Source of the DNA: Cenococcum geophilum
Taxonomy: Eukaryota
NCBI GenBank assembly: GCA_050273025.1
Contig: CP158635.1
Location: 11,904,001-11,968,000, forward strand
Length of the DNA: 64,000 bases
Direction of reading: 5' to 3'
Shown: positions 1 through 64,000 of the stretch, in pieces
How the letters are laid out: each line of letters begins with the position of its first letter
Position numbering within the stretch: the stretch's first letter is position 1
Notes under the pieces: model-generated
Told to the model about the DNA's origin: nothing
What the model saw: only the letters and a program-made list of their open reading frames with translations
Database searches by the model: none
Position numbers and translations under genes: made by a program

Positions 1-2570
1 TCTAGCGCATATCAAAGTGGAGTAGAAAAATAGTTGGTGAAACGCTAGGAGACCCCTATCTACCTATACTCTATAGGACAGAACAGGATCAATACACAAA
101 CAAAAATAGGGAAAAAATGAAAATACTAGTAAAGAGGTTCTTCCCTGGCGTAGTCCAAGCGGACCTATAGGACACTAGCAGTTAAGAAGACCCTATACCT
201 CTAGAGATAAGCTAGATAGTTATAATAAAGGAGATAAAGGACGCTATATAGAAGCTCCCTAATAGGAAAGTAGTAGGACCAGATAGGATCCTAAATAAGG
301 CAATTAAAGCTATATTAGAAGCTTTAATAATACTACTAGCCAATATTGCAACTACCTACCTATACAAAGGCAAGCTACTAGAATGCTATAAAGCAACAAC
401 TACAGTTATCCTACGAAAGGTAAATAAAAAGGACTACTCTCTACTAGGAAGCTACCGACTAATCGCCCTTAAAAACACGTTAGGAAAGCTCCTAGAAAAA
501 ATAGTTATAGAGCGTATATAAGAAACCGTAGAAGTATATAAGCTACTACTATAGATATAAATAGGCGCAAGGAAGAAGCGATTAACCCTATTAGCCATCT
601 CCCTAATTACTTTTAGCGTCCAGGCAGCGTGGCAAGCTAGGCCAGGCTATATAGTATCTATACTAAGCCTAGACATAAGCGGAGCCTTTAACCATATATC
701 GCACGAGAGGCTCCTATAAATCCTAAGAAAGAAGGGCCTCCTAAAATAGATAATTAAGTTTACCTAATCCTTCTTAATAGGGCGCAATACTAAAATGGTA
801 TTCGGGGGATATAAAAGTGAAACAATACCAATATACACAGGAATTCTATAGGGATCACCCCTATCGCTAATCCTGTTCCTATTCTTTATATCTAAGCTAC
901 TAAAGACATTTAACAACGACCAGAAAATAGTAGCCCTAGGCTTTATAGACGACACAAACCTTATTATATAGGGAAACACAGTAGTAGAAAACTGCACTAG
1001 GCTAAATCAGGCATATAATAGGTGCGTTATATAGGCAAAACGACATAGTGCCAAATTTGCACCAGATAAATACTAGCTTATCTATTTTATAAGGAAAAGG
1101 AGGGTAAACGATAACCTAGTGTTAACGGTAAGTATCTAGGGATGCGAAGCAAAGCTAAAAGCCACACTTAAGGTCCTAAGGGTCTAGGTGGATACTAAAC
1201 TAAACTAGAATATACATATTATAAAGACGACCACTAGGGGTGCAGTAGCATTCGCAGTAGCATTATGAATTACAGCCTTAACCTAGGGACTATTATTTAG
1301 ACGTACACGACTACTATACACAGTAGTAGTAAGACTAACAATGCTATACGGAGCCTAGATTTGGGGCCTCGGACTAAACGGCAAGCTAATAGTAAAAAGC
1401 TCCCTAGCGCCACTAGAAAAACTATAGAACTAATGCCTACGTAAAATTATAGGAGCCTATAAGCGGATACCATATGCCGCAATAGAACGCGAAGCAGCAG
1501 TACTACTACTTAATGTCTATATAGATATAACTGCTATATAAAGAGCAGCCACAGTATAAGGACACCTAGTAGAGAAAGATATATACTAAGTACTAAAACG
1601 TATACGCGAAGTAAGGCCTTACTAGAGAGGAGTAAGGTCCTACTAGAGGCGTAACGCGCCTAAGTATATAAGCTAGGAGGCCCTACGCCTATAAGCAGTA
1701 GAGAGAGAATAAGAAATATGGGAGCTACTATAACACCAAGTAGAGACCCAGCGCCACGCTGGTAGAGTACTACTACGGCAATAGAGGATAGGAGGCTACT
1801 AATATAGGTGGAGATTAACTATATATATCGCAAGATAGGCAAATATAGAGTAGAAGCGACGCTAGAAGAAGGCGGTAAAGACATAAAGAGCAGCCACGTA
1901 GAACACCCTATAGATAATACTGACTCTCCCCCTATATAAAGGATAGACGAAGGCAGAATCTACGGCTGGCTTTCTATTACGGATAGAGGTAATAGGGCTA
2001 AACGCATAGCTAGCAAGCATCTATGTCCTATAAACTATACTACACTATACGTGCGGATAGCCTACATAATTAGTACGCCACGTGCTACTTTTTTACAACC
2101 ACCATATAGCTAGAGACTAGCTATTCGCTAGGGCGGGCATAAATAATATTACCCGAATGCTCTCTACCAGTAGAGGCCTATATATAACGGCAAAATGGCT
2201 AATAAGCTAAGGAGTCCTTTAGTAATTCCAGATAGCATATAAGATCTAATAGGAGGATACTAGAGGATACGCCCCCTTTTAGCCCCTTAGGGACTAGACA
2301 CTCCCGCCTAGTTAAAGGCAATACGCAGGCGAACTACCTAACCCTCCTACTACCCCCTAGATCTTCTAAGATACCCTAGAAGCATAGTACGAAAGGTAAA
2401 TAAACTACAAAGATATATAGGCTAGGCGAAGGTGGAGCGCGTAAGACTAGCTAAAAGGATACACCTAGGTTTTCCCCTAATTAGGGATTTTTCCTATATA
2501 GAAGGTGGAAGCCTGTATGGACCTAGAATAGGGACCGAATTGGGCGATAAATAGAATTAATAATAATAAT
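1..2570 (+). mobile_element. Tad1-like LINE, 3' part of ORF2 (RT + C-terminal CCHC), RIP-inactivated; 5' end outside window
   Basis: De-RIPed motifs: GPDGIPN (~275), SYRPIALENTLGKLLE (~450), LSLDISGAFNH (~665), QGSPLSPILF (~850), catalytic GFIDDTNL (~940), CTCG..QSVRHVLLFC (~2045-2095). Ends in a (TAA)n tail at ~2558-2570. Many TAG/TAA stops. Confidence 0.92.
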
Positions 2571-2789
2571 ATATAAAGGGAATTTCTTAGAAGTATAGTT
2601 GTATATTTAAAGGACCACAGTCCCTACCTAGATAGTTCTCTCCTTTATAGTAAATCTTAGAATATAATTGGAGTTAATCTATTAGGTAACTACCCTACCA
2701 GTTATTATTACGTTGTTAACTTCTTATTTACCTATATACCCAGCCTATTAATAAATCTACCGTAGTTCCTACTATAAGGCTTTGTTATA
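2571..2789 (+). mobile_element. Partial LTR (3' half) related to the Gypsy at 44075-52034, interrupted by the LINE
   Basis: Aligns by eye with the reverse complement of ~44075-44290 (e.g. agtccctacctagatagttc, ccagttattattacgtt, agcctattaata). Ends gttata, the RIPed form of gttaca. Confidence 0.8.
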
Positions 2790-2947
2790 AATAATAGAAT
2801 AATAGATATATTATATAGACAGAGACAAATCCTTAAGGGAAAAGGAGTCTATATGCGAGGTAGGAAGGGTTTTCCTTAGGCATATATAGAGCACGTGCCT
2901 TACGGGTAAGTCACCCCTAGGTTGCCCTAGGGTCGCCCATACCTTAC
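2790..2947 (-). mobile_element. Possible LTR fragment of another retroelement family
   Basis: Minus strand starts TGTAAGG, followed by GC-rich short repeats and a TATA-like tract. No partner copy in the window. Confidence 0.35.
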
Positions 2948-2980
2948 AGCTATATAACTATTTACTTAGGTTTTACCTAA

Positions 2981-5900
2981 TATATACACTAACTAAGACC
3001 CCTAACCATTTAATTATAAGATTCTCGCGTTATTCCTTTCTCTTCTTTACGCAACGTCTTATTCTCTACAAGAGCTATACCTATAGATTTAGATAGAATT
3101 TATATTATTCCTTTAAATCTGGCCTAAAGCCTCTTCGCGCCCTTATATTACGTTATATTAATACTAATACCCTTAAAATAGCAAACGAACTTAAATCCGC
3201 TACGTTAACTATTATAGCCCTAGTTAGGGAATAAATAACTATAATATAACAGTCCTTTATAGATGCCTTAGCCCAGTAATAAGCTATACTAAAAGCTTAG
3301 CATTAGTAATTAATTAAAGCAATATATAAAGAACTCTATAACGCTAAAGTACTCGCGTTAGAGACCCTAGTACTAATACCCTCTATAAATAAGATTAAAA
3401 TAACTATACTTAAACCTAACTCGTTAAATACAAACCCTAAACTAGTAATAGTAACTTAACCCGTGTCTATAATAAATCTAATACCTATTATAAAATCTAA
3501 AAAGCTCCTTAACCTTCTAATGTTTAATAGAAATTAAAATAACCTACAACCCTTTATAACCAAGCTCCGCCTTAAACTTTTAATAAACTATAACCGATAC
3601 CTTACTAAAGCTAGTAAAATTAGCTATAGAATGTCTCGTTTAAGTAAAGACGCTACATAAACTATAGACCCATTCTTCTATAATAGCACCTTTATTAACT
3701 TTAAAATCTTTATCTCCCTACTAAAATAAATATATAATAACGCCAGCCGTAAATATATAGCTATTATAAAACTTAAAAACCTATAATAATGGAACCAAGA
3801 CTTCACTAGCTCCTTTTTAGAATTTTTAGGTCTTATTAGCGAGCTAGATTAGAATAAAGCTACTAGAGTTACTACTCTTTAATAAGCTATTTTGGATAAG
3901 ATTAGAGCCTAATTAGTAGGTAAAGAACTACTAAAAGACTACCCGAATTTGCTATAATATATTAACAAATTAATAAGGACCTTTAATATAATAAATAGAC
4001 ATATTCTCTAAAGCTAACTACACCTTACGTCTAAAGCTCTATAAAACCAGTATATACCCTAAAGCGCGACCCGTCTCTAAAACCTAAAAGCCTTATATAT
4101 AACCCTATAGACCTTAACGCCACTTAATTCTATATACCCTTAGGAACCAACGAATAAAGAACACGAGCTATAAATAGAGAATGCTTTAGATATGGTAAAA
4201 AGGGATATATTTAAAGGAATTGCCAAACTTACCCCTTTAAAAAGGTCTGCTGTAGTTCCTCTTAGTCCTTAAATTATACCCGTTCTATAAATTATACTTA
4301 ATTACTATAAAGTATCTTACCTTTAGTTAACTTAAATAACGAATCGCCCTAAGGCTAAGTTACGCCTTAGAATAAAAAGTAAAAGAGTATAAGTGTTTAG
4401 GCTCTTCTAGCGCTAATATATAATACAACTCCCTTAATATACTCGGCGAAATTTAAATACTTAGAAAATAAAAAAAGGTATAAATCCTAATAAATAGTGG
4501 AGCTACTAGTATAGGCTTTATTAATACAAACTAAGGGAAAACTTAATGCCTAAATTTAAAGAAACTTAATAAGCCCTAAGGCCTACGAGGCTTTAACGGT
4601 AAACCCTTAATATATAGCGAACTAACGCACTACACTCTTATAAAATTGCGGATAGGCAAATACCTTAAATACGTTTCCCTATTTATAATACCCCTAAAGC
4701 ATTATAGAGTAATACTTAGATATAGATAGCTAAAACAATATAACCTTTTAATTAGCTGGGTTAAAGAAATACTAAAGTTCTATATAACCTACTGCTAAAG
4801 CTATTATTTAAAATACTACCTGCCCTATAAATATGCACAAAATTATTCAAACTTAATATAATATATACTACCCCTACTATGGACTTTAAACTAAAATAAT
4901 AAGGCTATTACTACTAATCGTAGTAAAGAATATAAAGACGTTATACTAAAACCTCTTAAAATTCGTGTAATACAAGCCGTACCTTTTATTTTATTAGTAA
5001 GAAAACGAGATTATAAAATCTTTACTATAATTATAGAAGATATTAAGAAGGCGCTAGAACCGAAGCAATATATTAGCCCTCAACCTCTTATACCCAAAGA
5101 GTACTATAATCTAATTAATAAGTTTAAAATATAATTTATAGACTAACTACCCCCGTATTAGAAGGAATATAATTTTAAAATAGAACTTAAACCTAGTATA
5201 ACACTAAAGTTCGGTCCGCTGTACGGAATGTTATAAGAAGAGCTGCTTATAATGCGATAATACCTTAAGGAATATCTAGAAAAAGGATTTATCCGCCCTA
5301 GTTAATTACCATTTACCTTACCTATACTATTCGTTAAGAAGCTAGGAGGAGGCTTAAGATTCTATATTAATTGCTAAACTCTAAACACAATTATAATTTA
5401 AAACTAGTATCCAATTCCTCTAATTTAAGAGACGCTTAACTGCCTAGTAAAAGTATAATATTTTATAAAGCTTAATATAGTCGCTACCTTTAATTAAATT
5501 CGCGTTTATAAAGGAGATAAGAGGTATATAGCCTTCTATATACAATAGGGACTCTTTAAATACCTAGTAATACTATTTAGTATAAAGAACGGTCTTGGTA
5601 CGTTTTAGTAATACGTTAACAATACGCTCTATAAATTCCTTAATGTATTTATTACCGCGTATATTAATAATATCTTAATTTACTTGTTCTTACTTTTAAA
5701 TCTTAGAAGTATATCTAAATGATCCTTAAATGCCTACAAGACGCGGGCTTATAATATAATATTAAAAAATGCAAGTTCTACGCATCTAAAGTTATATACT
5801 TAGGCCTAATTATATCCCATAACAAAATTAAAATAGACCCTAAGATAATTACCGCAATTATAAACTAGGAAAGTCCTAGTAGTATATAAGATATCTAAGA

Positions 5901-8650
5901 ATTTCTAGGATTCGCAAATTTCTATTATTAATTTATTAATTACTTCTTAAAAACTGTTTAGCTATTAGTAAACTTAATAAGAAAGAATATAAGATTTAAA
6001 TAGACTATTAAATATAAATAAGCTTTTAACGACCTAAAATATCGTTTTATAACCGCTTTAATTCTTACTTACTTTAATCCTAACCTTAAATATACTGTTA
6101 AAATAGACTCGTCCAATTATACGCTAGGGGGAGTATTATCGCAATATAATAAAAACGGCGAGCTACGTCTAGTAGCCTTTCTCTTCCGGAAACTCGCCCC
6201 TGCTAAATTAAACTATAAGATATATAATAAGGAACTGCTTATAATTCTTAGATGCTTTAAATAATGGCGTTTAGAACTAGGAGGATTATTATTTCTAATA
6301 CGCGTATTAACGGACTATAAAAACCTACAGTACCTTATAACTATAAAGCAATTAATATAGCGCCAAATTCGTTAGGCCGAATACCTCTTATAATTTAACT
6401 TTAAGATTATATACTAACCTAGCAAACTTAATTAGAAGCCTAACTTATTAATATAATAATTATAGAAATTATTTATAAACGCCTCTAATAAACGGATTAT
6501 AAATTAATTACAAATTCTACTGCCCCCTAAATGCTTTAAGAAACTACGCCCTATATTCCTAGACGCGAAGCTTAATAGAAGTAAATTAGAAGTTAATAAG
6601 TAGGATATAAAAATTAATAAACTAATAGAATACGAACATAAGGACGACCCCTAGATAGCAGATATAATAAAAATAATTTAAATAGGAAAACGGCAATATA
6701 AGGATATTACACTCGCTAAATATAAAATCCGTAATAACCGATTATACAATTAACAGAAGATAGTAATCCTGAATTCCAAACCTTTACGATTTAAGATACT
6801 TAAATTTATATATAACTCTCCCGTAGTGGGATATCTTGGCTATATAAAGACGGTATAAGATAGTTTAGCGAGTATATTACTAGCCTATAATGCATAACTA
6901 TATGTGAAAATATATCTAAGTATACAGAACATACGTTCGCGGAAAAACTTCTTACGTAAAGAAATAAGGAGTACTTTAACTATTATTAATACTAATATAA
7001 AGATGGCGTAATATCTTAATTAACTTTATAGTAGATCTACCTAGCAGTAATAGGTTTATAAATATTATAGTAATAGTTAACCGCTTTATAAAAATGCGAT
7101 ATATAATTCCTATAGAGTTAATTAATACTATTTTAGTAGCTAAATGTTTTGTAAAATATGTCTTTAAGCTATATTGACTTCCTAATTTAATAATATCTAC
7201 CCGCGGAAGCCAGTTCGTTTTATACTTCTGGTAAGCTCTATATAAACAATTAAGTATATAAGCACGACTCTTAACCGCATTTTATTTAGAGATAGATGGT
7301 TAAACCGAAATTGTAAACGCGATTATAGAATAATACCTATAAATATACTACTCCTACCTATAAGACGACTGGGAAAAGTGGCTACTATTAGCTAAGTTTA
7401 CTGCGAATTATACAATAAACGAATTAATAGGCGTAACGCTGTTCTATACAACCTATGGATAAAACCCTTATCTTAGATTTAAACTATAACCTAAAATTAA
7501 TATAATAGGACCTACGATTAAGTAGATTTAGTTAATTAACGCGTATAACTTCGCTAATTAAATAAAGTAGTTAACGGAACTACTATAAAGCAAATTAATA
7601 TACGTTTAAATAGTATAGAAATAGCATGAAAATAAAGGATAAGCTCCTGCGTGTGACTTTAAAGAAGGTAATATAGCTTACTTAAATACACGAAATATAA
7701 AGACTTAACGGCCCTTAAAGAAACTTAATTAGAAGTTTATAGGTCCATGCTAAATTAAGAAGAAATTAAGCCCGTACGCCTATAAGCTTAAACTACTAAT
7801 TAAAATAAAAATATACCCGATGTTTTACGTAAGCTTACTGCAACCTTTAAAGGGTAAACCTTTATCTCGTAAAGTGCTACCACTACCTCCTATAATTATT
7901 AACAATGGTAACGGTTCTTACTTTATTAACTTAATTAATAATATATAATAAAAAACACGATCTAAACAATTTAAACTTTTTATTAAGTAAAAAGGATATA
8001 AAATATAAACCTGGGAAACCTATAACCAGATTAAGGCCGACGCGCCTTCCTTAGTAAAAGAATTCCATAATAACTATCCTTCATGGCCTACTCTACCTAG
8101 ATGGACACAATATAAAGGCAAATAACTACCACCTAATATAAATACACGAAAAACAATAGCAGGAAGCTTAAAATTAAAAAGAACTTAAAATAAATTATAA
8201 TACTCGTAACACGGTAAAACTAAAAGCCTTAAAATATTAAATTATTAGAGCCTCTGGCTAAAGGGGAGTAGTATAGTAGGACTAGCCCAGTTATAGTAAG
8301 AATGTCTTAGTAAAATACTTAATAGATAAATTCTGCTAAGTTCTGCTAACTTAATTAAACTCTGCCAAATTCTACCAAAACGAACGCTTTAAATTCTGCT
8401 AGCTTAATTAACTCCTACTAAGTTCTACTAAGTTCTACTAGATTCTACTGAAGTCTGTTAAGGACTATGTGCGTATATACGTGCGCACGCACCGACTAAG
8501 ACCCCTAACCATTTAATTATAAAATTCTCGCGTTATTTCTTTCTCTTCTTTACGCAACGTCTTATTCTCTATAAGAGCTATACCCATAGATTTAGATAGA
8601 ATTTATATTATTCCTTCGAATCTGCCCTAAAGCCTCTTCGCGCCCTTATA
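2981..8650 (+). mobile_element. Ty3/Gypsy chromovirus A (gag-PR-RT-RH-IN-chromo), RIP-inactivated, 5' LTR truncated
   Basis: Direct repeats 2981-3147 and ~8485-8650. Zinc knuckle CFRCGKKGHIQRNC (~4181-4222), protease LIDSGA (~4490), RT YIDDILIYS (~5660), RNase H ETDSSNYALGGVLSQ (~6100), integrase ~6800-7600, chromodomain-like FIKWKGY..TWE (~7980-8017), PPT aaggggagtag 8261-8271. Confidence 0.92.
8272..8650 (+). repeat. 3' LTR of Gypsy A, with internal 10-bp tandem repeats (aagttctrct)
   Basis: Follows the PPT, and its 3' part matches 2981-3147. The left boundary is inferred from the PPT only. Confidence 0.7.
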
Positions 8651-11600
8651 TAATTTAACCTCTTAAGCAGTAATGTAATTTAGAACATATAGTAAGAATT
8701 TCTTATATACGCCAGCGACTAAATCGGCATAGTCCTAAGCTAAAATCTTTTAATATTTAGACTAATCCTAAAATAAGTAACTAATAAGTATAGGGTTAAA
8801 TATTCCGGGCAGCTCGCCTCTATAGCTTTATTATAAGATCTAGATTACCTACTAAACTGCTTAGTTCTTAGTTAGTCTTTTAGGTGTACTAGACACTATC
8901 TTTCTTAGTCTTATATTATTAGGCAAGAAAAGGGGTTTATTAGTAGTATAGCTAGCGTCTTTATCAGTCTTAGCCTTTATTTTAATTTTATATTTATACC
9001 TTTACTAATATATCCGCTTAGCAAACTTTATATTAAGATGTTAAACTATTACTTAAAGTCTATAAGCATTCTGTTTATTCTCTACTACGACCTTAATATT
9101 AACGCTGTTAAAAAAGGCATTCTTATAGTTTCCGTTTTTTTTTTTTTATATCCATTGTATTGTACTACGTATAATACTGCGCATGCAGCCTCTGGGCTAT
9201 GGCGCTATAGTTCTATATACATGAATCCTTTCTAGGCAGCTTAACATGTACTAGTAGCTATGTCCTAGTAGTTTATAAACCTCTAGACTAGAGGTTTACC
9301 GCTCCCTAGTAAAATACTAGGTTACGACAACTATTAGGTAGTATTAAAACAGTAGAAAAACGGTAAAAGAAACGGTAAACGAATCCTAACGCCTGCCCCT
9401 GTACATTTTATAGTTTATTTCTGTCCTTTTGCTCACTACTGTCTATTTACTAGAAGTTTAGTAGGAGTTACCTCCTTCTAAAGCTTCTGCTTCCATTAGC
9501 CACTCTCTAGTAGCTATTTTTGTCTTACTTAGAAATAGAAAGAGCGCCCCTCTTCCTTTCTCTGTACAAAAGAGCTTCTCTAGGGAGAGAGAAAAGCTTA
9601 GTTGTCTTTGCATTTCTTTTCTCTCTTCCCTATATAGTCTGCATTCTAGTAATAGGTGCTTAGGAGTCTATATAGCTCTACAGCCCTTAAAGCATTTACC
9701 TTCTTTATCCTTCCCTATTGTCTTAGAGAAGGATTTAAAGAAGCCTTTTCCTAGTTTTAGTTGATAGAAAGCTGATTATAACCTTTTAGGATATTTATCC
9801 TTAGGGGCTTTAAGAGATAAAGAGTAGTTTCCTCTAGAGATCCTAGTATAGTGTTTTCCTTTATTTTTTTTCTGTTGCCAGCTGCTTTTCCACTGTCCTA
9901 GTATTTTTTCTCTTGCTGCTCTCCCTATATAGGCTAGGGATGTATAAGAAGATTATATTTTTCTTCTAGAGAGGCCCTTTTTAGCTAGCTTATCTGCTAT
10001 TTCGTTTCCGTAGATTCCTAGGTGGCTAGGAACCCAATAAAAGTTAATAGAGATACTCTTACTAGCTAGATAAGAGCAGCTTTGCGTAATTTTAAAGACT
10101 AGTTCTTGTCCCCCTGTAAGAGAATTAAGCTGTAATCTTTTAATAGCTGCTTGGCTATCTATAAAGATATAAACTTGTTTCTCTTCTAGTCTTTATTGTT
10201 TTAGATATTCTAGGGCCCTATAGACTGCATAAAGTTCTGCGTCCATAATTTCTATATAAGGCCCTAGATTCCAATTTGTTGCGTATTTAATTCTATTTCT
10301 CTCCCCTATTTTACATACAGCCGCTACACTTAATTTACTATCTTTAGAGCCGTCTGTATAGTATATATCTACTAGGTCCCATTCTAGGGATTCTTGTAGA
10401 TTTTCTACTAGTCTTAGATGTTCTTGTACAGCTTCTTCTTTACTACCCCTAGAGATAGAAAAGAATGCAGAAATAGGGGGAGACTACGGTTTTTGCCAAT
10501 CTAAAGAGATTCTCTCTATTTTCCAATTTTGAATTAGTTGCTGGACTCTAGAAGCTAGAGATAGTAGTTAAGTTTTTGGCTGTAGAAGGTGTCTTATAGT
10601 AGAGTTTCTAGGGCTAGGACTAGAACTAGAACTAGTTACTAATTCCTCCCTATCCTTGTCAATCTCTTTTATATAGGCCTTCTTAATTGCGTGGTTTTCT
10701 TTAAATTTTAGGATTCTTAATGCGTAGCTATTGCAAAGCTTTTTAAATCTAATTCTAGGAGGAGGGATAGAGGCCTCAATTTCTATAGCTTGCGTAGGAG
10801 ATCCTCTAAACGCTCCTAAAACTAGTTTTAGGGCCTTATTTTGTAGAGACTGGTACCTAGCTAGTAGGTAGTCTCTAGATTTGCTTTTCCACCAGCATTG
10901 TATTCTATAGTCTGCTATAGTAGTAACGATAGTTTCCGTTAACGCCTATGTTAAATATATCCCATATAGAGGTAAAAAGCTCCGCTAAGTATACTCTTTA
11001 ATTTATAAGAGTACTACGGCTTCTCTTAAGAGTTTTAAGCTTAATATAAGTTCTTTTAGTTATTTTATTAAGTTCTGCCTTAAGAGCTAGGAGCTCCTTC
11101 TTTAGATAATTAAATAAAAGAGTACTTAAGCATTCTTAGAGAGGATCTATACCTTTTATCCGTTAAGGAAGAGCTTTATAATTACTAGTAGTAAAAAATG
11201 CACGTTTTTCCGTATTTCTCTCCGTAAATAACAACTGGTATTCGCCGTCTGCACGGTTTTTTAATAAATAACACTAAGGGTGCGCGTTCCTTTTGGATTA
11301 AACTTATAGCAATTTTTTAAAATAACTTAATTTATATAGTTATTCTTAGCTAATATAACCGCGAGAACAATCGTGCGTTTTTTTAAAACGTAGTCTTTAA
11401 CTAAAGACTTAATAAGTTTAATATTATCCTCCGATTGTAATTTATTAGAAGAAAGTATAAAACTAAGGAGGTTAACTAAGGTCCTATTTAGATTATTAAC
11501 TTAAATTTAGGTTAAGGCCGAAAGAAGTATAGCCGTAGGAAAGAGACCTATAGTTAAAGGCGTCTAGGTCTGCAAATCTTAATACTTAGTATATCTCTTA

Positions 11601-12069
11601 AAAATGCCTTATATAAACCTAGACCTATAATTGCGATAGCTTTATTAATAATAAAGGGGAGCTTATTAAAGTCTTTAATAAACCTTAAATATATATAAAG
11701 CTTATATTGCTTATCCTCCGGGCGACTATTATTAGGGTTAATCTTATATAAGATTAATAACTTAATGCCATATCTTATAATGATTTCTATCGCAAACCTA
11801 GTGTATAAGTTTTCCTTCCGTAGAAATAGAATCTTGGTAATTACTTTAAGAATGGAGCTTTTACTAAAGGATTGGTTACTATAAACTATAATTTAAGGTA
11901 GCTATAAGGTTAAACTTAAGCCTATACGGCGAAGTCGGTCGACTAAGTCTATAAGCTTACGTTACTTAGTGCTTTAAAGGGCCTCTAGTAAACTAGTGGT
12001 TAGTAAGGCCGAGACTACTAAGCTTAAATCACTATGCGAAGCAATATTAATTATACACTTAACCCCCAT
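8651..12069 (-). pseudogene. Dynamin-family (Mx/Vps1-like) GTPase pseudogene, RIPed, split by a LINE and 3'-truncated by Gypsy A
   Basis: ATG at 12069. De-RIPed translation gives LPQIVVCGNQSSSKSSILE..IPF.RKENLCTRFAIEII (G1/G2, ~11900-11780), TLVDLP (G3, ~11480), RTIVLAVISAKNDYANQVIL..DPKGTRTLGVI (G4 region, ~11375-11270) and the middle-domain GELPGIFNPILISHLFWDQS (~8820-8760). The frame reads GVNGNY|ENAFF across the LINE insertion site. Confidence 0.88.
9137..10928 (-). mobile_element. 5'-truncated LINE with RNase H domain, poly(A) tail and 12-bp TSD
   Basis: T-run at 9135-9147. TSD atagtttccgtt at 9125-9136 and 10929-10940. RNase H motifs on the minus strand: YYTDGSK (~10360), MDAELYAV (~10240), IFIDSQAAIK (~10160), WVPSHLGIYGNEIADKLA (~10037-9985). 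Confidence 0.93.
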
Positions 12070-12540
12070 CTTCGTTAGCTATAAGTTTAGAGTAGCTACT
12101 ATAATTAGTAGAAGAATAATTTAAAGTTTACCAATTTATAGAGCGGAGGAGGTAGGATAGTAATTACCTCTAAAGCTTAAATTAAGAAATTAATTACGGA
12201 TATAAGAATATCTACACTATCTGTTAAGCTAATTTAGGACAGTAATTATTTTCTTAATCTTAGAGACTTTAGCGAGATTTATAGGAAAACCTAAACGTGG
12301 TTTATATAAGAAGACCTTATTAACTTTAATAAAATTAATCTACCCTCCCGTAATATCTGTTAATATAAAATTATACTAAATTATAGAGTAAAGCCTACTT
12401 TATAAGTTATAAGATCTTTAGCTCCTTATACGCACGCGATATTAAGAGAAATTCGTCGCCGTAGAGGCCCTAATTCTACCTCTATACCGCTAAGCCACTT
12501 AGTAAACACTAACGCTAAACGCTTACGCCTACGGCGCTAG

Positions 12541-12925
12541 CCCTTTATATAAAGCTATAGAGCTTTATAAGAGCTCTACGGAATAGAGCTTAGGGGGAGA
12601 CTTATACGGAGCTCTGTATAGAGCTCTATATAAAGCTCTACTTAAAGCTCCATATAAAGCTTTACTTAAAGCCCTATATAAAGCTCTAAAGCTTTACTAA
12701 TACGCAGTACTAATATACTAGGAAGGTTCTATAATCGCCTGTATAAATATCTGTATAAACGCCCATATAAACGCCTATATAATTATCTTTATAAATATCT
12801 CTGTAATTAATCTATACAAACATCTACACATCTATATATCTATATATCTATACGCCTATATATAGCTCTATATACTTATATAAAGCTCTACTAAGGCTCT
12901 ATATAAGGCTCTACCTAAAGCTTAC
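12541..12925. repeat. Degenerate ~12-bp tandem repeat array (aaagctctatat-like)
   Basis: Recurrent a/gagctcta units at ~12-bp spacing in two blocks. May be the low-complexity part of a dead ORF. Confidence 0.6.
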
Positions 12926-13440
12926 CCCCTAGTAGTAGTAGTAGTATACTAGGCTAAGGGAGGATATTTTTAAGAAATAACCCAACTAAAGTACTTCCTA
13001 AGTATTGTAATAGCTTTAAGTAATTAGATATATATATATCTATATAGTTTTATTTATATTAGCGGACTATTTAATAAAATATAATATATGCTAATAATTT
13101 TAATAATATGTTTTTTTAACTTTAATAAAATTAATATTAAGACTAAGTAATAGCCATATTATAAAATCTATACTATTTAGAAGTCCTAAGCCTTAAAAAC
13201 ATTGTATTAACTTTTAGTAATAATAATACGTTATATAAATAAATAAATTAGATATCCGTAATATCCGCTTAGCGAATTTTACTAATAATTTTAATAAGAC
13301 GCGCTAAACACTCTTAAATGTAATTTTGCAAGGAGGACGGCCTTACTATTATTCCGACGCTAGCTAAAAAAATTACATTTAAGCTTACTAAGGTAATGGA
13401 ATATAAAGATCTAACTCTAGAGTAGTTAGTAAATAATACT

Positions 13441-13929
13441 AATAACTACTAGATATATCTTAAAGTGGCATCTACCTTATTAAACCTTTATCCTTTCTGC
13501 TTATATAACCTACATAACTCCCAGTATAGGGTTACCCCTTTAATAACACTGTGTTAATATATCCGTGCTACTAGGGCCCTCTATAGCGCTACTAGGGCCT
13601 TTACTAGCTCTAGCACTTTGCTTATCTACGCCACTTTAGCCTAGCTTTAGCGTAGGACTTTTACGCCCTATTACCTTATCTAGTTTAGGAAAGGGCTTTA
13701 GTGTATCTTAAAGTACTCTTTTTAGATTAAACGGAAATAAACTACTTACAGCCTACCTGGCTATAATGTTCCTCTTAGTTAACGCCCTTTCCCTTATAGG
13801 CTTATATAGAGAGGTAAATTACTTCTTACTAACTGTGTCCAAGCCTCCTTAATATAGTTATTTAATTTTATTATAATAGGCTGTCCTTAATAGGGTAAAG
13901 ACTCTAATATTATAGGGCTAGAGCTTATA
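13441..13929 (-). pseudogene. Fot1/pogo-type DDE transposase, C-terminal fragment
   Basis: De-RIPed HKLQPCDIGVFTPL.TAY...GGLDTV.KK.FTSLYKP.RERALTKRNII..W..SGLFPFNP. No TIRs seen, and the left boundary is approximate. Confidence 0.8.
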
Positions 13930-16900
13930 TCCTTGACAAGAAATCTATAATTAGGTAATTATATCTAGCCTAGATTAATCGCCGCCTCTATTAAATTTAC
14001 CTTACGTATTACGGCACTGACCTAACGCATACTGTTTCATACTATCTCGTACTATTCCCTACTATTGGCTAGCCCACTACTAGCGACTTAGCGGCCGGCC
14101 CTACTATTTATATATAATACCCCCTTTCCACCTTCTTTCCCTCTTTATACTATAACGTAGTTATTTAGTCTACTTCATTGCAGCACTGTGACAGTTTGTG
14201 GTATCTTCAATTTACGCCCCGTCGCGATTACTAATTCCCTATACCCTAGCCAATTAACCTCCGCCCCAGAGCAATCGCGACCTATGCGCGCCTCTGCTGA
14301 AACTAACACGTCCCTAATATAGTCCTAGAATAATCCTTAGTTTTTACCTAGCGCCTAGATGGGCGATATTAACGACGCCGAAATGGCCGAAACTTAGAAC
14401 CCCCGCGACGTTTTTATAGACCTATTTATAGAGATATACCCTAATATTACGTGGACAATCCGCCGCTCCCTACTGTACCCTAAGACCTTTAAGCCTAGTA
14501 AAGCTTACCTTACCCTTATTAACTATACTAATAAGTTCTTTAATAATATTAAAGTAGGACTATAGTGCATATATAATATAAACACCACCAATAAGAAAGC
14601 TAACAAAAACCTTAGTGCCCTTATCGCTTCCTAGATAGGAACTATTAACTCCTAGGTAGAGACTATTACTATTCTAAAACAATTAACCCCTATAATAACA
14701 GTAGTAACCTAGCAGAAAAAACGGAGATTTAAAGACCCGCTAATATTTAGCGGAAAAGGCACCCCGCTAGAATAATAAGCTAATTTCAAGACCTAGTATA
14801 TTAAGATTAAGGGAATCTTTAACTAGGACTAGGACTACTTTAACACAATTTAGTCCCAGATCCTTTATATCTCGGATATGCTAGAGGACAAGGCCTATAA
14901 GTTTATTAAGTAGGGCTTAGAGCTTATATATAAGAACCCAAATAACATATCTGCGTGGAAATGGCCTACTAAGGAAGATATGCTTAAAGACCTTACTACC
15001 TACTATAAGGTCCTTGATATAACCCAGGTCGTAAAGAATAAGCTTAACCATTTCCCCTAAGGCGAGCGTAATTACTAGTCCTGGAAGGGAGAGCTTAATA
15101 AGCTAATAGTCCGCGCTAAGAAGACAAATAAATAAAAGGTGGACCTACTTTAAAAGTTTATCTCTCTAAAGATAGAAGAGCTGGTACTTAGACTGGCCTA
15201 TGAAATTAACGACAGCGACTATATAGGTTGGAGTAAGCAGATGGATATATTCGCTAAGAACCTCGCAAACTATACACACTAAGCCAACCTTAAGAAGAAC
15301 GCTAACTACCGCCTACCTGCCTAAGCCCCTGCCCCTATATTAACCCCAACCCTAGTAGTAACTAGAGAACCTATAGACCTTAATAGAATCTTAGACACGG
15401 AGCATAAGCGCCGCGTTAATAATAGACTATGCCTTATCTGTGGCCTGCCTAGCCATTAAAAGGATGCCTATAACCCCGCCAAGATAGTAAACCCAGTCCT
15501 AATGCCACCCTATCAAACGATATAAATAAATAACCGCGGACACGGCGATTATGGAGTCTATTATAGACGCGGCGACTGCGGAGCCTATTATAGCTATAGC
15601 GGACAACCCCCCCCCTTTAACCCTACGGCTTAGTTACTCTAAACTATGCCCTATATAGGAGCCCAACCCGTTAATAACGCCTAGTATTAGTGACTTCGCG
15701 CTAGCGAATATAAACACGGCCACATTATTAGCGAGGTATTATCTTCCTATACCCCGACTGAAACAGAGATAGATACCGCTAGCTAGACGGACACTGGACC
15801 ATCCTACTAAAACAGCCCCGTACCCTAGTTGTTAAAAGGTAAACCCTTAAACTAAGTTGCGCCTAAGGGTCTAAACTATATAAGAAGGAAGATAAGAAGA
15901 TTAGGTCCCTGTTACTAGATTAATTAGTCCTTTCTATTAGTAAACTACTACTTAATCTTAGATTAGCAAATAGTAATAAGAAATTAATCCTTATTTAAAC
16001 CCAACTCTCCTTATTATATAACCTATACCCCTAAATTTATATTAATATAGTAAGCCTAGTGGACTCCGGTAATACTGTAATGGCATTTACTAATATAGAG
16101 TTTATTATAAGAAAGTATAACGTTATAACTAAGAAGCTACTAGCACCTAGGCTACTGCGCCTTATAGATAGTATCCTAACTTCACTTATTACGGACTACT
16201 TTACCGCCTAAATATTAATCGGCCTCTATACTAAAGCTATGCTCTTTTTTATTACTAAACTCTTACCCACTACCCTAATTATCCTAGGCATGCCCTAGCT
16301 TTAGAAGTATAAGCCCCGTCCCAGCTTTAGGAAACTTAAAATCCGCTTTAACTTAGACTACTACTCTAGGCACTACCTTCTATAGGGGATAGCTAACGTT
16401 AGTAAGGACGCCCTATATAGATACTTAGCACTACTAAGCCTAGTGCCTAGGACTATATATAAAGCCTTAATAGTAGAAGACATTCCTAATAAAGGGGAGC
16501 CTATATAGCTGCAAAGAAACGAGATAGTAGAAGACTGGACTAACCTAATACTTAAGACTAAAATAATAGGCTAGCCAGCCCTACTAAGACTAAGGAAAAA
16601 GGTCCGCTTCGCGCCGCTACTATTAAGAAACTAACCCTAACCTAGGCACTATTTAAACCCCAGCCGCCTAGCCTAATACCTAGAACTAAGCTATATACTA
16701 TATACATACACTATAGCTCGCGTTATAGTAAGGACTGGCTATAGAACTACTAAAACCTAGATAATAGAAACCGCGCCACCGCAACGCCTAACCTTACACC
16801 CGTCTCCTACGCGTACCGTATAAAGCCACCACCTCATTTCCGCCCCTCTAGGCTAACTAAGCTATACTAGCCTAGCTATAGCACCGGAGAGCTAGATACG

Positions 16901-19900
16901 CCCTAACCTAGACGATATTAAATGCACCTATACTATTAATTTTACCCAGTTTTATAAGTAAAAAGACGTAAAGGTGATAAGGATCTATATAGTGGAGCTA
17001 GTAGAACTAGTTAAATAAGATAAGCACTGATAGCTGCTTAAAGAGCTGCCTATAGGCCTAATAGAAGTACCAAACCTATTAGAAAGGTTTTTCCGCCGGC
17101 TGGTAGAAGGCAACTATATAATAAAGGAAGCCTGTAAAGCGCTCCCCCCCTATTTCTATAACTTCCTTAAGATAAATCTAAAAACTAAACCCAAGCTTTT
17201 ATATTGGAAGATAGTTAACACTAATGTTAAAAAATTCTTAAAAGGCAAACCAGGATTAACCCGCGAAGATATTTTATAACGCCTACTAAAGGAGTTTAGT
17301 AAATATATTAAGCACTTCCTCCCTAAAAATATAAATAAGCTGCCCCCTTACCAACCATAGGACTATAAAATTGAGATTACCCCCAGAAACTAGGCCCCGT
17401 ACTATAAAAATAGACTACTCTTACCTACTAAACTTAGGTATATAAAGAAGTGGATTAATAAGATACTAGATAAGGGTTTTATCCGCAAATTAACCTTATT
17501 AGCTGCCGTACTACTCCTCCTCACTGCTAAGCCTAGCGGCGGTATATAAATCTGCTATAACTACTAAGGCCTAAATATAGTTACTATTAAGAATCGATAC
17601 CCACTGCTACTAATCCGCGAGACACTTAACGCACTTTGTAGCGCTAAGTACTTTACTAAACTTAATATAATTGCTGTATTTAACTGGATCTGGATTGCGG
17701 AGGGCTATAAGTAGCTTATAGCATTTATTACCCGGTTCGGACTCTATAAGATACTAGTTATACTATTTAGCCTCTATAACGCACCCGCTATATTTTAGAA
17801 CTATATTAACTATATTCTATATAACGCCCTTAATAATTACTACACTACCTACCTTAACGATATCCTTATCTTTTCTAAAATACGCGCCAAGTATATTAAG
17901 CATGTAAATGAAGTCATCTAAAGACTTGGCAATACTAGACTTTAGATTAATATTAATAAGTTTAAGTTCTACTCTACTAAAACAAAATACCTCGGCTTAA
18001 TTATCTTAACTAATGGTATAACTATAGATCCTAAGAAGATATAGGCCTTATAGGAATAAAAGGACCTAATATTAATTAAAGAACTATAACAATTTCTCGG
18101 CTTTACGAACTTCTACTGATGATTTATCTAAGGCTACTCTGCTATTGCTATACCTATAACAAAACTTCTAAAGAAGGATATTAGATAGCTATAGGGACTA
18201 GAATAAGCCAAATCGTTTAAGGCCTTTAAGGGAGCCTTTACTTTAGTACTAGTACTAGCATACTATAACTATATGAAGAAAACAGTGGTAGAGATAGATG
18301 TATTAAATTAGGCTTCCGGCGGAGTCCTTTCCCAATATAATAATAATAGAAAATTAAGACTGGTTGTATTCTTCTCCGTAAAGTACTCCGCGCTAGAATA
18401 TAACTATAAAATTTATAACAAAGAACTCCTAGCTATTGTTAAGGCTTTAAAGAAATAGCGTCCTAAGCTATAAGGGACTAAGGAGCCGTTTAAAATCATT
18501 ACTGACTACAAAAACCTATAGACGTTTATAACTACTAAGTAGCTAAACTAGCGCTAAGTCTAGTGGGTAGAGTTCCTTTTATAGTTTAACTTTATAATTA
18601 TATATAGACCTAGCAGTAAAGCTACGCTCCCTAACGCCCTAAGCTGGCTACTAGAAATAAGGCCTAAGGACGCTAATAATAAACACCTCCGCCACTAAGC
18701 CTAAGTCGTTATACTACCCTAGAAAGTTAACCCTATAATCTTAGAAGAATTACTATATAAGTCCCATAACTCTAATAACGCGGAGTTTATAGCCGCTCTA
18801 GACCCCAAAATAGCTAAAAAGTTACTAGATGAGTTAATCCGGCTAAGATACTAGAAAAACGAACTCGTAAGAGATATAGTGGCAGCCCTACGTGATTAGA
18901 AAGCTCGCCGTTAGCTAAAGAAAATTAGGAAATTACTCTATTGCGATAAGTTAGAATATAGTATTATTAACGGATAGATCTACTTCTGCTAACGTCTCTT
19001 TGTCCCTAATGCCCTAGACCTCCACCTAGAAGTTACCTATCGCTTTTATAGCAGTGGCCCCGCTAGTCACCCTAGCTAGGTTAAGACTTTTAACCTCTTA
19101 AACCGAATATACTGGTAGCTAGGAATCTCCTAGTTTATGGCTACCTTCGTTAAAGACTATGCCCTATACTTTCGCACTAAGACCCTTTATTCTGCCCCGC
19201 CCGGTTTCCTAAAGCCACTAAAATTACCTACCCGCCTATGGACCGATATCTTAATTAATTATATTATAACGCTACTAGTATACTAACGCTATAGCAAGGT
19301 ATATAAATATATCCTTATTATTATAGACCGCCTAACTAAAATATAATACCTTATTCTAGTAATAGGACTCTTAATAGAGGAGTTAGTTAATGGCTTTATT
19401 AATAATATATATAAGCTCTACGGTACACTAAGTATAATTATCTCCAATTATAGCATATAATTTATTAGCGACTTCTGGCGACAACTAAGTAAACGCCTTA
19501 AAATAATCTTGCGATTAAGCTTAGCCTAATACCTAGAAACAAACGGCTAAACTAAAATTATTAACGCCGCCGTAAATAAATATCTTTATGCTTTTGTTAG
19601 CTTTATATAGGACGACTAGGTTAACTACCTACCGCTTACTAAGTTTGCTACAAATAACTAAGTTAACGAGAGTATAGGCATCTCCCCGTTTTTTGCAAAC
19701 TATAGCTTTAACCCTCGCCTTAAAATTAAGCCTGCTAGCCCCTACCTACCGACACTATTAGTATAAGTAAAGAAGGAGTTCTTCCGCGTAAACTCTATGG
19801 CTAACCGCTTTAAGCGGATATTAATATAGCTTAAGGCCCTAGCCTGGATTTTATAGTAACGCTATAAAGATAATACTAATACCCATAGGGATAAGAGCGC

Positions 19901-21050
19901 GTTATTCTATAAAGGTAATATAGTTATGGTTAGCTTAGAAAATATAAAGATAAATAGATTTAAGAAGAAATAGGACGATAAATAGGACGGCCTATACCCC
20001 GTACTCGCAGTATACTAAGGGGTAGTTATAGTAGACCTCCCGGACTATATCTAAGTAAATAAATCCTTTTATATATTTAAGGTCCGCCTCTAAGCTATTA
20101 AAGAGATCCCTAGCTAAGCAAATATTAATACTATAGAGCGCCGTAATATACAAGGACAAGTGGTAGAGAGAGATAATAACGGCAATATAGAAGATAAATG
20201 GGAGTTTAAAAAAATCCTTAATGTACACGATAAAGACCCCTAGGGCCTAACTTATGAGATTAAATGGAAATATTATAAGGATACAACCTAGCAGCTAGAG
20301 GAAGACCTAAAGGGTTGCGAATAAGCTGTATAGCGCTTTTATAAGCAACACCTTAAGAAGCTAGAACCCCCAGACTGGGCACGAGATAAGGAAAAGTCAT
20401 ACTAAGGTCGCGGCCGACTACCGCATTAAAATTTGTGGTGGTTAAGATGTTATAGAACTTTAACTAGCGGTTAAAGTTATCTAATTGGCTAAATTCTTGC
20501 TAAGAAACGCCACACGGACCAATTTGGGTGGTGGTGTGGAGTTCTACCGACCTTACTCACTAAACTGACTAATTAGGATTTTCTATACCCGGCATAAAAA
20601 ATCGCCATTGGCTCGGTTAAGGGCGGTAAGCAAAACTGATATCTTTGTAGTAGAAAATAGGCAACCCTATACACTGCCTATTTTTAAGTTATCTATTTAG
20701 TTTGGGGACTAAACCGTCTAGGGGAGAGGAGTACTGTCACAGCACTGACCTAATGTATACTATTTCATACTATCTTGTACTGTTCCCTACTGTTGGCTAG
20801 CCCACCACTAGCGACTTAGCGGCCGGCCCTACTATTTATATATAATACCCCCTTTCCACCTTCTTCCCCTCTTTATACCACAACGTAGTTATTTAGTCTA
20901 CTTTATTGCAGCACTGTAACACTACGCGTAACGACAACTACTTTAAAAGCTTAAATATCTTACTAGTAGGCGATTTCTATTAGCTTCCCCCTATAGGTTA
21001 GGCGGCCTTATATAACAATCTACCTACTAGCCCGTTAGATTCTATCCTTT
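13929..21050 (+). pseudogene. PIF1-like (Helitron-type) helicase fragment, split by Gypsy B (pieces 13929-14006 and 20927-~21050)
   Basis: ILDEKSMIG..LAWIDRRLHQIYPT before the LTR continues in frame as RNDNYF..LNILLVGDFYQLPP.GQAALY after it (PIF1 motifs II and III). Confidence 0.8.
14007..20921 (+). mobile_element. Ty3/Gypsy chromovirus B, full length, RIP-inactivated
   Basis: 187-bp LTRs 14007-14193 and 20735-20921. TSD ttacg/ctacg (one C>T). PPT ggggagaggagtac. Gag from ~14359 with zinc knuckle ~15429, protease LVDSG ~16060, RT YLDDILIFS ~17850, RNase H ~18290, integrase ~19050-19720, chromodomain WEFEKIL..YEIKWK..TWQ ~20199-20378. Confidence 0.96.
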
Positions 21051-21637
21051 ATAGCAATATTATTATTTTCTTTAAGCTTCTACTTACCCTAGACTTTAGT
21101 GCTAATATTCTCTATTAGGCGGTTAACAATAGCATTTAAATATGAATTAATACGCCCCTGCGGTCTACTAACTTATTCCTCTTAATACGGATTATAACTT
21201 GCGCTAGTTTAACCTACCTATTATACTACTCCTAAGCTCTTATATACTTTAGTAAGTTAAATATTATAACTTTTTAGGTCTTAAATAATCCCGCTTCTAG
21301 TATATATATCTATATAAAGCTATCTAACCACTTACCTAAATTTAGTAGGCTTAAAAGCTCCTTACTATCCGCCTATAACGTTTATAGGATTCTTAAGTAA
21401 ACTGCCTTCAGAACCCCTTACTAATGCTAGCTAAATCCATAGATAATCTAGACCACCTTAAGGACTATATCCCTTACTCTATACTTACGGATGCGCTTAA
21501 GTTATTAAATTTTATTATAGCTTAAATTTCTAGGTTATCCTAGGGTGGTGCTTAAAAACGCATTAAAGGCTAACTAATTATTATAAAACTATAATAGTGA
21601 TAAGAATAGCGAGAAAGGATCGGATTAAGAGGACGCG

Positions 21638-21661
21638 TATATATATATATATATATATATA
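21638..21661. repeat. (TA)12 microsatellite
   Basis: Perfect TA run. Confidence 0.9.
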
Positions 21662-22662
21662 ATTTACGGGTATTTCGGTATTCTAGGATATTAAAATGCT
21701 CTACTAAAAGTTATTATAAATAATTACGCCGCTATATAGCAACTAAAGCCGGCCGGATACCCTAATAGCGGCATTATACGACCGTTTTAAAAATAAGGAT
21801 TATTAGCTATTATATAGCTGATAGAGATAGGAAATATAAAATGCGGATCTTAGGGTTGCTTAGCTAATAGTAATATATATAGTCTTAATTCTTATTAGCT
21901 TATATAAGTATCTAATTACTAGGATCTAGAAGAGCTATAAGTCCGACACGCGTTTTATTACTTAGAGATCTTAGTGCTAGCTAGTGATTTAAAGCGCTAT
22001 TTTAGGTAAGGGAATTTTATAAGCTGTACTATTAGATACCCTTTAGGGGCTTTTAATATACTTTAGTGCCCGATTACCTATAATATAACGTAACTAGGGC
22101 GTATAACTTCTGCTTAAAGCCGTATATTATACTTAAGAGCCCTACTCTCTTAGCATTACTATTAATACATACTGCTACCGCTAATGGATAGGCAACCTAA
22201 GGGATTACCGCATTATATAATCTTGTTAAGCCTATATATAAAAAAGATAAATAATCCGTATTATTTAATCCTTTTTAAAATCCCTTAAGATGTGGTCTTA
22301 AGAAACCTAACTATTTATAGTATAGTTACTAGTTTATACAGAGCCTGTCTAGCTAAAGGAGTATTACCGGTTAGCGCCTTAATATTAGTAAAATTAGCCT
22401 TAGGTTTAAGGAGCGGTAATAAGGCGATCCGTATTCTAATATTATTGGCGTTGCGATTTATAATATAGCAACCTTGGATCCTAAGTATATATTTATGCCT
22501 ATAAATAAGGAACCTTAAATTAAGCCCTTATAGACAGTTAAGGCGGCACTACTTATATTCCTTAGGCTAAAAGCGTATAAGCTGCCGTTAACTTTATACA
22601 AGAACGACCTAGCTAGCATTCCTATATATATCCCCACCTTAGCTTAATTAAACTATAAACGT

Positions 22663-25600
22663 TAGTGCTTTTATTAATATTTAATACTTATTAATAAGGA
22701 TTTAGTATTTTTTAATAATACTATAATAATATGTTATTAAATTAAATATAAATATCTATATTATTATTATTAGGAATATAGGCAAGTTGCCGTCACGTAA
22801 GACAAGTTGCCGTCACGTGTCGCCGCGGCACTAGCGTGGTGAGGAGCCTTAAGCTCCTCGCCCTTCCTTAAGCAGAAAAGAACATAGAATAAAAATAATT
22901 ATTATACTATCTATAAACCGTAGCTACGTGATATTACCTTATATAACCAACACTAATTAGTAGTTAACTTTACTGTTATACTATAGAACAGCTAGGTATT
23001 CTACTAAGAAGAGATAAGCTACTATACTAGTGCTACTTATACTAGAGGAAGCTATCTTTTAAGGTTAAAACTGGTTCTAAACCTTAAATAGAACTCTTCT
23101 ATAAATCTAAGGATTTAAAGGCTAGAACTGGTCCTAAGCCTTTTCTAGATTATAGATTTTTACGTCTATTACGCAAAATAATACGCTTTATAAGTCTTTA
23201 CAATTTAAGGCTAGAACTAGTTTTAAGCCCTATAATCGCAAATATATATTATAAACGCGTATTAAATAACAATCCCTATACTAATAACACTTCCCTCCCT
23301 CTAAAAACATGGCTACGCCTACCTTAAACGACTGGGAAGACTCCTTACTACTAGGGGTAACTACGTATACGAAATTTATTAATAAAAATTGGGACGAATT
23401 TACTATTAATATAATAATTTATACCGTAAAATAAGTTAATAGCTTTCTCCTACACTATATCCTATTTTACTAAAGTAGATACTACGCCGATTTATAACTG
23501 TGGGAATATTTTAGGGAGGATTTTGTAGGATGGACCGCTGATACTTAGACACTTAGTAATATTAATATTGTTTAGGATTTCTAAGACTTCCTTTATAGAA
23601 ATGGGGTATATATTACTAGGAATAGTAACCTAATTGCTAGCAATATTTAGGCCGTTATTATTAGTATAGAAGAACTAGTATAGACGGAAGCTAAGATTAT
23701 ATATTAACTACGGAAACCTAAAACTAACCCATATTCTTTAGAAGGTAACTTTAATTTATATTAAAAACCCTAAAACGCTAATCCCCTACCTAGAGGTACT
23801 CTCCTACTAGGAGGTACTCTTCTACCTAGAGGTGCTCTTCCGCTACCCCCTTTGCTACCTTTACCCCCTCTATTCTAGCTAACCGGTAAGCCTCTACTAT
23901 AAGAAGTTACAAATCTGATAAAGGTATATTTGGACAAAAAAAAGAAGTTTAAAGGAGAACTGTATAATATACTTAGAGCAAAACTATAGGTCTTTTATAA
24001 CTGTTGTAATAAGGTTAAAATTTAATACTATTAGTACTACTACGCTTTCTTTATTATATTAAAAGGATAGGCAGTAATATTCTATTATAACTATATTATA
24101 GGTAAAAACTATAACTTTAATATAATGCTTTAGCTTACTAAAGCTTACTTTAAAACTAATAAGAATTGCTAACTTTATATATCTAAATGGCGGGAAACTA
24201 TATTTTAAAGAGTTATTACTTCTAACCTAATAAAGAGTTATTTAGAGTACCTTTAACTACTCTTTAATAAACTTTAGAAAATCTAATATAGCCTTACTAA
24301 AACTTACTAAAATAAGAACAGCCTAAGGGACTAAGTTATTTTAGTATGCTATAGCGTTTCTAAGTATAACTTAGCGCTATATAAACCTATAGATATATTT
24401 AAAGGAGTATATGCTAAGCTACGCTTTATTATAGGTACTATAATACGAATATAAGAATCTTAATAGTTTTATACTAAAAACCTTACCTAACTAAGTATTC
24501 CTAACTAATATAATTATAACTAGACTAATTAAATATATAATAGCCGTAGTAGGGAATATGGAAGAGGGTATAATTAATATTAACTATAAGGTAATTATAG
24601 AGGTCCTTATAGAGGTTTATTTTAAAGTAATTACTAAAAAAAGTGCTACGTTTATAAGAAGCTAAATTACTAGTTAACTAGATACTCCCTTAATAAGCAA
24701 AAAGAGGTATATAATAAGTTCCGTTAGAGTATAAGAAATGTTAAAAATTATAAGGTTATTATAGCCTACTTTTAAAGCTTCCTAGTTTAATATAGAGGCG
24801 TAAAAGATCTTAAGGGTAAGGTTAATAAGGTCGAATAGCTCCTTATAGATATAGAAATTAAGGACTACTCCCTTAACCAATACTTTACTAAGTATAGTAA
24901 GGTAGATAGTATATAAACTATTACCGTTCTTAATAATTAATCTACACTCCATTTTATTATAAAATTAAATATCTTTAATAAGCTAAAGGAGAGTTTTATA
25001 TTTTCCTTTAATAATAGATACTCGGCGTATATCTTTTATAGTATTATACCGGATATAGGAGCCGTAAAAGTATCTATAGTAGGAAAACCTTAAATTTAAG
25101 CTCTTTAGCAGCTGGATAGCTCTATTTAGATTAACTAATTAATAATAGGCTAATATATAATTCGCTTTAGTAAAGGTACTACGATTTCTCTTAGTATAAT
25201 TAGGGTCTAAACCCCCTTAGGGTATATTACTTTCCATATTATTCCTATAAACACTCCATTTCTATTTTATATTAAAGATATAAATAAGTTAGGTATTAGG
25301 CTTAATAACCTTAAGAATATACTTATTTAAGAAGATAATTAGGTACCTATTATATATAAGTAGGGTTACCCCTAGTTACTCCTTTATTAACTAGAAAAGA
25401 GTGTTACTTAAAGCTACTTAATTAAGTTAGAATTACGCTAACTATACTATCGTTTTAGCTACCTATCCGTTTATTAATTGCTTAGGGTTCTTTAGTAAGT
25501 AGGCTATAAAGTTAAGGTTAAGGCAATTAAGCATCTTATAAAGTACTACTATTATTACTAAATAAACTAAAAGTCCCCTGGCCGATTTAAGTTCACCCTT

Positions 25601-28600
25601 AAGGATAACTATAACTTTAACTTTTATATTATTATTAATGTTATATATCTTAGCGGCAAGCTAGTGCTTTAAGTTATTAACTTCTTAACCTCCTTTTAAG
25701 CCGCGCGTTTCTTAAAAGATATATTAGCTAGAAACGCATAGGATACCCTTTAATTATACTAGATTAATATCTATTTAGAACCCCCTAATTAAATTATTTA
25801 TAATATAGGAAAGAACTTCTTATCTATAGAGTTCTAATAACAGATAAAGGTAATAGTAATTAAGGTTAAGGAAGTCCCCGTTAAGGCATATAATAGTATT
25901 AAAAAAGTGGAATAATATTACCCGCCATTACGCCGCGTATATAAGATTATTTTTTTAAAACTAAAGAATGCTAGTAAAGAACTTCCTTTATAAATAGCTG
26001 TTAAAACTATTAATAATTCCGCTAGCCCGGATAGACTTATACCTATATTACTAGTCTTTAGCGCCTACCCTTAAATAACTAATAATTTTTTACTATTTCC
26101 CTTTATTATAAAATAAGCTAAGGCTATTTATAAGGCAATAAAGGAGGTGTAACGTCTTTACGCTATACGCTAGGTTAATAACGCACTAGGAATAAGAAAT
26201 AGCCTAAATACCTTAACTACGCTTAATCTGCCACTTTAGTCTAAAGTATGTATATAGTGTAAAAAGGGAGGATAGTTAGGCCTATACTAACTTATTGCAA
26301 TTAATAGCTAAATTTATACTATTTAGATGCCTTACAGACCCACTTAATTCCATTTAACTATTATTAAGCCTTACTATAAAGATAATAATTCTAAGCCTTT
26401 ATAGGATGCCCTAAAAGATGCCCTAAAGGAAAACTATAATTAACGTGCTTTAAAAGGCGACTATAATTATAGTAGATATACCACAACTATAACGCGGTAG
26501 AGGTCGCCCAAAGGGATTATAAAATCGCTAATATCTTATTAATTTTAAAGAACAATTTGTTGCCGCTATTAGGAATAAAGTTAAGTTATTAATAGCCTTT
26601 ATAACAGCTAAAGAGAAGGCTAACTTTAAGCTCGCAAAACAGCTCTAAAAGGAAGGTTATATTATAACCCTAGGAGCTCCTTTCTAAGCATCTAATAAGT
26701 AGAAGATTGACGGTCTTATTATAAGAGGAGTTTTTAAATTTAAAAAGTATAACCCTACTAAGTTTAATAAAGTTCGCATCTTTAAGTTAAGGATAGTTAA
26801 TAAGATTAAGGGCAAAGCTACTAACGCCCTATTTAAGAAATTAAGGCTTATTATCTAAGGTTATAATAATAATAGTAAAGAGATAATTCTTATATAATCC
26901 CCTATAATTTAATAAGCTAGTTAGCAAGTTATTATTATATTAGCTTTCTTCTTAATAAAGAATAGAATAGCGGTTTATTTATAAAATATTACTTAAGCCT
27001 ACACCTAATTAGAGATGCACCTTTAGCGCTTAATATTGGCATACCTTTTAAAGCAAATTCACCACTAGTATCCTAAAAATACAATTATAGTTATGCTTAA
27101 GCCATTATATAGAATTATAGAGGTAGGAACTTATTAGTAGGCTACCTATAGTAAGCACTATAAAGAGAAGCTTTTAATAACTACTTCTATATTTAATCCC
27201 TACTTCCTTATTATAACTATAGGAACCCTATTTAGAATTATTGGTATATAAACTAATAATATAATTATCTTAGGAGACGACTAATTCTTAGCTCTTAAAG
27301 AGGATAAGCTAGTAAAGGCAAATCTTATAGTAAAGCTAAAGGAAAAGCTTAATTTAATAACACTATTACTTTTTAATAGATGCATTCTTTCCCTAAATAA
27401 GGATTCTATTGCTTTACGCTAAAAGGGTTAAGGTAAGAAGATTAACGTTATTAACGTTAATTCCCTAAAGTAAGGATATATAGAGCAACGCGCTTATAGA
27501 GCTTATATTACTTTTATCTATTAACCCAAGGCTTTATTTAATCTCTTTATTACCACTTAACACTAGGAACTAACTAAGAATAACGTTCTTACCCTAAATA
27601 AACGTCTTTCCTAGTAAATAAACTATCTTAATTAGGGACTACTTTATATGCCTATTAATCTTCCTACTACTAAGCTCTTTATATTTATTAATAGATCGTT
27701 TATAAATAATAAAGATTTTAGCTCCTAGTTAGGATATAAGATTATTATTACAAATAAATTTACTAGAGAGAATAACTTTATAATCTATAGTAATTTTATC
27801 TATTAGAGCTTAACTAAGAGTAAGCGCGTTACCTAAAGTATTTTGGCGTTAGAGATATATAAAATAGTTAGCGGAGTTAATATAGCAATTATAATTAGAA
27901 CTACCTTAAAGATAATTATAGATCGACTTAAACTTCCTATTATTCCTATAATTATATATACTAACTTATATTCCCTCTATAAGTGTTTAGTTAAGCTTAG
28001 TACTATAAAGAAAAAGCGCCTTATAATTAATATTATGGTACTTTAATAATTCTATAAGCGTTAAGAACTCTTTAAGATTTAATAAATTAATAGCTAAGAT
28101 AACCTAGTAGATATAATAATAAAGGCAAACCCAAATAAGGCACTAGAGACGTTAATTAATATAAATACTCTATATATATAAGTTAAAGGTCAGATTAAAA
28201 GGAAGTCCTTAGAAATTTCTTAGTTATATAAGGTCTTAAGATATCTAGAAACTTTAACCGGCGGTTAAAGTTATCTAATTAGTTAGATTTTCTTACTAAG
28301 ACTTTTTTAGAGGGGGGAATATAACATTTTATAAACCCTAACTTAACCTAGCTAATTAGGATTTTCTATCCCCGGGATAGAAAATCGCTATTAGCTTACT
28401 TACTACTAGCGCCTTAGCGGCTCTTTAAATAAGATATTTACCTATAACTCCTAAGTAAGAAAGCACTATATGCTAAGAGGTAAATTTTAGGACAGTAAGA
28501 CTTATATTATAATAGCAATAGTAAGTAAGGAGGATTAATATTTATTATGCTAGTTAAGCGGTATATATATATAGATAGCAACCGTAAAAGAAAAGTTGCT

Positions 28601-28873
28601 AGTGTTAAGAATATAGGCAAGTTGCCATTACGCGAGGTAAGTTGCCATCACGTGAGATAAGTTGCCGTCACGTGTCGCCGCGGCACTAGCGTGGCGAGGA
28701 GCCTTAAGCTCCTCGCCCTTTCTTAAGTAGAAAAGAACATAGAACAAAAACAATTATTATACTATCTACGAACCGTAGCTACGTAATATCACCTTATGTA
28801 ACCAACAATTATGGTATTGTTAAAAAATACTAAATCTTTATTAATAAGTATTAAATATTAATAAAAGCACTAA
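22663..28873. mobile_element. ~170-bp hairpin MITE (possibly hAT-type) interrupted by Copia-1
   Basis: 22663-22727 is the near-perfect reverse complement of 28808-28872 (tagtgcttttattaatatttaatacttattaataa...). Flanks ataaacgt / atggacgt resemble an 8-bp TSD with two G>A changes, with a 1-bp offset. Confidence 0.75.
22768..28807 (+). mobile_element. Ty1/Copia element, copy 1, full length, RIP-inactivated
   Basis: LTRs 22768-22952 and 28603-28807. TSD attat. Domain order gag (zinc knuckle ~24644), PR (IIPDTGA ~25045), IN (LH.RFGH, FKFTL, LGPP ~25440-25950), RT (KSRLIIQGY ~26840, LKPLYG ~27095), RNase H (SFANN, EKRL ~27700-28030). Confidence 0.96.
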
Positions 28874-29367
28874 ATGGACGTTTACGGGTCTACTAAACTG
28901 GTTATTTAGCTATGCCCCTAATTATAAACGTAAGTAGCTAGTAGTAAAGTTACGCCTAAAGGATATAAGCCGAGCGGCGAGAGTGTAATAAGGAAGGAAG
29001 TTGGATTAGGGAAGACGGCTTGGCCTAAACCCTATATTCCGCGTGAATATAGTGATGTAATATTCCCCCGCTTCTATGCACCTATTAAAAGCCACTCCTT
29101 TGCCGGCCTTTTAGGCAAATATACCTATACCTTTATCCTTAAAAAACGAATATTTAAGGGGATTATAATAATATTGGTTCTCTACTTTTAAGTTAAACTG
29201 TAAATAAACATTTTATTTCTCTTTATATATAAAAATAGGATCCTGCCGACAATAGGTATTAAGTAAGGTAAATAGAATAGCTAAGCTTAAAGAACCTATA
29301 AGAAAAAAATCAAACGCGCGAATTCTAATAAGGTATGAAGCGAGAATTAGTTAATTAATTGAAGAAA

Positions 29368-30201
29368 GGGGTTTATATAAAACCCACCTCCTATAAACAG
29401 AATTACGGCGCTTTTAACCCCCCTATATAGTAGGGGAGCTGCTACCTTAAACGTACTATATACTTAAGCGCATTAAATAGTATATTATTAAATTATTAAC
29501 CATTCTTCCTAAACCTTAGGGTTTTATAAGCTTTATAGTATAGGAGAATTAAATAAGCGACTTAATTGTAAATATAGCTTTAAAGACTCTATATATACAC
29601 GAGGTAGGAATTAAGAAGATAATGATAATAATATATAATTGCCTCGGTAGATAGTACTTATAGTTAGTAATAGGTAGGTATTAAAATATATAATATTAAG
29701 AAATAAAGTAGTAAGTTATAAGGTGGTAGAAGTCTTAGTAGTTAGTTATTTCTAAGGCTTTATTAGCCTACCTTATTGCTCGCCTATAAGTAATAGTAAT
29801 AGCGTATTTTGTCTTTTGGTTCTTCTTTTAGTGTTAGAAGCTTACTAGCACCTAGCCACTTTATCTTTAACTATTGGCTATTTAATTAACCTTAAACGCG
29901 TGACGGCTTTACGTTATAACTAAGCGCTATAGCTTTACAGACGTGTAAAAACCGGCTTAGTACGCGCGTATTTTATTTTAGACCTTAACCTCCTTTTTTG
30001 CATAGTAGGAGAGTATAGTTATAGATAATAATAATAGAATTATAAGTAATGTAGAGTGTTAGTGTGCTTAAGTATATAGTGCGTTTAAGGTGGCGGCCCC
30101 CCTACTATATAGGGGGGTTAAAAGCGCCGGGTAAACTTTAATTAGTAGGAGGTGGATATTAAAATATACAAAACTTTAGACGTACATTTTATATAAACCC
30201 C
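29368..30201. mobile_element. Non-autonomous Mutator-like TIR element
   Basis: Termini ggggtttatataaaa / ttttatataaacccc. Long imperfect TIRs (29368-29472 vs 30061-30201). 9-bp TSD ttgaagaaa / ttaaaaaaa (two G>A). Confidence 0.78.
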
Positions 30202-30924
30202 TTAAAAAAATTAAGAGAGCCTAAATAGAATAAAAATAATTCTAATATAAGGCCTTAGCGTAATAGGCAGTTAACGCAAATCTTACTAGGCAATTTTATT
30301 ATTTTCTTTATCTACCTATTCTTATATTAAAGCTAGTTTATAGTAAGTAACATCTAAAGTAGATTAAAGGCAGCCCTATAACTCTAGTTACGTATACTTT
30401 CTAGAGTTATATATCTACCTATTCTATCTATACTATATATTTAATAATTTTAAAATTATTACTTTAAGATATAAAAGCCGTTCTTTAATAGTAAATCCTT
30501 CTAAACTAGCTGGATTAGTAGCCTATAGAGGAGGTTAATTACTAATATCTAGTAAAGGGGTTGCGTTTAAGTATAGAGACTAGTAATTAGGTCCTATAGC
30601 TATTAGGCTAATAGGTAGCATAATATAGCTAGTATCTAGTAAAGGGGTTGCGTAGTAAGGCGGAGGAGCTTAAGCTCCTATTGTTCTGGTAATAGCATTC
30701 TAACGTCTACGTTTTATAACTCTTTCCCGCGTTTTAAAAGGAGTAAATACTAAAGGCGAAATTCCGGATTTGTGGTAGAGGCTATATAGGAGACTTTTAA
30801 CCTAGGGATAATTATAATATCTCTTTAGTATGCCTTTAGTATACTAATATATTCTAGGCTTACCTGAAAATTTTAGCTTTAAATATTATATTAGTGCATT
30901 TAAATATCCTCTAGATAGAGAAGT

Positions 30925-33900
30925 TGTTGGACTTATAAGGGGATATCACGTAGCTACGGTTCGTAGATAGTATGATAATTGTTATTATATATTATAAAAG
31001 GGGAAGGGCGAGGAACTTAAGGTTCCTCGCTACGGTAGTGTCGCGGCAACACGTGATAACACGTAATAACCGCTTGCCCCATTCCCAACACTGGCAACTC
31101 TTCTTTTATAGTTGCCATCTATATACACTTATAGATTGCCACTATACAAGGATATAAAGCTAAGGAGAAGAAAAAGGGGAGGGAGGATATTAGGGTTAAC
31201 GTAAATATAAAGGGGCCACTAAGGCGCTAGTGGTAAGCGAGCTAATAGCGATTTTCTATACCGGGCATAGAAAATCCTAATTGGCTAGATCAATGAATGG
31301 CGTCGGCAGAACTCCACACCGCCACCTAAATTAATTAGGCGTAGCGCTCTTAGTAAGAATCTAACTAATTAGACAACTTTAACCGGCGGTTAAAGTTCTA
31401 TAAGATCTTAACTTCTTTAAATTTCCCTCTTAACCTAACCTTTAACTTATATATATAGAGTATTTATATTAATGAATATCTCTAGTACCTTATTTAGGTT
31501 TGCCTTTATTATTACATCTACCGGGTTATTTTAGCCATTAATTTATTAAATCTTAAAGAGTTCTTAACGCTTATAGGATTACTGAAGTGCTATAATATTA
31601 ATTATAAGGCGCTTCTCCTTTATGGTGCCAAGCTTAACTAAATACTTATAGAGGGAGTATAAGTTAGTGCACACGATTGTAGGAATAGCGGGAATTTTAA
31701 GTTAATCCGTAATTATCTTAAGGGTAGTTCTAATTATAATTGCTATATTAACTCCGCTAACTATTTTATATATCTCTAACGCTAGAACGCTTTAAGTAAT
31801 ATATTTACTCTTAGTTAAGCTCTAATAGATAAGGTTACTATAGATTATAAAGTTATTCTCTCTAGTAGATTTGTTTATAATAATAATCTTATATCCTAAC
31901 TAGGAGCTAAAATCTTTATTATTAGTAAACGATCTATTAATAAACACGAAGATCTTAGCGGTAGGGAGATTAATAGGCATATAGAGTAGCCCTCGGTTAA
32001 GATAATTTATCTACTAGAAAAGGCGCTTATTTAGAGCAAGAACGTTATCCTTAGTTAGTTTCTAGTATTAGGCGGCAATAAAGAGATTAAAGAAAGCCTT
32101 AGGTTAATAGATAGAAGCAATATAAGCCCCGCGAGCGCGTTGTTCCACATATTCTTATTTTAGAGAATTAACGTTAATAACGTTAATCTTCTTACCTTAA
32201 CCCTTCTGGCGTAAAGCAATGGAATCCTTATTTATGGAAAGGATACATTTATTAAAGAGTAATAGTGTTATTAAATTAAGTCTTTCCTTTGGCTTTGCTA
32301 TAAGATTTGCCTTTACTAGCTTATCTTCTTTAAGAGCTAAGAATTAGTCGTCTCCTAAGATAATTATATTATTAGTTTATATGCCGACGATTCTAAATAG
32401 AGTTCCTATAGTTATAATAAGGAAGTAGGGATCGAATATAGAAGTAGTTATTAAAAGCTTTTCTTTATAGTGCTTGCTGTAAGTAGCCTACTAATAGGTT
32501 CCTACCTCTGCGATTCCGTATAATGGCTTAAGGACAACTATAATTGTATCTTTAGGATATTAGTGGCGAATTTGCTCTAGAAGATATGTAAGTATTAAGC
32601 GCTAAAGGCACGTCTCTAATTAGGTATAGGCCTAAGTAATATCTCGCAAATAAACTGCTATTCCGTTCTTTATTAAGGAGGGAGCTAGTGCAATAATAAC
32701 TCGCTAACTAGCTCGTTAAATTATAGGAAATTACATAAGAATTATCTCTTTACTATTATTATTGTAACCTTAGATAATAAGCCTTAATTTCTTAAATAGG
32801 GCGTTAGTAGCCTTACCCTTAATCTCGTTAACCATTCTTAACTTAAAGATGCGAATTCCATTAAACTTAGTAGGGTTATACTTCTTAAATTTAAAAACTC
32901 CTCTTGCGATAAGACCGTCGATCTCCCGCTTATTAGATGCTTAGAAGGGGGCTTCTGGAGTTATAATACAACCTTCCTTTTAGAGCTGTTTTGCGAGCTT
33001 AAAGTCAGCCTTCTCTTTAGCTGTTATAAAGGCCATCGACAGCTCGGCTCTACTCTTAATAGCGGCAATAAATTGCTCTTCGAAATTAATAAGATATTAG
33101 CGATTTCGTGATCCCTTCGGGCGGCCTCTACCGCGTCGTGGTTGCGGTACATCTACTACGATTATATTAGGATTGTAGTCGCCTTCTAGGGCACGCTGAT
33201 CGTGGTTCTCCTCTGGGGCATCTTCTGGGGTATTTTCTGGGGTATCTTTTAGGATATCCTGCAGAGGCTCGGAACTGTCATCTTTATAGTAGGGCTTAAT
33301 AACAGTTAAACGGAATTAGGTGGGTCCGTGAGGCATTATCCTCCCTTTTTGCGCCATACGCGTACCTTAGATTGGAGCGGCAGATTGAGCGTAGTTAAGG
33401 TGTTTAGGCCATTTCTTATTCCTAGTACATCGTTAACCTGGCGCGTAGCGTAGAGACGTTACACCTCTTTTATTGCTTTACGAATAGCCTCGGCTTATTA
33501 TATAATAGAGGGAGATAGTGGAGAATTATTAGTTATTTAAGGGTAGGCGCTAAAGACTAGCAACGTAGGTATAAGCCTATCTAGACTAGCGGAGTCGTTA
33601 ATAGCCTTAATAGCCATCTATAAGATAAGCTCTTTACTAGCGTCCTTTAGTTCTAAAGAAATAATCTTATACGCTTGGCGTAGTGGCGTATAATATCGTT
33701 CTACTTTTCTGACGCTACTATGTGCCTTAATAGGGACTTCCTTAACCTTAATTGCTATTGCTTTTGTTTATTACCAAAACTCTATAAATAAGAAGTTCCT
33801 TTCTATATTATAAATGACTTAATCCAGGGGTCCTAGATAGACATTAATCCAGTATAATTAAAGAGTATCCTATGCGTTTCTAGTTAATATATCCTTTAGG

Positions 33901-36801
33901 AAGCGTGCGGCTTAGAAGGAAGTTAAGAAGTTAACAACTTGGAGTACTAGCTTACCGCTAAGGTATATAATATTAATAATAATATAGAAGTTAAAGTTGT
34001 AGTTATCTTTAAGGGTGAACTTAAATCAGCTAGGGGACTTCTGGTTTATTTGGTAGTAATAGTAGTACTTTATAAGATGCTTAATCGTCTTAACCTTAAC
34101 TTTATAACCTACTCGCTAAAGAACCCTAAATAGTTAGTAAACGGATAAGTGGCCAAAACAACGGTGTAGTTAACGTAGCTCTAGCTCGGTTAAGTAACTC
34201 TAAGTAACGCTTCTTTCTGGCTATTAAAGGAGCAACTAAGGGTGACCCTACTTACGTATAATAGGCACCCAATTATCTCCCTAAATAAGTATATTCTTAA
34301 GGTTGTTAAGCTTAACGCCTAATCTATTTATATCTTAGATATAGAATAGAAACGGGGTGTTCGCGAGGACGATATAGAAAGTAATACATCCTAATGGGGT
34401 TTAGACCTTAATTGTGCCGAGAGAGATTGTAATACCCTTACCGAAGCGAATTATATATTGGCCTGCCGTTAATTGGTCGATTTAAACAGAGCTATTAAGC
34501 TGCTAAAGAGCTTAAACTTAAGGTTCTCCTACTATAGATACTCCTGCGGCTCTAGTATCTAGCATAATACTATAAAAGACGTTTGCTAAGTATTTGTCAT
34601 TAAAGGAGAACACAGAACTTTCCTTTAGCTTATTAAAGATATTTAACTTTATAACAGAATGGAACGTAGATTAGTTATTAAGGATAGTAATGGTTTATAT
34701 ACCATTTACCTTACTATACTTAGTAAAGTATTGGTTGGGAGAGTAGTCCTTAATGTCTATATCTATAAGGAGCTATTTAGCCTTATTAACCTTATTTTTA
34801 AGGTCTTCTATACCTTTATATTAGACTAGAAAGCTTTAGAAGTAGGCTATAGTAACCTTATAATTTCTAACGTTTCTTATATTCTGTCGGAACTTATTAT
34901 ATACCTCCTTTTACTTATTAAGAGAGTGTCTATTTAACTAGCAATTTGGCTTCTTATAAATATAGCACTTCTTCTAACAGTTATTCCGAAATGAACCTTT
35001 ATAAGGACCTCCACAATTACTTTATAGTTAATATTAATTATACCCTCTACTATATCCCCTACTCCAGCCGCTATATGTTTAATTAGTTTAGTTATAATTA
35101 TATTAGTTTAGAATCCTGGTTTAAATAGGGTTTTTAGTATAAAATTATTGGGGTTCTTATATTTATATTATAGTGCCTATAGCGGAGCGTAGTTTAGTAT
35201 ATATTTCTTTAAATATATCTATAGGTTTATATAGCGCTAAGTTGCACTTAGGAATGCTATGGCATACTAAAATAACCTAGTCCCTTAGACTGTTCTCGTT
35301 TTAGTAGGTTTTAGTAAAACTATATTAGATTTTCTAGAGTTTATTAAAGAGTAGTTAAAGGCACTTTAGGCGAGTTATTATTAGGTTAAAAGCAATAACT
35401 CTCTAAAATATAGTCTCCCGCTATTTAGATATATAGAGTTAGCGGTTCTTATTAGTTTTAAAGTAGGCTCTAATAAGCTAAAGCATTATATTAAAGCTAT
35501 AGTTTTTACCTATAATATAGTCGTAATAGAATGTTACTGCCTGTCCCTTTAATATAATAGAGAAAGCATAATAGAACTAGTGGCGTTAAATTTTAACCTT
35601 ATTGCAGCAGTTATAAAAGACCTATAGTTTTACTTTAAGTATATCGTATAATTCTTCTCTAAACTTCTTCTCTTTATCTAAATATACCTTTATTAAATTC
35701 GTAACTTCTTAAAATAGAGGCTTATTAGTTAGCTGGGATAGAGGAGTTAAAGGTAGTAGAGGTAGAGGAAGAGCACCTCTAGGTAGGAGAGCACCTTTAG
35801 GTAGGAGAGTAGCGTTTTAGGGGTTTTGTTCTAAATTAAAGTTACCTTTTAAAGAATATAGGTTGGTTTTAGGTTTCCGTAGTTAACGTATAATTTTAGC
35901 TTCCGTCTATACTGGTTCTTCTATACTAGTAAGAACGGCATAAATATTACTAGTAATTAGGTTACTATCCTTAGTAATATACACCCTATTCCTTTAAAGG
36001 GAGTCTTAAAAATCTTAAATAATATTAATATTGCTAAGTGCCTAGGTGTCGGCAGTCTATCCTATAAAATCCTCCCTAAAGTATTCCCATAACTATAAAT
36101 TAGTATAGTAGCTATCTCGGTAGAATAGAATATGGTATAGGAGAAAGCTGTTAACTTATTTTGCGGTATAGGTTATTATATTAAAGGTAAATATGTCCTA
36201 ATCTTTATTAATAAGTTTCGCGTATATAGCTACCCCTAGTAGTAAGGAGTCTCTCCAGTTGTTTAGAGTGGCTATAGTTATATCTTTAAAGGAAGGGAAT
36301 ATTAGTAGTATAGGGATTATTATTTAGTACGCGTTCGTAACATATATTTATAATTATAGGGCTTAGGACTAGTTCTAGCCTTAAATTATAAAGACTTATA
36401 AAGCGTGTTATTCTGCGTAATGGACGTAAGAATCCGTAATTTTAAAAAGGCTTAGGACCAGTTCTAGCCTTTTAAATCCTTAGATTTGTGGAAGAGTTCT
36501 ATTTAAAGTTTAGGACCAGTTCTAACCTTAAAAGACAGCTTCCTTTAGTATGAGTAGCACTAGTATAGTGGCTTATCTCTTCTTAGTAATACCTAGCTGT
36601 TCTATAGTATAATAGTGAAATTAACTACTAATTAGTGTTAGACTTATAAGGGGATATCACGTAGCTACGGTTCGTAGATAGTATGATAATTGTTATTATA
36701 TATTGTAAAAGGGGAAAGGCGAGGAACTTAAGGTTCCTCGCTATAGTAGTGTCGCGGCGACACGTAATAACACGTGACGACCGCTTGCCCCATTCCCGAC
36801 A
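30925..36801 (-). mobile_element. Ty1/Copia element, copy 2 (variant LTR), full length, RIP-inactivated
   Basis: 166-bp LTRs 30925-31090 and 36636-36801. TSD gaagt. Internal region is the reverse complement of copies 1 and 3. Confidence 0.96.
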
Positions 36802-37249
36802 GAAGTAATATAGCGTCTAAAAATACTCTAGCCCGTAATAGTTATCTCTGCTTTAATCTTAGTTCTTAGGAGGTTAATACTACCCTCCTTAAAAAGAAAT
36901 AGCTGTTCTCCTTAATTGGTTATATATTCTTTATATCTCTTAATAATAGCGTCCCCTTTTAGAAGATATGCTATAGCTAATTTATAATTTAAGTAACCCC
37001 TTTAGGGAGTAGGGGCCTATAGAAGCAATTAATATCTATTAGCGTATAGTTTATAGCCTACAATCTCCCTTTTAACTCTATTGTTATATACCTATCCTCT
37101 AAACGTATATAGTTTAGGCCTAGTAAATAGAATATTTAGGGGTTAGTTGGCTCCTATAGATGGAATTTCATTACCTTTTATAGGTGGGACTGTGCTATTA
37201 GGGGGCTGGTTTCCGCCTCTATTTTCGCTGCCTTTAATAGGTAGAATAG

Positions 37250-40200
37250 TGTTGGGAATAAAGGCAAGTGGTCACCATATAAGGCAAATTGCCATTATGG
37301 GTGGCAAGTTGCCGTTACATGCGGCAAGTTGCCGTCATATATCGCCGCGGCAGTAGCGTGGCGAGGAGCCTTAAGCTCCTCGCCCTCCCTAACATATATA
37401 AGAATAATAATTATTATACTATCTATAAACCGTAGCTACGTGATATCCCCTTATATAACTAACACTGATTAGTAATTAACTTTACTATTATATTATAAAA
37501 CAGCTAGGTATTCCACTAAGAAGAGATAAGCTACTATACCAGTGCTACTTGTGCTAGAGGAAGCTGTCTTTTAAGGTTAGAACTGGTCCTAAACCTTAAA
37601 TAGAACTCTTCTATAAATCTAAGGATTTAAAGGCTAGAACTAGTCCTAAGCCTTTTTAAGATTATAGATTCTTATATCTATTACGCAGAATAATACGCTT
37701 TATAAATCTTTATAATTTAAGGCTAGAACTAGTCCTAAGCCCTATAACCGCAAATATATATTATAAACGCGTACTAAATAATAATCCCTATACTAATAAT
37801 ACTTCCCTCCCTTCGAAAATATAGCTACGCCTACCTTAAATAACTAGAAAGACTCCTTATTATTAGGGGTAGCTAAGTATACAAAACTTATTAATAAAGA
37901 TTAGGACGAATTCACCTTTAATATAATAACTTATACCATAAAACAAGTTAACGGCTTTCTCCTATACTATATTATATTTTACTAAAATAGATACTACGCT
38001 AACTTATAACTATAGGAGTATTTTAGGGAGAATTTTATAGGATGGACTGCTAATACCTAGGCACTTCGCAACGTTAATATTATTTAGGACTTTTAAGACT
38101 TCCTTTATAGGAATAGGGTATATATTACTAAGAATGGTAACCTAATTACTAGTAATATTTAGGCCGTTATTACTAGTATAAAGGAACTAATATAGACGGA
38201 AGCTAAGATTATATATTAACTATAGAAACCTAAAAATAACCTATATTCTTCGGAAGGCAACTTTAATTTATATTAAAACCCCTAGAACGCTAACCCCCTA
38301 CCTAAAGCTACTTTCCTACCTAGAGGTACTCTCCTACTTAGAGTTACTTTACCTTTACCTTCTCTACTCTAGCTAACTAGTAAGCCTTTACTATAAGAAG
38401 TTACGAATCTAATAAAGGTATATTTAAATAAAGAGAAGAAGTTTAAAAGAGAACTATATAATATACTTAGAGTAAAATTATAGGTCTTTTATAACTATTA
38501 TAATAAGGTTAAAATTTAACGTTACTAGTACTATTACGCTTTTTCTATTATATTAAAGGGACGGGTGGTAACATTCTATTATAACTATATTATAGGTAAA
38601 AACTATAACTTTAATATAATACTTTAGCTTACTAAAGCCCACTTTAAGACTAATAAGAATCGCTAACTTTATATATCTAAATGGCGGGAGACTGTATTCT
38701 AAAGAGTTATTACTTTTAACCTAATAAAGGCTTATTTAGAGTGCCTTTAACTACTCTTTAATAAACTTTAGAAAATCTAATATAGCCTTACTAAAACTTA
38801 CTAAAATAAGAACAGCCTAAGGGACTAGGTTATCTTAGTATGCTATAGTATTTTTAAGTATAACTTAGTGCTATATAAACCTATGGATATATTTAAAGGA
38901 GTATATACTAAGCTACGCTCTACTATAGGTACTATAATATAAATATAAGAATCTTAATAGTTCTATACTAAAAACCCTACCTAACTAAGTATTCCTAACT
39001 AATATAATTATAACTAGACTAATTAAATATATAGTGGCCGTGGTAGGAAATATGAAAGAGGGTATAATTAACGTTAACTATAAGGTAATTATAGAGGTCC
39101 TTATAGAGGTTTATTTTAAAGTAATTACTAAAAGAAATACTACGTTTATAAGAAGCTAAATTGCTAGTTAACTAGATACTCCCTTAATAAGCAAAAAGAG
39201 GCATATAATAAGTTCTGTTAAAGTATAAAAAGCGTTAAAAATTATAAGGTTATTATGGCCTACTTTTAAAGCTTCCTAGTTTAATATAAAGGCGTAGAAG
39301 ACCTTAAGGGTAAGGTTAATAAGACTAAACAGCTCCTTATAGATATAGAAATTAAGGACTACTTACCTAACTAATACTTTACTAAGTATAGTAAGGTAAA
39401 TGGTATATAAACCGTTGCTATCCTTAATAACTAATCTACGCTCTATTCTATTACAAAGTTAAATATCTTTAATAAGCTAAAGGAGAGCTCCGCGTTTTCC
39501 TTTAACGATAAATACTTAGTAAACGTCTTCTATAGTATTATACCGGATACTAGAGCCGTAGGAGTATCTATAGTAGGAGAACCTTAAGTTTAAGCCCTTT
39601 AGTAGCTTAATAGCTCTATTTAGATTAACTATTTAACGGCAGGCTAGTATATAATTAATTTTGGTAAAGGTACTATAATCTCTCTTAGCATAATTTGGGT
39701 TTAAACCCCCTTAGGGTATATTAGTTTTTACGTTATTTCTATAAATACTCCGTTTCTATTTTGCATTAAAGATATAAATAAGTTAAGCGTTAGGCTTAAC
39801 AACCTTAAGAATATATTTATTTAGGGAGACAATTAGGTACCTATTATGCGCAAGTAGGGTTACCCTTAATTGCTCCTTTATTAACTAAAAAAGAGTATTA
39901 CTTAGAGCCACTTAACTAAGTTGGAATTACGCCAACTATACCGTTGTTTTGGCCACCTATCTATTTATTAATTACGTAGGGTTCTTTAGTAAGTAGGCTA
40001 TAAAGTTACGATTAAGGTAATTAAGCATCTTATAAAGTATTACTATTACTGCTAAATAAATTAGAAGTCCCCTAGCCGATTTAAGTTCACCCTTAAGAAT
40101 AACTATAACTTTAACTTTTATATTATTATTAACGTTATATATCTTAGCGGCAAGTTAGTGCTCTAAGTTATTAACTTCTTAACCTTTTTCTAAGCCGCGC

Positions 40201-43200
40201 GTTTCTTAAAAGATATATTAGCCAGAAATGCATAGGAGACCCTTTAATTATGCTAGATTAATATCTATTTAGGACCCCCTAATTAAATCGTCTATAATAT
40301 AGGAAAGAACTTTTTATCTATAGAGTTTTAATAATAGATAAAGGTAATAGTAATTAAGGTTAAGGAAGTCCCTAATAAGGCATATAATAGTATTAAAAAA
40401 GTAGAACAATGTTACGCGCTATTACGCCATATATATAAGATTATCTCCTTAAAACTAAAAAATGCTAGTAAAAAACTTACCTTATAAATAGCTGTTAAAG
40501 CTATTAATAATTCCGCTAGCCTAGATAGACTTATACCTATATTACTAGTCTTTAGCGCCTACCCTTAAATAACTAACAATTCTTTACTATTTCCCTCTAT
40601 TATATAATAAGTTAAGGCTATTCGCAAGGCAATAAAGAAGATATAACGTCTCTACGCTATACGCTAGGTTAACGACGTACTAGGAATAAGAAATAGCCTA
40701 AATACCTTAACTACGCTTAATCTGCTACTTTAGTCTAAGGTATACATATAGCGTAAAAAGGGAGAATGGTTAGGCCTACACTAACTTATTATAATTAATA
40801 GTTAAACTTATACTATTTAGATGCCTTATAGACCTACTTAATTCCGTTTAACTATTATTAAGCCTTATTATAAAGATAATAATTCTAAGCCTTTATAGGA
40901 TGCCCTAGAAGATGCCCTAGAAGAAAACTACGGTTAATATACTCTAAAAGGCGACTATAATCCCAATATAATTGTAGTAGATGCGCTATAACTATAACGC
41001 GGCAGAGGTCGCCTAAAGGAATTACGAAATCGCTAATATCTTATTAATTTTAAAGAATAATTTATTACCGCCATTAAGAATAAAGTTAAGTTATTAATAG
41101 CCTTTATAATAGCTAAGGAGAAGGCTAACTTTAAACTCGTAAAATAGCTTTAAAAGAAAGGTTATATTATAACTCTAGGAGCTCCTTTCTAAGCATCTAA
41201 TAAGTAGGAGATTAATAGTCTTATTATAAGAGGAGTCTTTAAATTTAAGAAGTATAACCTTACTAAGTTTAATGGAGTTCGCATCTTTAAGTTAAGGATA
41301 GTTAATAAGATTAAGGGTAAAGCTACTAACGCCCTATTTAAGAAATTAAGGCTTATTATCTAAGGCTACAATAACAATAATAAGGAGGTAATTCTTATAT
41401 AGTCTTCTATAATTTAACAAGCTAGTTAGTAAGTTATTATTACGCTAGCTTCCTCTTTAATAAAGAATAGAATAGCGGTTTATTTATAAGATATTACTTA
41501 AGCCTATACCCAATTAGAGACGCACCTTTAGCGCTTAATATTAGCATACCTTTTAGAGTAAATTCGCCACCAGTATCCTAAAGATATAATTATAGTTATA
41601 CTTAAGCCATTATATAGGATCGCAGAGGTAGGAACTTACTAGTAGGCTACCTATAGCAAGCGCTATAAAGAGAAGCTTTTAATAACTACTTCTATATTTA
41701 ATCCCTACTTCCTTATTATAACTATAGGAACTCCATTTAGAATTATTGGTATATAAACTAATAATATAATTATCTTAGGAAACGATTAATTCTTAGCTCT
41801 TAAAGAAGACGAGCTAGTAAAGGTAAATCTTATAGCAAAGCCAAAGGAAAAGCTTAGTTTAATAACACTATTACTCTTTAATAAATGCATCCTCTCCCTA
41901 AACAAGGATTCTATTACTCTGCGCTAAAAGGGTTAAGGTAAGAAGATTAACGTTATTAACGCTAATTCTCTAAAGTAAGGATATATAGAGTAACGCGCTT
42001 ATAAAGCTTATATTGCTTCTATCTATTAACCTAAGGCTTTATTTAATCTTTCTATTACCGCCTAATACTAGAAACTAACTAAGGATAATATCCTTGCCCT
42101 AAATAAGCGTCTTTTCTAGCAAATAAACCATTTTAATTAGGGACTACTCTATATGCCTATTAATCTTCCTACCGCTAAGCTCTTTATATTTATTAATGGA
42201 TTATTTATAAATAATAATGATTTTAGCTCCTAGTTAGGATATAAGATTATTATCACAAAAAAATTTACTTAAGAGAATAACTTTATAATCTATAGCAATC
42301 TTATCTATTAGAGCTTAATTAAGAGTAAGCGCGTTACCTAAAGTATTTTAGCGTTAGAGATATATAGAATAGTTAGCGAAGTTAATATAGTAATTGCAAT
42401 TAGAACTACCCTAAAGATAATTATAGATTAACTTAAACTTCCTATTATCCCTATAATTATATACACCGACTTATATTCCCTCTATAAGTATTTAGTTAAG
42501 CTTGGTACTATAAAGGAGAAGCGCCTTATAATTAATATTATAGCACTTTAGTAATTCTATAAGCGTTAAAAACTCTTTAAGATTTAATAAATTAATAGCT
42601 AAGATAACCTAGTAGATGTAATAATAAAGGCGAACCCAAACAAGGCACTAGAGACGTTTATTAACACGAATACTCTATATATATAAGTTAAAGGTTAGGT
42701 TAAAAGGGAGTCCTTAGAAATTTCTTAGTTACGTAAAGTCTTAAGATATTTAGGAACTTTAACTAGCGGTTAAAGTTATCTAATTAGTTAAATTCTCTTG
42801 CTAAGACTTTTTAGAGTATAATATTCTATAAACCCTAACTTAACCTAGCTAATTAGAATTTTTCATCCCTGGGATAGAAAATCGCTATTAGCTTACTTAC
42901 TATTAGCGCCTTAGCGGCCCTCTAAATAAGATATCTACCTATAACTCCTAAGTAAGAAAGTACTACGTGCTAAGAGGCAAATTTTGGGATAGTGAGACTT
43001 ATATTATAATAGTAATAGTAAGTAAAAAGGATTAATATTTGCTACGCTAGGTAAGCGGTATATATATATATAGATAGCAACCATAAAAGAAGAGTTACTA
43101 GTGTTGGGAATAAAGATAAGTGGTTACTATATAAGGCAAATTGCTATTATAGGTGGCAAGTTGCCATTACATGCGGCAAGTTGCCGTCACGTGTCGCCGC

Positions 43201-43316
43201 AGCAGTAGCGTAGCGAGGAGCCTTAAGCTCCTCGCCCTCCCTAACATATATAAGAACAACAATTATTATACTATCTACGAACCGTAGCTACGTGATATCC
43301 CCTTATATAACCAACA
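37250..43316 (+). mobile_element. Ty1/Copia element, copy 3, full length, RIP-inactivated
   Basis: 215-bp LTRs 37250-37464 and 43102-43316 (TGTTGG...AACA). TSD aatag. Colinear with copy 1. Confidence 0.96.
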
Positions 43317-44074
43317 AATAGTATTACTAGTGTTATTCCCTAAGGTTCTATTATCACTACGCTACTTTTAGCTGCCGTTTTTTTACGGTGTTGCATTTCC
43401 ACTAGACTCTCTATTATTATTAATATTCTCTTAAGTTGGCTTAAGCGTGCTATAAAGCGTTTCTATAATAGGATAATTATAGAATTTGCGAATATATTTA
43501 ACTATATATAATTAAACTTTCTGCTAATTATTATCTATAGTAGCTCTCCTATATATCCTTTTATAGGGTAACCAAAAGTTAGGATAAAATATATTGCTAG
43601 TATCTTAAGACCTAATTTAGTTCGCGTTATAAAATATAAGCCTCGCGCTACCTTTATTCGTATTATCGTTTATTAAGGAGGTGACCGCGGTAACGATTAT
43701 ATTATAGAAAGTAGTATTACGCTAATCTCTCCCCATATCCTAGACTTAAGGATCCTATATATTAAGATCTAAGTTATATTTAGAGAAACGCCATTATATT
43801 AAAATGCTGCTTATACTACTTCCTAGATCTATATAGTTAGCACAGAAATTATTTAGCCATCTATTTAGATTAAAGTTAGTTATATTTTAAATTTCTTATA
43901 ATCTCTATTTTCCTTCTTTAAAGATATGCCAAATTTTAGGATAAATGTAAAATAACTTACTAAGTAATCTATCCCTGTCCTAATTCCTTATTATAGCACT
44001 TTCTTTATAAGGAGGTAGTGGTGGAGTAGTACGTTCTGTATTAGGAGATAGTAAAAAAGTACCTACTCTGCTAG

Positions 44075-47000
44075 TGTAATAGAACCTTATAGCAGTAACT
44101 ACAATAGGTTCTATTAATAGGCTAGGTATGTAGGTATTGCAGGAAGTCAATAACGTAATAATAACTGGTGGAGTAGTTGCCTAACAGATTAACTCTAATT
44201 GTATTTTAAGAATTACTATAAGAAAGGAACTATCTAGGTAGGGACTAAGGGTCCTTAAATATACAACTGTACTCTTATAAAATCCTTCTTATATATAATA
44301 TACGTGTTATATATAATGTATGTAATATATACTGCGTATACTGCGTATAACATTATATAACTCGCTTACTATTCTTCGTTATATAGTTCTATGGGTTCTA
44401 TCCTAGACTGTGCTTATATTAACTAACTAGCTTCTTCTAACTTCTCTCTAAGTAGTTATAATATTGTACTTAAAGCGTTTATAATACTATCTCCCTCCTC
44501 TTTATCTTCGTCCTTAAAGATACCTAGTATCTCTAAGTTGTTTACTAGAGGTGTAATATCCGTCTAATTAATTTAGTTAATATTGTTACTTATTATACCT
44601 AAAGCCTCTTCTTCTTTATAAGCGTAACGTCGTGCCCGTACTGTTGCTGTAATATTATTGCTTGGTAAAATAATACTATCTCTATATTCTTATTATATAA
44701 AAGAGGGGTTAGTATATATTACGTTGGCAAGTCCTTTATCTTAATAATCCTCTTTTTATTTAAAGTGCACTAAAGCAAACGTTTAATTATTCTACGATAT
44801 TTACTCTACTTCTAACGCTAAGTATACGCGTCCTATAACTCTTAATAGTCTTTAAGTTCCCTAAGTAATTTATTATAGGGTTTTATATTTAATCCGCTGC
44901 TATAAAGCTTAATAGTAACCTAGTATAGGCCCTTATAAAGCTTAAGTATTCTTAAAATGCGGAACAAAAGGCTCTAGATACCCGCATTACGGCATTTACC
45001 TATCTACTTTGTCTTAAGAAAGTTCGTAAGAAGGTTTGTTTTAAAGAGTGGAAACTTATAGAATAAGATTTACAGGAACTTGGTAATAAAAAAACGGATT
45101 CTCTTCTAATAGAGAAGGAAATAACTCTAAGTAGTTTAGCAGTCGCTCTTCCTAGGTCCCCTTTAGGTAACTTATTCTTTGGTAATTCCCCTTTATTAAT
45201 ATTACCTAACCTTTTCTCTTTTAATACTCCTATACCTTTCCTATAGCGTTTTTTAGGTTCTCTAGTAGTTTCTAGGTAGTCTTATTATAGCCTATCTACT
45301 TTACTTTATACTATATTTTATTATCTATATCCTTATAATTAATGATCTTTAAAACTTATTATTTATCTTCTTTTTATCCTCTATATATATCTACTTTGTA
45401 AACCAGTGGCTTAATATTCCTGTGTGCTAGCTCTAGTATTATAATATACTATATAGGGTAGATCTTTATTCTAGCTAGTAGATTTAACTTAAATATAACT
45501 AATAAAATTTTCTGCGTAATTTTAAAAGGTCCTAGTCTAACATAGTCTAACTTCTTACTTAGTTGTTAACTTTTAAAAATTTTGTGTAGTAGCTATACTT
45601 TATCTCCCTCCTTAAGATCTAGTCCCTTAGATCTCTTAGTATTGTAGTACCTTTTCATTCTTTACTATACTACCTTAGCTATTTCCGTAAGGTTTGTATA
45701 AAGATTTATTAATATCTTTATTCTTTCTTTAGCTGTGCTACTTATTTTCTTTACTTGCTGTAGTAATAATAATGTTCTTAGCTTATATCTATAATTTGCC
45801 TTAAATAGTAATATGCCTATTCCTTTTTAGGGTGTTGTATTATATACAAACTATATAACTAGTAATAGTAATACCTAATTATTCTGTATGTGATTAATAT
45901 AATACCTTAAATACTATTCTAGTGTCTAATTTAATTTTTCCATTTAACCGTCTATCTGTGGATAATACGCGGTAGAAGTTACTGCTTAAACTCCTTACTC
46001 TGCTAAGAATACTTTTTAGAATACTGCTATAAATCTTAGATCTCTATCTAATATAATTTTGCTTAATACTCTATGTCTTATAAACACTTCTTTAATATAA
46101 ATTCTAGCGATATCTTCCGCTGATATTTCTTCTGTATATGCTATAAAGTATCCCTACTTTATAAGCTTATCTACTATTACTAAAATTACGTTATAATCTT
46201 ATCCAGTAATAGGATTTCTTAACTTTAGTAACTTAATAATAAAGTCCTATAATATAACCTCCTATAGTCTCTCTAGTATTTTAACTGGTTATAGCCCTCT
46301 ATATAGCTTATACCTTATTAGTTTATTCCTTTAGTAATCTAAATATTTTTTTATAACTTGCCTAGCTAATTCCTAGATTATATTAATAATATACTTCTCT
46401 TAAAGTCTTAACACTAAGCCTATGGCTCTATTATGTCCTTATGTTGGTCCTTTATAAAATAACTTAATAAACTTCTTTATAATAGATCTTAGTACGTATA
46501 TTACCTCTTAATTTTTGTACTGCTCTAAGTCTAGATCCTTTGTTTATATGTCTAGGATCTTTTATATCTAATTACTCTCTAGTAATTCGTAGATCTTCTC
46601 TTCTTATATTACTATAATCTTCGGATAATTATACCTAATTAATCCGTCTGTGTCTTTCCGCAGTAAAGCCCCTAATAGCTTTTCGTTGCTTTATAGTTTA
46701 GCCTTTTTACTTAGAGCATCTACTCGTGCGTTATCTGTACCCTTAATATACTAAATCTTAAAATGGTATTTTATAAGCATCTCTGCCTATCTAACCTATC
46801 TATAATTAAGTTCTTTTGTTATTAGGAACCCTATTAGATTCTTATAATCCGTCTTAACTATAAATAGTTTTTCTATACCTTATAAAAATAATCTCTATTC
46901 CTTTAATGCTATAACTATACCTAACAACTCCTTATTATAGATGTTATAGTTTAGTTCTAGTAATATTATTTTTTAACTGTAATATGCTACTAGGTGCTAT

Positions 47001-50000
47001 CTATCTTAATATTTCTATAGGAAGCACGCTTCTAGTATATAGTCTAATATATCCGTCTTAACTACTATCTCTAACTATAGTTAATAGATCTTAAGAACTG
47101 GCTCCTGGGTAAATAACTGTTTAATCTTCTTAAACAGTTCCTTTTATTCCTCTCTCTATACCCATAGTTCTTCTTTCTTTATTAATTTTATAAGTAGCTT
47201 AATGTCCTTTAACTATTAAGCTATAAACCTTCTATAGTAATTGCAGAACCCTAAAAATAACCTTAACTGCGTTATATTTTCTAGTTCTTACTAATTTACT
47301 ATAGCCTCAATCTTCTTTAGATCTATACTAAGTTAGCCTAGTTTAATAATAAATTTAATAAAATTGGTCTTCCTGGTAAAGAACTCGCATTTCTTAATTA
47401 CTACTAGCATCTATTCTTCTTATAGTCTCTTTAAGACCCATTTAACGTGTTCTTTATGTTCTTCCTTATTTATTAAGTAGATAATAATATTATTAAGATA
47501 TACTATAATAAATTCATCTAAGTGCTCTCTTAATATATTATTAATACGCTTCTAAAACGTTGCTAGTACGTTTATAAGCCCGAATTGCATAACTAGTAGT
47601 TTATATAGTTCTTCCTTTAACCTAAAGGCTGCCTTCTATTTATTGCCTTCCTTAATCCTAATCTAATAGTACGCCTATCTTAGATCTATCTTTATAAAGA
47701 TTTACATATTACCAATCCTGTCTTAGATTTCGCTAATTAAGGGTAAAGGATACCTATCCTTTTGAGTAATGCTGTTTAACTATTTATAGTTAATGTATAG
47801 CCTAAGTTTTCCATTCTTCTTTAGTACGAATAGTACTAAATATCCTGCTAATAACTGTAATGGTCTAATGTATCCTTTTTAAAGATTTTTCTAAATAAAC
47901 TCCTTAAGTGCTCTACCTTCTTCTTTAGTAAGCTTATAGATTGGAAAGAACCTTAGACTTATTCCTAGTTCTAATTCTATTTTATAGTCCTATGCTGTAT
48001 ATTCTAATAGCTTTTTACTTTTTGGTAACCATAGTTTCTTACTATACTTATGGTATCTCTTTAGTATATAACTTAATCCCTAATTAGTCTCCTTATATAT
48101 TGCTCCGACTTAGTACTATACTAACTTGGTTTACTATTATATTTTATAGCGTTAAGTATCTCTAATATTAACCTAACTGGTAATCTAATTAATCTTTGGA
48201 TTATATTCTTATAACTAAGGCATTCCTAATACTGCTTTATTATTCCCTAATGGTAATATATTAAAAGACATTTTAACTTATCTCCCTTTAATAGTTATCT
48301 AAATTAGTCCTGTTTTAAGATTAATAATGCCTCCTCTATAGGCTATTAGATCTCCTAAAATTGTTACTAATAGATAAGGGTGCTCTTTTTACCTGTATGA
48401 TAACCCTATTCTTTTAACTACTATTAATAAGATATAGTTTCGTGTTGCTTTACTATCTACTAACGCTTCGAACTATTAATCTTGCTAATTAACTTTTAGT
48501 TTTAGGTATTATCCTTAAATTCCTTTAAGGGTCTAAGGCTCTACTACTAGCTCCCTCTGGTCCTATGGGCCTCTACTTTTCCTAACTATTGGCTGCTTAA
48601 TCCTGTCGCACTTAGCTCGTTCTTTAGCTAATACCTAGTTCGTTTCTTATCTTTAATATACTATAGATATATGTTTTCTAGGCATTCCTACTACTATTAT
48701 CCATCTAAGCATTCTTCTATAAGAAATCTTCCTGGTTAAAGTATTAAATCTCCTTCCTCTTAGACTTCTGCTAGATGCTAGCCGTATATATACTTGGCAT
48801 TTCTATACTATTATTTATCTATTATCTAATATATCCTTATAGGGTATTTCTAATTCTTTTCCTTTAGATTCTTATGCATTTCGTATATATTATCCATGTA
48901 TACAATCTATAATAGCGTGTAGTATGCTAGGTGCTTTAGGTTAACTCTTAGCTCGTCTTTATCCTTAAGTTTAAACCTTTATCGTGCTAATCTAAACGTT
49001 ACGGCTTTATTCGCGGGTACTAAAATACGTCTCTTACCTCTTTAGTCCTCTAATTGTTCCTTTAGATCCTTTAACGTTATAATTAAGGCTCCTTTAATAT
49101 AAGTTATAGCCTTTTCCGTAATTAGGTGGTCCTAAATAACTTTTTTATCTAACTATATATAGAAATCTTCCTACTTATTATTATGTCGCTGTCTATACCA
49201 CTTTTAGTATAGCTATTAGAGTGTATACGGCTTATCCGTAAGGAAGTATCTTCTTATTACTACGTTATAACAGCCTTTTATGTGTCGTTCTTTAAACCTA
49301 GTTAGAATCCCTAGATCCTCTTTATTTTCCAGTTTAGTAAGCCACTTAGCTTTTAGTGTGCCTGCTCTTAGCCTATTAATAATTCTTTATATAGGTGCTC
49401 TGTCCCTTATACGACCTAGTGTATTAGATCTTATATCTAGTTTCTTTTCTTACTATACGAGGATTCTTGCTCTAAACTTATTTATAGTTTCTTATCGTTT
49501 ACGTCTTGCAATTAAATCTTTGAAGTTCTTTTACTTCTTAATCGCCGTATTAACTTTTTAATCTTTAGGTTGAACACTATATTCGCCTAGTAAGTCTTTT
49601 AGGTCTATATATCTATCTCCTAGTCTAATTACTATTTGTACTACAGATTCTCTAATTTATAAAAAAGCTCCTTACCTCTTGCTTATAGGTGTCCTAATTT
49701 ATACTCTAAATTCTTAATCCCTTGGATTCTTTAACCCTAAGCTTACTTCTAACTTAAGCTTAGCTCCAGCCTTAGTCTAACTAGGCTTTATTAGTGTTCT
49801 TATCTTATCTTAAAAGTCTTAAATCTTACTTATCTCGTCTTAAGAGTCTTATACCTTTAGGAAACTTCGTCCTAAGCTTATTCGTATATTACTAAACTAA
49901 GCCGTTGCTCTATCCTATTGGTTTTCGTCCGTTATAGGTCCTTAAGCGTGCCTTATCTCGTCTTAAGAATCTTAAGCCTGTGGCCTTTTGCCTTTATTAA

Positions 50001-52034
50001 GTAGTGAGCTAGCACTAGTAGTTATCTGCTTGCTTAATTATCTTTAGATATTACTCCTTCCGTTTTATAAAGTAATGGATGCCGTATTTAACGGTGTTAT
50101 AATACCCATTACTAAACCTTACTCTATAGCGGTCTCAGTCTCTACTTCTATTACGTTATTAAGGTTTGGATACCCCTAGTTAGTTCCTTTACTATCCTTA
50201 TTGCTATTAATTAATAAGTACTCCAACTCCATTGTTATTATTACTAATCGTTATCCGCATGTTACTATAATATCTTAATCCAGCTTATAGAGTTAATCTT
50301 GTTCTTTATCTAACTCTTTAGTTTCTTTAAGTCCTATTAACTCTGGCTCCTATAGCCAATAGCTTACACCGTATTTGGCGTCTTTATAAATTTGGCATAC
50401 GTTATTATAATAAAACGTAAAACTTTTAATTAAACATTCTTTTATTCCTTATAGTGCACTATCATCCCTCTATACGTGTGTGTTACCTACTATTAGTCTA
50501 GTTCCCTTTACTATGTAATAACTCTAACTACTTCTATAGTCTTTGGCGAAATAACCCTATTTTCCGTAATTTATATAAGCTTTATCTTTAAACTATTACT
50601 TTTGCTATAGAGTCCGCTTAAACGTCTTTTGCTACTAAGATCCTTAGTTTAGCCTATGCTCCTTAGTCCTATAATTACTTAATCCTTAACCTTTAGGTTT
50701 CCATAGTTTTTTACTCCATCTCTTATAGGTTTCTTTAGTACTACTTAGGTTTATTAGCTCTACGCTATACTATAGTTTCTAACTTAGCTTTAGTTGTTAT
50801 ATGCTTTACGTTTTATATAATTATAGAACTCTATCCTAACCTCTCTTAGTTTGTTCCCTTTGGTAGATCCTATTATTAATCTTTATTACTTAATCTATTA
50901 ATTCCCTTAGGGTGTTCGCATCTTCTATTAGAATAATTACGTCCTAGACTTTAGCCTTAAGTCCCTGTTTATACTGTGCTATAAGCGCCCTATTATTCTA
51001 CTTAACTTATATTGCTAATATTTGAAACTATATTATGTACTTAATTACTAAGGTTCGCTATATAATATCTTAGAGTTTTCTTTCTACCGTGGTTATTGCC
51101 TTTAGGTCTCCAAACATTTATATAAGTCGTTCTATAAATCCTTCCTAGCTTAAAAATATAAATCGTACTTCCTAGTTTATAGTTATTATTCCGTTTACTT
51201 ATATCTCTGTAAGGTAAGGCTTAAACCATTTAAGTGCCCTTCCTGTTAAGAACAGTCCTGTATACGCTATTCGATCTATAGGTATTACTAGCTTTACTCC
51301 CTCCTGTGCTACCTTAAAGTGCATTTACGTAAGGAATCCTTTAAGCTTTAATCTCTCTCCTAAGAATCTTTTAATTAATAGTAACTTAATCTTTACTGCG
51401 CCTATCCCGTTAATCTTATTTTCAAGTGCTGTATTATTTTCTATTAACTAGTTAACTATTTCCTGTAATTATTCTACCGTTACAGGTTATTACGAGTCAG
51501 TGTCCGCTATACTAGTATCACCCCTTAACCTTAAAGTAGTTGCCACCGTCAATGGCGTCGTGGTAGCTACTTTTAGTGGTATGTTATTTAACTTCTTAAG
51601 ACCGTAACTATGGTAGTAATTATGTAACGGAATCTTGTAGTAGTAACTATAATGGGTTCTGTTAATAGGCTAGGTATATAGGTATTGCAGGAAGTTAACA
51701 ACGTAATAATAACTGGTGGAGTGGTTGCCTAATAGATTAACTCTAATTATATTCTAAGAATTACTATAAGGAAGGAACTATCTAGGTAGGGACTAAGGGT
51801 CCTTAAATACACAACTGTACTCCTATAAAATCCTTCTTATATGTAATATACGTGTTATACATAATGTACGTAATGTACACTGCGTACACTGCGTATAACA
51901 TTATGTGACTTACTTACCATTCTTCGTCACATAGTTCCACGGGTTCCATCCTGGACCGTGCTTATATTAACTAACTAGCTTCTTCTAACTCCTCTCCAAG
52001 TAGTCGTAATATTGTACTTAAAGCGTTCGTAACA
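44075..52034 (-). mobile_element. Ty3/Gypsy element C, full length (~8 kb), RIP-inactivated
   Basis: 412-bp LTRs 44075-44486 and 51623-52034. TSD gctag. PPT agaggagggagatag next to the left LTR. Minus-strand zinc knuckle CINCGKQGHFAKDC ~50575-50520, protease ALVDSGA ~48460, RT VYLDDIIIY ~47500, RNase H ~47060, integrase ~46450-45800, chromodomain-like ~45360-45240. Confidence 0.95.
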
Positions 52035-52287
52035 GCTAGGAGTTGGGGATAGTACATAAACTTCGCGCTAACTTCTATACATTAGAACCAAATTTCTATA
52101 TTTAGGACACCTATTTACTAAACTACCGTATTTAATGCAGTCTTAATAGAGCCTATAGTTATATAGTAAGACTGCTAATAAAGTACTCTATATTAGTCTA
52201 TCTCTATATATAAAGCACTCTATTTTATTTTTATTTAATATTATATAATCCTTCTCTTCTAACTCTAGTGGACGACTTATAATACTT

Positions 52288-52419
52288 ATAGACTAGGTAT
52301 CTGTTATTAAAACCACTACGCTAGATATAGTCCTAGTGTATAGTATAGCTACATTATATATATCTAGAATCTCTGTCTATTAATACCAAATTACTTATAG
52401 CCTAATAATAAAAGTTATA
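52288..52419 (-). pseudogene. RING-H2 zinc finger of a RIP-killed gene (full extent unresolved, roughly 52050-53200)
   Basis: Literal YNFYY*AISNLVLIDRDSRYI*CSYTIH*DYI*RSGFNNRYLVY de-RIPs to C-x2-C-x18-C-G-H-x2-H-x2-C-x9-C-P-V-C. Six of eight ligands need a RIP reversal. Confidence 0.6.
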
Positions 52420-54210
52420 TCTTAATTCTATATCGCAAAAAGCCTGCGATTATTCTACTAAGTAAAATACTTATACTAGCACGTTCCGGGAAAGCTATAA
52501 TAGAGGCTTATTTTAATCTTTTTTTAGTACTTCTTACTACCTTATAGAGACTTTCTATAAAGGGCTAAGTGCCTACTATAGAGGTGAAGCGGAAGGTTGG
52601 TCTAATATATTAGGCAGCTAGTTTATAATCTCCTCTTTAGGGGTTAGTGGCTAAGATTAACTTTCTACTAATACTGGCTGCTAAGGTTATAGACTTAATT
52701 AATTCTACGGGTTGTTACTATAAAGTTAACTGAGATAAAGGAGAGATATTAAGAGACCCTCTAGAAATTAAATCTCTAGGAGGTAACGATAGCTTTAGGA
52801 GAGTCCTCTATATACGTCTATAAGCGTTTTCCTGCTTATATAAGCAGATTCTTTTTATTTAGTCTCTATAATAATTACCTTAGTAGTGCCAGATTTTATA
52901 GGTTATAACAACTATTCTTACTACTAGCTTAAGGGAGTTAGGGTAGCGTTCTTATTAAAGGAAGGCCTACTAAAAAGTTCTAGTAGCTATTATAAGCGCC
53001 TAGAGGTAGACTTAATGGCTATAGCAATAGCGGTAGGAATAGAAGTAGACTCTATAGATTGTTATAGGGGGAAATAAGGTAGTAGTATATTTTCTGCAGT
53101 TATGGCACTTATATATATAGGAGTTTAACTAGTACGCTCCTTATAAATTAGTAAATTACTTTCTTTTAGGGAGAACATAGAGTTAAAATAAGAAGTAATA
53201 TTAGGTTAACGTCCTCGCACCTAGGGCATTAAACCTCTTCTTAGTAGTAAAATGTAGCCCTATAGCACCCGTAAAATAGGCTCCCTACTAAGATATATAC
53301 TTTGACGTCTACTAGTTTACTATTAGCGGATTGCGTAGCGGACGAGTTTAAGGCCTATACTTGCTTAATATTAAATATTAGGGAATATAAAGAACGACTT
53401 AAAGCAAAATGTAAACTATGACGTAAATAAGGTTTCTTTTTAGCATTCAGAACTCTAGAGACTAAAAAGGGGCTACCTAGTCCGAGGCCTATTTTTGGGC
53501 TCTATATAAGAGGGATTAAAAAGCGGCTTCTATTAGCTATAATTAGATACCTATACTCTAAGGGTTAGCTTTACTATCCTACGCGAGGACTATATTCTAA
53601 ACTGTGCCCCTAGGATATCTAGAGCAATTATATAAATATGGTTCCTCTTATACTTATATTAGTAAGTTCTATAACAATAAAAAAGGCTATATATTTACTT
53701 GCTATTGTATAAGTTTTATATTTTCTACTAGGCTAGGTCTAGCTTAAGATTAAAGCCTTAATAGCATCGCCCTAGCTATAACTATATTCGCTAGTAAACC
53801 CGCATTAACTCCTTTTTATCTTTTACCCTTAGTAAATGGCTTATACCCCTATATAGAGGTAACCGTTTAAATCTAGATTAGTAATTTATTAAGCTCTAGT
53901 ATTATTAGCTTTACTAATTTCGCTATTATATCTAGCTCTTATAGGCCCGAAAGTACCTCTCTCTTAAACTTAACCTTAATAGTGCATTATAGTCCTTATT
54001 AAACGGATAGATCTCCTACTATATGCTCCGCAACCTCTTAGTCTAATATTACTATAATCCTACTAAACACTACCAACTTATCCTTTAACTTTAATGCAAC
54101 CGCTAAACTTTAGTTTAATAGTTTATAGCGCCACGCCAACAAACCCCTATTTTTAATTATTTGTTTAATATATATTAATAGGGTAGTTTTAGGAAGTTAC
54201 TCTATTTATC

Positions 54211-54308
54211 TGGTTTTCTAGTAGATGGTTTCTAGTAGATGGTTTTTAGTAGATGGTTTTTAGTAGATGGTTTTTAGTAGATGGTTTTTGGTAGATGGTT
54301 TCTGGTTA
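54211..54308. repeat. 14-bp tandem repeat (tggtttYtRgtaga) x7
   Basis: Seven near-identical head-to-tail units without spacers. Confidence 0.9.
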
Positions 54309-54969
54309 ATAGTTTAACTGAAATTCTTTAGTTTACTGCTTTGGGTTATATACTAAATAGAGTTTTTTGCCACGGCAATAGATTAAATATAGTGCTATAT
54401 AATAACAAGAACTATAATCGAATTCTATTAATATAATATATAATTAATGTTTTAATAAAACCTAGCTCTAATTTTTCCTCTAGCTGTTTTAATTAAGACT
54501 ACTTTTTTATAACTGCGGGGGGAGTGCGTTTAGAGGGGTGCTTAGAGCTTTTTTTAGAGTCTGCTCCCTTTAAGGAAAGGTAAACAAGTTTAGCTAGCTT
54601 AAAATTATCCTACTTTATTATAGTTGCAATAAACAAGGCGTGATTAAATGTATAGTTATAATAAAACGTCTGCATAGTAAAGATAACAAATATTAATATT
54701 CTTGTTGCTATGTCTTATCCTATATAGCTAGTGGGTTAGCCTATAAGAGCTATATAGCCTTATAATTAGCTATCTTACAAAGCGCGGGATTATAAAAAAG
54801 GATTAGGCATAATTGGCACTAATAAGCGCTTAGCACGGCTATTTAATAAAATAATAGCTAAGCGGAGCTAGAGCTAGTAATTATTATATAAAACAACTAT
54901 GTAATAAAAGTCCCTATTATTTCTTATGCCAGTTTTTAAATATTCTTTTATTCTTTATATATTAACACC

Positions 54970-55125
54970 ATAGCGAAATAGGAGAAAGACGAAATTAATT
55001 ACCTAAGAGATATTGCTATAGATAATAAGACACCGGCCAAATTTTCTAATTTCCTTAAAAACTTTATAGGCAAGACTAGGACTATAGAAAGTATATAGGC
55101 CAAATATAAGGTGCTGAAGTTGCCT
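54970..55125 (+). pseudogene. Possible Myb/SANT-like N-terminal domain of a RIP-killed gene (may extend to ~56350)
   Basis: De-RIPed MAKWEKDEIDYLRDIA...AKFSNFL..F.GKTRT.ES.QAKYKVLK fits the W..EE...L...RT..S...KY pattern. Confidence 0.4.
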
Positions 55126-56864
55126 TATAAATAAAAGAAAAAAGCATTAAAAAAAGGAGATATAGTTAATAGTAACGCCTTAACAGTATTAGATACGCAT
55201 TAAAACAAGCTAGAAATACTAGCTTTTACTTTTATAATATCTATAGACCTTGGCGGATACGTAAGTTATAGCGTAAAGATATAAATTATATAGTTCCTAA
55301 TATTGATTCCTAGGTATATACTAATATACCTCCAAACAAACTATAATAGAATTTGTTTTATATAGATAACGACTAGTTAACTACTAAATTATCCTAAAAC
55401 GTAAAAGGGTGCTAATATTATTCTAATAATTATTACTCTGCTATCTTTTGTTAGTAGTTTAACCTAGTAAAATCTAAATTGTATTATCTTAACACGAAAT
55501 CCTTATAAGTATATCTATCCTCCTATATATAATAGTTAATTTATATAATGCATATAAATTGTTAATAAAAATGGCTTATATATTAAGAATAGTTGTACTA
55601 GCAACCTTTACTTGCCTAAAATTTAAATTAGACGGATTTATATTAAAATAAAGCCTATATATCTGTAGGCAAAGCTTAAAAAGAAGTATTAAGAGTATAG
55701 CAGGAATTAGCCTTAAGGTGTAGTAAGCAAATATAAATATCCACTATAGCGCTAGTTTGCTGTTGCTTATATTAAATACTTATACTTTTTAAGAATATAA
55801 ATAGAGATACCTATATTAAGGATACAGCGCAGTATAAGATTAAATAACCCTAAAAAAGTATTACAAAACTAATATTGGATAGGGAGGAAATGTCGCCGGT
55901 CTTTGCAGTTAAGAAAATACTAAGATGTTAGAAGATTGGGAGTATATCCTATTAAGTTTAATAAAAGGAGAGTATAATTATTAGAGTAAGATTACTTAAA
56001 CCTTTACTAGACGGGTGTCTGGCTTAAGAAGTATATAAACTCCAGCCGTACTCTTCCCTAAGATTAAATTCCTATATTATATTCGTGGATATTTATACCT
56101 AGTTTTAAGTTAGTATATTTTATAAAGTACTATAGAAAGATTTATAGGTTTTAGAGTCATTTTTTAAAGTAGACGGATTATTATTATATAAATTTTGGAC
56201 CTGGAAGTATTTAAGCTAAGACTTATACGTTTATTAAAGTATAATAGCTGTTTAAGTATTTTAACGGGTCTTTAGCATAAAGGTCGATAGTAGTAGATAT
56301 AAGAGATGGATATGGAGAGCGCCTTTAGCGAGAAATTTTATAGATTAGATAGCTAAAGCATTGTAGAGACTAAACTTTCCTCTAAGAATATTTTAACACG
56401 TATTAATTTTTTAATATATCTTTTTTTTAGGCATAGGAAAGATCGAGCTAATTACTAATAAAACTTTTAGTGTAAGCTAACTTACTATAACTAGAGTTAT
56501 ACTAGATATAATATAAGGGCTAACCCTAGTAAGAGAAGTAGTAGTAGTTAAGATCTATATTCCTAGTATTAATTAATAGTTTAGTGTAATTTGTCCTAAA
56601 TAATCCGCTATCTTACTAAATATATCTAATCTTATAATTCCCTAAAATAATTTCCACCTAAATTTAGAACTACTAAGCCACTAAGTTTTACTATTTATTA
56701 AAGCCCCTAAGATATGAATCTGACTATTAGGTTATACCTCTTCTATATTTTCTATAAAATTAAATAACTATAACCTACTTAAAGAAACCTAAGTAAGTAG
56801 ACATAAAGCCTATTACCTATAGACTCTTAAAATATAGCCCTCCAAAACACTTAAGTAAAGAGAG

Positions 56865-59800
56865 TGTTTGTATCAACTTAATAATACAATTGAGTTATAT
56901 CCAGGGGCACGAAATACGTATAGTATCGTATGCTCTTTTAGATAATAGTAACTATCGATTATATAAAGCAGACTACGTAGTCTATATACTAATGCGCCTC
57001 CCCCTTAATTAGTTAGTGCTCTAGGAGTGCATTAAACGCGTAAGTAAGTAGTTAGTGCACCAAACGCATAAACGCGTAGTTAATGTACCAAACGCGCAAG
57101 CACGCGGTTAGTATAGCAGGTGCTATAATTATACACTAGCGGTACTTAAAAAATGAAACTACTTATATATAGCCTCCGTAATTGCCTTAATAAAACTGTA
57201 GAACACGTAAGAAAATATAAAGGAAATCCCTCCTAAGGTGCCCTCTGGCCTGCCTTCCAAACGGTACTTTAAGTCAGCCGTAAGTCCTACTTACGGTCCG
57301 CAAAATAAGCTATACGGTCTTCTAACAGGCCATAAATGTACCGTACGGCCTTTTAACAGGCCGTAATAAACCATACAGCCTTCCGACAGGCCGTAAATGG
57401 ACTATAGGTACTCCATTAGTCTCATTCTACCCATTCTATAACTTTTAGGTTAAGCTTATTCGTATTAATTAGGGGTTTTAAAGCTTAACACGGCTTTGCC
57501 TTAGTCATAGCGTCTACTAGGTTATCTTCACTGCTAATCCATTTAACCTCCATAATCTTACGTTATTTATAGGCCTAACGTAAGCACATTAGGTCAACTA
57601 TAAGCCTCTTCTCTTATATCGTACCTAGTTTAACTAGGCAGTTATAAAGGGACTTTAAATCAGTGCATAAAACTAAGGGTAGCTACTCCAATTATAGGAT
57701 CTTCTGGATCGTTAATTTAATTACGGCTACTATATTAAAGCTATAGGCTAGTGCATATAGTTTAGAAGCTAGTACACTGCGGGTTACTTATTTACATTTA
57801 ATTAAAGACCAATATAGTATATTTACGTCTTAATTACGGTCCGTAAGTATAATTACAAAGCCGATTTATAATAATAGGTCCCTATTATTAGCGAAGAAGG
57901 CGTCCGTAAATACCATTACGCTAATAAAATTTAGGTCTAGCGGTACAAAAGTAAATCCTCTTATCGCATTATTAATCTACTATTAAATGCGCTTATTAAG
58001 CTGCTTAATATTTTCTTTTTATAAATCTACTGCCTAGGCCGTAAAGGATAAGTCGTAGGCAGATTTGGGTTAGCAGACTATAGTAATATAGGCGCCTCTT
58101 GCACGCTATACAGCGTATTAGTCCTTTATATTTACGGTCTTATAGGTCTCTTTACGGGAACTAGTAAGGTCCGTAGGCTTTACTATAACAAGCTTTAGGT
58201 TTTAAGCTTAGCATTCCTAGATTAGCTAGATTAAGTTGCCCTTTTATATAATTAAGCCTCCGTTAAACTTAATTAGAGTCTACTTAGTTAACTACTCTTA
58301 TAGCTTTACCAGGAACTTAGCTTCTTATAGTTTAATCTCCTCTACGTCCGCAAAAGTCTGGTCCACTAAAAAGAGAGTATTGTTTATTTAGAGCCCAATA
58401 ATACCAAGGCCGTTTAATAGGGTGTATAGGAGGCAAGGGTTATAGGTCAACTACTCTATCTTAAGTTTACGGACGTAATGCTAGTAATACGTCTTAAACT
58501 AGTGGTTTTTAGCTTCTGGCACTCTATAAAGTGGTTTTATAACCTATAAAATTATTCCTAGTTACAAATTAAGCTCGAGCGGTAGTTATATAAAGATGTC
58601 CCTACTTAGGTAGATATTAGACTATACGTAGGCTTTTAAGATATCCTATAAGTAAAGGGCTACGGATTTAGTTTGCTATAGTCCAGGCGTAAGCGCAAGT
58701 ATAATCCGTTAACTAACCCATTAAATTATAGGTAATTACGTAAGGACTAAGTCCTTTCCCTAGTCGTTATAAGCTTATATAACGAGCCTTAACTTTTTAA
58801 AGGCTTTATTAGTACTAGGGTGCTTAATTTTATTAATAAAGCGCGAGTTAAATATATAGACGCCTTGCGGAACGTCTCTCTCTATTATAACCGCAAAGAC
58901 GCCCTTTTTAAGTAGTCCGTTAATCTCTTTGCGTTATAAGTCCGTAAAAGGGGTTTCTTATACTAGAACTAATATATCCATAAACGGAGATTGCCTTACG
59001 GATATATCTGCGGAGGTTAGGTAATTCTCTATTATAGGGTTCTTAGTTATAGGGTGCTTTTAGGGGCGTCCTTAACCACGTTTTACGGCAGGTTTAGCGG
59101 GTTTAGTAGGTTTGTAGGGGACTTCTATAGCAGGTATAGGTGCTTCTAGTTCGTCTAAAGGCGGGGGTATTTCCAGTTTATCTAGTTTAATATTATGGGT
59201 GTTTTTGGACTGAAAGCAGGGTTTTACAGACATGCTTCTAAAGTTAGTTAGTCTACTAGGAAGTTATACACAGCACGTTTCGTCTTTTATAGCCAGTAAA
59301 CAATAAAGCCTAGTCTAGTTGCCGCTCTTACACTATATAAGGACTTCAGAATTAAGCGGGAGGTTATAAACTAAGGTCGTATTAGGTCCGTTGCGGTAAT
59401 ATAGGGCTATTAACAGTTTATTTAGCCCGTAATTTAACTATTTCGGCCATTACCTTCTATATTATAGCTGCTCGTTCCGTAATAGATGGGGTAAAAGGGC
59501 CTAGGTTACTTATCCTTAGGTAGGCTCCGTAAACCAAAAGGGTAGGTACTAGTCCGTTAGGGCCAGCGGTATTATTAACGGCTTTTACGGCCATCTATAA
59601 AGCCAGTTCCTTTTAGATATCCTTATACTTATCCATAATAATCTAATAAGCTCTCCGTAGAGCTAGGTAAGCTCGCTTAATAAGCCCAATGGACCAGTAC
59701 GCCTTAACTAGAACGGCTTTTGTTAAAATAGCCATAGCTATAGCGTATTATTGGAATTCCTTGCTAATAAAGTTCCTACTAGCGTTATAGGTAATATACT

Positions 59801-61743
59801 TAGGAGGTCTAAGGTATATATCAATCTAGTAGGTCCGTAAAATGTCCTAAATATACTTTACGGATATATTTTATAGCCAATAGGCGGCTTAATAGCGGGT
59901 TGCCTTGTTAATTATATATAATACTAAGCTGCCGTTAATATACATAATATCTACGTACACTAAGTGGTTAAAATCAAGATCCTTATAAAGGGTGAACTTA
60001 AATCAGCCTGGGGAGCGTCCGTATTTCTAGCAAAAGGAGTAATATTTAGTCAGGTGGTCGATTGCCTTTCTATCAACGTTGTTATATCCAGAGCATTCAA
60101 GGACTCTATATAGCTTTTCGGCTAATAGGTAGCCAAAACAGCGGTATAGGCAGTGGATTTCAGTACTAGTAAGGTAGCACGGGTTATAGTTAAAAGATTC
60201 CTAAATATAGGTCCGTAAAGCCTCTCCCTATATAAGAAACGGGTGTCCAAATCGTTATATAATTAGTAGGGTAATATACTTACTTCCTAGGGCAGTTGCG
60301 GGGCCAATTAGGGTATCCGTAACATTGTTATAGTAAACCTATAGCCTATCTATATCCGCAAGGCAGAGTAGGAAGGAGGTATCCGCTTTTACTATATAGA
60401 AGTTAACTAGGCCAATTAGAGTCTTAACTTTAACTAATCCAATTAATACAGTTAAGCCAATGCCGAATTGGACATTTACGGCCCTAGCTTATATAGTATT
60501 AATATCTATATTATCATTTACAGTGGTCTTATATACAAGATATTGTCTATAACCTATAGTAGACTTCTTAGAGGCACCTATATCAATTATAACGCCATAG
60601 AATTCTTTAGGGGTATAGCGTTCCGTAGTAACATATACGAATAGGTCCTATTTACGGTCCGTAATATCTATAACGGGTTTAATAGGTGTGCTTATAGGCT
60701 AGTTTTTGGGTGCAATTAAGTGTATAAAGGAGCGGTCGGCTAATACGGTCATAGTATTAAAGGCTTAGCTATCCATAAAAGGTCTAAAAGTAGTTAAGAA
60801 CGTCTCTGCGGTCTCCTATTTCTAGGTATTTAAGTTAAAGTTAATTATAAGGGCTTCCATTAACTTATCAAGAGACTCTTCTACTTCCTCTCCTTCGTAG
60901 TCTAAGATAAACTAGTTAATCCATCTGTTGAATCTCTTCTTAGACTTATTATATTCTTCCTAGGTATACCTTATAGACTAATATCCTTCCTTACCATATA
61001 TAAAGCACTTTTGGCTAGTTTATCTGCGGGGGTATGCTTTTATACGGGAGTTATTATAGGGGTTGCGGGTAGGACCTAGTCAATATAGGTACTGCTAGCG
61101 GTAGCGGCGGTCCGTAAAGTAGGCATCTAAGTTAGTTTATAGATTTTATAGGTCCGTAATAAAGGCTTAAGTACTGCCTAGTGGGTTAAGGCTTTATACG
61201 TTACAATAGAGGACCGTAAATCGTTAATAAGGCCAGCTACGGTGTCTGCGGGCTTATAATAGGCGTATTTATAGGGTTCCATTTCCTAGCAAGCCGTAAT
61301 AAGTTTATTATACAGGAAGTCGTCTATTTAAAGCTTAATATTAAGACCGTGCTATAGGTGGCGAAGGTCTTTAATAAGGATTTATAGGCACTCTATAGTC
61401 GATTTTTTAGTGTTCTTATCTATTACGGTTTATAACTTAGTCGCATTCCATTAGGTAAGGATATCACGCTTATATTCCGGTCCTTTAAAGTAGTTATATA
61501 TGGCTTTATATAGCTTATTAAAGGGAATACCAAGGGGGTTATTCTTAAGGTTGGTGTAGTAGTGGTTAAGTGCTAGGCCGCGCAGTATAGTAGAGTAGGC
61601 TTAGCTAAACTCCTATTTAGGAATATTAGCCTTCTAATAGAGGTCCGTAAAGATAGTCAGTTTAAAGTTAAAGTTATCATTTTCACCGCTATACTTAGAT
61701 TCGTCGGTATAGAGCTTAGCTAGGTTAGCTAGCTCCTTACTAT
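56865..61743 (-). mobile_element. Ty1/Copia element of a second family; 5' part displaced by hAT insertion
   Basis: Minus strand: gag KELANLAKLYTDESKYSGENDNF (~61735-61670), PR IDIGAS ~60580, IN FKFTL ~60000 and YLGPP ~59810, RT KPLYGVPEA.NH ~58530, RNase H FTDAFFANN ~57900 and EKRL ~57610. Putative 3' LTR ~56865-57135 with ~28-bp repeats (boundaries inferred). ~30-bp tandem repeats at ~57313-57405. Confidence 0.9.
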
Positions 61744-64000
61744 CAGTGTAAGAGATGGATAGATCGAGATTGGATCGGGATCCATCAATCCACTAATCCA
61801 CGCCTAATCCATTGGTGGCGTGGATATGGATCTAGATCCAATAGTTATCCATTTGTGGCGTTGTTGAGGCAACGCTGTAATATATTAATCACTACACTGA
61901 CCATTAGATGGCGTAAAAGGGGTGAACTGGTGCATTAGCAGTAAAAATAATAAAGTCTCTTACCTCTTATTCTCATCATTACCATTAACTATGCCTCTAA
62001 AGCTAAGAAAGAAGAAGGTTATTGCTAAACCACCTTTACCACCTCTACCACTACTACCTCCCTCAAACGTACCTCCACACCTCCAGTCATGAGATGGCCC
62101 TACTTAACAGCCTCACCGCCGTACCGCCTGGTCTCCCGACTTGTCAAATATAGTAGTAAGGCCAGAAGATTAAGTCTCTAATATAACCGAGCCCGATCGA
62201 TCTACAATTTAAACAACGCCAACGCCTAATCCCGATATACCTAAGATCTTGACTCTTATAACAGCTCCAACGTTTAGTACGTTTAGTGCTGATTGGTCTG
62301 CTAAAGCGCGCGCTAGCGAGGCTCCTCCTAAAGATAAGAGTTAGTTTAATTAGTCCTGGGTCAACTGGAACAGATTACCTGGCTATATCATCCTAATCTC
62401 CAAAGATAACGGTAAGCTCTCCTCCCCAATCTGGCGGTTAGGCGTATTAATGGAGAACCATAAGACCAGTGACCGGTGGTGGCTCTATAAGGAGTGTCAT
62501 TACAAGTATAGTATTAAGGCCCACTCCTGGAACACCCGTAAAGGAAGCTCTAATATTATAAAGCATATTTAAGTAGTTTATGGTTGTACATTTAACAAGA
62601 AGGGTAAGGAGGTGCCGTACGCGTTAAAGTCAATCTCCGTACTTAAAGGTCTCGATATAAATAATCCCCAAAAACAGCAGGTTCTTAATGAGTTGGCACG
62701 TGCGTTTAATAAGAAGACATTTAGGCGACTTCTTCTTTAATAGATCGTCTATAATAACGTGTCTTTTAGGTAAGTTAATGGGCCGGTTTTTCGCGAGTTT
62801 ATTAAATATCTGTTGCCTTGAGCAGTAGAATATATGCCTAGTAGATGGTTAGTTAGATCTTGGATTATTAAGGGCTATACTTACTATAAGGCGGTAGTAA
62901 AGAGAGAGCTATAACGCGCGGTTAGTAAGATCTATTTATTTTTTAACTTATGGACGTTAGGCAACCTTCTTTTACTTAATAGCGTTATTGCCCACTTTCT
63001 TAATAAAGATTTCGAGCCTTAAGTAACTCTTCTTGCTATTCTAGAGCAGACTAGCTTATATGCTAGTATTAATATTACAGAAGGTATAATTGCCGTAATT
63101 AAAGACTTTGGCATTAAGAATGAGTAGATTAGGTATTTTATACTAGATAACGCGACTAATAATAATACGGCAATAACGGCCATTATAAAGGAGTTTAACT
63201 TTAATCCAATTAAGCGCTAGCTATGTTGTTTAGGCCATATTATTAACATTATTGCCCGCTACCTCTTATACGGTTATAACCCAGATTTATTTAAAGCGAA
63301 GGATGTGGTACCTAAAGATATAAAGGCGCAGTTATAGATATGGAGGAAGTGAGAACTAGTTAGTAAAGCTTATAACTTAATTATATAGGTGTATACAAGC
63401 CCTTAAAGAAGACATTAGTGGCATAAAAGTAAGTAGTTCTAAAAGTATAAACTAGTTAATAGTGTTAATAAATTATTAGGCTAAAAGACGTATCTCTAGA
63501 GCATCCTTTTAGAGGACTAATAGGACACAATAACAACCTAAGACCTCTCCCGATTTAACGCTACCCGCTAGAATAGTACTTATAAGGAATTCTATACACT
63601 AAATCAGCTTTACGCACCATTTAAAGACTTTATATAGTTAGAGCAGTAACGCGCAAGATAACTAAAAGAGAGGCTAAAATCTACTTGGCTAGAAGACCAG
63701 GACAACGCTTAGAATATAATCTTTAAAGATACGCTTACTGCGGATAATTAGGAGGTTCTAATATAGTACAAAAATTTACTTAAACCATGCTGGGTTGCAA
63801 CTATGGACCTGTAAGGCTAACTAGGTGATGGCAAGTTATACGGGCTAGTTAATGTTCAGCAGGACATCGAATGTATTACTAAAGAACTTACCTCCGCGTA
63901 CGAACGCTTTAAATCCGCACCGCCCTTATCAATTAAAGGAGAATGGCATTTTGCTACGCAAATCAAGTTCGCACTTAATAAGGCTTAACAGTACTATGCG
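61744..64000 (+). mobile_element. hAT-superfamily DNA transposon (5' end and most of transposase), RIP-damaged, runs off window
   Basis: Subterminal gatcc/ggatc repeats 61755-61850 and ATG at 61991. BED-like WWLC.ECH ~62477, SKIHLSFDLWTS.N ~62922, IGYFILDNATNNDT ~63130, RLCCLGHIINIIA ~63215, NATRWNS ~63557. Left boundary uncertain by ~8 bp. Confidence 0.9.

What the first reader, a model, noticed from the sequence alone, without database searches (positions are those of the whole stretch)
20441..20616. Twin-palindrome module shared by the 3' UTRs of a Gypsy and a Copia family
Seen: a ~155-180-bp block lies just after the pol stop in Gypsy B (20441-20616) and in all three Copia copies (28236-28397, 31238-31412 minus, 42741-42893), always in the element's sense orientation. 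It has two dyads, aactttaacc-ggc-ggttaaagtt and gattttctat-N7-atagaaaatc, each next to ATTGG/CCAAT-like words. The centre of dyad 2 is ccc-c-ggg in Copia-1 but de-RIPs to gcc-c-ggc in Gypsy B and Copia-2. That is a paired transversion RIP cannot make. The loop of dyad 1 is inverted in Copia-2. The spacer between the dyads (ggtggYggtgtggagttctRccgac) is shared by Gypsy B and Copia-2 but not by Copia-1 or Copia-3. Established: Ty1/Copia and Ty3/Gypsy are deeply diverged superfamilies whose UTRs normally share no homology. Inference: a selected cis-acting module (RNA structure, protein-binding dyad, or small hitch-hiking element) that has moved between unrelated retrotransposons.
Basis: partly seen in the sequence, partly recalled or inferred. 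Interest (0 to 1): 0.8.

Follow-up and report, generated by a model that had tools for sequence, protein, structure and literature searches.

The report
Borrowed LTR promoters in retrotransposon tails
The shared stretch is real: it is a patchwork of two promoter pieces taken from the end repeats of two other jumping-gene families of this fungus, and unrelated jumping genes have passed these pieces to one another in their tail regions, probably as an optional gene-control switch, though that role is untested.

Summary
The block is real, but it is two separable pieces of foreign LTR DNA. Piece A (dyad 1, CCAAT box, TGCCAAG word) is the inverted inner U3 of the 180-bp LTR of an unrelated Ty1/Copia family (Z), where it lies 22 bp before a TATA box. 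Piece B (dyad 2 between two CCAAT boxes) is the 5' part of the 229-bp LTR of a Gypsy family (Y). Both sources are true LTR elements with paired LTRs and 5-bp TSDs. A follows pol in five Gypsy lineages (25-37% integrase identity) and in the window's GalEa Copia; there are 1692 exact dyad-1 sites genome-wide. Copia-1/3 carry a captured Gypsy 3' end (UTR, PPT run, LTR start). The pieces occur inverted, apart or missing, so they are optional. The 'loop inversion' is a free centre base, and the paired transversion is two alleles shuffled among families; no RNA covariation remains once RIP is allowed for. Best reading: a DNA-level enhancer or antisense-promoter cassette spread by recombination; function untested, neutral debris not excluded. 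The scan noted this module at least ten times before on other DNA of this genome; the two named source elements are what I add.

The parts
14007..20921 (+). Gypsy B, RIP-mutated chromodomain-type Ty3/Gypsy element; LTRs about 14007-14193 and 20735-20921
   Evidence: LTR pair 93%; RVT_1, RT_RNaseH in one frame; chromodomain read by eye from the translation (recalled motif)
20427..20429 (+). Last in-frame stop of pol before the block (an earlier TAA at 20403-20405 may be RIP-born)
   Evidence: sequence and translation; which stop is original is inferred
20445..20504 (-). Piece A: inner U3 of a Z-type Copia LTR, lying antisense to Gypsy B; lacks the LTR's TATA box
   Evidence: alignment to L310 LTR; purine/pyrimidine class identical across 10 families at -2..+40 except the centre; Copia-2 copy vs Z LTR 63 bp, 1 transversion, E 3e-12
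20456..20478 (.). Dyad 1: 11-bp arms around one free base; core CCG-N-CGG
20480..20488 (-). CCAAT box of piece A (reads on the minus strand; RIP-mutated here)
   Evidence: 19 of 30 Z LTRs keep the unmutated word
20497..20504 (+). TGCCAAG-class word, kept at variable spacing (+42 to +46) in all 10 families
   Evidence: reading it as a PacC-type site is recalled, not tested
20505..20568 (+). Spacer shared by Gypsy B, Gypsy C and the Copia-2 subtype, found reversed in F4; origin not traced
   Evidence: no significant match to LTR starts
20569..20612 (+). Piece B: dyad 2 (20577-20603) between two inward-facing CCAAT words; 5' part of a Y-type Gypsy LTR
   Evidence: 52 bp, 86.5%, 1 transversion, E 1e-12 vs L376 LTR
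20613..20653 (+). Tail shared with a Copia-2 subtype (L065, L134) and, reversed, with Gypsy F4
   Evidence: 20429-20647 vs L065: 10 transversions in 218; 20524-20653 vs F4 reversed: 4 in 128
20720..20731 (+). Polypurine tract of Gypsy B
22953..22961 (+). CHSeq1 of the GalEa Conserved Hairpin Site after the 5' LTR of Copia-1
   Evidence: definition in PMC5445492 section 10
28202..28306 (+). Copia-1: segment matching the 3' UTR of Gypsy F113, with piece A (dyad 1 at 28250-28272)
   Evidence: 105 bp, 3 transversions, E 2.5e-26
28303..28319 (+). Copia-1: T-run plus purine run like the PPT of the F113/F061/Y Gypsy clade
   Evidence: 41 of 56 Copia-1-type copies keep it
28335..28424 (+). Copia-1: Y-type LTR piece with dyad 2 (28360-28386)
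   Evidence: 90 bp, 3 transversions, E 9e-28; spacer test p=0.006
31128..31424 (-). Copia-2: Gypsy B/C-type A+spacer+B (31240-31424; dyad 1 31375-31397, dyad 2 31250-31276) running on into 166 bp of Y-type LTR (31128-31294)
   Evidence: 8 transversions in 184 vs Gypsy B type; E 2e-26 vs L376 LTR
42712..42922 (+). Copia-3: F113-type segment (42712-42811, dyad 1 42755-42777) and Y-type LTR piece (42821-42922, dyad 2 about 42857-42883)
   Evidence: 1 transversion in 100; 3 in 102

Best explanation
The block is a patchwork of two LTR promoter (U3) fragments that entered retrotransposon 3' UTRs and were then passed between families. SHOWN: piece A is the inverted inner U3 of a Ty1/Copia LTR (family Z) and piece B the 5' part of a Gypsy LTR (family Y); both sit after pol in many unrelated families, in mosaic combinations, in either orientation, and are optional. 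INFERRED (about 0.85): the first entry was a nested insertion cut down to a solo LTR or a fragment, or capture of another element's 3' end, and later spread was by template switching between co-packaged RNAs or by ectopic recombination, the pieces themselves giving the shared homology. INFERRED (about 0.55): the pieces are kept because they still act as DNA, as a cluster of host transcription-factor sites (three CCAAT boxes, CCG-N-CGG dyads of Zn2Cys6 type, a TGCCAAG word) that opens chromatin and boosts the nearby 3' LTR or fires antisense into pol.
For: Z: L310 has 96.7% identical LTRs, a CCCAG TSD, RVT_2 1e-47, rve and gag; order in the LTR is E-box, TGCCAAG word (reverse), CCAAT, dyad 1, 22 bp, TATATAG. 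Y: L376 has 96.9% identical 229-bp LTRs, an AGTTG TSD, RVT_1 1.4e-23, B inside the LTR and no A; 8 more or less identical 5.72-kb LTR pairs among 40 hits. A whole Y-type solo LTR is fixed in the 3' UTR of another Copia family in 29 of 30 loci, which shows the entry route. Family F2 keeps a further 25-nt piece of the Z U3 (25/25, 25/25, 24/25 purine/pyrimidine matches in 3 of 3 copies against shuffled maxima of 21-23), which points from LTR to UTR. Copia-1/3 = F113 UTR + PPT run + Y LTR piece in that order. Carrier Gypsy lineages are 25-37% identical in integrase while the A core shows no transversion difference among 10 families except at the dyad centre, and indels fall between motifs. CCG(H)CGG is the PrtT Zn2Cys6 motif, and TCACGTGAT footprints drove a reporter in A. 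niger (PMC8419926, passages).
Against: No activity was measured. RNA data were uninformative: 6 partial reads in the one raw run, no start sites, and contigs without strand. Module-less subfamilies exist and multiplied (F113 L184, L315, L132; F4 L186, L233; Copia L234). The A copies in UTRs lack the TATA box. Invariance at offsets 0..+31 is partly built in by the search pattern, and low divergence could reflect recent transfer rather than selection. The Gypsy B/Copia-2 spacer could not be traced to an LTR (best p=0.02 of 16 tests). Z LTRs are few next to UTR copies (0 of 50 unselected sites), so the reverse direction for A is not excluded. Factor names rest on motif likeness only.
Confidence: 0.6

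Rival explanations
1. Same origin, no function: LTR debris tolerated in the only free part of the element and spread because, once shared, it is the homology through which unrelated elements recombine.
For: Pieces are optional; junctions sit at short T, C or purine runs; TATA box lost; near-zero transversion distance fits recent transfer; antisense position of A could be mere tolerance of a reversed LTR.
Against: Five deep Gypsy lineages and a Copia keep the same 50-60 bp, with changes and indels confined to positions between motifs (-7, -4, -3, +11, +41 to +45); several deletion variants of Copia-1 (A-B distance 110, 71 and shorter) keep both dyads, though these were picked by the dyad.
Confidence: 0.25
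2. The block works as folded RNA (packaging, dimerisation or export signal) in the genomic transcript.
For: Both dyads can form hairpins; 245 of 246 dyad-2 copies are complementary at the +/-3 pair; fixed place after pol.
Against: One-base centres; B and A+B occur reversed; only two alleles at +/-3, so one event is enough; a one-sided transversion at +/-7 is carried by 19 of 246 copies; dyad-1 double changes are all CG-to-TA, the RIP signature; folding z = -1.5 (14 of 200 shuffles, on a RIP-mutated copy); no Rfam family; in Z piece A lies in U3 upstream of TATA.
Confidence: 0.07
3. Reverse direction: A and B are old 3'-UTR signals, and the Z and Y LTRs picked them up when U3 was remodelled.
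For: UTR copies far outnumber LTR copies (0 of 50 unselected dyad-1 sites in an LTR); Y-clade LTRs vary in U3, and the F061 LTR has the tail but no B.
Against: F2 holds extra Z-U3 sequence next to the LTR's 5' end; Copia-2 holds 166 bp of Y LTR beyond B; a whole solo Y LTR sits in another Copia UTR; in Z the motifs stand in ordinary promoter order before TATA.
Confidence: 0.12
4. A nested MITE or the end of a Harbinger DNA transposon.
For: 10 of 126 metagenome matches are un-RIPed repeat ends that carry the same 23-mer as the window's dyad 1; G000 has 66 DDE_Tnp_4 matches.
Against: The identity is with the RIP end state; low-RIP fungal copies differ at 4 arm positions; no dyad in the 10 of 66 Harbinger loci read; no TIR/TSD pair around the block.
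Confidence: 0.02

Closest known systems
U3 diversification of the crapaud Gypsy LTR in Podospora (PMC10787394, passages read)
   Same: Filamentous ascomycete under RIP; variable U3 upstream of TATA; template switching between co-packaged RNAs and selection on promoter function are proposed; short solo LTRs escape RIP, as seen here for Z.
   Different: There the variation stays inside the LTR of one family. Here U3 pieces have left the LTR, sit in 3' UTRs and cross the Gypsy/Copia divide.
Microsimilarity-dependent sequence capture by LTR retrotransposons (PMC5131818, passages read)
   Same: Foreign RNA is copied into the element by double template switching at short similar runs, sometimes from several donors.
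   Different: The captured pieces there are host mRNAs; here they are non-coding 3' ends and LTR pieces of other retrotransposons, and A is antisense.
Antisense promoters and 3' additional ORFs of LTR retrotransposons: Grande, micropia, AtRE1, Boty brtn (PMC7264820, passages read)
   Same: Promoter activity in the 3' region pointing back into the element; nested TE insertion is named as a possible origin.
   Different: No antisense ORF or transcript is shown here, and that review found no TE source for the plant aORFs, whereas here the donors are identified.
Conserved Hairpin Site of fungal GalEa Copia (PMC5445492, passages and section 10 read)
   Same: Short palindromic non-coding motif shared between families of one species; the window's Copia are GalEa and have it.
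   Different: CHS lies right after the 5' LTR, replaces the PBS and is Copia-only; the block lies after pol, is also in Gypsy, and is LTR-derived.
ORF3 sharing among bdelloid retroelements (PMC5408684, abstract only)
   Same: Modules shared by unrelated retroelement lineages in the 3' region.
   Different: Those are protein-coding modules; this is non-coding promoter DNA.

Membership tests
LTR U3 fragment, family Z (Ty1/Copia) | Source lies in paired TG..CA direct repeats with 5-bp TSD around gag-pol | tested here: met
   L310: LTRs 96.7%, CCCAG TSD, RVT_2/rve/gag; solo LTRs with TSD L305, L336, L341
LTR U3 fragment, family Z (Ty1/Copia) | Motifs upstream of a TATA box in the LTR | tested here: met
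   27 of 30 loci parsed; CCAAT, dyad 1, 22 bp, TATA-like word
LTR U3 fragment, family Y (Ty3/Gypsy) | Source lies in paired LTRs with TSD and PPT around gag-pol | tested here: met
   L376: 96.9%, AGTTG TSD, RVT_1 1.4e-23; 5.72-kb pairs
LTR U3 promoter/enhancer | Transcription start mapped downstream; activity and factor binding | tested here: inconclusive
   6 partial raw reads, no starts; contigs carry no strand
Structured cis-acting RNA | Independent compensatory base-pair changes | tested here: not met
   dyad 1: only RIP-type double transitions; dyad 2: two alleles, plus a one-sided change in 19 of 246
Structured cis-acting RNA | Fixed orientation in the transcript | tested here: not met
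   B reversed in F4, F5, part of F2; A+B reversed in F5
Known Rfam family | Score at gathering threshold | tested here: not met
   0 in the window; best 19 bits vs 74 on low-RIP copy L296
MITE / Harbinger end | Terminal inverted repeats, TSD, free-standing copies | tested here: not met
   0 of 50 unselected and 0 of 20 low-RIP sites; none in 10 Harbinger loci
GalEa Conserved Hairpin Site | Directly after the 5' LTR, in place of a PBS | tested here: not met
   block lies after pol; the real CHSeq1 is at 22953-22961
GalEa Copia (the window's host elements) | KSRLVI, QTDD, CQPEA-type motifs, CHSeq1, RVT_2 relatives | tested here: met
   RIP-altered forms of the motifs; CHSeq1; 8 of 8 homologues with RVT_2, 4 over the cut-off

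The most novel reading that the evidence does not exclude
The LTR retrotransposons of this fungus share a common pool of portable promoter cassettes, taken from each other's LTRs and parked in the 3' UTR, where they act as a selected internal enhancer or antisense promoter that tunes expression or holds off silencing. Regulatory DNA would then move freely across the Gypsy/Copia divide while the proteins do not.
Probability: 0.35. Interest if true: 0.72.

Novelty: new variant of a known kind. Interest (0 to 1): 0.52.

Why it matters
Gypsy and Copia are treated as separate gene pools. Here at least three recent exchanges join them (F113 to Copia-1/3; Gypsy B/C with Copia-2; Y LTR into Copia), and the exchanged DNA is promoter material rather than genes. 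Naming the donors turns an unexplained palindrome into a testable claim about known factor sites. It also warns that RIP both fakes covariation (CG to TA on both arms) and hides the true motif, and that these shared pieces will blur family assignment in repeat libraries. If the pieces prove inert, the case is still a clean record of inter-superfamily recombination.

Tried and rejected
Harbinger origin: 10 of 126 metagenome matches looked like DNA-transposon ends with the same 23-mer (the label Harbinger is recalled from the end motif and ORF start, no family search was run on them); rejected because low-RIP fungal copies differ in the arms. Guess that the word after dyad 1 was CCAATTGG: 0 matches; low-RIP copies show a CCAATCAG box on the minus strand instead. 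L147 as a free Y LTR: 29 of 30 hits share both flanks, so it is embedded in a Copia UTR. Gypsy B/Copia-2 spacer as a Y LTR start: not significant. Loose A/B-like hits elsewhere in the window (7482, 7785, 11420, 40787, 39757, 46867): AT-rich noise. Direct Pfam, hhalign and PDB tests of the Copia RT gave nothing; settled through homologues. Alignment A4 held 2 of 5 rows in a wrong frame and was dropped. One search had the structure one column off; redone. Viral contigs: 0 for dyad 1, 0 confirmed loci for P0004. Link to an antisense Zn2Cys6-like gene noted earlier in this genome: no A or B in 8.2 kb around the estimated place, and the gene itself was not located. Small-share RNA runs X1-X3: contigs over dyad 2 mostly run on into unlike flanks, so they say nothing on this copy.

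Full report
Observation. The four stretches align with 73% mean column identity; Gypsy B and Copia-2 share 180 bp at 79%, E 1.5e-36. The window is RIP-mutated repeat DNA (4 ORFs of 100 aa or more; GC 25-41%). Gypsy B has RVT_1 and RT_RNaseH in one frame. The three Copia copies are one family (83-88% over 5.6-6.1 kb). They gave no Pfam hit, but a profile of three copies found 3067 proteins at E up to 0.001, and 8 of 8 long top hits scanned carry RVT_2. They show the GalEa RT/RNase H motifs in RIP-altered form and CHSeq1 after the 5' LTR (PMC5445492 section 10). In G000 the exact dyad-1 pattern has 1692 sites and dyad 2 has 739, with 0 for both controls.

Spread. I read the first 50 of the 1692 dyad-1 sites, all on contig C1; this is the only unselected sample. 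They fall into GalEa Copia 13, Gypsy B 5, Gypsy C 2, and five further families: F061 7, F113 6, F2 9, F4 6, F5 2. None stands free. Integrase identity between the five carrier Gypsy lineages (B/C, F061/F113, F2, F4, F5) is 25-37% (22 rows). Of these, 116 have the fungal flank and look RIP-mutated; those that could be assigned match the same families at 82-95%, so they do not show conservation in distant fungi.

Of 20 such loci read, 5 lie in a 180-bp TG..CA repeat and 2 in a truncated form of it. This repeat is the LTR of family Z: L310 has two LTRs at 96.7%, a CCCAG TSD, RVT_2 at 1e-47, rve and gag. In LTR sense the order is ATCACGTGAT, the TGCCAAG word reversed, GACCAATCAG, dyad 1, 22 bp, TATATAG (27 of 30 loci parsed). 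In the window's UTRs this piece lies antisense and stops short of the TATA box (Copia-2 vs Z: 63 bp, 1 transversion, E 3e-12). Family F2 keeps a further 25 nt of the Z U3, which points from LTR to UTR.

Source of piece B. B lies inside an LTR in L221 and in the solo LTR L228 (ATAAC TSD). A search of G000 with that LTR gave 40 scored hits with eight pairs 5.72 kb apart. One of them, L376, is a full Gypsy: LTRs 96.9%, AGTTG TSD, RVT_1 1.4e-23, B 35-90 bp from the LTR start, no piece A. Its integrase groups with F061/F113 (50-51%). A whole 248-bp LTR of this type is fixed right after pol in another GalEa-like Copia family (29 of 30 loci share both flanks): a nested solo LTR that was then amplified.

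Patchwork in the window. Copia-1 28202-28306 matches the F113 Gypsy UTR (3 transversions in 105). Next comes a T-run and purine run like the F113 PPT (41 of 56 copies of this type), then a Y-type LTR piece (3 in 90). This is the order UTR, PPT, LTR of a Gypsy 3' end, so Gypsy to Copia is the likely direction (inference). Copia-2 has the same pol end as Copia-1 (0 transversions in 97) but the Gypsy B/C version of the block (8 in 184) and 166 bp of Y LTR. Gypsy B 20429-20647 matches a Copia-2 subtype (10 in 218). The Gypsy B/Copia-2 spacer was not traced.

Tests of RNA structure. Over 316 distinct A sites held (197 from G000; selected by my queries, not random; 29 left unassigned), the purine/pyrimidine class is the same in all 10 families at -2..+40 except at the dyad centre (offsets 0..+31 are partly fixed by the pattern). 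The centre is C 20, A 9, G 1 in 30 Z LTRs and mixed within F4, F5, F2 and F061, so the 'loop inversion' is a free base. On 40 copies, two dyad-1 pairs show double changes, all C-G to U-A or G-C to A-U, which is what RIP does to a CpG on both arms. In 246 dyad-2 copies the +/-3 pair has two complementary alleles (126 and 119) and one exception; both alleles occur within Copia-2, Gypsy C and F4, so one event plus shuffling is enough. A one-sided change at +/-7 is carried by 19 copies. B is reversed in 17 of 27 F4, 17 of 18 F5 and 3 of 38 F2 sites. In F5 the PPT and LTR lie on the dyad-1 side and integrase points toward the block from the other side (5 of 18 sites show this; 12 had no integrase hit within the locus; 2 show an upstream hit that I read as a neighbouring element). 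Rfam gave nothing.

Optional. Among 18 element ends picked by pol away from the selected site, 9 had A and 9 did not (one counted twice); of the latter, F113 (L184, L315, L132), F4 (L186, L233) and Copia (L234) are clean module-less forms and the rest are interrupted by insertions.

How it most likely works. Entry by nested insertion or 3'-end capture, and spread by template switching or ectopic recombination, are inferred from the junctions and from known behaviour of LTR elements (PMC5131818 and PMC10787394, passages). The kept bases read as fungal factor sites. CCG-N-CGG matches the Zn2Cys6 motif CCG(H)CGG; the E-box of Z matches TCACGTGAT, whose footprints drove a minimal promoter in A. 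niger; and CBC motifs are enriched in open chromatin (PMC8419926, passages). The CCAATCAG consensus and TGCCAAG as a PacC-type site are recalled. I put about 0.55 on a DNA-level enhancer or antisense promoter and 0.25 on inert debris. Expression could not be judged: one raw RNA run laid 6 partial reads, and three contig sets are deepest over dyad 2 but from contigs with other flanks.

Literature and earlier notes. Six full-text searches (terms joining LTR retrotransposon, fungal, untranslated region, palindrome, solo LTR, antisense promoter, CCAAT, template switch, LTR swapping) listed no paper on foreign U3 pieces shared by fungal Gypsy and Copia 3' UTRs; I saw listings only for most hits, and subscription papers are not covered. 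The supplements of PMC5445492 (element tables) were not read and may bear on the GalEa 3' regions. The scan reported this module at least ten times on other windows of this genome; two notes already called it promoter-like or saw B inside an LTR. The short texts shown do not name the donor elements.

Verdict. Real, abundant and partly explained: a new variant of known LTR capture and U3 exchange, unusual in crossing superfamilies and in sitting in the 3' UTR. Interest 0.52.

Noticed in passing
L346-L374 (e.g. G000:C1:1664385-1664655): A second GalEa-like Copia family (35-41% to Copia-2 RT/RNase H) carries a whole 248-bp Gypsy solo LTR right after pol, with a near-TSD.
   Followed up: partly
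L294, L303: A repeat of at least 3 kb (90% between copies, no coding match to the references) embeds the 3' two-thirds of a Z LTR, cut off at the CCAAT box.
   Followed up: partly
L190, L177, L186, L192, L299 (family F5): Gypsy family with a 1.4-kb 3' region holding tandem repeats and the A+B block reversed relative to the element.
   Followed up: partly
L179, L191, L196, L200, L207, L222, L235, L261, L264, L273: Un-RIPed repeat ends, probably an animal Harbinger (recalled features), with a perfect 23-bp palindrome 15 bp inside the end and repeated TTAACCGG words.
   Followed up: partly
L310 (G000:C1:14049067-14054973): The Z element is inserted into a Y-related LTR and has a PBS starting GGTTATGAG, like half-tRNA-primed Copia elements (recalled); its 3' UTR has short tandem repeats and no block.
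   Followed up: no
window 20790-20851 and 14062-14123: Gypsy B's own LTR shares the tail motif that follows B in the Y LTR (62 bp, 74%, E 2e-6), so U3 pieces are shuffled between LTRs too.
   Followed up: partly
L291, L292, L302: F113 elements have the same LTR start and end but different U3 middles, like crapaud subfamilies.
   Followed up: no
L197, L201, L215, L109, L205: Piece B also occurs in further repeats without A, often after runs of TTCTGCC/GGCAGAA heptamers; families not identified.
   Followed up: no
window 18133-18272: A short contig at depth 239-354 in three RNA-type contig sets matches this part of pol and has unlike flanks.
   Followed up: no
F113, F061 and Y just before the PPT (e.g. 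L292, L376): A conserved GCCTGAGGGCAGGC word precedes the PPT; it resembles the SltA-type motif CTGCCTGAGGCA of PMC8419926.
   Followed up: no
G000, 66 places (L280-L289 read): At least two RIP-mutated DDE_Tnp_4 (Harbinger-type) families.
   Followed up: partly
window 54201-54326: Tandem array of a 14-bp unit, about 7-9 copies.
   Followed up: no
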